A stretch of 37,451 nt of DNA, taken from Patescibacteria group bacterium (lineage in GTDB: Bacteria; Patescibacteriota; Minisyncoccia; Phycocordibacterales; UBA9973). Made by a program: the position numbers and the translations under genes. Under the pieces are notes generated by a model that did no database searches, was not told the DNA's origin, and saw nothing but the letters and a program-made list of their open reading frames with translations. The DNA is taken from positions 27,952-65,402 of the forward strand of contig JAZKCM010000003.1 of assembly GCA_040388095.1 (NCBI GenBank), read 5' to 3'. How positions within the stretch are numbered: the first letter of the stretch is position 1; each line of letters begins with the position of its first letter. Of this stretch, positions 1 through 37,451 are shown piece after piece.

Positions 1-1
1 A

Positions 2-1378
2 AAAAGATTCCACGTATTTCTAAAACACGAAAAAGAATTGGCAAATATGGATTATTTGTTCTTTTTTAATGCTAATTTGCTCGTATTAGAAAAAATTACT
101 CAGGAAGAATTTTTACCTATTAACAATGAGAATCTTGTTGCAGTATTACATCCAGGATTTTATGATAAAAATAGAGAAAAATTTACTTATGAAAACAATA
201 AAAAATCTACAGCATACATAGCACCACAAGAAGGAACACATTATTTTGCTGGTGGTCTTAACGGTGGTAAAACCACGATTTTTATCGATGCAATGAAAAA
301 AATGAAAGACAATACAGACATTGATGTACGAAATAATATCATAGCAAAATGGCATGATGAATCACATTGGAATAAATACATCGTAGGTAGAAATGATTTG
401 AAAATACTACAACCGGAATATCTTTACCCAGAAGGATGGGACTTGCCTTTTAAACAAAAAATATTAATACGAGATAAAAACAATTATGGTGGACATAATA
501 TGTTACGCAAAAAACAAGAAACAATAACTGATGTATTTATTAAAACAATAAGGAACTTAATCTCTAAGATTAAAAAAAATATTCCTGACTTGGGTAAGCT
601 TTTATTTTATAAACATAAAAAAGCATTAATTTTAGATAATGGAATAGAAATCATAAATAACAATTTACTCCTTACAACAATCGCTTTTAATAATCTTGAT
701 ATACTCAAAATACAATATCAGCAATTAAAGAAAAATTTAAAAGATGAATTTGTTTATATGATTGCTGATAATTCAAATATACTTTCTGTTTCAGAAGAAA
801 TAAAAAACTATTGTATAAATGAAAAAATACCCTATGTAAAACTTCCTCCAAACCCATATACAAACCCAAGCAAATCACACGGAATCGCCCTCAATTGGGT
901 TTATGAAAATGTAGTTAAAAAATATAATCCAAAGTATTTTGGATTCTTAGACCACGATATATTCCCCTACAAAGAAACATCTATAATTTCTCAAATAAAT
1001 GAAAACCTTTTTGGTTTAATACAAGAAAGAGAAAATAAATGGTATTTATGGGCTGGATTTTGTTTTTATGATTTTAAAAATCTAAAAAATGTTCCTCTAA
1101 ATTTTTTACCATCAAAAGGCCTAGACACTGGTGGATCAAATTATTACAGTTTATATAAAAATATAAATAAAAATAATTTAAGTAACATAGCTCAAATATA
1201 TATCGATACTAGTACAGAAAATAAAGTTCCAACAATAAATAATATAAATACAGCTACTACGATCGAATGCATAGGCGACTGGATACACCTTATGAGAGTT
1301 TCAAATTGGAATGAAGAGAAAAATAATAAAACTGATTCTATCGAAAATATAATTTCAATAGTACAAAAAACTCTATAA
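2..1378 (+). CDS. Family 6 glycosyltransferase (5'-truncated by window edge) fused to a second GT-A-like domain
   Basis: Frame is open from base 2 (KRFHVFLKHEKELANMDYLFFFNAN). GT6 hallmarks: FFNAN (NXN), LHPGFY, YFAGGLNGG, WHDESHWNKY. C-terminal half has SHGIALNW and GFLDHDIFP (DXD). Confidence 0.85.
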   Translation, partial: KRFHVFLKHEKELANMDYLFFFNANLLVLEKITQEEFLPINNENLVAVLHPGFYDKNREKFTYENNKKSTAYIAPQEGTHYFAGGLNGGKTTIFIDAMKKMKDNTDIDVRNNIIAKWHDESHWNKYIVGRNDLKILQPEYLYPEGWDLPFKQKILIRDKNNYGGHNMLRKKQETITDVFIKTIRNLISKIKKNIPDLGKLLFYKHKKALILDNGIEIINNNLLLTTIAFNNLDILKIQYQQLKKNLKDEFVYMIADNSNILSVSEEIKNYCINEKIPYVKLPPNPYTNPSKSHGIALNWVYENVVKKYNPKYFGFLDHDIFPYKETSIISQINENLFGLIQERENKWYLWAGFCFYDFKNLKNVPLNFLPSKGLDTGGSNYYSLYKNINKNNLSNIAQIYIDTSTENKVPTINNINTATTIECIGDWIHLMRVSNWNEEKNNKTDSIENIISIVQKTL

Positions 1379-1381
1379 GAG

Positions 1382-2212
1382 CTACCAATACTTTTGGTAT
1401 AATTTATACATTTTGTTAAATGAAAAACTAATAGGCAGTTTAGCAAAAAAACCATAAACGACTAAACGAGCGATAGAACGAATATATGCTTTAAAATATT
1501 TTGGGTATTGATTTTTAAAAGTTTTGATCACTTTAAAAATCTTTTTATACTGTTCTATTTTATTTTGAGCACTAATACTTGCATTGTGCAATTTAAACAT
1601 CACTGCATACGAAGGTATGTTTGCAAACTTACCATTTAAACCAAGCCGAAGCCACAGATCATAATCTTCTACGTGGCGTGTATTTATAGATTCATCATAA
1701 CCTCCTATTTGCATCACTTTATCTTTTTTAAAAAGAACACTAGAATGTATAAAACAATTTTTACTTAATATGTTTTTGCGAATTTCACTATCAGTTTGTG
1801 GTAATAAATACCTAAAAAGTTCTCGATTATTTTCATCAACAATAATAACTCCGGTACCCACCAAAACATACTCTGTATTTTTTTCTAAAAAAAGAATTTG
1901 TTCATTTAATTTATTTTGATCACACCAAACATCATCGTCATCGATGCGAGCGATATATTCCCCTTTTGCTTCTTTCAAACCTTTATTAAGAGTTTTTTGA
2001 ATGCCTAGGTTTACTTCATTTTTAATATATTTGATTCTGGCGTCTTTTTTTACAAAAATATCAACAATAGAGGCTGTATTGTCCTGTGAGCCATCGTCGA
2101 GCACCAAAAGCTCCCAATTACTGTATTTTTGGGCTAAAACGCTCTCTAGAGCCATTTCTATGCGCTGTGAGCCATTGTATGTAGGTAATATAATTGATAC
2201 TAATTTTTCCAT
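1382..2212 (-). CDS. Family 2 glycosyltransferase
   Basis: VSIILPTYN, LDDGSQD, YIARIDDDD and EDYDLWLR motifs. Confidence 0.93.
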   Translation of the reverse strand: MEKLVSIILPTYNGSQRIEMALESVLAQKYSNWELLVLDDGSQDNTASIVDIFVKKDARIKYIKNEVNLGIQKTLNKGLKEAKGEYIARIDDDDVWCDQNKLNEQILFLEKNTEYVLVGTGVIIVDENNRELFRYLLPQTDSEIRKNILSKNCFIHSSVLFKKDKVMQIGGYDESINTRHVEDYDLWLRLGLNGKFANIPSYAVMFKLHNASISAQNKIEQYKKIFKVIKTFKNQYPKYFKAYIRSIARLVVYGFFAKLPISFSFNKMYKLYQKYW

Positions 2213-2216
2213 ATTT

Positions 2217-3104
2217 TTATAATCTTATCCATTCTTTAGGTATTAAATCACTGGTATCTATTGAAGGATCAGTGAGCCATTTTTTCGGAGCAATAACCAC
2301 TTTTTCTTTTGCATTACCAAGCCATGCTCCCCACCAAGAAAAACTACTATTTGCCATAATAAAATGTTTACAAGCGCTCATCAGCGTAACAGTTTCAGCC
2401 AAGTTTATATCATTTTCAATATATATTGTCGGGTAATTAAATTTTACATTTTGTTTACACCAATCAATATCATCTCTATCAAAAACATAAATGCAGTCTA
2501 TTTTTCCATTTTTAGAAATTATATCTAGAGCATTTTTATAATATGTTTCATCTAAAACTGAATAATATTTATTACCAAGAGTATCTACAGTAAGATAATC
2601 CCCTCTTCGAATATGAACACAGACAGAATTTTGTGATTCTATTTTTGAAATAAATTGTTTCATTTTTTCAGAATAATTCTTTAATGTAAAATCTTTACGA
2701 AGAATATCTTTAATTTCTAAAAAATATTTCTGATTTTGCCACCATCCTTCGAGATATGCATTTGATCCAAGGTTCATTATTTTAGAATCAAAAAAATAAT
2801 TTTTCTTTTCTTTTCCTGGTGTATTTATAAACTTTCTTCTAATAAAATCAATATAACGTATAAATATTCCTAATGAATATTTTCTATATAAAAATGGTAT
2901 GTCTTTTTTTGAAACAATGTCTGCTTGAATATTAAAGTCACCAAGATTATAGTCACGGAAAGTAAAGTTTGGTATTGGAGTACGGTCCAAAAGAAAAGTT
3001 AAGTCAAGACCTAATTCTGTATTATTTTTTATCGACAAAGCTCGCCCTAATGCGTATTGAAACATTTGGTTACCCATTCCTCCTTGTAATCTGACAATAA
3101 TCAT
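2217..3104 (-). CDS. Alpha-1,2-fucosyltransferase (GT11)
   Basis: GGMGNQMFQYA, HIRRGDY (GDP-fucose binding) and NSSFSWWGAWL motifs. Confidence 0.93.
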   Translation of the reverse strand: MIIVRLQGGMGNQMFQYALGRALSIKNNTELGLDLTFLLDRTPIPNFTFRDYNLGDFNIQADIVSKKDIPFLYRKYSLGIFIRYIDFIRRKFINTPGKEKKNYFFDSKIMNLGSNAYLEGWWQNQKYFLEIKDILRKDFTLKNYSEKMKQFISKIESQNSVCVHIRRGDYLTVDTLGNKYYSVLDETYYKNALDIISKNGKIDCIYVFDRDDIDWCKQNVKFNYPTIYIENDINLAETVTLMSACKHFIMANSSFSWWGAWLGNAKEKVVIAPKKWLTDPSIDTSDLIPKEWIRL

Positions 3105-3111
3105 AACTTTT

Positions 3112-4002
3112 TTATTTTTTTAAATCCAAAATACCCTCTTCTAAAGTAATCTTTGGTGACCAGTCGAGAAGTTCTTTTGCTTTTAATATACTTGCCTCTG
3201 TAGCATATGGCTCAATTCTTTTTTCAATATATACAACTTCCCCACCGATAAGCTCTGCAATTTTATTTATAGAATATGTTTCATCTGTACCGATATTTAT
3301 TACTTCACCACGACCAACATTTTCTATTTTCATAGCCATAATGTTAGCACGAGCAATATCGGTAACATGTATAAAACTACGAGTTTGATTCCCATCCCCT
3401 GTTATCGTCAGAGGTTTACCTTGTTTATACAAATCTACAAACTTCGCAACAACACAAGGATACGCACCATCGACACTCTGTCTTGGGCCATAAACATTAA
3501 AATAACGAAGTGAGACTGTTTCAATACCATATAAATCTGCCCACAACTTACAATACACTTCACCAATATATTTATGAGCACCATATGGAGAAAGTGGCAT
3601 TGCATTCATTGTTTCCACTAAAGGCAAAGTATCTTGATTGCCATATGCAGCACTTGATGCTGCAAAAATAACTCTTTTAACTCCACTCAAACGTGAAGCT
3701 TCGAGTACATTGAGTAAACCAGTAACATTAATGTCGTGAGTTTCTATGGGATTCTCTATTGAATACTGCACTTGTGGCATTGCTGCTTCATGAAAAACAT
3801 ATTTCATGTCCTTAAAGATTTCTATCAATTTTTCTTTATCTCTGATATCTACATTATGGAAAATTGCTTTGGCATTAATATTTTCCATTTTCCCTGCTGA
3901 CAAATTATCAATAATATGTACTTCATAACCGAGCTCAACTAAAGCATCTACAATATGAGATCCTATAAAACCAGCTCCGCCTGTGACAATAATTTTTTCC
4001 AT
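3112..4002 (-). CDS. NAD-dependent nucleotide-sugar epimerase/dehydratase (extended SDR, probably UDP-Glc(NAc) 4-epimerase-like)
   Basis: TGGAGFIG, SSAAYG, YGAHK (YxxxK) and LRYFNVYGPRQ. Start moved to ATG at 4002 (MEKIIVTGG), just after the upstream stop at 4007. Confidence 0.9.
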   Translation of the reverse strand: MEKIIVTGGAGFIGSHIVDALVELGYEVHIIDNLSAGKMENINAKAIFHNVDIRDKEKLIEIFKDMKYVFHEAAMPQVQYSIENPIETHDINVTGLLNVLEASRLSGVKRVIFAASSAAYGNQDTLPLVETMNAMPLSPYGAHKYIGEVYCKLWADLYGIETVSLRYFNVYGPRQSVDGAYPCVVAKFVDLYKQGKPLTITGDGNQTRSFIHVTDIARANIMAMKIENVGRGEVINIGTDETYSINKIAELIGGEVVYIEKRIEPYATEASILKAKELLDWSPKITLEEGILDLKK

Positions 4003-4006
4003 ATAA

Positions 4007-6019
4007 TTATAGTTTAAAATTAGGTATATCTTTTTGCGCCTGATCGACTGCTTCTTTATAAAGTTTGTCATCCCCTTTATTCTTTGCAAAATTAATAAAG
4101 AATGTATGCGATACAGGAATACTTGGATCTAGTGCTATAGCGTCTCTATACGCTTTTTCAGCACTATTTAAATCCGTAGTCCAAGAATACACTTGGGCTA
4201 TTCTCCAATATACTTCTGGATTAGTTGGTGAAATGACAAGGATATGATCTAAAATTTCAAGAATGTGTTTTCGTGTATTTTCATCATTTGGTGTATCAGA
4301 TAAATACGCTTTTGTATTATATAAATCAACAATAGAGATATTTAACCTATAATCACTAGGGTTTTCATTCCTAACAACCTCAAGGTATTTCAAAAAGTTA
4401 TCTAAATCTTTTAAGATGTATGGCAGAACTTGTTTATTATTTTTTATTGCCACAGCATTTTTAAAAAGTGAACCAAATGTATCGTGTGCCAAACCGCCAA
4501 TATCCCATACATCTCCGACAACAGATCGACCTTCAAGTTCACTAAAAGGTTTATTGATCTGCTTACTAAAAACCCTCCCTATAGTATCGAGTTTTTTATA
4601 AGGTCGATATAAGAAATAAATAAAAGAAATAATACACAAAATAACAAGTACTCCAGCTATAAGATTTTTGGCATACCCATCAGTTATTTTAAACTTATTA
4701 TTTTCTATCGAATTATTTTGTAATCCAAAAACAATTCCTATAAATGAGAATAAAACCATAAAAGATAAAACTGAATCAAAGAAAAATAGATTTTGAAATA
4801 CATACCCTACAACTAATCCAAAAAACAATGAGGCTTGCAAGGTGGTCAATATTTCTTTTTCTTTTAATTTATACAAACAAAATAGTATCGAGAGAATAAA
4901 AATAAGATAAAAGATAATTGCTGGATACCCCGCAGAAGCACCAATGTCATAATAAATATTGTGAAATCGATCTGCATATCCTTCATAGTTATATTCAGCA
5001 AGTAACATTTTTGGATTAAAGTGTGCTTGAAATGCAATTGCCTGATTTTCAGGACCATAACCAAACCACGGATGATCATTCATTGCTTTCTGAGCAGCAT
5101 CTCCTAAGATAAAACGTGTACCTGAAGCTACTTGTGTAAATTTTTGATGTAGAAATGTATTAGGTGTCACAAGCTGTTTCCAACCAAATGCAAATACGAT
5201 AAGACTAAGAACAATACCGACAATACCTAAAGTACGAAGTATTTTCTTCTTTGATAAAGATAAGAGCCCTAATCCAGTCGAACCAACACCAACAATAATA
5301 CCGAGTAATGCTCCACGAGCATTACCAAGTAAACTTCCCCCATTAAATAAACCATACACATTTATAAAAATTGGAGAGAAAATAATTGTAGCTAATGCTA
5401 TGCTTATCAATATTTTTGTTTTTTTAGATATTTCTTTTACCGTCAAAAGAAATATTCCAAATACAAATACGAACATCAAGTATGCGGCTGCTACTGAGGA
5501 GTTCCCTGTAAGTCCTCCACCTCCATCTGTTCGTAAAAATTTATAAGGTAAATTAAATCCTCCTGAACCAAACCATAACGACAAAGATAAAACAAAACCA
5601 CCAGCGACAAAATATTGCAAAAGTTTTTGTATATATTCTTTACCATCGCGGTAAACAAGTGAAGCAATAATGAAAGCAAAAAGTAAAGAATGGTAGAGCG
5701 TGAGCAATCCTGTACCTCGTGAAAGTGTAGACCAAAATGAAAGATTAACATCAACAGCCAGTATTCCAGCAAGAGTCATCCAAATTAAAAAACCAATAAC
5801 TGGTAAGAAATACAGTATATTTTTCTTTGGTAAACGATACGATGGATCGACAAATAAAGTGTACAAGAGAACACTTATCAGAATATCGACAACTCCATAG
5901 AAAAAAAATGGTTTTGAAGAAATATGGGGATATATTCTACTTCCGACATAGATAAGAGGTAAAATAAACACTAAAAAATAAGTACCGTATTTCAAAATAT
6001 TTTTACGAAATAAATCCAT
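4007..6019 (-). CDS. O-antigen ligase/Wzy_C-family polytopic membrane protein with C-terminal TPR-like region
   Basis: About 12 hydrophobic segments; ARGALLG, HPWFGYGPEN and DRFHNIY motifs; TPR-like tail (SPTNPEVYWRIAQVY...AIALDP). Start taken at ATG 6019, 6 nt after a TATAAT. Confidence 0.82.
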   Translation of the reverse strand: MDLFRKNILKYGTYFLVFILPLIYVGSRIYPHISSKPFFFYGVVDILISVLLYTLFVDPSYRLPKKNILYFLPVIGFLIWMTLAGILAVDVNLSFWSTLSRGTGLLTLYHSLLFAFIIASLVYRDGKEYIQKLLQYFVAGGFVLSLSLWFGSGGFNLPYKFLRTDGGGGLTGNSSVAAAYLMFVFVFGIFLLTVKEISKKTKILISIALATIIFSPIFINVYGLFNGGSLLGNARGALLGIIVGVGSTGLGLLSLSKKKILRTLGIVGIVLSLIVFAFGWKQLVTPNTFLHQKFTQVASGTRFILGDAAQKAMNDHPWFGYGPENQAIAFQAHFNPKMLLAEYNYEGYADRFHNIYYDIGASAGYPAIIFYLIFILSILFCLYKLKEKEILTTLQASLFFGLVVGYVFQNLFFFDSVLSFMVLFSFIGIVFGLQNNSIENNKFKITDGYAKNLIAGVLVILCIISFIYFLYRPYKKLDTIGRVFSKQINKPFSELEGRSVVGDVWDIGGLAHDTFGSLFKNAVAIKNNKQVLPYILKDLDNFLKYLEVVRNENPSDYRLNISIVDLYNTKAYLSDTPNDENTRKHILEILDHILVISPTNPEVYWRIAQVYSWTTDLNSAEKAYRDAIALDPSIPVSHTFFINFAKNKGDDKLYKEAVDQAQKDIPNFKL

Positions 6020-6046
6020 AAAAGCATTATACCGTAAAAATATAAA

Positions 6047-6080
6047 ACAAAAAAGCACTCATTTCTGAGTGCTTTTTTGT
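6047..6080 (-). terminator. Intrinsic terminator after the surface-protein gene
   Basis: Perfect 15-bp inverted repeat ACAAAAAAGCACTCA/TGAGTGCTTTTTTGT. On the minus strand it has a GAAA loop followed by U6. Confidence 0.88.
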
Positions 6081-6123
6081 GGTTCGCAGTTTTCCTTCTG
6101 TTTAGATTGCTATATCAGTAAGG

Positions 6124-8205
6124 TTAGTTATTGATATATACAGCGTTAGTTCTAAATGCGTCTACAGGTAACAATGTGTTTACCGCAGAACCTAAGCCAA
6201 GACCAGCATCAGTAAATGTCTGGACTGTCTTAAGTTGTACACGGTAGTAAGTGTTAAGTGTAAGAGGACCAGTTAGAGTAACGTTTACATGGAAGTGCTT
6301 AGATGTTCCTGAAGGGAGCATAAAGCCTGTTCCTAGAGCGTTAGCAGTAGCATCGTCACTTATGATAGTGTGTGATGCTGTACTTGTCCAGTCATTTCCA
6401 TATGAACCTGAAGCTGCGTTTTGGAATACGAATGCAACTGCACCAGAACCTGTTGATGTAACAGCTTCTTGTGTTGATTGACCGATGTATGCATCGTTAC
6501 CGAAAGCAGTGATTGTCAATGGAATACTGTATGAAACTGATGTGATATCACCGTTTGAAGCAACAGTTGTTGAAGTAACAACAGAGCCCATAACTGTGTT
6601 AACACCATTTTCACGTAATGTCATAACATTACCAATAGCTGAACCAACACGTAGTGTTGAACTACCTGCTGTTAATTGATCACCATTTTGATCTTGTACA
6701 GAGAAGTCAACAGCGTCTAATACGTCAGCATTAACTACTGAAGCTACGATTGTTGCACCGTCTGAATAAGAACCAGCTGTCTTTGATTTAAGATCAGCTA
6801 CAACACTGAATTCTACTGTAGAACCAGCAGTGATTGTTTGTGATGACAAGTTAACGAATTTGTAAGCAGTGTTAGTAGCACCAGATGTAGTTGCTGTATC
6901 AGTAGAAGCACCAGTTGTGAATGTATAACCGTTTGAACCATCAACTGAATCAACTAAATCAGAACCTCTGTAAAGTTTCAATGTGTTGATGATAGCAGAA
7001 CCGTTAGCACCTACTGTTGTAACCTGAACAGGAACTTTTCTCAAAGTTAAGTCTGTATTTGTAGCTTTAACTGTGAATTTAAGTAATGTTTGTCCGTTTG
7101 TTGCTGAAGTGTTTCCAACTGATACGATAGCAGCAGATGGATTACTTGAAGAAATACCAACTGTAGCTTTGATACCGTTTGAAACAAACTTACCAAACAA
7201 TAATCCTGTTTGTGTAATAGCACTTGAATCATATGTATCATATGAACCGTCTGGTGATGAAGCACTTATACCTCCTGCTGTGAAAGCAACTGTCCAGTTA
7301 GCATTAGTTGCATCAGATGAATCTAATGATCCGTTAGCATTAACAGAAACATAGAAACGGCCGATAGTGTCTTTTGCTATTGGAGCGTTTAAGCCAGAGA
7401 AGTTAAATGTGTATGTATCAGATGATGTAGCACGGTCAGCATCGTTAACTGACATTGTTGCTAACTTTGTAGAACCCATCCATAGTGAAGCACTAGAGAT
7501 GTATTTTCCAAGGTTAGTTGAGCCAGTACCTGCGTTTACAAAAGTAACACGTACGCGGTTAACATTTTGTGAAGACAAGCGAGCTGTTGCACGGAAACCA
7601 GCGACAACTTTGTCTGTTTCTGATTCGTACACTGTTGAAACACGGTTTGTTGAATCAGCAGCAAAATCAGCTAAGTAGCCGTTTGTACCACTAACAACAG
7701 TAGTTGATGTACATGGCTGGCCAGTTGTAACACTGAAACCTGCTGCTGTAGCACAACCTGCTGGTAATACAGCACCTGCACCATTACATGGCATACCAGT
7801 AGTCATACTGAAGCCTGCAGCTGAAGCACAGCCTGCTGGGAAGTTTCCAGAAACGTTTCCGCGAGCTACGAGAGCTGCACGTGACATAGGTCCGAAAACT
7901 CCGTCAGCTGTAAGGCCGAGGTTAGCTTGCATACTCATAACTGCTGCTTTTGTAGCGTTTCCGAAGTATGTTGTTTCCATACCTGGAGATCCTGCACTAA
8001 CACCGTCAACATGGAAACCTTTTTCATTAAGCATCTGTTGTAGACACATAACTTGACTGTTTCTCATGCCATACTTCAAGGTTATAGTGAAAGTTGAACA
8101 ATTAGCTGCGCTAACAGGATTTGCCTTAACAGCAAAAACTCCAACGAACATAACTGCAACAACCATCATTCCAAGAAGGAATTTTGATTTGAATAATTTA
8201 CTCAT
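6124..8205 (-). CDS. Large secreted Ser/Thr/Gly-rich surface (S-layer-like) protein with N-terminal peptidoglycan-binding domain
   Basis: Signal peptide; PG_binding_1-like segment (LKYGMRNSQVMCLQQML...YFGNATKAAV...LTADGVFGPMSRAAL); Cys repeats; long beta-rich body; codon usage visibly skewed as in highly expressed genes. Confidence 0.8.
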   Translation of the reverse strand: MSKLFKSKFLLGMMVVAVMFVGVFAVKANPVSAANCSTFTITLKYGMRNSQVMCLQQMLNEKGFHVDGVSAGSPGMETTYFGNATKAAVMSMQANLGLTADGVFGPMSRAALVARGNVSGNFPAGCASAAGFSMTTGMPCNGAGAVLPAGCATAAGFSVTTGQPCTSTTVVSGTNGYLADFAADSTNRVSTVYESETDKVVAGFRATARLSSQNVNRVRVTFVNAGTGSTNLGKYISSASLWMGSTKLATMSVNDADRATSSDTYTFNFSGLNAPIAKDTIGRFYVSVNANGSLDSSDATNANWTVAFTAGGISASSPDGSYDTYDSSAITQTGLLFGKFVSNGIKATVGISSSNPSAAIVSVGNTSATNGQTLLKFTVKATNTDLTLRKVPVQVTTVGANGSAIINTLKLYRGSDLVDSVDGSNGYTFTTGASTDTATTSGATNTAYKFVNLSSQTITAGSTVEFSVVADLKSKTAGSYSDGATIVASVVNADVLDAVDFSVQDQNGDQLTAGSSTLRVGSAIGNVMTLRENGVNTVMGSVVTSTTVASNGDITSVSYSIPLTITAFGNDAYIGQSTQEAVTSTGSGAVAFVFQNAASGSYGNDWTSTASHTIISDDATANALGTGFMLPSGTSKHFHVNVTLTGPLTLNTYYRVQLKTVQTFTDAGLGLGSAVNTLLPVDAFRTNAVYINN
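7711..7842 (-). repeat. Two tandem Cys-bracketed peptide repeats (75-bp period)
   Basis: FPAGCASAAGFSMTTGMPC (7842-7786) and LPAGCATAAGFSVTTGQPC (7767-7711). Confidence 0.85.
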
Positions 8206-8596
8206 AAAGTTATTTTTAATTTCTGCTCAGTAACTTTTTATTTTTAATTTATAAAAATTACTAATCAGGTTCGTGCAATCATTAATTAGTTTCGACAAAA
8301 CTAAGAACTGCACAATTTTTCTATCACTACTTTTTGTCAGCTTTTTAACGAAGACAATAAACTAGTGGACAGATATAAACGAAAACATTTCTATCTTACG
8401 ACAGACCCGCTTTTTAAAGGCGGAGAAAACTAAACATTTTTCTTACAGGATTTATTAAATTCTGTAAAAATTACTATTTAATTTTCAATGATCTTTCCTT
8501 GTTTCTACTTGAGATTCTTTCGACAAAATCTCCAGCAAAAACAAATACAGATTGTTAATACAATGAAGACGTATAAAATACGCAAATCATATTAAC
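8206..8596 (-). ncRNA. Putative long structured 5' leader RNA
   Basis: No ORF listed in the track. About 8 consecutive hairpins (8554-8596, 8499-8544, 8443-8467, 8407-8423, 8371-8396, 8325-8367, 8273-8313, 8223-8268) start right after a sigma70 promoter. Confidence 0.6.
8482..8493 (-). promoter_or_regulatory. boxA-like antitermination sequence
   Basis: Minus strand GATCATTGAAAA, unpaired, 5 nt after a long hairpin; resembles rrn boxA (GWTCTTTGAAAA type). Confidence 0.45.
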
Positions 8597-8602
8597 TTTT
8601 TT

Positions 8603-8631
8603 ATTATAATCCCTACTCCATAAGAGAGCAA
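8603..8631 (-). promoter_or_regulatory. Sigma70-type promoter P2 of the surface-protein gene
   Basis: TTGCTC (8631-8626), 17-bp spacer, TATAAT (8608-8603). Confidence 0.7.
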
Positions 8632-8638
8632 AATTATA

Positions 8639-8647
8639 TGTGGATAA
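8639..8647 (-). promoter_or_regulatory. Perfect DnaA box
   Basis: Plus strand TGTGGATAA equals TTATCCACA on the minus strand; lies between the two promoters. Confidence 0.6.
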
Positions 8648-8678
8648 CTTGAGATTTTGGCTCAAATTCCACTCCTTT

Positions 8679-8707
8679 ATACTAGCAAATTTTTGTATAA
8701 AAAGCAA
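8679..8707 (-). promoter_or_regulatory. Sigma70-type promoter P1 (extended -10)
   Basis: TTGCTT (8707-8702), 17-bp spacer, TGcTAGTAT (hexamer 8684-8679). Confidence 0.55.
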
Positions 8708-8800
8708 TACATATACTCCCCTACCCTATCGATATGTATAGTCCCTGTGTTCTAAGATATATAAACAAATAGACTACATTTATAGGAGTAAAGTATAGAT

Positions 8801-9586
8801 CTATTTCAGAGAGTATTTAGACCATCTTTTCTCGCCAATTTTATTAAGGACATTATCCTTGATCATAGCGATCAATTCTCTTTGGAGAGTCTTTTCACTA
8901 CAGGATTTTAGAACTCCCGTTTTGTTTTGTAGTATGTCCTTTATGGTCGCTTGTTTCATTTCTTTTATTACTTTTACTATCTCAAATCTTCTTTCTTTTT
9001 TTAACATATCAAAACCTTCTGAGTATTGTTTTTGAGAAGTTTTGTCCGATAGAGCTTTCATTAAAGTGCCTCCTTTTTGAAGCCCGATATTTGTACTTTT
9101 CGTATGTCCATTATGATGTCCTTTATAAAATATTTCTTTTCTAGGTAATACTTGTATGTAAGAATTTTGATCTTCTTCTATGAAATAACCATCGATAGAA
9201 ATAGCATTTTCTTGTGGAACAAGTAGAGCATTCTTAAGTTCATAAAATTCACGAAATAAGATATTCTTATTCATCTGAGATATCATCTTCAATGTAGTTG
9301 TAATATCCAAAAAAGACATAATGCTTTCTACTTTAGTCGAAGCAGAAATATTATCATTCTGATCAATGTCTGATATGATTTCGGTTGCCAATGTCCGTAT
9401 CTTATTTCTCATCGGTTCGTTTTTGTCCATTATGTCCGTAACCATATAAACTGCTGTTACAAGCTTATTTGTCTTTTTATATGATATTTTATTGTCCTTA
9501 ATGAGAGACTCTCTTTCTCTGGAAAGAGAGCTAGCAACTTTGTTAGAATTTGAGAAGTCTTTAAGATTTTTATTTTCTCCAAACAT
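8801..9586 (-). CDS. Putative DNA-binding protein: N-terminal four-helix-bundle-like domain, linker, C-terminal winged helix (DeoR-like HTH)
   Basis: C-terminal RRFEIVKVIK..ATIKDI..CSEKTLQRELIAMIKDNVLNKIGEKRWSKYSL fits a wHTH. N-terminal KKTNKLVTAVYMVTDIMDKNEPMRNKIR resembles 23S-IVP/Avd-type bundles. Start at ATG 9586 inferred from the promoter position. Confidence 0.7.
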   Translation of the reverse strand: MFGENKNLKDFSNSNKVASSLSRERESLIKDNKISYKKTNKLVTAVYMVTDIMDKNEPMRNKIRTLATEIISDIDQNDNISASTKVESIMSFLDITTTLKMISQMNKNILFREFYELKNALLVPQENAISIDGYFIEEDQNSYIQVLPRKEIFYKGHHNGHTKSTNIGLQKGGTLMKALSDKTSQKQYSEGFDMLKKERRFEIVKVIKEMKQATIKDILQNKTGVLKSCSEKTLQRELIAMIKDNVLNKIGEKRWSKYSLK

Positions 9587-9611
9587 GCTGTCCATTATAT
9601 ATAACGGACAG
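8843..9611. repeat. Dispersed array of ~14 TGTCYNWWAT-like motifs in the wHTH gene and its promoter
   Basis: Plus-strand copies start at 8935, 9043, 9105, 9117, 9367, 9392, 9424, 9433, 9470, 9493 and 9589. Minus-strand copies lie at 8843-8852, 9309-9318 and 9601-9610. Confidence 0.85.
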
Positions 9612-9622
9612 GAGTAAGTCAA
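9588..9622 (-). promoter_or_regulatory. Promoter with overlapping palindromic operator
   Basis: TTGACT (9622-9617), 17-bp spacer, TATAAT (9599-9594). Palindrome CTGTCCATTATA/TATAACGGACAG (9588-9611, one mismatch) covers the spacer and -10. Confidence 0.85.
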
Positions 9623-9626
9623 ACAA

Positions 9627-9707
9627 AATAATCTTAAAAAGATATTTTCTGAGTGGTCTGGCTGACTTCCTCCGAGGACCCGAGGAAAACATTTTTTTAA
9701 GATTATT
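9627..9707. repeat. 81-bp palindromic element (REP/MITE-like)
   Basis: 23-bp arms with 2 mismatches (9627-9649 / 9685-9707) enclose a GC-rich core GTCTGGCTGA-N11-GACCCGAGGA. Confidence 0.7.
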
Positions 9708-9771
9708 ATATAAATTTACACAATGATGATTCTGCGAATTTAAATTCAAATATGCTAAAATATATGTACCT

Positions 9772-11964
9772 ATGGCAAAAAAAGAAAACAAGAAACAAAA
9801 AAATTCTTCCACAAAAACAGAATCTTTTACAACTCTCAAAACTGAAACGAAACATGGTATCTGGGCCGTCGTTTTTTTTGTTTTAGCACTCTTCTTGATT
9901 CTCTCTTCATTCGGTAGCGCTGGTATCGCCGGCAAGTTTTTCTATCGAATTTTTTCGTACTTACTTGGTGTCGGCTATGCACTCCTCCCAATACTTTTCT
10001 TACTCCTCGGTTACTCATTTGTAAAATCTGAAAAACCAAATATTGGTTTAGGGCGAGGTATCAGTGCAGGACTTTTTTTAGTCTCAAGTCTTGGGCTTTT
10101 TGATATAGCTTCGAAGAATCATGCTGGTGGATTTTTAGGAAAAATAACTGCTATGCCACTCGTCGGACTTTTTGATATTTATGCAAGTATTGTCTTCCTC
10201 GGAGCGCTTCTAATTATTTCACTTTTAATGATGTTTGATGCACGTCCAACACTCCTTCCATACATAGAAAAAATCTTTACAATTTTTAGGAAAAAAACTG
10301 CCGGACTTGCTATCAATAACGACGATGAAATCGAAGCAGAACTTGGCACAGAAAAAGACCCAGAAGAAGAGGAAGAAGTACCTGAAGAAAAACCTCAAAA
10401 AGAAATTAAAAAAGATAAAGTAAAAGAAAAAAAAGAGGAAGAAGAATTGACTCCAAATCCAGCTGGCAAATATGTCTCTCACGCATACGTTCCTCCCCCA
10501 CTTTCTCTTCTCGAAGAAGACAAAGGAAAGCCAAATACTGGCGACATCAAAGCTAATGCAAATATCATCAAAAGAACTCTCCAGAACTTCGGTATTGAAG
10601 TTGAAATGGATGAGATTACAGTCGGCCCGACTGTCACTCGCTATGCCTTGAAGCCTGCAGAAGGTGTAAAACTCTCTCGCATCGTCGGCCTCCAGAGCGA
10701 CCTCGCGCTTGCTCTCGCTGCCCACCCTATCCGTATTGAAGCACCGATCCCAGGAAAATCTCTCGTCGGTATTGAAATTCCAAACAAAGTAAAATCTACA
10801 GTCGGACTCGCGACACTCCTCGCAGATGAGAAATTCCAAAATTCTGCCAAGCCACTCACTGTCGCTCTCGGTCGTGGTATTTCTGGAAAAGCGACATTTG
10901 CAAACTTAGCAAAAATGCCACACGCCCTCATCGCCGGTACGACTGGTTCTGGAAAATCTGTCACTATACACTCAGTCATCACATCGCTTCTATATAGAAA
11001 TGGCCCAGACGACCTCAAATTTATTATGGTTGACCCAAAGAGAGTCGAGCTCACACTATATAACAAGATTCCTCACCTACTCACTCCTGTCATAACTGAC
11101 GCAAAGAAATCAATTCTCGCACTCAAATGGGCTGCAAAAGAAATGGATCGCAGGTATGACATCTTGCAGGAAGTATCAGTACGCGATATCGGCTCATATC
11201 ACGAAAGTTTTGCTGGTAAGATGAAAAAAGTCGTAAACGAAGCTGGAGAAAAAGTTGAAAAAGAAAATGAACGTATGCCATATATCGTCATTATCATCGA
11301 CGAACTTGCAGATATTATGACTGCATATCCAAGAGAATTAGAATCAGCGATCGTCCGCCTCGCACAAATGTCTCGAGCAGTTGGAATACATATCATCCTC
11401 TCCACTCAACGCCCTGAAGTCAATGTTATTACTGGACTCATTAAAGCCAACATTCCTGCCCGCGTCGCACTCAAAGTGTCTTCCGGTATCGATTCCCGTA
11501 CAATTCTCGATGCGACAGGTGCAGAAAAGCTCCTTGGAGCTGGAGATATGCTTTATTCTTCAGGCGAAGCTCAGCCAGAACGTCTCCAAAGTGCCTTTAT
11601 TTCAGAAGGCGAAGTGAAGAAAGTCGTAAAATACCTTGCAGAAAGTTATGCAGATGAGATTACAGCTGAAATTTCTCTTTCAAATGAGAGTATTTCCCGA
11701 GACAAGAGCATATTTGAATCCAATTTGGACGAAGAAGACAGCGAAGAAGATGAAATGTACGAGGAAGCGAGAAGTGTTATAATAGAAGCAGGTAAAGCAA
11801 GTACTTCGTACCTCCAAAGAAAACTCGGTCTCGGTTATGCACGAGCTGCACGCTTGATCGATATGCTCGAAGAACGTGGTGTCGTCGGACCTGGAAGCGG
11901 ATCAAAACCAAGAGAAGTATTAGAAAAAATCGACCGAGATGAAAACGGTAATAACGTAATATAA
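9772..11964 (+). CDS. ftsK: DNA translocase FtsK/SpoIIIE
   Basis: N-terminal transmembrane helices, GPTVTRY, RIEAPIPGK, Walker A GTTGSGKS, IIDELAD, gamma domain STSYLQRKLGLGYARAARLID. Confidence 0.97.
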   Translation: MAKKENKKQKNSSTKTESFTTLKTETKHGIWAVVFFVLALFLILSSFGSAGIAGKFFYRIFSYLLGVGYALLPILFLLLGYSFVKSEKPNIGLGRGISAGLFLVSSLGLFDIASKNHAGGFLGKITAMPLVGLFDIYASIVFLGALLIISLLMMFDARPTLLPYIEKIFTIFRKKTAGLAINNDDEIEAELGTEKDPEEEEEVPEEKPQKEIKKDKVKEKKEEEELTPNPAGKYVSHAYVPPPLSLLEEDKGKPNTGDIKANANIIKRTLQNFGIEVEMDEITVGPTVTRYALKPAEGVKLSRIVGLQSDLALALAAHPIRIEAPIPGKSLVGIEIPNKVKSTVGLATLLADEKFQNSAKPLTVALGRGISGKATFANLAKMPHALIAGTTGSGKSVTIHSVITSLLYRNGPDDLKFIMVDPKRVELTLYNKIPHLLTPVITDAKKSILALKWAAKEMDRRYDILQEVSVRDIGSYHESFAGKMKKVVNEAGEKVEKENERMPYIVIIIDELADIMTAYPRELESAIVRLAQMSRAVGIHIILSTQRPEVNVITGLIKANIPARVALKVSSGIDSRTILDATGAEKLLGAGDMLYSSGEAQPERLQSAFISEGEVKKVVKYLAESYADEITAEISLSNESISRDKSIFESNLDEEDSEEDEMYEEARSVIIEAGKASTSYLQRKLGLGYARAARLIDMLEERGVVGPGSGSKPREVLEKIDRDENGNNVI

Positions 11965-11971
11965 AAAAATA

Positions 11972-12316
11972 ATGAACCAAGATGCAAAAAAAATAATAAA
12001 AATTTCTTCCCTCGCATTTTTATTTTTGTTTATTATCTTATATGCCTTCTTTCGATCCAAAGATTTAATCTTTGGCGTCCATATCAAAAATGTAAACATC
12101 GTAGATGGAGTAAAACTTGAAACTAATATCCTTACAGTAACTGGAAATGCAAAAAATGCAGTACTCCTCAGCTTAAATGGTAGAGAAATATCAATAGACC
12201 AAAATGGAAATTGGAATGAGACGATCGTTGTCTTACCTGGTTACAATATTGTAAAAATTAATGCAAAAGATAAATTTGGGCACACAGATGAAAAAAATTA
12301 TAAATTAATGTTGTAA
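11972..12316 (+). CDS. Small membrane-anchored Ig-like (glucodextranase-B-like) protein
   Basis: One N-terminal transmembrane helix, then [16 protein letters not shown]...[16 protein letters not shown]. Confidence 0.65.
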
Positions 12317-12320
12317 AATT

Positions 12321-13364
12321 ATGATAAAAAAAGCAAAAAAGGCAGGTAATAGTGAGACGATGGACAACAGAGCATTGAACGATACGATTAAATCAATCCA
12401 GACAAAATTCGGTGAAGGTGCAATAATGAAACTCGGTGAAAAACCGAAAGTCGATGTCGATGTCATTCCTACTGGTTCACTCGGACTCGATATGGCACTC
12501 GGTATCGGTGGAGTACCTCGTGGAAGAATCATCGAAATATTTGGACCAGAATCTTCTGGTAAGACTACCCTTGCCCTCCACATCGTCGCTGAAGCTCAAA
12601 AGAAAGGCGGTGTCTGCGCATATATCGATGCTGAACATGCTATGGATCCAGTCTATGCGAAAAATCTCGGCGTTAATACTGACGACCTCTTCATCTCTCA
12701 GCCAGATACAGGAGAACAAGGTCTTGAAATCTGTGAATCTCTCGTGCGCTCTGGAAAAATAGACGTTATCGTTATCGACTCTGTTGCAGCACTTACTCCA
12801 AAAGATGAAATCGAGGGAGATATGGGTCAGGCACACGTGGGACGACAAGCACGCCTTATGTCTCACGCACTCCGCAAGCTCACTGCAATCGTTGCCCGTT
12901 CAAAAACTGTCGTTATTTTCATCAACCAAATCCGTATGCAAATCGGTGTGATGTTTGGTAATCCTGAAACAACTCCAGGAGGAAAAGCGCTCAAATTTTA
13001 TACATCAGTGCGTTTTGATATTCGTAGAATCGCTCAAATAAAAAAAGGTGAAGAAGTCGTCGGCGGAAGAACTCGTGTTAAGATCGTCAAAAACAAAGTC
13101 GCTGCTCCATTCAAACAAACTGAATTCGATATCATTTATGGTGAAGGTATTTCACACGAAGGTGAACTTATGGCTCTCGGTGAGAAACTCGGCATCATTG
13201 AAAAATCCGGTGCATCATACTCAATGAAAGATAAAGTAGCAATGGGCCGAGGATATGATGCGACACGCACATGGCTCAAAGAAAATACAAAAGTAGCTAA
13301 AGAAATCAAAAAAGAAATCGAACACCGCTTCGGAGAAATCCAAGTCTCAAGCTCTGGAGAATAA
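12321..13364 (+). CDS. recA: Recombinase RecA
   Basis: [28 protein letters not shown] and GGKALKFY motifs. ATG 12360 is an alternative start. Confidence 0.99.
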
Positions 13365-13365
13365 A

Positions 13366-13393
13366 AAAACGCTACACATTTGTGTAGCGTTTT
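13366..13393. terminator. Bidirectional intrinsic terminator
   Basis: AAAACGCTACACA/TGTGTAGCGTTTT inverted repeat between convergent genes. Confidence 0.85.
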
Positions 13394-13401
13394 CGCTTTT
13401 T

Positions 13402-13953
13402 TTAATTCATTTCAAAACTGAAATCTTCAAGATCAAAGTCTTCCCAATCGAAACATGTACTATCACATAATTCTGCTTTCAGATACATAAAGAAAACGGC
13501 TTTACATGTCCTGGCATCAGGTTTGTCTAATGCTTCAGATATACTATGTTTCATATCCCAAAAACTCAACTCTGTTTTTTTACTTTCATTACCAATGATT
13601 CTTTCAAAGTAATTGGTGTACGCAGAATTGCTTCCCGGAACAATTGAAATCTTTCCATTAAACACAGCTCCATTTACAATCTCATCCTTTTTGAAAGGAA
13701 ATTCTTGGATTGTTGTTCGAATAGAAAGCAGATCATTTCCTAAGCGTGGGATTTCTGATTTGTAATACGTCTTATTTCCTTTAGGAGTAAAAACAATACT
13801 AAATTGTGGATCAGAATCATTTCTTAAGCGACAAGCAAAATCAGGTGAAAGTGAGATAGTCTTATTCACAACAAAAGCGCGAAAAAGAAGAAAAGAAAAG
13901 ATTAGGCTAAGCGTAGAAAAAAGAATTTCGGGAAAATGTGCTGGAAAGCTCAT
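13402..13953 (-). CDS. Hypothetical protein with N-terminal membrane anchor
   Basis: 183-aa ORF with its own promoter and terminator; no family recognised. Confidence 0.7.
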   Translation of the reverse strand: MSFPAHFPEILFSTLSLIFSFLLFRAFVVNKTISLSPDFACRLRNDSDPQFSIVFTPKGNKTYYKSEIPRLGNDLLSIRTTIQEFPFKKDEIVNGAVFNGKISIVPGSNSAYTNYFERIIGNESKKTELSFWDMKHSISEALDKPDARTCKAVFFMYLKAELCDSTCFDWEDFDLEDFSFEMN

Positions 13954-14000
13954 AGGTTCTAGTTTTAAATTGGTTTATATTTACAAATAAGTTCGAGACT

Positions 14001-14030
14001 ATTATAGCACATATAATAGATAAAAGTCAA
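14001..14030 (-). promoter_or_regulatory. Sigma70 promoter of the 13953 gene
   Basis: TTGACT, 18-bp spacer, TGcTATAAT. Confidence 0.7.
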
Positions 14031-14044
14031 TAGCTTTAAATAAA

Positions 14045-14073
14045 TAGACTTTTGGGGCTTATTTTGTTATATT
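14045..14073 (+). promoter_or_regulatory. Sigma70 promoter of efp
   Basis: TAGACT, 17-bp spacer, TGtTATATT. Confidence 0.55.
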
Positions 14074-14111
14074 TGAGTTACTATTTTATAAATATTTAAA
14101 GAAATACATAT

Positions 14112-14693
14112 ATGGCAACACTAGAATACAGCGAAATACGAGAAAAGAAGATAATCTTACACGGTGACGAACCTTGTGAGGTTGTAGAATCACACGTAGC
14201 ACGTACACAGCAACGCAAACCTCAAAACCAAGTAAAGCTCCGTAGCCTTATCTCAGGTAAAGTCTTCCCTGCTACTTTCCACGTTTCTGACAAAGCTGAC
14301 GAAGCAGATATAGAAAAAAGAGAAGTTACTTTTTTATACAAAAATAAAGGTGAATTTTGGTTCTGCGAAAATGGTAACAAAGCTAATCGTTTCAAACTCG
14401 ATGAAAAGCTCCTCGACGCAAACACAGGCAAATTCCTAAAAGAAAATGAAAATGTCACTGCCCTAGTCTGGGACAATGATGGCGAAGAAGAAACAATTGG
14501 ACTCAAGCTCCCTATCAAAATGCAATTCAAAGTAAAAGAAGCTCCTCCTGCAGTCCGTGGAGACACATCAAAAGGCGGTAACAAATTCATCGTCCTCGAA
14601 AATGGATCGTCAGTCACAGCTCCAATGTTCATAAACGAAGGCGACACTGTCATCATAAATACAGAAACTGGAGATTACGTAGAAAGAGCTTAA
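14112..14693 (+). CDS. efp: Elongation factor P
   Basis: VKLRSLISG, PPAVRGDT and FINEGDTVIINTETGDYVERA; non-canonical tip loop TQQRKP. Confidence 0.95.
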   Translation: MATLEYSEIREKKIILHGDEPCEVVESHVARTQQRKPQNQVKLRSLISGKVFPATFHVSDKADEADIEKREVTFLYKNKGEFWFCENGNKANRFKLDEKLLDANTGKFLKENENVTALVWDNDGEEETIGLKLPIKMQFKVKEAPPAVRGDTSKGGNKFIVLENGSSVTAPMFINEGDTVIINTETGDYVERA

Positions 14694-14713
14694 GTTACAA
14701 ACCTCTCTCTAGC

Positions 14714-14742
14714 TTGACTTTTTATATTAAAAATGCTACTAT
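14714..14742 (+). promoter_or_regulatory. Sigma70 promoter of the 14823 gene
   Basis: TTGACT, 17-bp spacer, TGcTACTAT. Confidence 0.7.
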
Positions 14743-14822
14743 ATAGGTAGATATGTTTTAGCCTGTTCGGTTAAAAAGATCCCGACTAATCAACTAATTT
14801 TTAACCTTTAAAAACTACATAA

Positions 14823-15263
14823 ATGAAACCAAAAACTGTTCTTATTTTGAGATTATCTGCTGCTTTTATAGTTTTCTTTACACTGCTTTGCCTCTCACTT
14901 ACTCCAACCTTCGGTCAAACTGATCCTAAAACCGGCAAACCATTTCGTAATTTTGACCCTAAAACATTTGCTTTGTTTGAGGTGGACCTAACACCACAAA
15001 TGTTGGACACTACTGAAATGGAAAGTGCTGTATTCCCGGTAAAAATAAACTATTTTGGAACAAATATAGTTTATAACTGGAAATCTGATTTACTAATACT
15101 CATATATGACCAAAATCATATACTTAAAGGAATATCTTTTCCTTCAAATGTATTAGCAGACAACTTAACATTAGTAACAAAAAACATTGATACAGGCGAA
15201 ACAAAAACATGGTCAGTTCTTGCTTACAAAACAAGATGCCGAAACCTTTGCAGAGAAAAGTAA
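14823..15263 (+). CDS. Hypothetical secreted protein
   Basis: Signal-peptide-like N terminus ending TFG/Q; own promoter and terminator. Confidence 0.7.
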   Translation: MKPKTVLILRLSAAFIVFFTLLCLSLTPTFGQTDPKTGKPFRNFDPKTFALFEVDLTPQMLDTTEMESAVFPVKINYFGTNIVYNWKSDLLILIYDQNHILKGISFPSNVLADNLTLVTKNIDTGETKTWSVLAYKTRCRNLCREK

Positions 15264-15278
15264 TAGTGAAAATTTATC

Positions 15279-15314
15279 AAAAAAAACCTCCCGGATTTCT
15301 CTGGAGGTTTTTTT
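15279..15314. terminator. Bidirectional intrinsic terminator
   Basis: AAAAAACCTCC...GGAGGTTTTTT between convergent genes. Confidence 0.82.
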
Positions 15315-15328
15315 AATTTCTAGTTAAA

Positions 15329-15529
15329 TTATTTAGCTACGAAAGGAAGTAAAGCCATAAAGCGAGCACGTTTTACGGCGATAGCGAGGTCGCGCTGATT
15401 CTTTGAAGTGACACCGGTTCTCTTGTGACTCATTATTTTGCCGTTAGCATTTAGAAAACGCTTGAGGATATCAGTATCCTTGTAGTCTATATGCTTTATG
15501 TTATTTGATGAAAAGTAATCTTGTCTCAT
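15329..15529 (-). CDS. rpsR: 30S ribosomal protein S18 (Cys-free form)
   Basis: IDYKD..LKRF..GKI..RTG..QR.LA.AVKRAR.MALLPF; rpsF-ssb-rpsR order. Confidence 0.97.
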
Positions 15530-15559
15530 ATGTTTGTTTATTTTTATACTATTTATTAA

Positions 15560-16015
15560 TTAAAATGGGATGTCTTCTGGGTTTATATCTTCTTCTGGGT
15601 AATCAATGCCTCCCATATCTTCTTCTTTTGGTGCATTTGCTTCTGATGGAGCACTTGGAGATCCTCCTGTTGGAGCAGTTCCTGTGCCTCGTGGACCAAA
15701 CTGTGTTCGATCAGCGATGATTTCAGTGCGGTATTTCTTCTCACCTGTTCCTTTATCATCCCAAGACCTTGTCTGCATTCTACCTTCGACAAGCATTGAA
15801 TTTCCTTTCTTCATATACTGAGCGACTGTTTCTGCTTGTCTTCCGAAAACAACGACATTGTGATAATCAGCAGATTCTTGCTTTGCACCGTTCTTGTCTT
15901 TCCAGACACGATTAGTCGCAAGAGAGAAACTACATACCTTGATACCAGTTGGGAGAGATTTTAATTCTGGATCACGAGTGAGATTTCCTATGACGATTGC
16001 TTTGTTTAAATACAT
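15560..16015 (-). CDS. ssb: Single-stranded DNA-binding protein
   Basis: LNKAIVIGNLTRDPE, VEGRMQTRSW and the C-terminal DIPF. Confidence 0.98.
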   Translation of the reverse strand: MYLNKAIVIGNLTRDPELKSLPTGIKVCSFSLATNRVWKDKNGAKQESADYHNVVVFGRQAETVAQYMKKGNSMLVEGRMQTRSWDDKGTGEKKYRTEIIADRTQFGPRGTGTAPTGGSPSAPSEANAPKEEDMGGIDYPEEDINPEDIPF

Positions 16016-16033
16016 ATTTTTATATAGTTATTA

Positions 16034-16528
16034 TTAAGCTTCTACCATAGCATCGATTTCTTTATCGATCTCTTCTTTATTTATTTCTACAGGTTCAGCA
16101 TTTTCACTAGAGTTGTCATTACTTCTTTTTGCAACAAAAGTACTTTTTACAAATTTCTTTGTGAAGATAGTGTTTTCACGAACAGTCTTAATTATGAGAT
16201 GTCTAACGATTTTAGGATCAAGATCAAGTTTCTTTTTGAGCTCAAGTACCTTGTCAGCATCCATAGTGAACTTGAACCAACCAAAGTAAGCATTATCGAA
16301 TTTATATCTGATGTTTTTGATAACTTTACTTATTGTATACGCAAGCTCGATATTCTTTGGCATTTCATCTGAAATTAATTCACCGCCGAGAGATGCTATA
16401 AGCTCTTTCAAATTGCCGTATTCAGCAGGTACGTCATTCTCCTCTACTGCCGAGCTCAAAAGGTACGAAACCTCGTAAACACGGGCATCAGATGCATTAT
16501 TAAGGGTTTTTTCTTCGTTCATTTCCAT
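16034..16528 (-). CDS. rpsF: 30S ribosomal protein S6
   Basis: YEVSYLL, LAYTI, AYFGW and IVRHLIIK; position upstream of ssb; acidic tail. Confidence 0.9.
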   Translation of the reverse strand: MEMNEEKTLNNASDARVYEVSYLLSSAVEENDVPAEYGNLKELIASLGGELISDEMPKNIELAYTISKVIKNIRYKFDNAYFGWFKFTMDADKVLELKKKLDLDPKIVRHLIIKTVRENTIFTKKFVKSTFVAKRSNDNSSENAEPVEINKEEIDKEIDAMVEA

Positions 16529-16585
16529 TCCCCCATAATAGCAGAAAGCTTTTTAAAAGTAAACCCCTTGTTTTAAGGCTCGTTT

Positions 16586-17374
16586 TTAGATATTGAAGAC
16601 TCTTTTTACATTCTGTAAAAGTGCTTGAGCAACGTCTTCTTCTGAAAGATTTTTAATCTCTGCGATTTTTTTAACAATTTCAATAACATATGCAGGTTCA
16701 TTGGTCTTGCCTCGGTATGGCACTGGCGAAGCAAAGGGTGAATCGGTCTCTGCCATAATTGATGTAAGCGGCAAAAAATTTATAACCTCATCATAATCAC
16801 GAGCAAAAGTGATCGGGCCATCGAAAGACATCGTGAAATTTATAGCAAGTGCTCTTTGTGCAATATTTATATCACCAACAAAGAAGTGAAAGTTCCCTGC
16901 TAATGTGTCATTTTCTTTTTTGTATTGTTCCAAGATATTAAGCGCATCTTCATATGCATCCATCGAGCCCTTGCTCGGTCGTGCATGAATCATCAATGGC
17001 TTCCCTATTTCGAGTGCAAGCTCTATGTGTTTTTTAAAAATTTCTTTTTGTTTTATTTTTATTTCTTCTCTCTGATCACGGAAATAATCGAGTCCGCATT
17101 CACCAATGCATACGACTTTTGGATTCTCTGCGAGTGTTTTATATTTTTCTATATCAAATTCCTCTTCCATATTGTCCGTCGGATGAAGCCCGACGCCAGC
17201 CCAGATAAAATCGTATTTTGAAGCGATCTCTACCGCCTTTTGTGATGTCTCATAATCCACACCGATTGTAATCGTGCCAACACCAGCTTCAACCATACGC
17301 ACAATAACCGCATCCTGGTCTTCAGAAAGCGGAGATAAATTTAAGTGGGAATGAATGTCGATGTATTTAGACAT
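16586..17374 (-). CDS. tatD: TatD-family nuclease
   Basis: DIHSHL, GLHP, IGECGLDY and ETDSPF..PVPYRGK.NEP. Confidence 0.95.
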   Translation of the reverse strand: MSKYIDIHSHLNLSPLSEDQDAVIVRMVEAGVGTITIGVDYETSQKAVEIASKYDFIWAGVGLHPTDNMEEEFDIEKYKTLAENPKVVCIGECGLDYFRDQREEIKIKQKEIFKKHIELALEIGKPLMIHARPSKGSMDAYEDALNILEQYKKENDTLAGNFHFFVGDINIAQRALAINFTMSFDGPITFARDYDEVINFLPLTSIMAETDSPFASPVPYRGKTNEPAYVIEIVKKIAEIKNLSEEDVAQALLQNVKRVFNI

Positions 17375-17375
17375 A

Positions 17376-18827
17376 TTAATCTTTCCTTAAGAAAAGAGAT
17401 TGTTCTGGCATCTTTCCACTTTTTGCAATAGCTATGATTTTTTGACTCGTCTGTGGCATTACTGGCGCTAGCATAGTCCCAATGTTATGTAATTTGATAA
17501 CTAGGTCTTTAATTATTTCTACAGCTTCTTCTTTATTTGTTTTAACAAGTTTAAAAGGTTGTTTGTCTTGTATAATTTCATCCAATTCCGTCACGTGTTT
17601 AAAAACGATGCTCATCGCTTCTCCAATATTAAAATTCTCCATCGCAGTAATCGCCGGCACCCAATCTTCACTGAGTCCCATAGCTGGGATTTCAGTTACT
17701 GTTTCTAAATTTGTCTCAGCCATTTTCATGATACGACTCGTGAGATTCCCCAATCCATTTGCCAATTTTGCATTATAGGATTCTTTAAAACGTTCCATTG
17801 TAAATGGAGAATCTTCAAAAGAAGAAACTTCTGATAATAGGAAAAACCGAAGTGCTTCAGTGCCATATTCTTTCACAACATCATATGGATTAATGACATT
17901 ACCGATAGATTTAGACATCTTTATTCCCCCATCACCTGTAATAAAGCCGTTTATGATTATTTGATGTGAGTTCGGCAAATCAGCAGCCATAAGCATTGCC
18001 TGCCACATCGCAGCTTGAAAACGTAAATTATCTTTACCACAATACTGGGTAGGGTTTCCATTTTTCCAAAACTGTTCAAATGTCTCTGTATTGGTTGGCC
18101 AGCCGAGTGTCGAAATATAATTTACGAGTGCATCAAACCACACATACATAACATGGTCTTCATCATCTGGTACAGGAATACCCCAAGACATTTTTGATTT
18201 TAATCGTGAAATAGAAAAATCCTGTAATCCCATTGCGACAAAAGATTTTATTTCATTAAAACGAAAATCAGGAACTACAAATTTATGATTCTTGTCATAA
18301 AATTCTAATAATTTATCTTGAAAGGCACTGTACTTAAAAAAGTAATTTTCTTCTTTGATCGTTTCAATTGCTCTGCCTGGGTGTATAGGACATTCTCCAT
18401 TTACAAGCTCTGAATCAGTTTTTGTTTCTTCACAACCAACGCAATATTTTGCTTCATAATTCTTTTTATAAATATATCCATTAGCCTGAACTCGTTTCCA
18501 AAATTCCTGCGTTGCAAGAATATGATGTTCATCTGTCGTACGAATAAAATGCACATCATCGCTGATTCCCAAAAGATCTTTTAATCCGCGGAACCTTTCT
18601 GCATATTCATCTACGTATATTTTTACATCTTTTCCCTCTTTTTCTGCAGCAGTAAAAAGTTTCTGTCCGTGCTCATCCGTCCCTGTATTAAAAAATACAT
18701 CAAAGCCTTGAAGTTTTTTTGCACGAGCAATAGCATCTGCACGGATGATTTCCATAGCAAACCCGACGTGCGGTTCAGCGTTTACATATGGAAGTGTGGT
18801 AGTAATATAAAAACTATTTTGTTTCAT
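17376..18827 (-). CDS. metG: Methionyl-tRNA synthetase (short form)
   Basis: PYVNAEPHVG, GTDEHGQK, YVWFDAL and KMSKS; no C-terminal Trbp domain. Confidence 0.97.
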   Translation of the reverse strand: MKQNSFYITTTLPYVNAEPHVGFAMEIIRADAIARAKKLQGFDVFFNTGTDEHGQKLFTAAEKEGKDVKIYVDEYAERFRGLKDLLGISDDVHFIRTTDEHHILATQEFWKRVQANGYIYKKNYEAKYCVGCEETKTDSELVNGECPIHPGRAIETIKEENYFFKYSAFQDKLLEFYDKNHKFVVPDFRFNEIKSFVAMGLQDFSISRLKSKMSWGIPVPDDEDHVMYVWFDALVNYISTLGWPTNTETFEQFWKNGNPTQYCGKDNLRFQAAMWQAMLMAADLPNSHQIIINGFITGDGGIKMSKSIGNVINPYDVVKEYGTEALRFFLLSEVSSFEDSPFTMERFKESYNAKLANGLGNLTSRIMKMAETNLETVTEIPAMGLSEDWVPAITAMENFNIGEAMSIVFKHVTELDEIIQDKQPFKLVKTNKEEAVEIIKDLVIKLHNIGTMLAPVMPQTSQKIIAIAKSGKMPEQSLFLRKD

Positions 18828-19893
18828 CGTTTTCTCGAGAGAATACTTTTTTCTTCTCTACGTCATTCATAAATTCCATAATAGCGACAGCGACAGGTAC
18901 AGCAAGTGCTATACCCCAAACACCACCAAGCTCATAACCAATAAGCACTGCAAGGATGACAACAAGCGGAGAAAGCCCAGTGACTCTTTTGACGATAAGC
19001 GGAGTAAATAAATAAACTTCAAATTGATGGATGATAAGATACGCACCGAGCACCATAAGCATATTTGAAAATCCTCCAGAGAGATAACCGAAAGAAAGCG
19101 CTGGGACCATAGCAACGATCATACCGTATGGGACGAGTTCCATAAAACCAGTAAGTATAGCGAGGAGAAGTGCGTATTGTATTCCTATAAGAGAAAGGAC
19201 GAGATAAATGAGTACAGCGATTAACAAGCCTAAAAGCATCTGACCTTTTATCCAAAGAGCGATCTTACGGCGAACTCTCTGCCACAAGTCGACAGCGTAA
19301 TCTTCGTTTTTCTGAGGTATAACAATGCGCAAGAAACTCTCGATACCATTTTCTTGAATTGAAAGATAAAAAGAAATGATAATGATCATACCGACATTGA
19401 AGAATGAACCGAATGCGGCTGAAAGCGTCTGGAAAAGTCCGCCAGAAAGATTTGTAATAAATGCTTTTGAAGTAGAGAGAAGTGCATCCACAGAAAAATT
19501 ATTGGATAGACTATTTACGATATCTTTTGCACCAGAGAAAGCTTGATTGTTGAAATAATCAAGGAAATTTATATCTGGGAAATATGATGAAAGGAATGAT
19601 GAGAAATTATAAACTTCTGTGATGAGTATCGGGGCAAAAAGATAAAACATTCCCGCTAAAAATGAAAGTGAGACTGCATAAATAATCACCACTCCAAAAA
19701 CTCTACCTATGTGTAGTCTTCCCATTCGTCGTACTGCAGACTCTACGAATGAAGCGATGACGATAGATGTCATCATAATTAAAACTAAATCACGCAAATA
19801 CCAAGCAAGGAAAACTCCGAGCCCGAGCAATACTGCACGAATCATCGTCCCCGTGCTGATTGAAATAGTTGTATGTTTGTGTGGATCTGACAT
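18814..19893 (-). CDS. AI-2E (PerM/UPF0118) family membrane transporter
   Basis: Polytopic; WIKGQ, LVPY and GLSPLVVILAVLIG..GGVWGIALAVP. Confidence 0.9.
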   Translation of the reverse strand: MSDPHKHTTISISTGTMIRAVLLGLGVFLAWYLRDLVLIMMTSIVIASFVESAVRRMGRLHIGRVFGVVIIYAVSLSFLAGMFYLFAPILITEVYNFSSFLSSYFPDINFLDYFNNQAFSGAKDIVNSLSNNFSVDALLSTSKAFITNLSGGLFQTLSAAFGSFFNVGMIIIISFYLSIQENGIESFLRIVIPQKNEDYAVDLWQRVRRKIALWIKGQMLLGLLIAVLIYLVLSLIGIQYALLLAILTGFMELVPYGMIVAMVPALSFGYLSGGFSNMLMVLGAYLIIHQFEVYLFTPLIVKRVTGLSPLVVILAVLIGYELGGVWGIALAVPVAVAIMEFMNDVEKKKVFSRENDETK

Positions 19894-19917
19894 ACAAGTA
19901 TTATAGCACTAAAAGTA

Positions 19918-21186
19918 TTAAACTTTCAAAATAGGCAGGAATTCTTCTTTTTTAGAAAATGGACCGATGAGGGCGAGGTTGAGCTTATTTTGTTGGAAAA
20001 TAAGAGATGCCATATCACGGACTTGTTTTGCAGTAACTATTTTTATCTTCTTTATTTTCTCTTCAGGACTTTCTATTTTTCCAACCATCACTTCTTGTCC
20101 GCCATAAAAATTGGCAATATCATCAGTCGCCTCGAGGCCCATCTTTATTCCAGAAATAAAAATCTCTTTTACTTTCGCCAATTCTTTTTCGGAAACTAGC
20201 TCATCTTTTAGTTTTTCACATTCTTTCAAAATAGCTGTGATGACTTCTTTGACTCGTTTATTATCTACACCCGAAGATATTTGAAATACTCCGTGGTCAG
20301 TATATGGGTCGGTATTTGCACGAACATAGTAACAGACGCCCATCTCTTCACGGAGCTTATGAAAAAGCCTAGAGCTCATCCCCGCTCCGAGTATTCCTGC
20401 TAATACAGAAAGTATTGTATTTTTTTTATCAAAAACATTTAAGGCGCGGAAACCGAGCACAAAATGTGTCTGGTCTGTAGCTTTGTGTTTTATTTTTATT
20501 TGTGGAGTATTTTGTTTTTCTATTGTTTTTAACTTTCCAGATTTCTTGTCATTCTTCAAATTACCAAAAGCTTTTTTTATTTCTTTCATCATATCTTTCT
20601 CGTTCACCCCACCTGCAATAACGACAGTCGTCGCTTTTGGTACATACTGTTCTTTTTTGTATTTTACAAAATCATCACGCTTCATTTTCTTAATATTTTC
20701 TATCGGACCGGCGATGTTCCAGCCAGCTGGTTGGTCGCCATACATTATTTCCATTATCAAATCCTGCACGTGACGCATCGGCTGGTCTTCGTACATATTT
20801 ATTTCTTCGATGATGACACCTTTTTCTTTTTGCATTTCTGCTTCAGGAAATGTTGAATTTAAATAAATATCACTCACAACATCAAAGATCTTTTTAAAAT
20901 GCTTTGCATCGCTTTTTGCATAATATCCTGTATACTCTTGCCCAGTAAATGCATTGTACTGTGCACCCATCGTATCGAGCTCAGTCGAAATGTCACGAGC
21001 AGTTGGTCTTTTGCTTGTTCCTTTAAAACACATATGCTCGAGAAAGTGCGAAAGACCATTGATCTCTTTCGTTTCGTATTTACTTCCTGTACTCACCAAT
21101 ACCAAAGCCGTCACCGTCGGTGACTCTTTCATCGGCACAGTGATAACCCGTAGACCATTCTTTAAAATAGTTTTTTTAGCTTTCAT
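19918..21186 (-). CDS. M16 (pitrilysin-family) zinc peptidase
   Basis: LKNGLRV, HFLEH (HxxEH), NAFT and SSRLFHKLREEMG. Confidence 0.95.
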   Translation of the reverse strand: MKAKKTILKNGLRVITVPMKESPTVTALVLVSTGSKYETKEINGLSHFLEHMCFKGTSKRPTARDISTELDTMGAQYNAFTGQEYTGYYAKSDAKHFKKIFDVVSDIYLNSTFPEAEMQKEKGVIIEEINMYEDQPMRHVQDLIMEIMYGDQPAGWNIAGPIENIKKMKRDDFVKYKKEQYVPKATTVVIAGGVNEKDMMKEIKKAFGNLKNDKKSGKLKTIEKQNTPQIKIKHKATDQTHFVLGFRALNVFDKKNTILSVLAGILGAGMSSRLFHKLREEMGVCYYVRANTDPYTDHGVFQISSGVDNKRVKEVITAILKECEKLKDELVSEKELAKVKEIFISGIKMGLEATDDIANFYGGQEVMVGKIESPEEKIKKIKIVTAKQVRDMASLIFQQNKLNLALIGPFSKKEEFLPILKV

Positions 21187-21191
21187 GTTGT

Positions 21192-21623
21192 TTATTCATT
21201 AAAATCGAACCAATTCTGTTTCAGTCTATCAAAAACTTTTATTTGAGCTAATTTATATCTATCCCAACCATCAGCTTCTTTTAAACGTTTATGTTCTTCT
21301 CTTGTGACTAAACAAGTCCTTGCTGAGATTAAAATCTTTTCAACTTCATAAGGATTTTCAAGAATTTGTTTTATTAATTTTTTTCTTTCTATTACATGCT
21401 CAAGAATCGGTAATTCATCATTCCAAACACATTCTGAAACAAATCTTTGATTATATTTACCATGAACCTCTGTAATCTTCCAGATTATTTCATCTAAAAG
21501 ATATTTTTTGTGCTTCTCTATAACATCCCTTGCTTCTAAAATTGATTTAGCTAGAATTATTAAACTTTTAGTATCTTCTAGTGCTGATTCTTTTGGCTTC
21601 CAAAGCTTTCTATATTTCATCAT
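21192..21623 (-). CDS. Hypothetical protein (possible degenerate His-Me/HNH-like fold)
   Basis: 143-aa ORF tightly packed between glyQS and the peptidase; motifs LEHVIE, CLVTREEH and WDRY. Confidence 0.65.
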   Translation of the reverse strand: MMKYRKLWKPKESALEDTKSLIILAKSILEARDVIEKHKKYLLDEIIWKITEVHGKYNQRFVSECVWNDELPILEHVIERKKLIKQILENPYEVEKILISARTCLVTREEHKRLKEADGWDRYKLAQIKVFDRLKQNWFDFNE

Positions 21624-21626
21624 TGG

Positions 21627-22961
21627 TTAGTTCAACTTTCCTTTTATATAATTTACTAGCTCTGAAACTTTCACTCTTTCTTGATTTCCAGTGTCTCGAT
21701 CTCGAACTGTTACTGTATCAAGAAGTTCTGGATTTTCACCAAGTGAATCGAAGTCTACAACAATACACCAAGGTGTACCGATTTCGTCTTGCCTGCGATA
21801 ACGCTTACCAATATTTCCGTTGTCATCATATGCAATTCTTCCAAATTCTGCTTTGAGTGAAGCGAAAACTTTTGTATTCGCATATTCTACGAGCTCAGGT
21901 TTATTTTTTAGGAGTGGAGAAACACAAGCAAGTATCGGTGCCATTTTTGGTTTGAATTTCAAAAACACACGAGGCTCGTCACCGGAAGTATCTTCATTAT
22001 ATGCGGACAAGAACAACGCAAGAAATGCACGATCGACACCAAAAGATGGCTCGATGACATGTGGAGTTATTTTCTCCCCTGCTTCTTCATCTACGTATTC
22101 AAGCTTATGATTCGTCAAATCAAAATTACCACGATATGCCAAGCCGAAAAGCTCTTTCTTTCCGAAAGGATAATCAAATTCAAAATCAACTGTTCTCTTC
22201 GAATAATGCGCTAAGTCTTCTGGTGCTACTTCGAGCTCGTGGACTTTGCTCATATCAATACCAATATCTTCCATCCACTCATTCATTTGATCTTTGAAAT
22301 ATTCAAAATATTTTTGCCAATCTGCTTCACGTACGAAATATTCTATTTCCATTTGCTCGAATTCTCGACAACGGAAAATAAAATCACGAGGAGTTATTTC
22401 ATTCCGAAATGCTTTACCAATCTGCGCCATACCGAAAGGAAGCTTTGGATGATATGCATCGACAGTATTTTTGAAATTAGAAAATATTCCTTGTGCAGTC
22501 TCGGGACGAAGATACACAGTCGATGAACTATCTTCCATCGCACCGATCTGCGTTTTGAACATCATATTGAATTGCTTAGGATCGCTCAATTTTCCTCCGC
22601 ATTCTGCGCATTTTTCTTTATCTTCTATCTGATCAGCACGGAAGCGTCTCTTGCATTTCTCGCATTCCACCATCGGATCAGCGAAACCAGCGACGTGGCC
22701 AGATGCTTCCCAGACTTTACTATTCATAAGTATCGCAGCCCGAATGCCGTACATATCTCGGCGAGCAGAAACAAATTTCTTCCACCAAGAATTTTTTATA
22801 TTGTGAAGCAATTCCCCACCCAAGTCGCCATAGTCGAATGTTCCCGCAAGTCCACCATATATTTCAGATCCCTGAAAGATAAAACCGCGTCTCTTGCAGA
22901 GACTGACGACTTTTTCCATTACTGTATCTTCTCTTTGATTTTTTTCATTTTCTTTTGCCAT
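21627..22961 (-). CDS. glyQS: Glycyl-tRNA synthetase, homodimeric (alpha2) type
   Basis: LCKRRGF, YLRPETAQG, FRNEITPR, IEPSFG and IGKRYRRQDEIGTP. Confidence 0.97.
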   Translation of the reverse strand: MAKENEKNQREDTVMEKVVSLCKRRGFIFQGSEIYGGLAGTFDYGDLGGELLHNIKNSWWKKFVSARRDMYGIRAAILMNSKVWEASGHVAGFADPMVECEKCKRRFRADQIEDKEKCAECGGKLSDPKQFNMMFKTQIGAMEDSSSTVYLRPETAQGIFSNFKNTVDAYHPKLPFGMAQIGKAFRNEITPRDFIFRCREFEQMEIEYFVREADWQKYFEYFKDQMNEWMEDIGIDMSKVHELEVAPEDLAHYSKRTVDFEFDYPFGKKELFGLAYRGNFDLTNHKLEYVDEEAGEKITPHVIEPSFGVDRAFLALFLSAYNEDTSGDEPRVFLKFKPKMAPILACVSPLLKNKPELVEYANTKVFASLKAEFGRIAYDDNGNIGKRYRRQDEIGTPWCIVVDFDSLGENPELLDTVTVRDRDTGNQERVKVSELVNYIKGKLN

Positions 22962-22964
22962 AAT

Positions 22965-24887
22965 TTACTCAGTGACTTTCTCTGAACCAAGCACTGGATT
23001 CGCATCTCCTGTAAGTCTTGTATTCAAAGCAGCTTTACTTACTCTCATCTCTACATTAGCAAAATCATCGTGCCCGGTCAAAACAGCTTCACCGACAAGT
23101 ATTGGCAACGTTCCTAATTGAGACAATGATGGAGTAATAGCTATTTGGAAATAAACTTCTTTTGAAGCTCCTGTTATACCAGTACCTTTCGGTATTGAAC
23201 CAATATTCCAAGTTACTTTTCGACTTATTGGATCATATTTTATATCTTCAGATGTAGGAGAAGTTGTACCAGTGAATTTTACATATGGTGGCAATTGAGC
23301 AGTTATTTTTGCACCAGAAATAGCATTTACTGTATTTGAAAGATTCCAAGATACGCTATAGGTCGTCTCAGTTTCAGCTTTTGGAGGTATTGGGCCAGTG
23401 TTCACAATTGGTCCAGAGAGATGGAAAACTTTTGATGAAAAACCTGTATCAGAAGTCACTCTGATTTTCTTTGATTCAGTATCAGTGACAGTCTGCACAG
23501 CATCATTATCGAGTGCTTGTTTACCTACGATAGAAATATCAATTTGCACATACGGATCAGGAATAAGTCCGTTTGAAGAAAAGAGAGCGCTCGGTGCAAA
23601 TGAGAAACCAACTTGCCCAGTCTCACCTGGAGTTATTTCAGCAAATTGAGAACTTGAATTTTTATCCCAAATAATAGTGTCTTCTGTAGAACTATAGAAT
23701 CCATTTGAAACAAATATTTTTTTACGATCATATGCATTACCAGATATTTTTGCACGAATTTCTACATCATTTACATTAGTTGGTAAATTATTAGCCCATT
23801 GTATTTGCACACTGGTATTGTTTTTTGAATCTGTTGAATACTCAGATTTATATTCTCCATTGACCAAAAGTCGTGCTTGAATAAAAGGTTTTTGTACAGA
23901 AATAGTATGTCCAATAGAATTAAATATGACTCCGATAACTCCCTTGTCACTAGTACTTTGTGAACCAGCAAAAAAATGAAATGTTTTGTCTTCACCATCT
24001 TCTACTCCCGTCATCGTACCGACGATGGTAATATCTTGCACAGCACCAGGAGACATATCTCCCAAATCCCAAACATTATTATTGATAGAAGGGCTTGGAG
24101 TTGAACTTTTAAAAACAAAACCTATTGGGTAATCCGCTTTAATGACCAAACCTGAAGCTGGTTTCGTAGCATTAAGTGTAGCTTTTAAATTAAAAGTTAT
24201 GTCTTGATTAGGAGTTGCTGTGTTTGGAGCTTGAATAGACAAATCGATCGGTGCAGAAGATACAGTAACAGAATAATCTTTTTCTTTAACAAAAATAGAA
24301 TTTGAGCCTTCGACTCTGTATTCAAGAGATATTTTAATTGGCTTAATACTACCCTGTTCACCAAACAAAGTTACTTTTATATTATCTGTACGGACTTGTC
24401 CTGCGGGTATCGTACCAAGAGAATCACGAAGTCTTTCTACTTCTTCTTTTAAATCAGTCGAGGATCCTTTTGGATATTCGAGCACAAGGTCAGCGAGTTC
24501 GAGTGCAGTATTGTTTTTATTAGTAATTTCAATTTGTAATGGCAACTCTTCCCCTCCTGCAGTAAAAGTATTTCCCAAAACCGCTATTTCAATATTGTCA
24601 TTCGACACTGTATTACCGCCAAAAAGAAAACTATATAGAGCAAAAATAACAGCCAATACAAAAAATCCTATCGAAAAGATAAAGAATTTTTGAAACAATG
24701 ATGTTTTCATAAAAAATTTCTTTGACATAGTTTCTTGTTTTGTATCATCTTCCCAATCTTCGTTCACTTGATATTCCTTTTTGTGAAGGATACCAAAACG
24801 TTTTCTTTGGAGAGATTCGTAGCTCTTACTAAAGAGTCTGCTTTTCATATCTTCAAGTCGATGAAGTTTTTCTTCTTCAGGTTTCAT
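22965..24887 (-). CDS. Single-pass membrane protein with multiple Ig-like (DUF11-like) extracellular domains
   Basis: Charged N terminus, one transmembrane helix, then beta-rich repeats (WDLGDMSPG, WNIGSIPKG). Confidence 0.7.
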   Translation of the reverse strand: MKPEEEKLHRLEDMKSRLFSKSYESLQRKRFGILHKKEYQVNEDWEDDTKQETMSKKFFMKTSLFQKFFIFSIGFFVLAVIFALYSFLFGGNTVSNDNIEIAVLGNTFTAGGEELPLQIEITNKNNTALELADLVLEYPKGSSTDLKEEVERLRDSLGTIPAGQVRTDNIKVTLFGEQGSIKPIKISLEYRVEGSNSIFVKEKDYSVTVSSAPIDLSIQAPNTATPNQDITFNLKATLNATKPASGLVIKADYPIGFVFKSSTPSPSINNNVWDLGDMSPGAVQDITIVGTMTGVEDGEDKTFHFFAGSQSTSDKGVIGVIFNSIGHTISVQKPFIQARLLVNGEYKSEYSTDSKNNTSVQIQWANNLPTNVNDVEIRAKISGNAYDRKKIFVSNGFYSSTEDTIIWDKNSSSQFAEITPGETGQVGFSFAPSALFSSNGLIPDPYVQIDISIVGKQALDNDAVQTVTDTESKKIRVTSDTGFSSKVFHLSGPIVNTGPIPPKAETETTYSVSWNLSNTVNAISGAKITAQLPPYVKFTGTTSPTSEDIKYDPISRKVTWNIGSIPKGTGITGASKEVYFQIAITPSLSQLGTLPILVGEAVLTGHDDFANVEMRVSKAALNTRLTGDANPVLGSEKVTE

Positions 24888-24904
24888 TGTTTTATTATAC
24901 CATA

Positions 24905-25492
24905 TTACATTTGTGTCTCGTTGAGCGCATTATTAATTTCCTTTAGAATTAAATTCTTATGTGATTGTACTTCATTTAGGACCTCACTTTCCCAAGGAGA
25001 TAAAATCAAATGACCCAATTTACTCTCACTACTAAAATATCCGAGATGATACAATATACGCAAAACAAGAATCATTTCTGCATTATCAAGATTTTCTTTT
25101 TTTTCTATACTTTTTTCTAAAATTGAAATCCCACCGAGGACATCTTCAAAAAGTGGTAGATTTTTTTCTTGTTCTGGCATCAACCTTTTTAAAAGTCGCG
25201 ATACATTGGAAAGCATTTTTAACGACTCATGAGTTTTTGTTATCGTTTCAAACTTATTTGTTTTCGATGCTGTGGTTAGACGCCAAAATTCTCGCCCTTT
25301 GACGAGATCAATTTTTACAAAAGAGAAATCAGTTAATACAAAACGTAATTTTGAAGAAAGTTTTCGTACGCTTTGTGCTGAGGCATTAATAAGACCAAGG
25401 TCTTTGGTGAGTATTGCATAGTATTTATTCGCCTCTCCATACGAATGACTGCCCAATATAAACCCTTCTGTATGATAAATGTGATGTGACAT
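24905..25492 (-). CDS. recO: DNA repair protein RecO (short, no Zn finger)
   Basis: TEGFIL...GEANK...LTKDLGLI.A.A..VRK..SKLR N-terminal OB fold; LRILYHLGY. Confidence 0.85.
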   Translation of the reverse strand: MSHHIYHTEGFILGSHSYGEANKYYAILTKDLGLINASAQSVRKLSSKLRFVLTDFSFVKIDLVKGREFWRLTTASKTNKFETITKTHESLKMLSNVSRLLKRLMPEQEKNLPLFEDVLGGISILEKSIEKKENLDNAEMILVLRILYHLGYFSSESKLGHLILSPWESEVLNEVQSHKNLILKEINNALNETQM

Positions 25493-25552
25493 AGATATGT
25501 TGCTAGAATTTCATTATACCAAAAATAACCTAAATTATGCTATATTATCTGT

Positions 25553-27541
25553 ATGAATTCCAAAAAAGACAACCATCCAAATAAGAAAGAAAAGGTTCTA
25601 CAAGGTACTATCTCAATCAATTCCAAGGGTACAGGCTACGTCGCTATCGGGGAGTTAAAAAAAGATCGAGATAAAGACCAAGATATAGAAGTAGATTTTA
25701 CTGATTTAAACACTGCTCTCCATGGAGATGAAGTTGAAATAACCATAAATCCTAAAAAAGTAAGAGGGAGAGTTACCGGAAAAATAGAAAAAATCATCTC
25801 TCGAGCAAAGAGCGGTTTTGTTGGTATCTTGGAACAAGAGAATGATGTTATTTTTTTGAAACCAGATGATACACGGATGTATACTGACATCTTAATACCG
25901 AAAGAAAATTTACTTAATGCAAAAATTGGTGAAAAAGTTTTTGTAGAAATGACTTCATGGAAAGATGCTTCAAAATCCCCCATCGGTAAAGTGCTCAAAG
26001 TTATGGGTCTTCCAGGAGAAAATAATACAGAGATGTATTCGATAGCGATTGAACGCGGATTCATAGCTGAGTTTCCAGAGATCGTCGAAGAAGAAGCTCA
26101 TGCAATAAAAACTGCTGGTATCGGAGAAAAAGATTTCAAAGACAGACGTGATTTCAGAAACATTCTCACCTTCACCATCGATCCAGATGATGCAAAAGAT
26201 TTTGATGATGCAATTTCTTTCAGAGAAATTACTCATGAAGAATTTGGCAAGGTTTTTGAAATCGGCGTACATATTGCTGATGTATCGCACTATTTAAAGA
26301 TTGGAAGTGAGATAGATAAAGAAGCCCGCAAGCGTGGCACATCTGTTTATCTCGTCGATCGTACGATACCAATGCTTCCAGAAACTCTTTCAAATGACCT
26401 TTGTTCCCTCGTTCCAAACCAAGACCGCCTTTGTATGTCTGCAGTATTTCTTATGGATAAAAATGCACAAGTAAAAGAATCATGGTTCGGGCGGACTATC
26501 ATCCATTCAAAATATCGTTTCACTTATGCGACAGCAGAAAAAGCAATTCATGAAAAAAATGAAGTCTTGCATATGGAACTTTCAACTCTCAATGATTTGG
26601 CAAAAAAACTCACCAAAGAAAGATTTGCAAATGGAGCAATATCTCTCGAACAAGAAGAAGTGAAATTTGTTTTAGATGAAAATGCAGTACCGATAAAAGT
26701 AATCCTGAAAGAACGTGGCGATTCAAATAAATTGATCGAAGAATTTATGTTGCTCGCAAATAAAAAAGTTGCAGAGACGATGTCGACAGATATCAAAGGG
26801 AAAAAACTTAAAATTCCACAAGGAGGCGTATTTGTTTACAGAATACACGATTTACCAAATAAGGAAAAAATGGCAGACCTGGCAATGCTTTTAAAAAGTC
26901 TCGGCTATAAAGTATCGCTCAAAGATGGCATTATTCCTTCATATGAATTAAATGAAATATTGAAAAAACTCGAAGGAAAAAATGAAAAGGAAACAATACA
27001 AAAATCCGTTATCCGTTCTATGGCAAAAGCCATTTATTCCACAAAAAATATCGGACACTATGGACTCGCATTTGAATATTATACACATTTCACTTCCCCT
27101 ATCCGCCGATACCCAGACGTGATGGTACATAGACTTCTTGAAGATTATACAAAAAACAAAAAGATCGATCAGAGTAAATGGATAGAATTTGAAAAAGTTT
27201 CTATCAAATCTTCTGAACAAGAAAAACGCGCAGCTGATGCAGAGCGCGCATCTATAAAGTACAAACAAGTGGAATATATGAGCAAACGAGTCGGTGAAGA
27301 ATTCACTGGTATCATTAGTGGCGTCACTAATTGGGGCATTTATGTAGAAGAAGTCGAAACAAAATGTGAAGGACTCATACGTGTGAGCGATCTTTCTGAT
27401 GACTACTATGTTTTCGACGAAAGAAAAGTCGAGCTTGTGGGACAAAAAAACAAAAAGAAATATAAGCTTGGTGATAAAATAAAAATAAAAGTAAAAAGTG
27501 TTGATGAAATAAAAAAGACGATAGACTACGTGCTCATATGA
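25553..27541 (+). CDS. rnr: Ribonuclease R
   Basis: TIDPDDAKDFDDAIS, VHIADVSHY, IEEFMLLAN, YTHFTSPIRRYPD and a C-terminal S1 domain. Confidence 0.95.
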   Translation: MNSKKDNHPNKKEKVLQGTISINSKGTGYVAIGELKKDRDKDQDIEVDFTDLNTALHGDEVEITINPKKVRGRVTGKIEKIISRAKSGFVGILEQENDVIFLKPDDTRMYTDILIPKENLLNAKIGEKVFVEMTSWKDASKSPIGKVLKVMGLPGENNTEMYSIAIERGFIAEFPEIVEEEAHAIKTAGIGEKDFKDRRDFRNILTFTIDPDDAKDFDDAISFREITHEEFGKVFEIGVHIADVSHYLKIGSEIDKEARKRGTSVYLVDRTIPMLPETLSNDLCSLVPNQDRLCMSAVFLMDKNAQVKESWFGRTIIHSKYRFTYATAEKAIHEKNEVLHMELSTLNDLAKKLTKERFANGAISLEQEEVKFVLDENAVPIKVILKERGDSNKLIEEFMLLANKKVAETMSTDIKGKKLKIPQGGVFVYRIHDLPNKEKMADLAMLLKSLGYKVSLKDGIIPSYELNEILKKLEGKNEKETIQKSVIRSMAKAIYSTKNIGHYGLAFEYYTHFTSPIRRYPDVMVHRLLEDYTKNKKIDQSKWIEFEKVSIKSSEQEKRAADAERASIKYKQVEYMSKRVGEEFTGIISGVTNWGIYVEEVETKCEGLIRVSDLSDDYYVFDERKVELVGQKNKKKYKLGDKIKIKVKSVDEIKKTIDYVLI

Positions 27542-29448
27542 TAAAAAATATACATCCTAAAATAAAATATATATTCTGGATAATACTTACTATTGTAATA
27601 GGGATTTTTTTTGCATTTGCTATTACAAAAACTATTGGCTATGGAAGAATCCAAAACGACACAAATGTCACAGAGAACATAGGGGCTCAAGTATTACAAA
27701 GTACTTCTATAGAAAACCAAAAAGTGGAAGATTTCTATTTCCTTAAAAATAAAGAAAAAACACCAAAAGTGTTAGCACAAGCATATTATGTAGGCGATGT
27801 AGAAAATGGAAAAATGATCCTTGAAAAAAATTCTGATAAAAAATTACCTATCGCATCAGTCTCTAAGCTAATGACAGCGACTGTATCACAAGAAAATCTA
27901 AATCAGGATGATGTGACGACTATTTCACAAAAAGTTTTAAATACTTATGGACAAAATGGTGATTTTAAATTAAATGAAAAAATTGTATTAAATGATCTTT
28001 TGTATCCACTTCTTTTAGAATCCAGTAATGATGCTGCCGAAGCTATCGCTTCGTATGCAGGCCGAAGTTCATTTATAGGACTTATGAATGAAAAAGCAAA
28101 AAGTCTCGGGCTCGTATCGACGAGTTTTGAAGACCCAAGTGGGCTTTCTATAAATAATCAATCCACAGCATTTGAACTTTTCAAATTAACAAAATACATC
28201 AAAGACAATAGGAAAGATATTTTTGAAAGAACTATCAAACAAAGTTATATAACAAAGAAACATAATTGGTTCAGCAACAATCAATTCCTAAGACAAAAAG
28301 AGTATGAGGGTGGGAAAAGTGGTTATACAGATCCAGCGCTTCAGACTGTCGTATCGACATTTTCTATTCCTCTGGGTGAAACAGGTGTCAGGCATATCGC
28401 TATCACATTACTCCATAGCCCTGATAGAAAAAAGGATGTGGAAAGTATATTGGCATATTTAAAAAAGAATGTGTACTTTGGAAAAGAATCTGATGCTGAC
28501 CTTGATTGGGTGAAACAAAAAGAAAATACTGCAGAAGAAGTGGAGCAAGATTTTGTAAACCTCGCTTTCGTCGGAGACATTATGCTCGATCGTGGAGTAA
28601 AGAGTTCAGTTAGGAAAAATTTCGGTGGAGACTATTCACAACTTTTTAATAATTTAGAAATTCTTAAAAAATCAGACATTTCATTTGCAAATCTCGAAGG
28701 TCCAGCATCTGATGTCGGGAAAGATATGCACAGTTTATATTCATTTAGAATGGATCCGTCTACAATACCAGCGCTCAAAGGCGCAGGATTTGATATGCTC
28801 TCTGTTGCCAATAACCACGTCGGCGACTGGGGACGCACAGCATACGCAGATACGCTCGAAAGACTAAAAGAAAATGAAATCTCTTATACTGGCGGAGGCA
28901 TAAATTCCAGTGAAGCTGAAAAACCAGCAATCATAGAAAAATATGGAATGAAAATAGGATACTTGGCTTTCTCAGACAAAGGTCCAAATGGACTCGCTGT
29001 GACATATGATAAAGCAGGATTACTCCTCACAAACAATCCTCGTTTTGATGAGATTGTAAAAAATGCTTCAACACAGGTAGACTATCTCATCGTATCATTC
29101 CACTTCGGCGAAGAATATCAGAAAATACATAATGAACGACAATCATATCTTGCTCATCGTGCAGTCGATGATGGCGCAAAGATTATTATTGGTGCGCATC
29201 CTCACGTCATACAAGATTTTGAAGTGTATAAAAATAGCTTTATCGCCTACTCGCTCGGCAACTTCATCTTTGATCAGAAATTCTCCAAAGATACGATGGA
29301 AGGTATGCTTCTTGAAATCAAGCTCCACAAAAATGGACTTATGGAAACAACAAAAAATATCGTAAAATTAAATTCATCTTTCCAGCCAGCACAGATAGTC
29401 AAAGGCAAACCAGAGAAAGTAAAGTTTCAAGAAATAAAAACAAACTAA
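27538..29448 (+). CDS. Fusion of a D-Ala-D-Ala carboxypeptidase (peptidase S11) and a CapA/PGA_cap metallophosphoesterase domain
   Basis: Transmembrane anchor; SVSK (SxxK), SSN (SxN) and KSG; then GDIMLDRGV, NLEGP, ANNHVGDWG, HFGEEY, GAHPHV and YSLGNFIFDQ. Confidence 0.9.
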   Translation: MIKNIHPKIKYIFWIILTIVIGIFFAFAITKTIGYGRIQNDTNVTENIGAQVLQSTSIENQKVEDFYFLKNKEKTPKVLAQAYYVGDVENGKMILEKNSDKKLPIASVSKLMTATVSQENLNQDDVTTISQKVLNTYGQNGDFKLNEKIVLNDLLYPLLLESSNDAAEAIASYAGRSSFIGLMNEKAKSLGLVSTSFEDPSGLSINNQSTAFELFKLTKYIKDNRKDIFERTIKQSYITKKHNWFSNNQFLRQKEYEGGKSGYTDPALQTVVSTFSIPLGETGVRHIAITLLHSPDRKKDVESILAYLKKNVYFGKESDADLDWVKQKENTAEEVEQDFVNLAFVGDIMLDRGVKSSVRKNFGGDYSQLFNNLEILKKSDISFANLEGPASDVGKDMHSLYSFRMDPSTIPALKGAGFDMLSVANNHVGDWGRTAYADTLERLKENEISYTGGGINSSEAEKPAIIEKYGMKIGYLAFSDKGPNGLAVTYDKAGLLLTNNPRFDEIVKNASTQVDYLIVSFHFGEEYQKIHNERQSYLAHRAVDDGAKIIIGAHPHVIQDFEVYKNSFIAYSLGNFIFDQKFSKDTMEGMLLEIKLHKNGLMETTKNIVKLNSSFQPAQIVKGKPEKVKFQEIKTN

Positions 29449-29449
29449 A

Positions 29450-31780
29450 CTATTTCGCAATAGCTGCAGCTTCTTCAAATTTTACAGATAGGAGTTTTGA
29501 ACCTCCGTCAGAGCCGACAGTGACACCATAAAGAACACCAGCACGAGACATAGTCTCACGATTGTGAGTGACGACGATAAGTTGTGAATGGTGCGAGAGC
29601 TTTTCAAGCATATCTCCGTATTTACGTGAATTCGCTTCATCAAGCGCGGCATCTGTCTCATCGAGTACTAGGAATGGTGGAGGATTTACCTGTGAGACAG
29701 CGAAAAGAAGTGCGATAGATGTAAGCGATCGCTCCCCTCCAGAGAGTGCATGAAGTTCTTTTACTTTTTTGTGCGGAAGAGAGACGCTGATCTCAATGCC
29801 GTGTTCAAAGACGATAGCATCTTCATCAACCTCTTCTTCGTCTTTCTTCCCTCGCTTCTGCTCTGCGACGACAGAAAGGAAAGCTGATCCCCCGCCGAAC
29901 ATAAGCGCAAAGAATTCTTGGAATTCTTTATTTATTTTCGTGACTCCAACTTTAAATTCTGTATCAATTTTCTCTTTCAAGTCGAGCATAAGCTTGCGGA
30001 GCGACTCGATACTCGTCGCAAGGTCTTCCATCTCTTTCGCAAGGAAACTGTCGCGCGCAGTCACTTCTTCATATTCTTTAAGCACTTCAGTAGTTCCTCC
30101 AATACCAGCATCTTCGAGCTTGATTTTTATACGCTCCATCTTCCTTCGGCGCTCTTCCTGATTCTCTCTTGGTTCATCAATATTTTCTATTTCAAAATTC
30201 TTATATGACAAAATATCAGCTCCGAGGAATATCGAGCCTTGCTGTATTTCATCTTCAAAGCTCGTCATTAGACGAGCATAATTTTCTTCTTTGATAGCGA
30301 TAGTATTGAGCATTGAAATGAGTTCTTGTTTTCTTACTGCAAGATCAAATTTACTTTTCTGCACTTCCTGGAAGGAAAAATTATCTTTTTGTATTTCTAT
30401 TTTCACATTTTCCAATGACGCAACAATATTCGTTTCTTCATCTTCAATCTTCTGCATTTCACTCAAGATTTCTATTTGAGTATTTTTCAAATTCTCTAGT
30501 GTAGCTTCTGCTGTATGCTTATGTTCATAGTCTGGCTGAGCAGAGCGAAGAGATCCGAGGACTTGAACAGAAGCGTCAGTAGATGCTGGAAAATCATTTG
30601 CCTTTTCCGTAGATTTAATAAATCGATCCAAAATATCTTTTATTCTGCCCAACATTGGCATAATATTTTCAACAACGTCGATATACATCGCCTCTTCAAT
30701 ATATTCATTCATTTCTTTATAGAAAGAATCGAATTCTTCTTTTGAAAGAGAAACTTTTTCATGCGAATGATTTTCTTGATGCAAAATAGGCGCGACATCT
30801 GGCGCACGATTTGCTTCCATCTCTATCATACCTTCGATACGGCCGAGCTTGCGAGAAAGCTCAGATTTTATATTTCTGATCTCTGTAATCTTTCTTTCAA
30901 GATCGCGTATTTCTATGTTTTTTAAGTTTTCAGTATTAGGTGTTGTATTTTCTATCTCAGTTATTTTGGCAGAAATAATTTCAATCTCACTTTGTATTCG
31001 TTTTTTATCTTCGACAAAAGAAGTATTCTGCTTTTCCAAATACAATGCTTCCTTTTTCAAATATTCACGCGAAAGGTCAAGAAGCTCGACTTTGAGCTCT
31101 TTTGCTTTTTCTAATTTTTCCACTTGCTTGCGGAGGAAGTTCAAATGCGGAGCAATCTCTTTACGAAGTAGTGAAACTTCTTTCATATTGTTCCCTGTTC
31201 GCTCAAGTTTGCGCTCGCTTTCTTTTATTTTGTATTGATAGATCTTGAGGCCGAGTGCATCTTCTATCATCTCTCTCCTGTCTTTTGCTGACGCATTGAG
31301 TATTCTGTCCGCTTCACCTTGTGAAATAATGTGGTGCCCAGATGAGCCGACATTTACGGACGAGAGCAATGTCATAATATCTTTCAAACGCACTTCAGAG
31401 CCGTTTAATGAATATTTATTTAGACCATCAGCAAATACTTCACGAGTGATAGTGATCGCATCATAATTGAGATTTATTTTTTCTCCTGTTTCATTTTCTA
31501 ATTTGAAAACTTTGTCTTTATTGTGAAAACAAATAGAAACTGAGGCGCGGGAAGATTTCGGTAATGTTTTTGAGCCTTTGAAAATAAGATCAAGGCCAGC
31601 GCGTCCACGCATTGATTTCATCGACTGCTCTCCGAGAACGAAGCGTATCGCTTCTACGACGTTTGATTTACCAGAGCCATTAGGTCCGACGACAGACGTA
31701 ATAGAACTTTGAAATTCTAATGATGTTTTTTTTGCGAAAGATTTGAAACCGTTAATTTCTAGAGATTTTAATCGCATCAT
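29450..31780 (-). CDS. smc: SMC-family ATPase, short form (776 aa)
   Basis: GFKSF, GPNGSGKSN, ISQG, LSGGERS, LDETDAALD and VVTH; rnc-smc order. Confidence 0.9.
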   Translation of the reverse strand: MMRLKSLEINGFKSFAKKTSLEFQSSITSVVGPNGSGKSNVVEAIRFVLGEQSMKSMRGRAGLDLIFKGSKTLPKSSRASVSICFHNKDKVFKLENETGEKINLNYDAITITREVFADGLNKYSLNGSEVRLKDIMTLLSSVNVGSSGHHIISQGEADRILNASAKDRREMIEDALGLKIYQYKIKESERKLERTGNNMKEVSLLRKEIAPHLNFLRKQVEKLEKAKELKVELLDLSREYLKKEALYLEKQNTSFVEDKKRIQSEIEIISAKITEIENTTPNTENLKNIEIRDLERKITEIRNIKSELSRKLGRIEGMIEMEANRAPDVAPILHQENHSHEKVSLSKEEFDSFYKEMNEYIEEAMYIDVVENIMPMLGRIKDILDRFIKSTEKANDFPASTDASVQVLGSLRSAQPDYEHKHTAEATLENLKNTQIEILSEMQKIEDEETNIVASLENVKIEIQKDNFSFQEVQKSKFDLAVRKQELISMLNTIAIKEENYARLMTSFEDEIQQGSIFLGADILSYKNFEIENIDEPRENQEERRRKMERIKIKLEDAGIGGTTEVLKEYEEVTARDSFLAKEMEDLATSIESLRKLMLDLKEKIDTEFKVGVTKINKEFQEFFALMFGGGSAFLSVVAEQKRGKKDEEEVDEDAIVFEHGIEISVSLPHKKVKELHALSGGERSLTSIALLFAVSQVNPPPFLVLDETDAALDEANSRKYGDMLEKLSHHSQLIVVTHNRETMSRAGVLYGVTVGSDGGSKLLSVKFEEAAAIAK
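30488..30600. repeat. Palindromic element in frame within smc
   Basis: Nested inverted repeats (GCTTCTG/CAGAAGC, TGTTCA/TGAACA, AGTC/GACT) around the core GTCTGGCTGA-N12-GATCCGAGGA, which is shared with 9656-9686. Confidence 0.6.
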
Positions 31781-31786
31781 AAATAT

Positions 31787-32482
31787 TTAATCGAGCCAGT
31801 TTTTTACTTTTAAAGCATTCTGTGCAGCGGATTGTTCAGCTTCTTGTTTTGATTTGCCTTTACCTTCACCGATCATATCTGGTCCAAAGAAAATACCGAC
31901 AGTAAAATGCTTGTCATGGTCAGGGCCAGACTCAGAGAGCACTTTATATGCAGGAGTGAGGCTGAAGAATTCCTGCGCTTTTTCCTGCACCAAACTTTTT
32001 GCATCACGCCAAAGTTTCTTTGAAACAATTTCTTCTGTGTACGGCAAAAGTGTCTCAGTAATAAATTTTGCTGAAATGTCATAGCCGGAATCCATATAAA
32101 GTGCTCCGACAAATGCTTCGTAGGTATTTGCAAGAATATATTGCCGAGCTTTACCCATATCTTTTGATTCACCTTTTGAAAGAAGTAGATAATCATTCAT
32201 ACCTATCTTTGAAGCAATTTCAGAAATGATGATAGCGTTAACGAGTGCACTTCGAAGCGCAGTAAGCTCGCCTTCTGTATGTGTAAGATATTTTTTATAT
32301 AAATAATCCGTCACCACGAGTTCGAGCACGGCGTCACCGAGAAATTCGAGGCGCTCGTTGTGGCTCATACCTGTATTCGGATTCTCATTGATATATGAGC
32401 GGTGTATAAATGCCTGCATCAAAAGATTCTTGTCTTTGAATGACACGCCTATTTTATTTTCGAAAATAGAAAAATCAACCAT
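31787..32482 (-). CDS. rnc: Ribonuclease III
   Basis: HNERLEFLGDAVL signature and dsRBD (GPDHDKHF, GKSKQEAEQ). Confidence 0.98.
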   Translation of the reverse strand: MVDFSIFENKIGVSFKDKNLLMQAFIHRSYINENPNTGMSHNERLEFLGDAVLELVVTDYLYKKYLTHTEGELTALRSALVNAIIISEIASKIGMNDYLLLSKGESKDMGKARQYILANTYEAFVGALYMDSGYDISAKFITETLLPYTEEIVSKKLWRDAKSLVQEKAQEFFSLTPAYKVLSESGPDHDKHFTVGIFFGPDMIGEGKGKSKQEAEQSAAQNALKVKNWLD

Positions 32483-32483
32483 G

Positions 32484-33389
32484 TTATTTTTGAGTGTTTA
32501 TGATTTCGACTGCCTTGGTAATGAGTGGAATGATGTCGTTATACATTTTTAATTCTGGAATTTCAGAAAGTGAAAACCATCGTGCACCGTCGAGCCCGCC
32601 TGACTCCGCTAACATAAGCTCTTTGTATTCGCTCTCTGCTAAAAAGTAAGTAACTTTTTTCAAAATCCTGCCTTTTTCCGGATGCTTGGCAACGTATTCA
32701 TTCTCACCGAGTTTTGCTTTTATTTCTACATCAAGATTGATCTCTTCTTTCATGATTCTTTTTGTAGCTTCTTCGTCACTCTCACCCTCTTCCACTCCGC
32801 CTTTTGAGAGCGTCCAGTAACCGAAGACATCGTGCACGAATGCAAAGTATAAATTATTTTCTTTTCGAGCATACACAATACCTCCTCCTTTTCTTTCTAT
32901 TGGAAGTTTAGTGATATCGACAGGTTCATCATCTTTGAATTTCTTCTTACTTACTTCATCTTTGCCTGGCTCGCCTATTTCTTTGTAAACAGCGCCGAGC
33001 ACGCCATTGATAAACTTGCCAGAATTTTCCCCACCAAATGTTTTAGCGAGCTCGATAGATTCATTGATAGCGACTTTCGGAGGCACCTGTGTACGATCAC
33101 CAAAAAGAAGCTCATTGAGCCCTATTCTTAAAATATTTCTATCTACTATCGAAATCTTATCTATCGGCCACTCTGGTGCAGCTTTTTCTATGATCTCATC
33201 GATTACTATACGATTCTTCAATACTTGTTCTGTCAGCATTGCAACAAAAACATCGTCTTCAAGTCCAGGACCAAATTCATCAAGATTACGTTTGAGTGCG
33301 TCTTTAATATCGGCGTCTTTTGCGCCGTTGAAATCCCACTCGAAAAGTGTCTGAAGAACTATTGATCTGGAAAGGTGCCTGTTAGCCAT
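32484..33389 (-). CDS. nusB: Transcription antitermination factor NusB fused to a C-terminal Nudix domain
   Basis: RHLSR, DRNILR, KVAINESIELAKTFG and KFINGVLG; then WTLSKGGVEEGE...RIMKEEINL. Confidence 0.92.
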   Translation of the reverse strand: MANRHLSRSIVLQTLFEWDFNGAKDADIKDALKRNLDEFGPGLEDDVFVAMLTEQVLKNRIVIDEIIEKAAPEWPIDKISIVDRNILRIGLNELLFGDRTQVPPKVAINESIELAKTFGGENSGKFINGVLGAVYKEIGEPGKDEVSKKKFKDDEPVDITKLPIERKGGGIVYARKENNLYFAFVHDVFGYWTLSKGGVEEGESDEEATKRIMKEEINLDVEIKAKLGENEYVAKHPEKGRILKKVTYFLAESEYKELMLAESGGLDGARWFSLSEIPELKMYNDIIPLITKAVEIINTQK

Positions 33390-33401
33390 AAATTAAAATT
33401 T

Positions 33402-33437
33402 AAAAAAATTAAGGCTTTAGTGTTTAAACTAATGCCT
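33402..33437 (-). terminator. Possible weak terminator between rpmF and nusB
   Basis: Minus strand AGGCATTAG...CTAAAGCCT followed by TAATTTTTTT. Confidence 0.35.
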
Positions 33438-33438
33438 C

Positions 33439-33669
33439 TTACTTATCGTCTTTCTTTGTCTTCGCTTTTGCTTTCGTGACTTTCTTTTCTGCTTTTTTTA
33501 CCAAATCTAAAACTTTCTTGCCGTTATAAAAACCACAAGTCTTACAGACATGATGGCTCTTCTTGAGTGCGGAGCAGTTCGTACATTTCACAAAACTTGC
33601 TGTTTTGAGCGCGTGATGTGAACGTCGGTTCGCTGTATGTGATTTTGTATGTCTCATTCGTACTACCAT
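33439..33669 (-). CDS. rpmF: 50S ribosomal protein L32
   Basis: RRSHHAL, CTNC...HHVCKTCGFYNGK. Confidence 0.95.
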   Translation of the reverse strand: MVVRMRHTKSHTANRRSHHALKTASFVKCTNCSALKKSHHVCKTCGFYNGKKVLDLVKKAEKKVTKAKAKTKKDDK

Positions 33670-33743
33670 AATGAAACCATTCTAGCATACCCTGTCTAAA
33701 AAGCAAACTGGTAAAAGGAGCAGGATATGATATTATTGAACCT

Positions 33744-35498
33744 ATGAACGATATCGAAAAAATGCACAATATGAGACACACCCTAGCCCACCTCTTGGGC
33801 GCTGCCGTGCTCGAGCTCTACCCAGGTGCGAAAAACACTATCGGCCCTGCTATAGACGACGGCTTTTATTACGATTTCGAACTTCCTTCTTCCCTTTCCG
33901 ACAAAGACTTGCCTGCGATCGAAAAAAAGATGCGCGAGCTTTTGAAGAATTGGAATGATTTCAAAAATGAAGAAAAATCCGCCGATGAAGCAAAAGAGTA
34001 TTTCAAAAATAATGAATACAAAAAAGAGCTCATCAGTGAAATCTCTGAAAAAGGAGAAAAGATAACATTTTATACTGCTGGTACTTTTACTGACTTATGC
34101 CGAGGCGGACACGTAGAGAATCCGGTAAAAGATATTGCTCCTGATGGATTTTGTCTCGACCGTATCGCTGGTGCATACTGGCGTGGAGATGAGAAAAATA
34201 AAATGCTCACTCGCATCTACGGCCTCGCATTCGAAACGAAAGAAGAACTCGATGCATATCTCACACAAAGAGAAGAAGCAAGAAAGAGAGATCATAAAAT
34301 CATCGGCCCACAGATGAAATTGTTTACTATTTCATCACTCGTCGGACCTGGGCTTCCTCTCATGCAACCTCGCGGTATGATCATCAGAAAAGAAATAGAA
34401 GAATACCTTTGGAAACTACATTCAAAGAAAGGCTATCAGCGTGTATGGACTCCACACATTGCAAAAGTAGAACTCTATGAAACTTCAGGACACGCTGCGA
34501 AATTCGGTGACGAGCTTTTCCGTGTCCAAGGCAAAGAAGATAGTTTCATTTTAAAACCAATGAATTGTCCTCATCATATGCAAATCTTTGCTGATAACCA
34601 ATTCTCATACCGAGACATGCCACTCCGTTATTTCGAGCCAGCGACAGTATACCGTGATGAAAAATCAGGACAACTCGGAGGACTTACTCGCGTCCGTTCT
34701 ATCACTCAAGACGATGGACACCTTTTCTGTACGAGCGACCAAATAGGAAATGAAATCAAGACTATTGTCGGCATCATAAAAGAATTTTATACAACGATGG
34801 GCCTCATCGACGGCTACTGGGTGCGCCTTTCTCTCCGTGGAGATGATAAAACAAAATACTTAGGTTCTGATGAAGTATGGGAGAAAGCAGAAGGAGCTTT
34901 GACAAAAGTGTGTGAAGAAGAAAAACTTCCTTACAAACCAGCAAAAGACGAAGCAGCATTTTACGGACCAAAATTAGACTTTATGTTCAAAGATGCTATC
35001 GGCCGTGAATGGCAACTTGCAACAGTACAATGTGATTTCAATCTTCCAGAAAGATTTGATTTAGGTTTTACGAACAATGAGGGAAAGAAAGAGCGCCCTG
35101 TCGTCATCCACAGAGCTATTTCTGGTTCACTTGAAAGATTTATGGGTGTTATGATCGAGCATTTTGCTGGCAACTTCCCTGTCTGGCTCTCTCCTGTGCA
35201 AGTTGCAATCGTACCAGTACGAGAAAATCACCAGACTTCAGCAAATGAAATTGCTGATATGTTAAAAGAAAAAGATATCAGAGTAGAAGTACTCGATGAA
35301 AATGATTCTCTCGGAAAACGCATCAATCACGCCAAGTCTGCGAAAGTCCCCTACGTCATCGTGCTCGGTGACAAAGAACAAGCTGCAAACACACTCACTA
35401 TTGAAAAACGTGATGGCTCAAAAATAGAAAACATCTCTGCTCTAGATTTCTTGAAAGAAATCACAGAAAAAATCTCGGGTAAGTCTTTGGAATTGTAA
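33744..35498 (+). CDS. thrS: Threonyl-tRNA synthetase (no N-terminal TGS domain)
   Basis: RHTLAH, DLCRGGH, LKPMNCPHH, AFYGPKLD and HRAISGSLERF. Confidence 0.98.
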   Translation: MNDIEKMHNMRHTLAHLLGAAVLELYPGAKNTIGPAIDDGFYYDFELPSSLSDKDLPAIEKKMRELLKNWNDFKNEEKSADEAKEYFKNNEYKKELISEISEKGEKITFYTAGTFTDLCRGGHVENPVKDIAPDGFCLDRIAGAYWRGDEKNKMLTRIYGLAFETKEELDAYLTQREEARKRDHKIIGPQMKLFTISSLVGPGLPLMQPRGMIIRKEIEEYLWKLHSKKGYQRVWTPHIAKVELYETSGHAAKFGDELFRVQGKEDSFILKPMNCPHHMQIFADNQFSYRDMPLRYFEPATVYRDEKSGQLGGLTRVRSITQDDGHLFCTSDQIGNEIKTIVGIIKEFYTTMGLIDGYWVRLSLRGDDKTKYLGSDEVWEKAEGALTKVCEEEKLPYKPAKDEAAFYGPKLDFMFKDAIGREWQLATVQCDFNLPERFDLGFTNNEGKKERPVVIHRAISGSLERFMGVMIEHFAGNFPVWLSPVQVAIVPVRENHQTSANEIADMLKEKDIRVEVLDENDSLGKRINHAKSAKVPYVIVLGDKEQAANTLTIEKRDGSKIENISALDFLKEITEKISGKSLEL

Positions 35499-35564
35499 TT
35501 CTCTTTTACTTGATATTTTGCCTGGAAGTTGTATAGTCTTAAAAGAACTAAAAAAATAAATACA

Positions 35565-36077
35565 ATGGAAAAAGAAAAGATATTACCAAAAGCAACTCTT
35601 GGTTTCATAATACAAGAAAACAAAGTATGGCTTGCGATAAAGACAAGACATATAGGTAAAGGTTGCCGTAACGGATATGGGGGCGGTTTCAAAAATGGAG
35701 AGACTTCTGAGATGTGTTTAAAAAGAGAGTTGAGAGGAGAAACAAAGAAAGTCATAGGCCCTAAATATTATGAAAAAATGGGAATAATCTATTTCCACAA
35801 TAAAACAGAAGAAGGTAAAAAATTTGTCTGTGAAGTTGATATCTATTTAATCAAAGGATATAAGGGTGAACCAAAGGAAACGAAAGAAATGAAAGACCCT
35901 AAAAAATTCCTCATTAATAGATTGCCATTTAAAAAATTAATGCCTGCAGACAAAAAATGGTTGCCAATAATTTTATCAGGACACAAACTAATAGCTCATT
36001 TTTATTATGGTCCTCGTCAAAAAAAACTGATTAGGAAAGAAAAAATAAAAATAGTGAAAATTCTACCAAAAAATTAA
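35565..36077 (+). CDS. Nudix hydrolase, MutT/MTH1-like
   Basis: NGYGGG...GET....KREL..ET, ETKEM and MPADKKWLP. ATG at 35565 preferred; promoter-like TTGATA-16-TATAGT at 35510-35537. Confidence 0.8.
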   Translation: MEKEKILPKATLGFIIQENKVWLAIKTRHIGKGCRNGYGGGFKNGETSEMCLKRELRGETKKVIGPKYYEKMGIIYFHNKTEEGKKFVCEVDIYLIKGYKGEPKETKEMKDPKKFLINRLPFKKLMPADKKWLPIILSGHKLIAHFYYGPRQKKLIRKEKIKIVKILPKN

Positions 36078-36081
36078 TCAC

Positions 36082-36108
36082 AAAAAATCCCCACATTGGG
36101 GATTTTTT
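36082..36108. terminator. Bidirectional intrinsic terminator
   Basis: AAAAAATCCCCA/TGGGGATTTTTT between convergent genes. Confidence 0.85.
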
Positions 36109-36114
36109 ATTTTC

Positions 36115-37053
36115 TTAAATTTCTTTTACTAAATCTTCTATTTGATTAAAAACTTCTTGAGCATGAGCATGATCTTTATCATTTAATTTATATTTTTTTA
36201 ACAAGGATCTTAAACTTGAAATCTCATCATTTATGGATTGATTAAATGATGAAATCAAACCTGTAGCTTTTGGATTAACGTTTATTTTTTTACATAATTT
36301 AACAAGAAACTTAGTTCTATCAAGAAAAACTTCAGGATAATGTAATTTATCAATATCCTCCATAATAAGGTCCTTACCATCATTGGTATACGAAAAAGGT
36401 AATGGGATTAAGTGATTTTTATCAGACAATTTATATTCTTTAAAATAGCCATTTTTTAGAGCATCAACTTGTTCCTCTAAAGTAAATAAAAGTGGTTTAT
36501 AAAAATTAACATTTTTTAAAGTATTAATAACATCAGAACTTGCACCAATAAAATCTTCAAGTCTAGCATCAGATTGTTCGTCATCATAATTCATAATGCT
36601 ATCATTTAGTATTTTAATAAAAGTCATAAGAGTATTAGTACTGTTTTTTACATCATATACTTCATTATTCTTTAAAAAATCACAAAACTTTTGTTTGTCT
36701 AAAATAGACAAACCTGTATTTCCATTAGAAAACTGTTCTGCTTTAAAACCAAACTCACTTATTTTATTATTTATATCTAGAAAATTACTATTATATATTT
36801 CATTTTTTTCAGACTTAATTTGATTATTTTGATGGGAAAGTATACTGCGTAATTCTTCAATCTGCTTAGCATCATGACCTTTCATTGTTAGATCGTTTTC
36901 AGAATTAGAACTTAAACTCTCAGATAAATGATCAGGGGCATTTGTATTAGCAATAAAAAGATTAAATTCTTCACAAGCTTTGTGTGCTAATAAAATATCT
37001 TCATGGTTCTCATGATCACTTGGTGTTTTATTGAAATTAGATTCACTAAACAT
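36115..37053 (-). CDS. Hypothetical protein (very AT-rich)
   Basis: 312-aa ORF directly after gyrB; no motif recognised. Confidence 0.7.
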   Translation of the reverse strand: MFSESNFNKTPSDHENHEDILLAHKACEEFNLFIANTNAPDHLSESLSSNSENDLTMKGHDAKQIEELRSILSHQNNQIKSEKNEIYNSNFLDINNKISEFGFKAEQFSNGNTGLSILDKQKFCDFLKNNEVYDVKNSTNTLMTFIKILNDSIMNYDDEQSDARLEDFIGASSDVINTLKNVNFYKPLLFTLEEQVDALKNGYFKEYKLSDKNHLIPLPFSYTNDGKDLIMEDIDKLHYPEVFLDRTKFLVKLCKKINVNPKATGLISSFNQSINDEISSLRSLLKKYKLNDKDHAHAQEVFNQIEDLVKEI

Positions 37054-37058
37054 AAAAG

Positions 37059-37451
37059 TTATATATCAATCTCTGCAAGCTTGGCGTTGGATTGGATGAA
37101 AGATTTGCGAGGTGGGACTTCAGAGCCCATGAGGATGTCGAAGACTTTATTCGCTTCTTCAGCATCGTCGATATTCACTTTCTTAAGAACACGGTTCTTC
37201 GGATCCATAGTCGTCTCCCAGAGCTCTTCGGCATTCATTTCTCCGAGACCTTTGTATCGCTGAATGTGTACTTTATTTGATTTCTTTTTGGTATCCTCTT
37301 TACCCTCTTCTTCCTCAGTATTTTCAACAGCTTCTCCTTCTGCAATTTCTTCTATTTCCATATCCTGTTCCCCTGCTATTTTTATTCTCTCTTCATCAGA
37401 ATATGCATAAAATATTTCTCTTCCCTTTTTGATCTTATAGAGCGGTGGCTG
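37059..37451 (-). CDS. gyrB: DNA gyrase subunit B, C-terminal part (runs off window)
   Basis: Frame open to the edge: QPPLYKI...[22 protein letters not shown]...[13 protein letters not shown]. Confidence 0.95.

What the first reader, a model, noticed from the sequence alone, without database searches (positions are those of the whole stretch)
8206..8596. About 390-nt multi-hairpin leader RNA with an internally duplicated module
Seen: the first hairpin begins at the predicted P2 start site, and ~8 hairpins tile the region up to the ATG. G-U pairs in the 8499-8544 and 8223-8268 stems favour the minus strand; two smaller stems favour plus. The 11-mer UUUUGUCGAAA caps two different hairpins (8528-8518 and 8300-8290). 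Each is followed by the same 12-mer UAGUAAUUUUUA (8476-8465 and 8263-8252). A complementary GACAAAA (8338-8332) lies between them and would allow alternative pairing. Intergenic spaces elsewhere in the window are much shorter. Established: S-layer mRNAs often have long stabilising leaders. Inference: an undescribed cis-regulatory RNA with two protein-binding or tertiary-contact modules.
Basis: partly seen in the sequence, partly recalled or inferred. Interest (0 to 1): 0.7.

Follow-up and report, generated by a model that had tools for sequence, protein, structure and literature searches.

The report
Conserved structured leader of envelope-protein mRNA
A roughly 390-base folded leader in front of a cell-surface protein gene of a tiny-genome (Patescibacteria) bacterium is real, conserved across its genus and found in RNA libraries, and most likely helps this mRNA last and be expressed strongly.

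Summary
Window 8206-8596 (minus strand) folds far better than shuffles (z -7.5; opposite strand -3.6) and matches no Rfam family. It is the 5' leader of a 693-aa gene for a protein with a signal peptide and a PG_binding_1 domain, in a Nomurabacteria/Paceibacterota-like genome of about 0.45 Mb.

The leader is conserved and syntenic. A covariance model of its last hairpin hits once per genome in 111 of 151 genomes of the genus. It hits 0 of 149 (order) and 0 of 148 (class) genomes outside the genus.

Five hairpins (H1-H5) are conserved. On 15 species, 24 of 49 pairs show compensatory changes (0 of 500 shuffles reach this). Contigs from 4 of 4 metatranscriptome runs cover the leader and run on into the coding sequence.

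The 11-mer cap UUUYGUCGAAA on H2 and H5 is conserved (two GUCGAAA in 42 of 49 leaders). The 12-mer repeat, the GACAAAA and the last hairpin (8223-8268) are lineage-specific.

No terminator and no helix that hides the start codon was found. My best reading is an mRNA-stabilising, expression-supporting leader of the S-layer-gene type, with probable protein-binding caps. This is inference. It is a new member of a known kind, of moderate interest.

The parts
8702..8707 (-). P1 -35-like hexamer (TTGCTT). With the -10 at 8679-8684 it forms an upstream candidate promoter of the extended -10 type.
   Evidence: TTGC.TTT and TG..A...T are invariant in 15 aligned intergenic regions. One RNA-library contig (X9) reaches window 8649 plus 11 more letters, which fits a start upstream of P2. 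The TSS is not mapped.
8679..8684 (-). P1 -10-like hexamer (TAGTAT), preceded by TGC.
   Evidence: Alignment A1; sequence.
8639..8647 (-). TTATCCACA box, 7 nt upstream of the P2 -35. It is identical to the 9-mer I recall as the consensus DnaA box.
   Evidence: TTATCCAC is invariant in 14 of 15 aligned species; the 15th has TTTTCCAC. It is present in all 49 leaders I extracted, but it was my anchor for extraction. In the window's own genome the same 9-mer lies upstream of the dnaA and dnaN starts.
8603..8631 (-). P2 candidate promoter: -35 TTGCTC (8626-8631), 17-nt spacer holding a small hairpin or inverted repeat, -10 TATAAT (8603-8608).
   Evidence: TTG and TATAAT are conserved with 16-18 nt spacing. 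The inner pairs of the spacer hairpin covary in 49 species. RNA contigs of two studies both end at 8579, with about 3 more letters, which is 14-17 nt inside the predicted start G8596.
8554..8596 (-). H1: nested hairpin that begins at the predicted P2 start (a 5'-terminal stem-loop).
   Evidence: z -3.7. Covariation: H1 plus H2 have 27 pairs, 25 with compensatory change, in 46 species; 0 of 300 shuffles reach this.
8501..8542 (-). H2: long hairpin capped by UUUUGUCGAAA (8518-8528).
   Evidence: z -4.9. Helices 1-3 have 15 pairs, 11 with changes on both sides. The cap is UUUCGUCGAAAAA in 38 of the 47 leaders scored. H2 is absent or altered in a few species.
8491..8500 (-). Conserved purine-rich linker (AAGGAAAGAU) leading into the invariant CAUUGAAAA.
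   Evidence: Alignments A1 and A5. No partner with covariation was found.
8425..8490 (-). H3: conserved base CAUUGAAAA / UUUUC(AAUG) enclosing a variable apical hairpin. The first copy of the 12-mer lies in the variable part.
   Evidence: helix 4; z -5.7. Sequence-conserved with little covariation (2 of 10 pairs).
8406..8424 (-). Small G+C-rich hairpin, lineage-specific (seen in the window and one other aligned species).
   Evidence: columns 409-430 are filled only in WIN and G013.
8321..8373 (-). H4: conserved base (CUGUYCAC / GUGAUAG) enclosing a variable A+U-rich hairpin. GACAAAA (8332-8338) is its non-conserved 3' arm.
   Evidence: z -4.9. 17 pairs, 11 compensatory, in 43 species; 0 of 300 shuffles reach this. 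Helices 5-6.
8273..8313 (-). H5: covarying outer stem, internal loop, near-invariant inner stem, and cap UUUUGUCGAAAC (cap 8290-8300). This is the most conserved part and the basis of model R1.
   Evidence: (helices 7-9). R1 hits once per genome in 111 of 151 genus genomes.
8223..8268 (-). H6: extra A+U hairpin before the start codon, lineage-specific. It holds the second copy of the 12-mer.
   Evidence: Absent in 11 of the 15 aligned species. RNA contigs of other species skip 8207-8282.
8206..8222 (-). A-rich unpaired stretch before the AUG; no Shine-Dalgarno sequence.
   Evidence: Genome-wide, only 9 of 284 long ORFs have GGAG or GAGG upstream.
6124..8205 (-). Downstream gene: 693-aa protein with a signal peptide, PG_binding_1 (residues 49-112), short Cys-containing repeats and a long Ser/Thr/Ala/Gly/Asn-rich part.

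Best explanation
Window 8206-8596 is the structured 5' untranslated leader of the mRNA for a secreted, peptidoglycan-anchored envelope protein (6124-8205, minus strand).

Transcription most likely starts at G8596, from a near-consensus promoter P2, and to a lesser degree from an upstream promoter P1. The RNA begins with a 5'-terminal stem-loop (H1). Four more conserved hairpins (H2-H5) follow, and lineage-specific hairpins are inserted between or inside them. The AUG lies in an unpaired A-rich stretch, usually 23-34 nt after H5.

I infer that the leader acts in cis and mainly constitutively. By burying A/U-rich single strands and capping the 5' end, it would protect the message from endonuclease and 5'-end-dependent decay (RNase Y is encoded in this genome). 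That would sustain high output of an abundant surface protein, as described for the long 5' UTRs of Lactobacillus S-layer genes.

The sequence-invariant parts are most likely contact sites for a protein. These are the two UUUYGUCGAAA caps, the CAUUGAAAA base of H3 and the H5 internal loop.

Shown: conservation, structure, single copy, restriction to the genus, and presence in RNA libraries joined to the coding sequence.
Inferred: the transcription start, stabilisation, and protein binding.
For: Structure. Minus-strand z is -7.46 against -3.60 for the plus strand. On 15 species, 49 predicted pairs are 94.3% paired, against 42-51% when partners are slid by 1-3 columns. 24 pairs show changes on both sides, against 7-10 when slid, and 0 of 500 shuffles reach this. 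On 43-46 species, H1+H2 have 25 of 27 pairs compensatory and H4 has 11 of 17; 0 of 300 shuffles reach either.

Link to the gene. All 14 true relatives found by BLAST show the same order: a roughly 300-aa ORF, a 380-790-nt gap, then an MSKLLKSKFLLG... PG-binding protein.

Copy number and spread. There is one copy in the window's own genome. There is one hit each in 111 of 151 genus genomes.

RNA. In 4 of 4 metatranscriptome runs from 4 studies, contigs of a relative mostly 90-99% identical cover the leader and continue into the coding sequence. X17 record 12 covers 8170-8579 at depth 150.7, and a 107-letter loose end at 8170 runs on toward the coding side. X9 record 25 covers 8170-8649. Contigs of other species carry the same leader without H6.

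Start of the RNA. H1 begins about 7 nt after the conserved TATAAT.

No switch parts. 0 terminator-like sites were found in 8000-9900, and the AUG region is unpaired in the MFE.

Genomic setting. The genome looks largely SD-less and leaderless, so a long leader is exceptional here. RNase Y is present.

Other families. Four of five folded upstream regions of N-terminally similar PG-binding genes from other families of the order are also strongly structured (z -5.1 to -8.2). These share no match to the R1 model, which fits a general physical role.

Literature. Passages of PMC3666127 report S-layer transcripts with 14-15 min half-lives, long 5' UTRs forming stabilising structure, and two promoters.
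Against: - No half-life, TSS or abundance measurement exists here. Logan contigs cannot show starts, strand or level, and RNA libraries can contain DNA.
- That the protein is an S-layer or otherwise very abundant protein is not shown.
- Pure stabilisation does not need near-invariant loop and linker sequences held across more than 100 species. That conservation points to a specific partner, and hence possibly to regulation rather than passive protection.
- RNase J (C-terminal domain) and RNase E/G were not found, though the genome is only 84% complete. The decay route that a 5' hairpin would block is therefore unknown.
- H2 and H3 are missing in some species, so not all hairpins are needed.
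- Orthology of the out-of-genus genes is uncertain. I chose those loci, and 4 of the 8 examined have upstream gaps under 230 nt.
Confidence: 0.55

Rival explanations
1. Protein-responsive regulatory leader. The two identical UUUYGUCGAAA caps (H2 and H5), and perhaps the H5 internal loop, are bound by an RNA-binding protein, possibly a dimer. Binding would tune translation or decay of the envelope-protein mRNA in response to envelope state or the cell cycle. The main job would then be control, not passive stabilisation.
For: - GUCGAAAC in H5 is invariant, while the stem beneath it covaries.
- 42 of 49 leaders have two GUCGAAA copies; this is 35 of the 39 that were not picked for long H5.
- Hairpins inserted into the H5 loop keep GUCGAAAC intact and have their own conserved loop.
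- H5 ends 23-34 nt before the AUG in most species, which is within reach of an initiating ribosome.
- The gene has tandem promoters with a conserved DnaA-box-like site, which suggests that its expression is controlled.
Against: - No binding protein is identified.
- H2 is lost or altered in some species (G003, G019, G012, G116) without a consistent compensating change.
- No conserved alternative pairing was found.
- Nothing here measures a response.
Confidence: 0.22
2. Riboswitch or other small-molecule or ion sensor that controls the surface-protein gene.
For: It is a long, conserved, covarying leader with invariant unpaired nucleotides in front of a single gene class.
Against: - The architecture is hairpins in series. 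No multi-helix junction or covarying long-range pairing was found.
- There is no terminator-like site, and the AUG is not sequestered.
- Whole hairpins come and go between species.
- Distribution is limited to one genus.
- No Rfam riboswitch matches even at E up to 10.
Confidence: 0.07
3. Independent or processed small RNA. The region encodes a stand-alone ncRNA, or one released from the mRNA by cleavage, that acts in trans.
For: - It has its own strong promoter.
- The high structure and sequence conservation are typical of ncRNA genes.
- In several runs the leader appears as short contigs (about 200-520 nt) of its own.
Against: - Contigs in 4 of 4 RNA runs bridge the leader and the start of the coding sequence.
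- There is no terminator between the leader and the AUG.
- The element always sits directly upstream of the same gene, in the same orientation.
Confidence: 0.08
4. A DNA-level regulatory region (arrays of protein-binding sites or palindromes) and not a functional RNA.
For: The region upstream of 8596 does carry DNA signals: two promoters, a DnaA-box-like 9-mer and a palindrome across the P2 spacer.
Against: - Within 8206-8596 the stems keep pairing through compensatory and G-U changes, and stability is clearly strand-biased.
- The region is present in RNA libraries joined to the coding sequence.
Confidence: 0.03

Closest known systems
Long 5' untranslated leaders of S-layer protein genes (for example slpA of Lactobacillus acidophilus ATCC 4356 and L. 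crispatus K313), as summarised in PMC3666127 (passages read)
   Same: A long structured leader in front of a gene for a secreted cell-surface protein. Tandem promoters. A hairpin at or near the 5' end. No obvious switch. The presumed role is mRNA stability and high yield.
   Different: No sequence or Rfam relationship. This leader is longer (median 333 nt in 39 species) and carries near-invariant loop and linker sequences over more than 100 species. The protein is not shown to form an S-layer. The host is an SD-less, largely leaderless Patescibacterium. Stabilisation is not measured.
5'-terminal stem-loop mRNA stabilisers of bacteria (such as the ompA leader and Gram-positive 5' stabilisers); recalled, no paper read here
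   Same: H1 starts at the predicted +1, so the 5' end would be base-paired.
   Different: The TSS is not mapped. The element has four further conserved hairpins with sequence-specific caps that a simple 5' cap-hairpin does not need.
Protein-binding mRNA leaders with repeated hairpin-loop motifs (CsrA-type or ribosomal-protein autoregulatory leaders); recalled
   Same: The same short motif is displayed at the top of two hairpins in one leader, near the translation start.
   Different: The motif (UUUYGUCGAAA) is not a GGA motif. The GGA in the linker is not conserved. No partner protein is known, and no Rfam leader family matches.
DnaA-box-regulated promoters (for example the dnaA promoter region with a box near tandem promoters); recalled
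   Same: A perfect TTATCCACA lies between P1 and P2, 7 nt upstream of the P2 -35, and is conserved across the genus. The same 9-mer lies upstream of the dnaA and dnaN starts in this genome.
   Different: It concerns the promoter and not the leader RNA. Binding and effect are untested. The target, a surface-protein gene, is unusual.

Membership tests
Any Rfam 15 family | Covariance-model score at or above the family's gathering threshold | tested here: not met
   0 matches in the whole window at gathering thresholds. In 8100-8900 at E up to 10 there are only 11 sub-threshold chance-level matches (best 19.3 bits against a gathering score of 50), none to a bacterial leader or riboswitch.
S-layer-gene type stabilising 5' UTR | A long 5' UTR transcribed together with the surface-protein coding sequence | tested here: met
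   RNA-library contigs bridge 8170-8579 and 8170-8649 and continue toward the coding side in 4 of 4 runs. Caveat: these are contigs, and DNA carry-over is possible.
S-layer-gene type stabilising 5' UTR | The downstream gene encodes the S-layer (major lattice) protein | tested here: inconclusive
   Signal peptide, PG_binding_1, Ser/Thr-rich body and an adjacent Wzy_C/glycosyltransferase cluster. Atlas look-alikes are 'hypothetical, PG_binding_1'. No SLH or known S-layer family matches.
S-layer-gene type stabilising 5' UTR | The leader prolongs mRNA half-life or raises yield | not testable with these tools
   Needs half-life or reporter assays.
S-layer-gene type stabilising 5' UTR | Stable secondary structure at the 5' end of the transcript | tested here: inconclusive
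   H1 starts about 7 nt after the conserved -10 and covaries. The TSS is only predicted; RNA contigs of two studies end 14-17 nt inside it.
Riboswitch | Expression platform: an intrinsic terminator or a helix that sequesters the start site, mutually exclusive with the aptamer | tested here: not met
   0 terminator-like sites in 8000-9900. The AUG and the preceding 17 nt are unpaired in the MFE. No conserved alternative pairing has covariation.
Riboswitch | A compact conserved aptamer (junction or pseudoknot) kept in all members | tested here: not met
   Hairpins lie in series. H2 and H3 are absent in some species, and hairpins are inserted into H5 loops.
Riboswitch | Specific ligand binding | not testable with these tools
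   Needs probing or binding assays.
tRNA-like element / T-box | Detected by a tRNA or tmRNA model or by the T-box covariance model | tested here: not met
   ARAGORN finds 0 genes in 8000-9000. No T-box match in Rfam.
DnaA box (promoter element upstream of the leader) | The 9-mer TTATCCACA (consensus recalled), also clustered at the organism's own dnaA/oriC region | tested here: met
   A perfect 9-mer lies at 8647-8639. There are 7 copies in the 450-kb genome, about 5.6 expected by my own estimate, and two of them lie upstream of the dnaA and dnaN starts. Binding by DnaA is not testable here.

The most novel reading that the evidence does not exclude
The leader is an RNA platform that displays two identical GUCGAAA-capped hairpins to a so far unknown (dimeric) RNA-binding protein. 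Together with the conserved DnaA-box-like site between the tandem promoters, it would couple synthesis of the main envelope protein to the cell cycle or envelope state. That would be a post-transcriptional control circuit specific to one large genus of ultra-small Patescibacteria, organisms in which almost no gene regulation has been described.
Probability: 0.15. Interest if true: 0.65.

Novelty: new member of a known kind. Interest (0 to 1): 0.45.

Why it matters
Patescibacteria (CPR) have tiny genomes and few recognisable regulators. In this genome most genes appear to lack leaders and Shine-Dalgarno sequences.

This leader is about 330-390 nt long and is kept with compensatory changes in more than 100 species in front of one envelope-protein gene. 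It is therefore one of the few strongly conserved non-coding elements visible in this group. It marks that gene as special, probably the major surface protein.

It is a ready candidate for a new RNA family: more than 110 members, good covariation, and presence in RNA libraries. It also offers a concrete handle for studying mRNA stability and translation start in SD-less, RNase Y-type CPR bacteria, through the invariant caps and the H5 hairpin.

If it is only a stabiliser, it extends a known S-layer-gene strategy to CPR.

Tried and rejected
- **Rfam.** Nothing at gathering thresholds or at E up to 10.
- **tRNA-like reading of the caps.** ARAGORN finds nothing. The UCGAA core of the cap reminded me of T-loop motifs; this is recalled only and untested.
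- **Loss of H2 compensated by a hairpin inserted in the H5 loop.** Suggested by G003 and G019. Rejected after fetching 10 more species with long H5: G097 and others have both a canonical H2 and an H5 insert.
- **Long-range or alternative pairings.** A scan of conserved 5-nt windows found only A/U-rich complementarities between H2, H3 and H5 strands. None has covariation, so all may be chance. The GGAAAGRU/AUCUGUYC pairing that I tried by hand has uncompensated changes.
Present, but not conserved.
- **A leader peptide after the GGAAAGG linker (UUG AAA ...).** By my reading of the alignment, a stop at codon 5 occurs in only about 10 of 15 species. Frames are broken by indels. Rejected.
- **The 50-aa ORF 8555-8707.** It spans P1 to H1 across a region of variable length. 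Rejected.
- **CsrA-type GGA motif in the linker.** The GGA is not conserved.
- **The search for related loci with the N-terminal protein alignment.** RecA was used instead, for taxonomy only.
- **Pattern search for box plus -35 in the genus.** It hits 133 of 151 genomes, but it also hits other loci, and the reversed control hits many genomes. It is not a clean count for this locus.
- **No read cover over 8696-9000 in the four RNA runs.** Absence of cover is not evidence.
- **The search of earlier findings.** Nothing for this place or sequence.
- **Literature searches for a prior description.** Searches listed nothing on this motif. One search was not useful.

Full report
**Setting.** The finding (8206-8596) lies in a 595-nt gap (8206-8800) between two minus-strand ORFs.
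- Downstream is a 693-aa protein (6124-8205) with an N-terminal signal peptide, a PG_binding_1 domain (E 2.6e-12) and a long Ser/Thr/Ala/Gly/Asn-rich body.
- After it come a Wzy_C (O-antigen-ligase-like) protein, an epimerase and two glycosyltransferases.
- Upstream is a 273-aa ORF with no Pfam family.
- The window belongs to a 450-kb, 84%-complete assembly. The nearest named RecA relatives are Candidatus Nomurabacteria / Paceibacterota MAGs (Patescibacteria).

- The minus strand folds to -110.4 kcal/mol against -67.0 +/- 5.8 for shuffles (z -7.46, 0 of 100). The plus strand gives only z -3.60.
- Each hairpin alone beats its shuffles.
- As bare repeats they are weak. Exact repeats of 11 nt or more occur in 150 of 1000 dinucleotide shuffles of this A+T-rich stretch.
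- Rfam has nothing, neither at gathering thresholds over the window nor at E up to 10 over 8100-8900.

**Conservation and synteny.**
- BLAST of the gap found pieces in 15 of 24 other genomes of the same GTDB genus and in 0 of 16 genomes of other families.
- One of the 15 (L015) was a spurious site. The other 14 share the gene order: a roughly 300-aa ORF, a gap of 380-790 nt, then an MSKLLKSKFLLG... PG-binding protein.
- The alignment shows blocks of near-invariant sequence separated by stretches of variable length.

**Structure and covariation.** RNAalifold on 15 leaders gave 49 pairs, 24 of them with compensatory changes.
- Counted independently, 94.3% of cells are paired, against 42-51% when partners are slid by 1-3 columns.
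- 24 pairs have changes on both sides, against 7-10 when slid. 0 of 500 shuffles reach any of the five measures.
- I then used 49 leaders: the window, 14 BLAST relatives, 24 of the 30 best R1 loci, and 10 species that I picked for long H5 hits. I anchored them on conserved words and aligned them segment by segment.
- On these, H1+H2 have 27 pairs, 25 compensatory (46 distinct sequences). H4 has 17 pairs, 11 compensatory (43 sequences). 0 of 300 shuffles reach either.
- H5 has 14 pairs, 3 compensatory, all in its outer stem (3 of 300 shuffles). H3 has 10 pairs, 2 compensatory (not significant). The inner H5 and H3 stems are simply invariant.

**Window coordinates of the hairpins.**

| Element | Window | Note |
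|---|---|---|
| H1 | 8596-8554 | begins at the predicted P2 start |
| H2 | 8542-8501 | cap 8528-8518 |
| H3 | 8490-8425 | variable apical part |
| H4 | 8373-8321 | variable A+U-rich inner hairpin |
| H5 | 8313-8273 | cap 8300-8290 |

- Hairpins 8424-8406 and 8268-8223 are lineage-specific.
- The 12-mer copies lie in the variable top of H3 and in the lineage-specific last hairpin. GACAAAA is the non-conserved 3' arm inside H4.
- The 'duplicated module' therefore reduces to the conserved cap UUUYGUCGAAA. Two GUCGAAA copies occur in 42 of 49 leaders, or 35 of the 39 not selected for long H5.
- Some species lack H2 (G003), have an altered H2 loop (G019), or lack H2 and H3 (G012, G116). H5 tolerates inserted hairpins in its apical loop and in its 3' internal loop, and GUCGAAAC stays intact.

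**Distribution.**
- Model R1 (H5 plus the preceding GUGAUAGAAAA, 56 positions) hits once in the window's own genome. R2 (H2 plus linker) also hits one site there, on the sense strand at E 4e-15, with a weak antisense echo.
- In the genus, R1 hits exactly once each in 111 of 151 genomes. One of these hits is in the unpublished genome G146.
- G116, a non-hit, carries a divergent short leader, so 111 of 151 is a lower bound.
- Outside the genus, R1 hits 0 of 149 genomes from 117 other families of the order and 0 of 148 genomes of the class. Both searches used Infernal's stricter filters.

**Transcription.**
- Six metatranscriptome runs hold 5-8% of the sampled words of 7400-9000. I laid four of them, from four studies.
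- All four give contigs, mostly 90-99% identical to the window, that cover the leader and reach the coding sequence:

| Run and record | Covers | Note |
|---|---|---|
| X17 record 12 | 8170-8579 | 521 nt, depth 150.7; a 107-letter loose end at 8170 runs on toward the coding side |
| X10 records 3 and 4 | 8170-8356 and 8380-8579 | |
| X18 records 17 and 19 | 8170-8360 and 8344-8550 | |
| X9 record 25 | 8170-8649 | 878 nt; also fits 8049-8067 inside the coding sequence |

- The X10 and X17 contigs both stop at 8579 (about 3 more letters), 14-17 nt inside the predicted P2 start. The X9 contig runs past P2 and the box, as a P1 transcript would.
- Other contigs skip 8207-8282. They come from species whose H5 is followed directly by a short A-rich linker and the AUG.
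- Limits: contigs cannot give strand, ends or level, and RNA libraries may hold DNA.

- P1: -35 at 8707-8702 and an extended -10 at 8684-8679. P2: -35 at 8631-8626 and TATAAT at 8608-8603. Both are conserved.
- Between them, 7 nt upstream of the P2 -35, lies TTATCCACA (8647-8639). It is kept in every leader examined, with a one-letter variant in two species.
- The same 9-mer lies upstream of the dnaA and dnaN starts of this genome. It equals the DnaA-box consensus as I recall it.
- The P2 spacer holds an inverted repeat whose inner pairs covary.

**How it most likely works.**
- I find no terminator, no helix that hides the AUG, and no covarying long-range pairing. Whole hairpins are gained and lost. 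That is unlike a riboswitch.
- The genome has almost no Shine-Dalgarno sequences: 9 of 284 long ORFs have GGAG or GAGG upstream. It also shows a -10-like profile right before start codons. Most mRNAs therefore look leaderless, and this long leader is an exception that must pay for itself.
- RNase Y is encoded. RNase E/G and the RNase J C-domain were not found in the 84%-complete genome.
- Upstream regions of N-terminally similar PG-binding genes in other families of the order are long in 4 of the 8 loci I examined. These four are strongly structured (z -5.1 to -8.2). One with a 197-nt gap is not (z -0.6). None matches R1. Orthology is uncertain.
- Passages of PMC3666127 describe S-layer transcripts with long half-lives, stabilising long 5' UTRs and two promoters. 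A passage of PMC8056022 states that S-layer protein mRNAs have increased stability. A preprint predicts S-layer proteins in Patescibacteria (10.1101/2024.05.28.596244, passages).
- I therefore commit, at 0.55, to a cis-acting, largely constitutive stabilising and expression-supporting leader. The invariant caps are probable protein contacts.
- The main rival (0.22) is that those contacts make it a protein-responsive switch. Riboswitch (0.07), separate sRNA (0.08) and DNA-only element (0.03) are less likely.

**Novelty.**
- No Rfam family matches. My literature searches (listings only) show no description of it.
- It is a new, genus-restricted member of the known kind 'long structured 5' leader of a surface-protein mRNA'.
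- It is solid as an RNA motif. Its function is not shown.

Noticed in passing
window 8639-8647 (minus strand); G000 contig C2 at 75038, 76689 and 50006: A perfect TTATCCACA lies between two tandem promoters of the surface-protein gene and is conserved across the genus. The same 9-mer lies upstream of the dnaA and dnaN starts and 6 nt upstream of another TTGACT -35 in this genome. This may be a small DnaA regulon that includes the envelope-protein gene.
   Followed up: partly
window 8603-8638 (minus strand): The spacer of promoter P2 is an inverted repeat (AUAAUAUAU..GCUC/GAGC..AUAUAUUAU in most species). Its inner 3-4 pairs covary in 49 species. It could be an operator or cruciform, or an RNA hairpin in P1-derived transcripts.
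   Followed up: partly
whole genome G000 (284 long ORFs): Only 3% of long ORFs have GGAG or GAGG upstream. The base profile shows TG at -15/-14 and TAnAAT at -12 to -7 relative to the ATG, so many genes look leaderless and SD-less.
   Followed up: partly
window 8801-9622 (minus strand): The upstream ORF of about 273 aa is syntenic with the leader in all relatives examined. Its C-terminus resembles winged-helix (HTH_DeoR-like) domains, by protein-atlas look-alikes only. It is a candidate regulator of P1/P2.
   Followed up: partly
window 7786-7900 (residues about 105-140 of the 693-aa protein) and relatives (alignment A3): After the PG_binding_1 domain come one or more short repeats of the form PAGC-x8-10-TG-x-PC. 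They are conserved in most orthologues and match no Pfam family.
   Followed up: no
window 1382-6058 (minus strand): Directly downstream of the surface-protein gene are a Wzy_C (O-antigen-ligase-like) membrane protein, an NAD-dependent epimerase, and GT11 and GT2 glycosyltransferases. This would fit glycosylation of the surface protein.
   Followed up: no
loci L134, L135, L137, L139, L140 (H5 region): In several species a hairpin is inserted between UUUUG and AAGUCGAAAC of the H5 cap. The inserted hairpin has its own conserved loop (AWUAAAAG), so there is a second, extended form of H5.
   Followed up: partly
loci L147, L150, L162, L166 (other families of the order): PG_binding_1 surface-protein genes in other families also have gaps of 467-775 nt upstream. 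The 300 nt before the ATG fold far better than shuffles (z -5.1 to -8.2, sense better than antisense). None matches the R1 model.
   Followed up: partly
many genus genomes, for example G009:C48, G105:C1, G006:C20:208945: A second conserved site, TTATCCACATATTCTATTG (box plus TTG), recurs at another locus in many species of the genus. The gene it precedes was not identified.
   Followed up: no

Follow-up and report, generated by a model that had tools for sequence, protein, structure and literature searches.

A conserved array of candidate regulator-binding sites inside the coding sequence of a putative winged-helix gene in Patescibacteria, and a second site cluster at a probable oriC

The window considered here, i.e. 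the whole 37,451-nucleotide stretch of DNA that was analysed, belongs to a patescibacterial assembly of 450 kb in 5 contigs (83.5% complete) and contains a gene for a predicted bundle–linker–winged-helix protein, whose own coding sequence carries many copies of a short motif (Table 1). This is a syntenic chromosomal gene in a fixed ftsK neighbourhood; ftsK, a 114-aa ORF and recA are its neighbours at 20 of 20 loci, with a surface protein gene in most. Two further in-frame start codons upstream, ATG 9595 and TTG 9622, fall within the promoter, and ATG 9586 is taken as the start because it is the first start codon 3' of the −10 hexamer (9599–9594); most homologues likewise begin with MF or ML. 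The −10 is followed by this ATG after 7 nt, so the mRNA is probably leaderless, and the promoter layout is maintained among orthologues. A hairpin-like stretch at 9640–9705 is not significant (z = 0.28), and an Rfam scan of 7800–10000 gave matches at chance level only. RNA contigs from four metatranscriptome runs of related strains (90–95% alike) covered 8200–8650, which is the 5' region of the neighbouring gene; beyond this they matched just 36 bases at 9545–9580, with unlike flanks, and are neutral on the expression of the gene.

Table 1. Features of the putative winged-helix gene and its motif array (window coordinates)
Feature	Position	Strand	Remarks
Predicted bundle–linker–winged-helix protein, CDS	8801..9586	-	ORF; 261 aa from MFGENK
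Sigma-70-type promoter TTGACT-17-TATAAT	9594..9622	-	11/12 matches, best in 8100–9900
Putative palindromic operator	9589..9610		TGTCCATTA + 4-bp spacer TATA + TAACGGACA
TGTCCTTTAT	8935, 9117		Coordinates checked
TGTCCATTAT	9105, 9424, 9589		Coordinates checked
TGTCCTTAAT	9493; also 8843–8852 (-)		Coordinates checked
TGTCCGTTAT	9601–9610	-	Coordinates checked
Intragenic site TGTCCTTAA	9493..9501	+	
Abutting sites TGTCCATTA + TGTCCGTAA	9424..9441	+	Encode conserved peptide (V)TDIMD(K)
TGTCC core, flank imperfect	9392..9396	+	IRT in the protein
Variant site TGTCTGATA	9367..9375	+	AGACA type
Tandem pair TGTCCATTA / TGTCCTTTA	9105..9125	+	12 bp apart; encodes YKGHHNGH
Intragenic site TGTCCGATA	9043..9051	+	
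Intragenic site TGTCCTTTA	8935..8943	+	
Opposite-orientation site TTAAGGACA	8844..8852	+	Near gene 3' end; column with site in 12/19 orthologues

The protein family has some 2,900 representatives. Searches of Pfam, NCBIfam and PHROGs with the protein returned nothing above threshold, and a profile search of PDB sequences had no meaningful match (best E-value 0.13). A C-terminal winged helix had been proposed in an earlier note made from the sequence of this DNA, and the C-terminal domain does look like one, judging by sub-threshold Pfam matches (FUR in 5 and HTH_12 in 3 of the 42 family members, plus single matches to the Rok, MCM_C and Penicillinase_R winged helices) and by the Atlas neighbours, in which HTH_DeoR is found in 14–87% of members; none of the 42 reaches the gathering score of a winged-helix Pfam family. 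The domain displays an invariant helix, EKT[LI]QRE, and a wing, GEKRWS. The four-helix bundle of Avd/23S-IVP type that the same note had suggested is borne out by the predicted fold of the N-terminal part but not by Pfam: residues 28–130 align with 23S_rRNA_IVP/bAvd clusters at TM 0.79–0.85, predicted models standing on both sides and one row meeting the bar for naming, while 0 of 42 members match PF05635 (23S_rRNA_IVP) or PF22296 (bAvd) at E <= 0.1. The fold is that of the Atlas's own model, with a whole-protein pLDDT of 0.66. Avd is a pentameric, positively charged barrel (PMC6182149). Compared with bAvd and 23S-IVP proteins, the bundle is here fused to a linker and the apparent winged helix, and their usual context, a DGR reverse transcriptase or an rRNA intervening sequence, is absent from 20 of 20 loci of the gene. 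Longer or fused forms of the protein were not found, which is weak evidence.

The motif, initially written TGTCYNWWAT, was refined to TWWH-RG-ACA, or TGTCYDWWA as a 9-mer on the other strand, with TAAAGGACA and TAAAAGACA as site-type sequences of the array kind and TTATCCACA as the DnaA-box-type counterpart. About 14 copies in ~770 bp had been claimed, which is an overcount, as exact TGTCYNWWAT matches number 9 in 8843–9610 and 13 in the window, where shuffled versions of the whole window average 4.46 and never exceed 9. The refined 9-mer has 11 sites in 8844–9610, nine in the coding sequence and two at the promoter. By contrast, the claim of eleven exact TGTCC cores where fewer than one is predicted was accurate: 11 of the window's 41 cores lie in 8848–9610, against ~0.9 predicted from the window-wide density. 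The motif coordinates that had been quoted are all correct, the copies at 9105 and 9117 are indeed in tandem at 12 bp, and copies do occur in three frames and on both strands, the peptides IKD, YKGH and IRT agreeing with the translation. The sites of the arrays are irregularly spaced (median 45 bp) and point both ways, with 142 sense and 84 antisense cores.

This intragenic array is under selection at the DNA level and is conserved across the order. Under a synonymous-codon null, in which the protein was kept and codons were drawn by genome usage, the nine sites of the coding sequence compare with 1.67 on average and 7 at most, and none of 5000 draws reached nine; with within-gene codon shuffling, 0 of 500 shuffles matched the observed count at 13 of the 19 genus loci. 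The enrichment thus survives the codon-shuffled null. Among the 19 genus orthologues, TWWH-NN-ACA with GG as the central dinucleotide has 181 copies in the genes (16.4 kb) and 5 in the flanks (53.7 kb), and with AG it has 48 and 5, respectively; other dinucleotides occur at most 6 times in the genes, and CC not at all. The T at position −4 is present at 90% of array sites, in each frame and orientation, compared to 32% at the other 479 genomic GGACA. Conserved protein columns hold 18 sites per kb, compared with 9.8/kb for variable columns and 9.7/kb for lineage-specific insertions. The sites occupy 73 distinct alignment columns in the 19 orthologues, mostly as singletons, from which we conclude that they turn over; the columns of the abutting pair at 9424..9441 have a site in 13 and 9 of the 19. 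One alignment column alternates between H and Q, both of which keep GGACAN. The view that the constraint lies on DNA rather than protein is supported by the nulls, by the flanking T in all frames and by the sites in insertions and variable columns.

An array that was a by-product of the protein sequence, i.e. of its KD, MD and GH residues, or of chance, is scarcely credible. Several sites do fall on conserved peptides, e.g. TDIMDK and TITDIK, and the synonymous null is itself higher than the genome background, but the observed counts exceed those nulls, the flanking T is maintained regardless of frame and orientation, insertions and variable columns have equal site density, and the H/Q alternation preserves the site.

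The check on orthologues likewise came out in favour of the array, which persists in 15 of 15 genus loci, with 9–16 sites per gene against 0.06–0.73 expected. Of nine loci from the order's other families, eight have it, with 3–9 sites. Five relatives seemingly lack the gene by profile search, and these are uninformative, ftsK being at a contig edge in three and unfound in two. The recognition helix and the motif are both nearly invariant across the order, GGACA-rich and AGACA-rich lineages sharing the helix, and the sole distant homologue with a differing helix (RRTLIRD, class level) has 0 sites.

At the promoter, two sites form the palindrome that the earlier note had placed there, and its operator-like character is supported: it overlaps the spacer and −10 of TTGACT-17-TATAAT and also spans the likely transcription start. 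Its layout is conserved among orthologues and corresponds to the inverted-repeat operators over their own promoters of winged-helix transcription factors (DeoR, MarR, Fur-like). There is no second full palindrome of this kind in the assembly, and a regulon search of the assembly for TGTCY-N6-16-RGACA pairs with the flanks and arrangement of the operator found none apart from the gene's own promoter. Among adjacent sites at the 19 genus loci, 15 pairs are tightly inverted, with a centre distance of 11 or 13 bp.

Across the assembly, 8 of 31 TGTCCNWWAT and 11 of 491 TGTCC fall within the gene, and when 800-bp windows are ranked all those at the top belong to it. The 9-mer is not enriched overall outside the gene (42 sites, ~49 expected). 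The statement that only isolated copies occur elsewhere holds for the window, with its four other matches, but not for the genome, where a second, smaller cluster is present on a different contig; the gene's cluster is dominant but not single. A KOPS-like, FtsK-orienting motif was ruled out, as the motif is clustered and not genome-wide. A further candidate, an SOS-type regulator of a divergent ftsK–recA operon, was dropped, as no LexA DNA-binding domain was found in the 83.5%-complete assembly and, in the genus, the intergenic region is free of sites on its ftsK-proximal side.

At the GC-skew minimum, where the coding strand also switches, the second cluster flanks DnaA boxes on either side, and its locus is probably oriC, to judge from these sequence features. 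On 4 of 4 contigs, a conserved composite of three head-to-tail DnaA-like boxes in a fixed layout has 7–11 sites within 1 kb, compared to 0.4–0.7 expected. The composite element is present in 28 of 41 relatives, while a reversed control pattern gave 1 match. The cumulative GC-skew minimum is at most 3 kb from the element in three genomes (G000, G006 and G015); in G034 the cluster sits within a broad skew trough, and in G013 the minimum is 14 kb away, where the curve is flat. Coding-strand bias switches at the cluster, which is also a divergent promoter region holding tRNA genes (yraN-like/tRNA/cca). The sites in the neighbouring cca gene are modest against a synonymous null (4 vs 1.25, with 35 of 2000 shuffles reaching 4). 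The largest DnaA-box cluster lies beside dnaA, 30–38 kb from the skew minimum, and the winged-helix gene is 64–92 kb from the composite element in five genomes of about 0.6–0.8 Mb. The second cluster strengthens the possible chromosome-related or titration reading of the array.

The winged-helix gene itself does not lie at a GC-skew inflection, a position that the earlier note had suggested checking, as skew is monotonic across its locus in G000 (contig C3), G006 and G015; an origin or terminus there was rejected on this ground. Initiator-binding repeats inside the initiator gene are known from lambda O/ori-lambda and from RepA_N plasmid replicons, and the likeness to these systems is that an array of sites for the presumed product is embedded in its coding sequence. 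An iteron-type origin or terminus within the gene on this model, the earlier note having raised an iteron-like element, would also have a DnaA box nearby in its favour, but we regard it as very improbable: besides the monotonic skew, the sites form no regular direct repeats and are irregular in spacing and orientation, the gene is chromosomal and syntenic at all 20 loci rather than part of a mobile replicon, and the organism possesses DnaA together with a probable oriC elsewhere. The adjacent DnaA box is not an origin mark either, since it belongs to the promoter of the next gene, where it is conserved and sits 7 nt upstream of the −35.

Considering these observations together, we propose, with a probability of about one half, that the predicted four-helix-bundle and winged-helix protein represses its own gene through the array and also binds at the probable origin. 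The protein would be an order-specific DNA-binding protein whose N-terminal bundle of bAvd/23S-IVP type is joined by a variable linker to a C-terminal winged helix that reads the 9-bp half-site TWWH-RG-ACA. As two inverted half-sites cover the promoter, their occupation by the protein would shut off transcription initiation. The further 8–14 half-sites, irregularly spaced along the coding sequence and facing either way, may then be filled by other winged-helix domains of the same oligomer, and the resulting multivalent nucleoprotein complex on the gene would strengthen repression, through cooperativity or an elongation block, and make the gene a high-capacity sink for its product. The protein would also occupy the 7–11 sites that bracket the DnaA-box array at the probable origin, 64–92 kb off, the array in its own gene thereby setting the free concentration of an origin-binding factor, which may in turn have an effect on replication. 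A more specific form, in which a pentameric multi-winged-helix protein binds the origin beside DnaA and is buffered or bridged by the 9–16-site reservoir in its own gene, as a datA-like titration or origin-domain element, is speculative and rather unlikely as it stands. It counts against the proposal that nothing in it accounts for the placement of the sites in coding instead of flanking DNA.

Among the alternatives, an ordinary local transcription factor has a minor but real chance of being correct; it would repress itself with the help of intragenic auxiliary operators or roadblocks and regulate the divergent yraN-like/tRNA/cca genes, the position at the skew minimum being incidental and unrelated to replication or chromosome structure. 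The palindrome over the gene's own promoter, the siting of the second cluster in a divergent promoter region with tRNA genes and the lack of enrichment elsewhere are all compatible with this, and there is a precedent in C.Kpn2I, which has a roadblock site within its own coding region (PMC6237814). It would nevertheless be odd for an order of streamlined genomes to keep a factor whose two targets include its own gene, 9–16 sites maintained through turnover are far above the roadblock precedents, and the sites at the second locus bracket three DnaA-like boxes of fixed layout and not obvious promoters. Less probable is a structural chromosome element, in which an oligomer covers both its own gene and the origin cluster, bridging or anchoring the two in a centromere-like or origin-domain-organising manner, with autoregulation as a by-product. 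The two dense clusters per genome are both origin-proximal, the gene lying 64–92 kb from the composite element in five genomes, the fold is that of a family known for pentamers, irregular spacing suits flexible multivalent binding, and the ftsK neighbourhood is fixed; set against these, the genome has its own ParB, a partner ATPase or membrane anchor is not evident, the absence of longer or fused forms counts slightly against it, and bridging would be pure conjecture.

The sites could also have another binder, e.g. DnaA on a variant box or a DnaA competitor, with the winged-helix gene as mere host. TWWHRGACA is the DnaA-box consensus TTWTNCACA with C6 changed to G and so one position off, the sites adjoin DnaA boxes at the second locus, and there is a perfect DnaA box 3' of the gene. 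This is quite improbable in view of the composition of the arrays, in which TTATCCACA-type boxes, as found in DnaA-box clusters (oriC, datA, DBC), do not occur: the 19 genes have 0 TWWHCCACA against 229 TWWH[GA]GACA. Moreover, no TWWHGGACA lies near dnaA, where the canonical boxes cluster, closely spaced inverted sites over the host gene's own promoter are characteristic of a dimeric autoregulator, and the downstream DnaA box is part of another promoter.

The self-repressing, origin-binding protein that we favour can be compared with several known systems. C.Kpn2I regulates itself negatively through a site in its own gene that acts as an elongation roadblock (PMC6237814), and LacI reportedly does so at O3, a site within or behind the regulator's coding region, likewise by an elongation roadblock (PMC3711431). 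The likeness lies in a regulator's site within its own gene, to which the protein would bind in the present case, and in negative feedback. These systems have one site, whereas here 9–16 half-sites and a promoter operator are maintained through turnover across an order; in addition, the sites shape the amino-acid sequence, and there is a second cluster at the probable origin.

Titration loci for DnaA include datA of E. coli and the DnaA-box clusters of B. subtilis, and Spo0A, CtrA and SeqA are examples of origin-binding regulators. A high-capacity, origin-proximal cluster is the common feature, and the oriC sites of the presumed factor abut DnaA boxes; unlike at datA-type loci, the factor here would not be DnaA (CC-type boxes being absent), and the reservoir would be its own coding sequence. 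In ParB–parS systems, parS is often inside parB/spo0J and origin-proximal. Similarly, the present sites are in the gene of their presumed binder and are origin-proximal on the chromosome, with one cluster at the skew minimum and the gene 64–92 kb away, but they are 9-bp half-sites and not a 16-bp palindrome, and the winged-helix protein has no Pfam ParB_N match, a separate ParB_N gene being present on contig C1. RTP of B. subtilis, which acts at Ter, is a winged-helix dimer that autoregulates via a site beside its gene. It resembles the present protein in its apparent fold, in having the strongest sites at its own gene and in a possible link to replication; the present locus, however, is not at the terminus, its sites are many, intragenic and of mixed orientation, and nothing points to fork arrest.

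If the protein binds the sites, the gene would be an unusually clear natural case of dual coding, in which one sequence carries two codes, and the amino-acid sequence of a regulator would have been shaped by carrying a dozen of its own sites across an order of uncultured, genome-reduced bacteria. If the reservoir form of the proposal is true, selection on DNA would dictate parts of the protein, viz. the KD repeats, the H/Q alternation and the linker insertions. This also calls for caution in annotation, as part of the ‘protein conservation’ of the family (NLKD, GH/GQ) may be conservation of DNA. The system is small and self-contained and can therefore be tested in E. coli without culturing the organism. 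A literature search found no earlier description of an origin-associated factor or of an oriC in Patescibacteria, and the present protein and locus would be first candidates for each. The candidate oriC is the DnaA-box trio at the skew minimum, 30–38 kb from dnaA.

The winged-helix gene carries, within its own coding sequence, the densest concentration in its genome of a short DNA motif, and the earlier note, whose quoted coordinates all prove correct, had put the number of TGTCYNWWAT copies there at about 14. This was too many: exact matches number 13 in the window, nine of them in 8843-9610 (shuffled window: mean 4.46, maximum 9), and the refined 9-mer, TGTCYDWWA, gives 11 sites between 8844 and 9610. 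Of the core TGTCC the window has 41 copies, an overall count near the chance prediction, with 11 of them in the 0.8-kb gene against about 0.9 expected. In the assembly (450 kb, 5 contigs, 83.5% complete), 8/31 copies of TGTCCNWWAT lie within this gene. For every variant of the motif the gene is the leading cluster genome-wide, but it is not the only one: a second, smaller cluster lies on contig C2.

The site itself was refined by pooling 226 core sites from 19 same-genus orthologues, in which the flanks are identical across the three reading frames and both orientations. Position -4 is T in 90% of array core sites, compared to 32% at 479 GGACA occurrences elsewhere in the genome; positions -3 and -2 are A or T, and -1 is never G. 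When TWWH-NN-ACA was scanned with all sixteen NN dinucleotides (16.4 kb of genes versus 53.7 kb of flanks), GG was found 181 times in genes and 5 in flanks, AG 48 and 5, the DnaA-box type CC 0 and 26, and each of the other 13 at most 6 times in genes and 0-13 in flanks. The array's site is thus TWWH-RG-ACA, the 9-mer read on the other strand, one base off the DnaA-box consensus yet distinct from the DnaA box.

The uniformity of these flanks in all frames and orientations upholds the proposal that the constraint is on DNA rather than protein, and the enrichment survives synonymous-codon nulls. With codons drawn by genome-wide usage and the protein kept, the 9 observed sites compare with 1.67 on average and 7 at most (0/5000 draws reach 9). 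Shuffling codons within each gene preserves that gene's skewed codon pool and so makes the null conservative; even so, 13/19 genus loci were matched by 0/500 shuffles, and over 27 loci 234 cores were observed against 81 expected. The synonymous null itself lies far above genome background, and therefore the amino-acid sequence also appears bent toward the motif: an N-terminal NLKD is nearly invariant, [IL]KD is repeated in the variable N-terminus, TDIMDK is encoded as ACG GAC ATA ATG GAC A, and one alignment column switches between H and Q, either keeping GGACAN. Site density is 18/kb in conserved columns, 9.8/kb in variable columns and 9.7/kb in lineage-specific insertions. The sites spread over 73 alignment columns, with about nine common to at least 8 genomes and the remainder mostly singletons, as seen when sites turn over while selection maintains their number.

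Of 1185 candidates in a 90%-clustered collection, 872 are relatives of the protein at E <= 1e-3, and an exhaustive search returned 2905 cluster representatives; where the source gives names, all but one are 'hypothetical' and the named organisms are Patescibacteria. The gene is present in 36/41 relatives, and in the five without a match ftsK lies at a contig edge (three) or was itself not found (two). Nine of an even draw of 301 phylum genomes matched, six of them of the same order, including the window's own. As predicted, orthologues possess the array, in 15/15 genus loci (9-16 sites versus 0.06-0.73 expected), and it extends to other families of the order (8/9 loci, 3-9 sites); the lone class-level homologue has 0 sites and a different recognition helix. 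Some lineages favour AAGACA over AGGACA with the helix EKT[LI]QRE unchanged. A near-full-length homologue (G112:C96:4192-5115, E = 1e-96) was also seen in a 2.1-Mb, 150-contig genome from another family of the phylum, and may represent a mis-binned contig.

The position of the gene's promoter indicates that ATG at 9586, 7 nt past the -10, is the real start (MFGENK..., 261 aa); the mRNA would probably lack a leader. The motif palindrome noticed over the promoter is a tight inverted pair over the -10, and the layout recurs in orthologues: a TTGC-type -35 comes first, the left half-site lies in the spacer, and TATAAT runs into the right half-site ahead of the ATG. Half-sites paired in this way across a -10 are a textbook sign of a dimeric autorepressor, and self-repression by the winged-helix protein, the presumed binder of the sites, would follow that pattern. 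The remaining half-sites are irregularly spaced (median 45 bp) and of mixed orientation, which fits a rigid dimer less well than DNA-binding domains tied to an oligomeric hub through a flexible, length-variable linker, and a multivalent complex is therefore favoured. This complex would coat the gene, make self-repression sharper and take up the protein. The literature searches turned up nothing on this protein family, its motif or Patescibacteria origins; the nearest documented principle is the single intragenic roadblock site of C.Kpn2I (PMC6237814), whereas here there is an array.

Searches of the protein against Pfam, NCBIfam and PHROG gave no family over threshold, and a PDB sequence search no relative. 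The C-terminal 70 residues show sub-threshold winged-helix matches, and related Atlas clusters carry HTH_DeoR. Residues 28-130 of the Atlas predicted model align to 23S_rRNA_IVP/bAvd clusters (TM 0.79-0.85). The Avd barrel is described as pentameric and positively charged (PMC6182149), and the winged-helix protein may also oligomerise.

In 20/20 loci the gene is transcribed divergently from ftsK, and recA lies on the far side of ftsK; a 114-aa membrane ORF separating ftsK and recA matched in 19 of 20, and a surface or peptidoglycan-binding protein gene downstream of the winged-helix gene in 17 of 20. In the genus the arrays begin at the promoter and end some 50 bp short of the stop codon, without extending toward ftsK. 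Between the divergent genes, a GC-rich hairpin-like stretch followed by a T-run (9640-9705) is predicted to fold no more stably than shuffled sequence (z = 0.28). The ftsK/114-aa ORF/recA block (window 9772-13364 and orthologous loci) is head-on to skew-inferred replication, and the winged-helix gene co-directional. Contigs often end at this locus (G010, G011, G029, G008, G003, G017, G006, G009), either a short way upstream of ftsK or some 1.1 kb past the 3' end of the winged-helix gene, where they stop within the surface-protein gene or ahead of it, which suggests strain-level variability.

Coordinates of features at the winged-helix locus and of the candidate origin (G000, the window's own genome; G006 and G015, relatives)
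Feature	Position	Strand	Remark
Winged-helix gene ORF	8801..9622	minus	ORF reading
Sigma-70-type promoter TTGACT-17-TATAAT	9622..9594	minus	11/12 matches, best within 8100-9900
Perfect DnaA box TTATCCACA	8647..8639	minus	7 nt upstream of TTGCTC
Downstream promoter	TTGCTC 8631..8626, 17-nt spacer, TATAAT 8608..8603	minus	serves 693-aa surface/peptidoglycan-binding protein gene
Candidate oriC	G000:C2:36,800-37,850; G006:C20:247.3-248.3 kb; G015:C1 about 187 kb		outside window

The adjoining DnaA box is not an origin mark but a promoter-upstream element of the downstream gene: it lies in the same orientation 60-270 bp past the stop codon in 17/20 loci by scan window (18/20 with locus L050, whose stop coordinate had been set wrongly), and always sits a few bases 5' of a conserved TTGC...-17-TATAAT promoter. 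Box and promoter together are conserved across the order. Nor does the locus coincide with a GC-skew inflection: in G000 C3, G006 and G015 the skew stays monotonic across the gene. The roughly 400-nt untranslated stretch from the downstream promoter to the 693-aa gene (window 8200-8650) appears to be a long, conserved 5' leader; it has no Rfam match and is covered by contigs of four metatranscriptome runs from four studies at 90-95% likeness.

The second 9-mer cluster lies at a divergent yraN-like/tRNA/CCA-adding-enzyme locus in G019, G006 and G000 contig C2. Its core is a 36-bp composite in which TGTCCTTTA precedes three DnaA-like boxes in head-to-tail order, the last a perfect TTATCCACA; this composite is found in 28/41 relatives (reversed control pattern, 1 match). 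More sites flank it in a fixed layout, among them two in inverted orientation, 71 bp apart, in 3/4 contigs, and 7-11 sites fall within 1 kb in 4/4 contigs versus 0.4-0.7 expected. The cumulative GC-skew minimum falls at 37-38 kb for a locus at 36.9 kb in G000 C2, at 247-248 kb for 247.4 kb in G006 and at 188-190 kb for 187.3 kb in G015; in G034, a member of another family, a broad skew trough contains both the cluster and two perfect boxes, and in G013 the curve is flat with its minimum 14 kb off the locus. Coding-strand bias switches at the locus (G006: 55+/142- left, 42+/16- right). This locus, with its boxes between the yraN-like gene and the tRNA-Arg, tRNA-Gly and cca genes, is the probable oriC of the lineage; dnaA and the largest cluster of canonical boxes lie 30-38 kb away, and the winged-helix gene 64-92 kb away in five genomes. 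The same winged-helix protein would occupy the origin cluster beside DnaA, and it might act in replication or in the structure of the chromosome. A 14-bp palindrome, in the form GTTTCACGTGAAAC or closely similar to it, is conserved next to the start of the yraN-like gene in 4/4 contigs (G000, G006, G013, G015; in G000 at C2 about 36,720-36,735), where a further regulator may bind.
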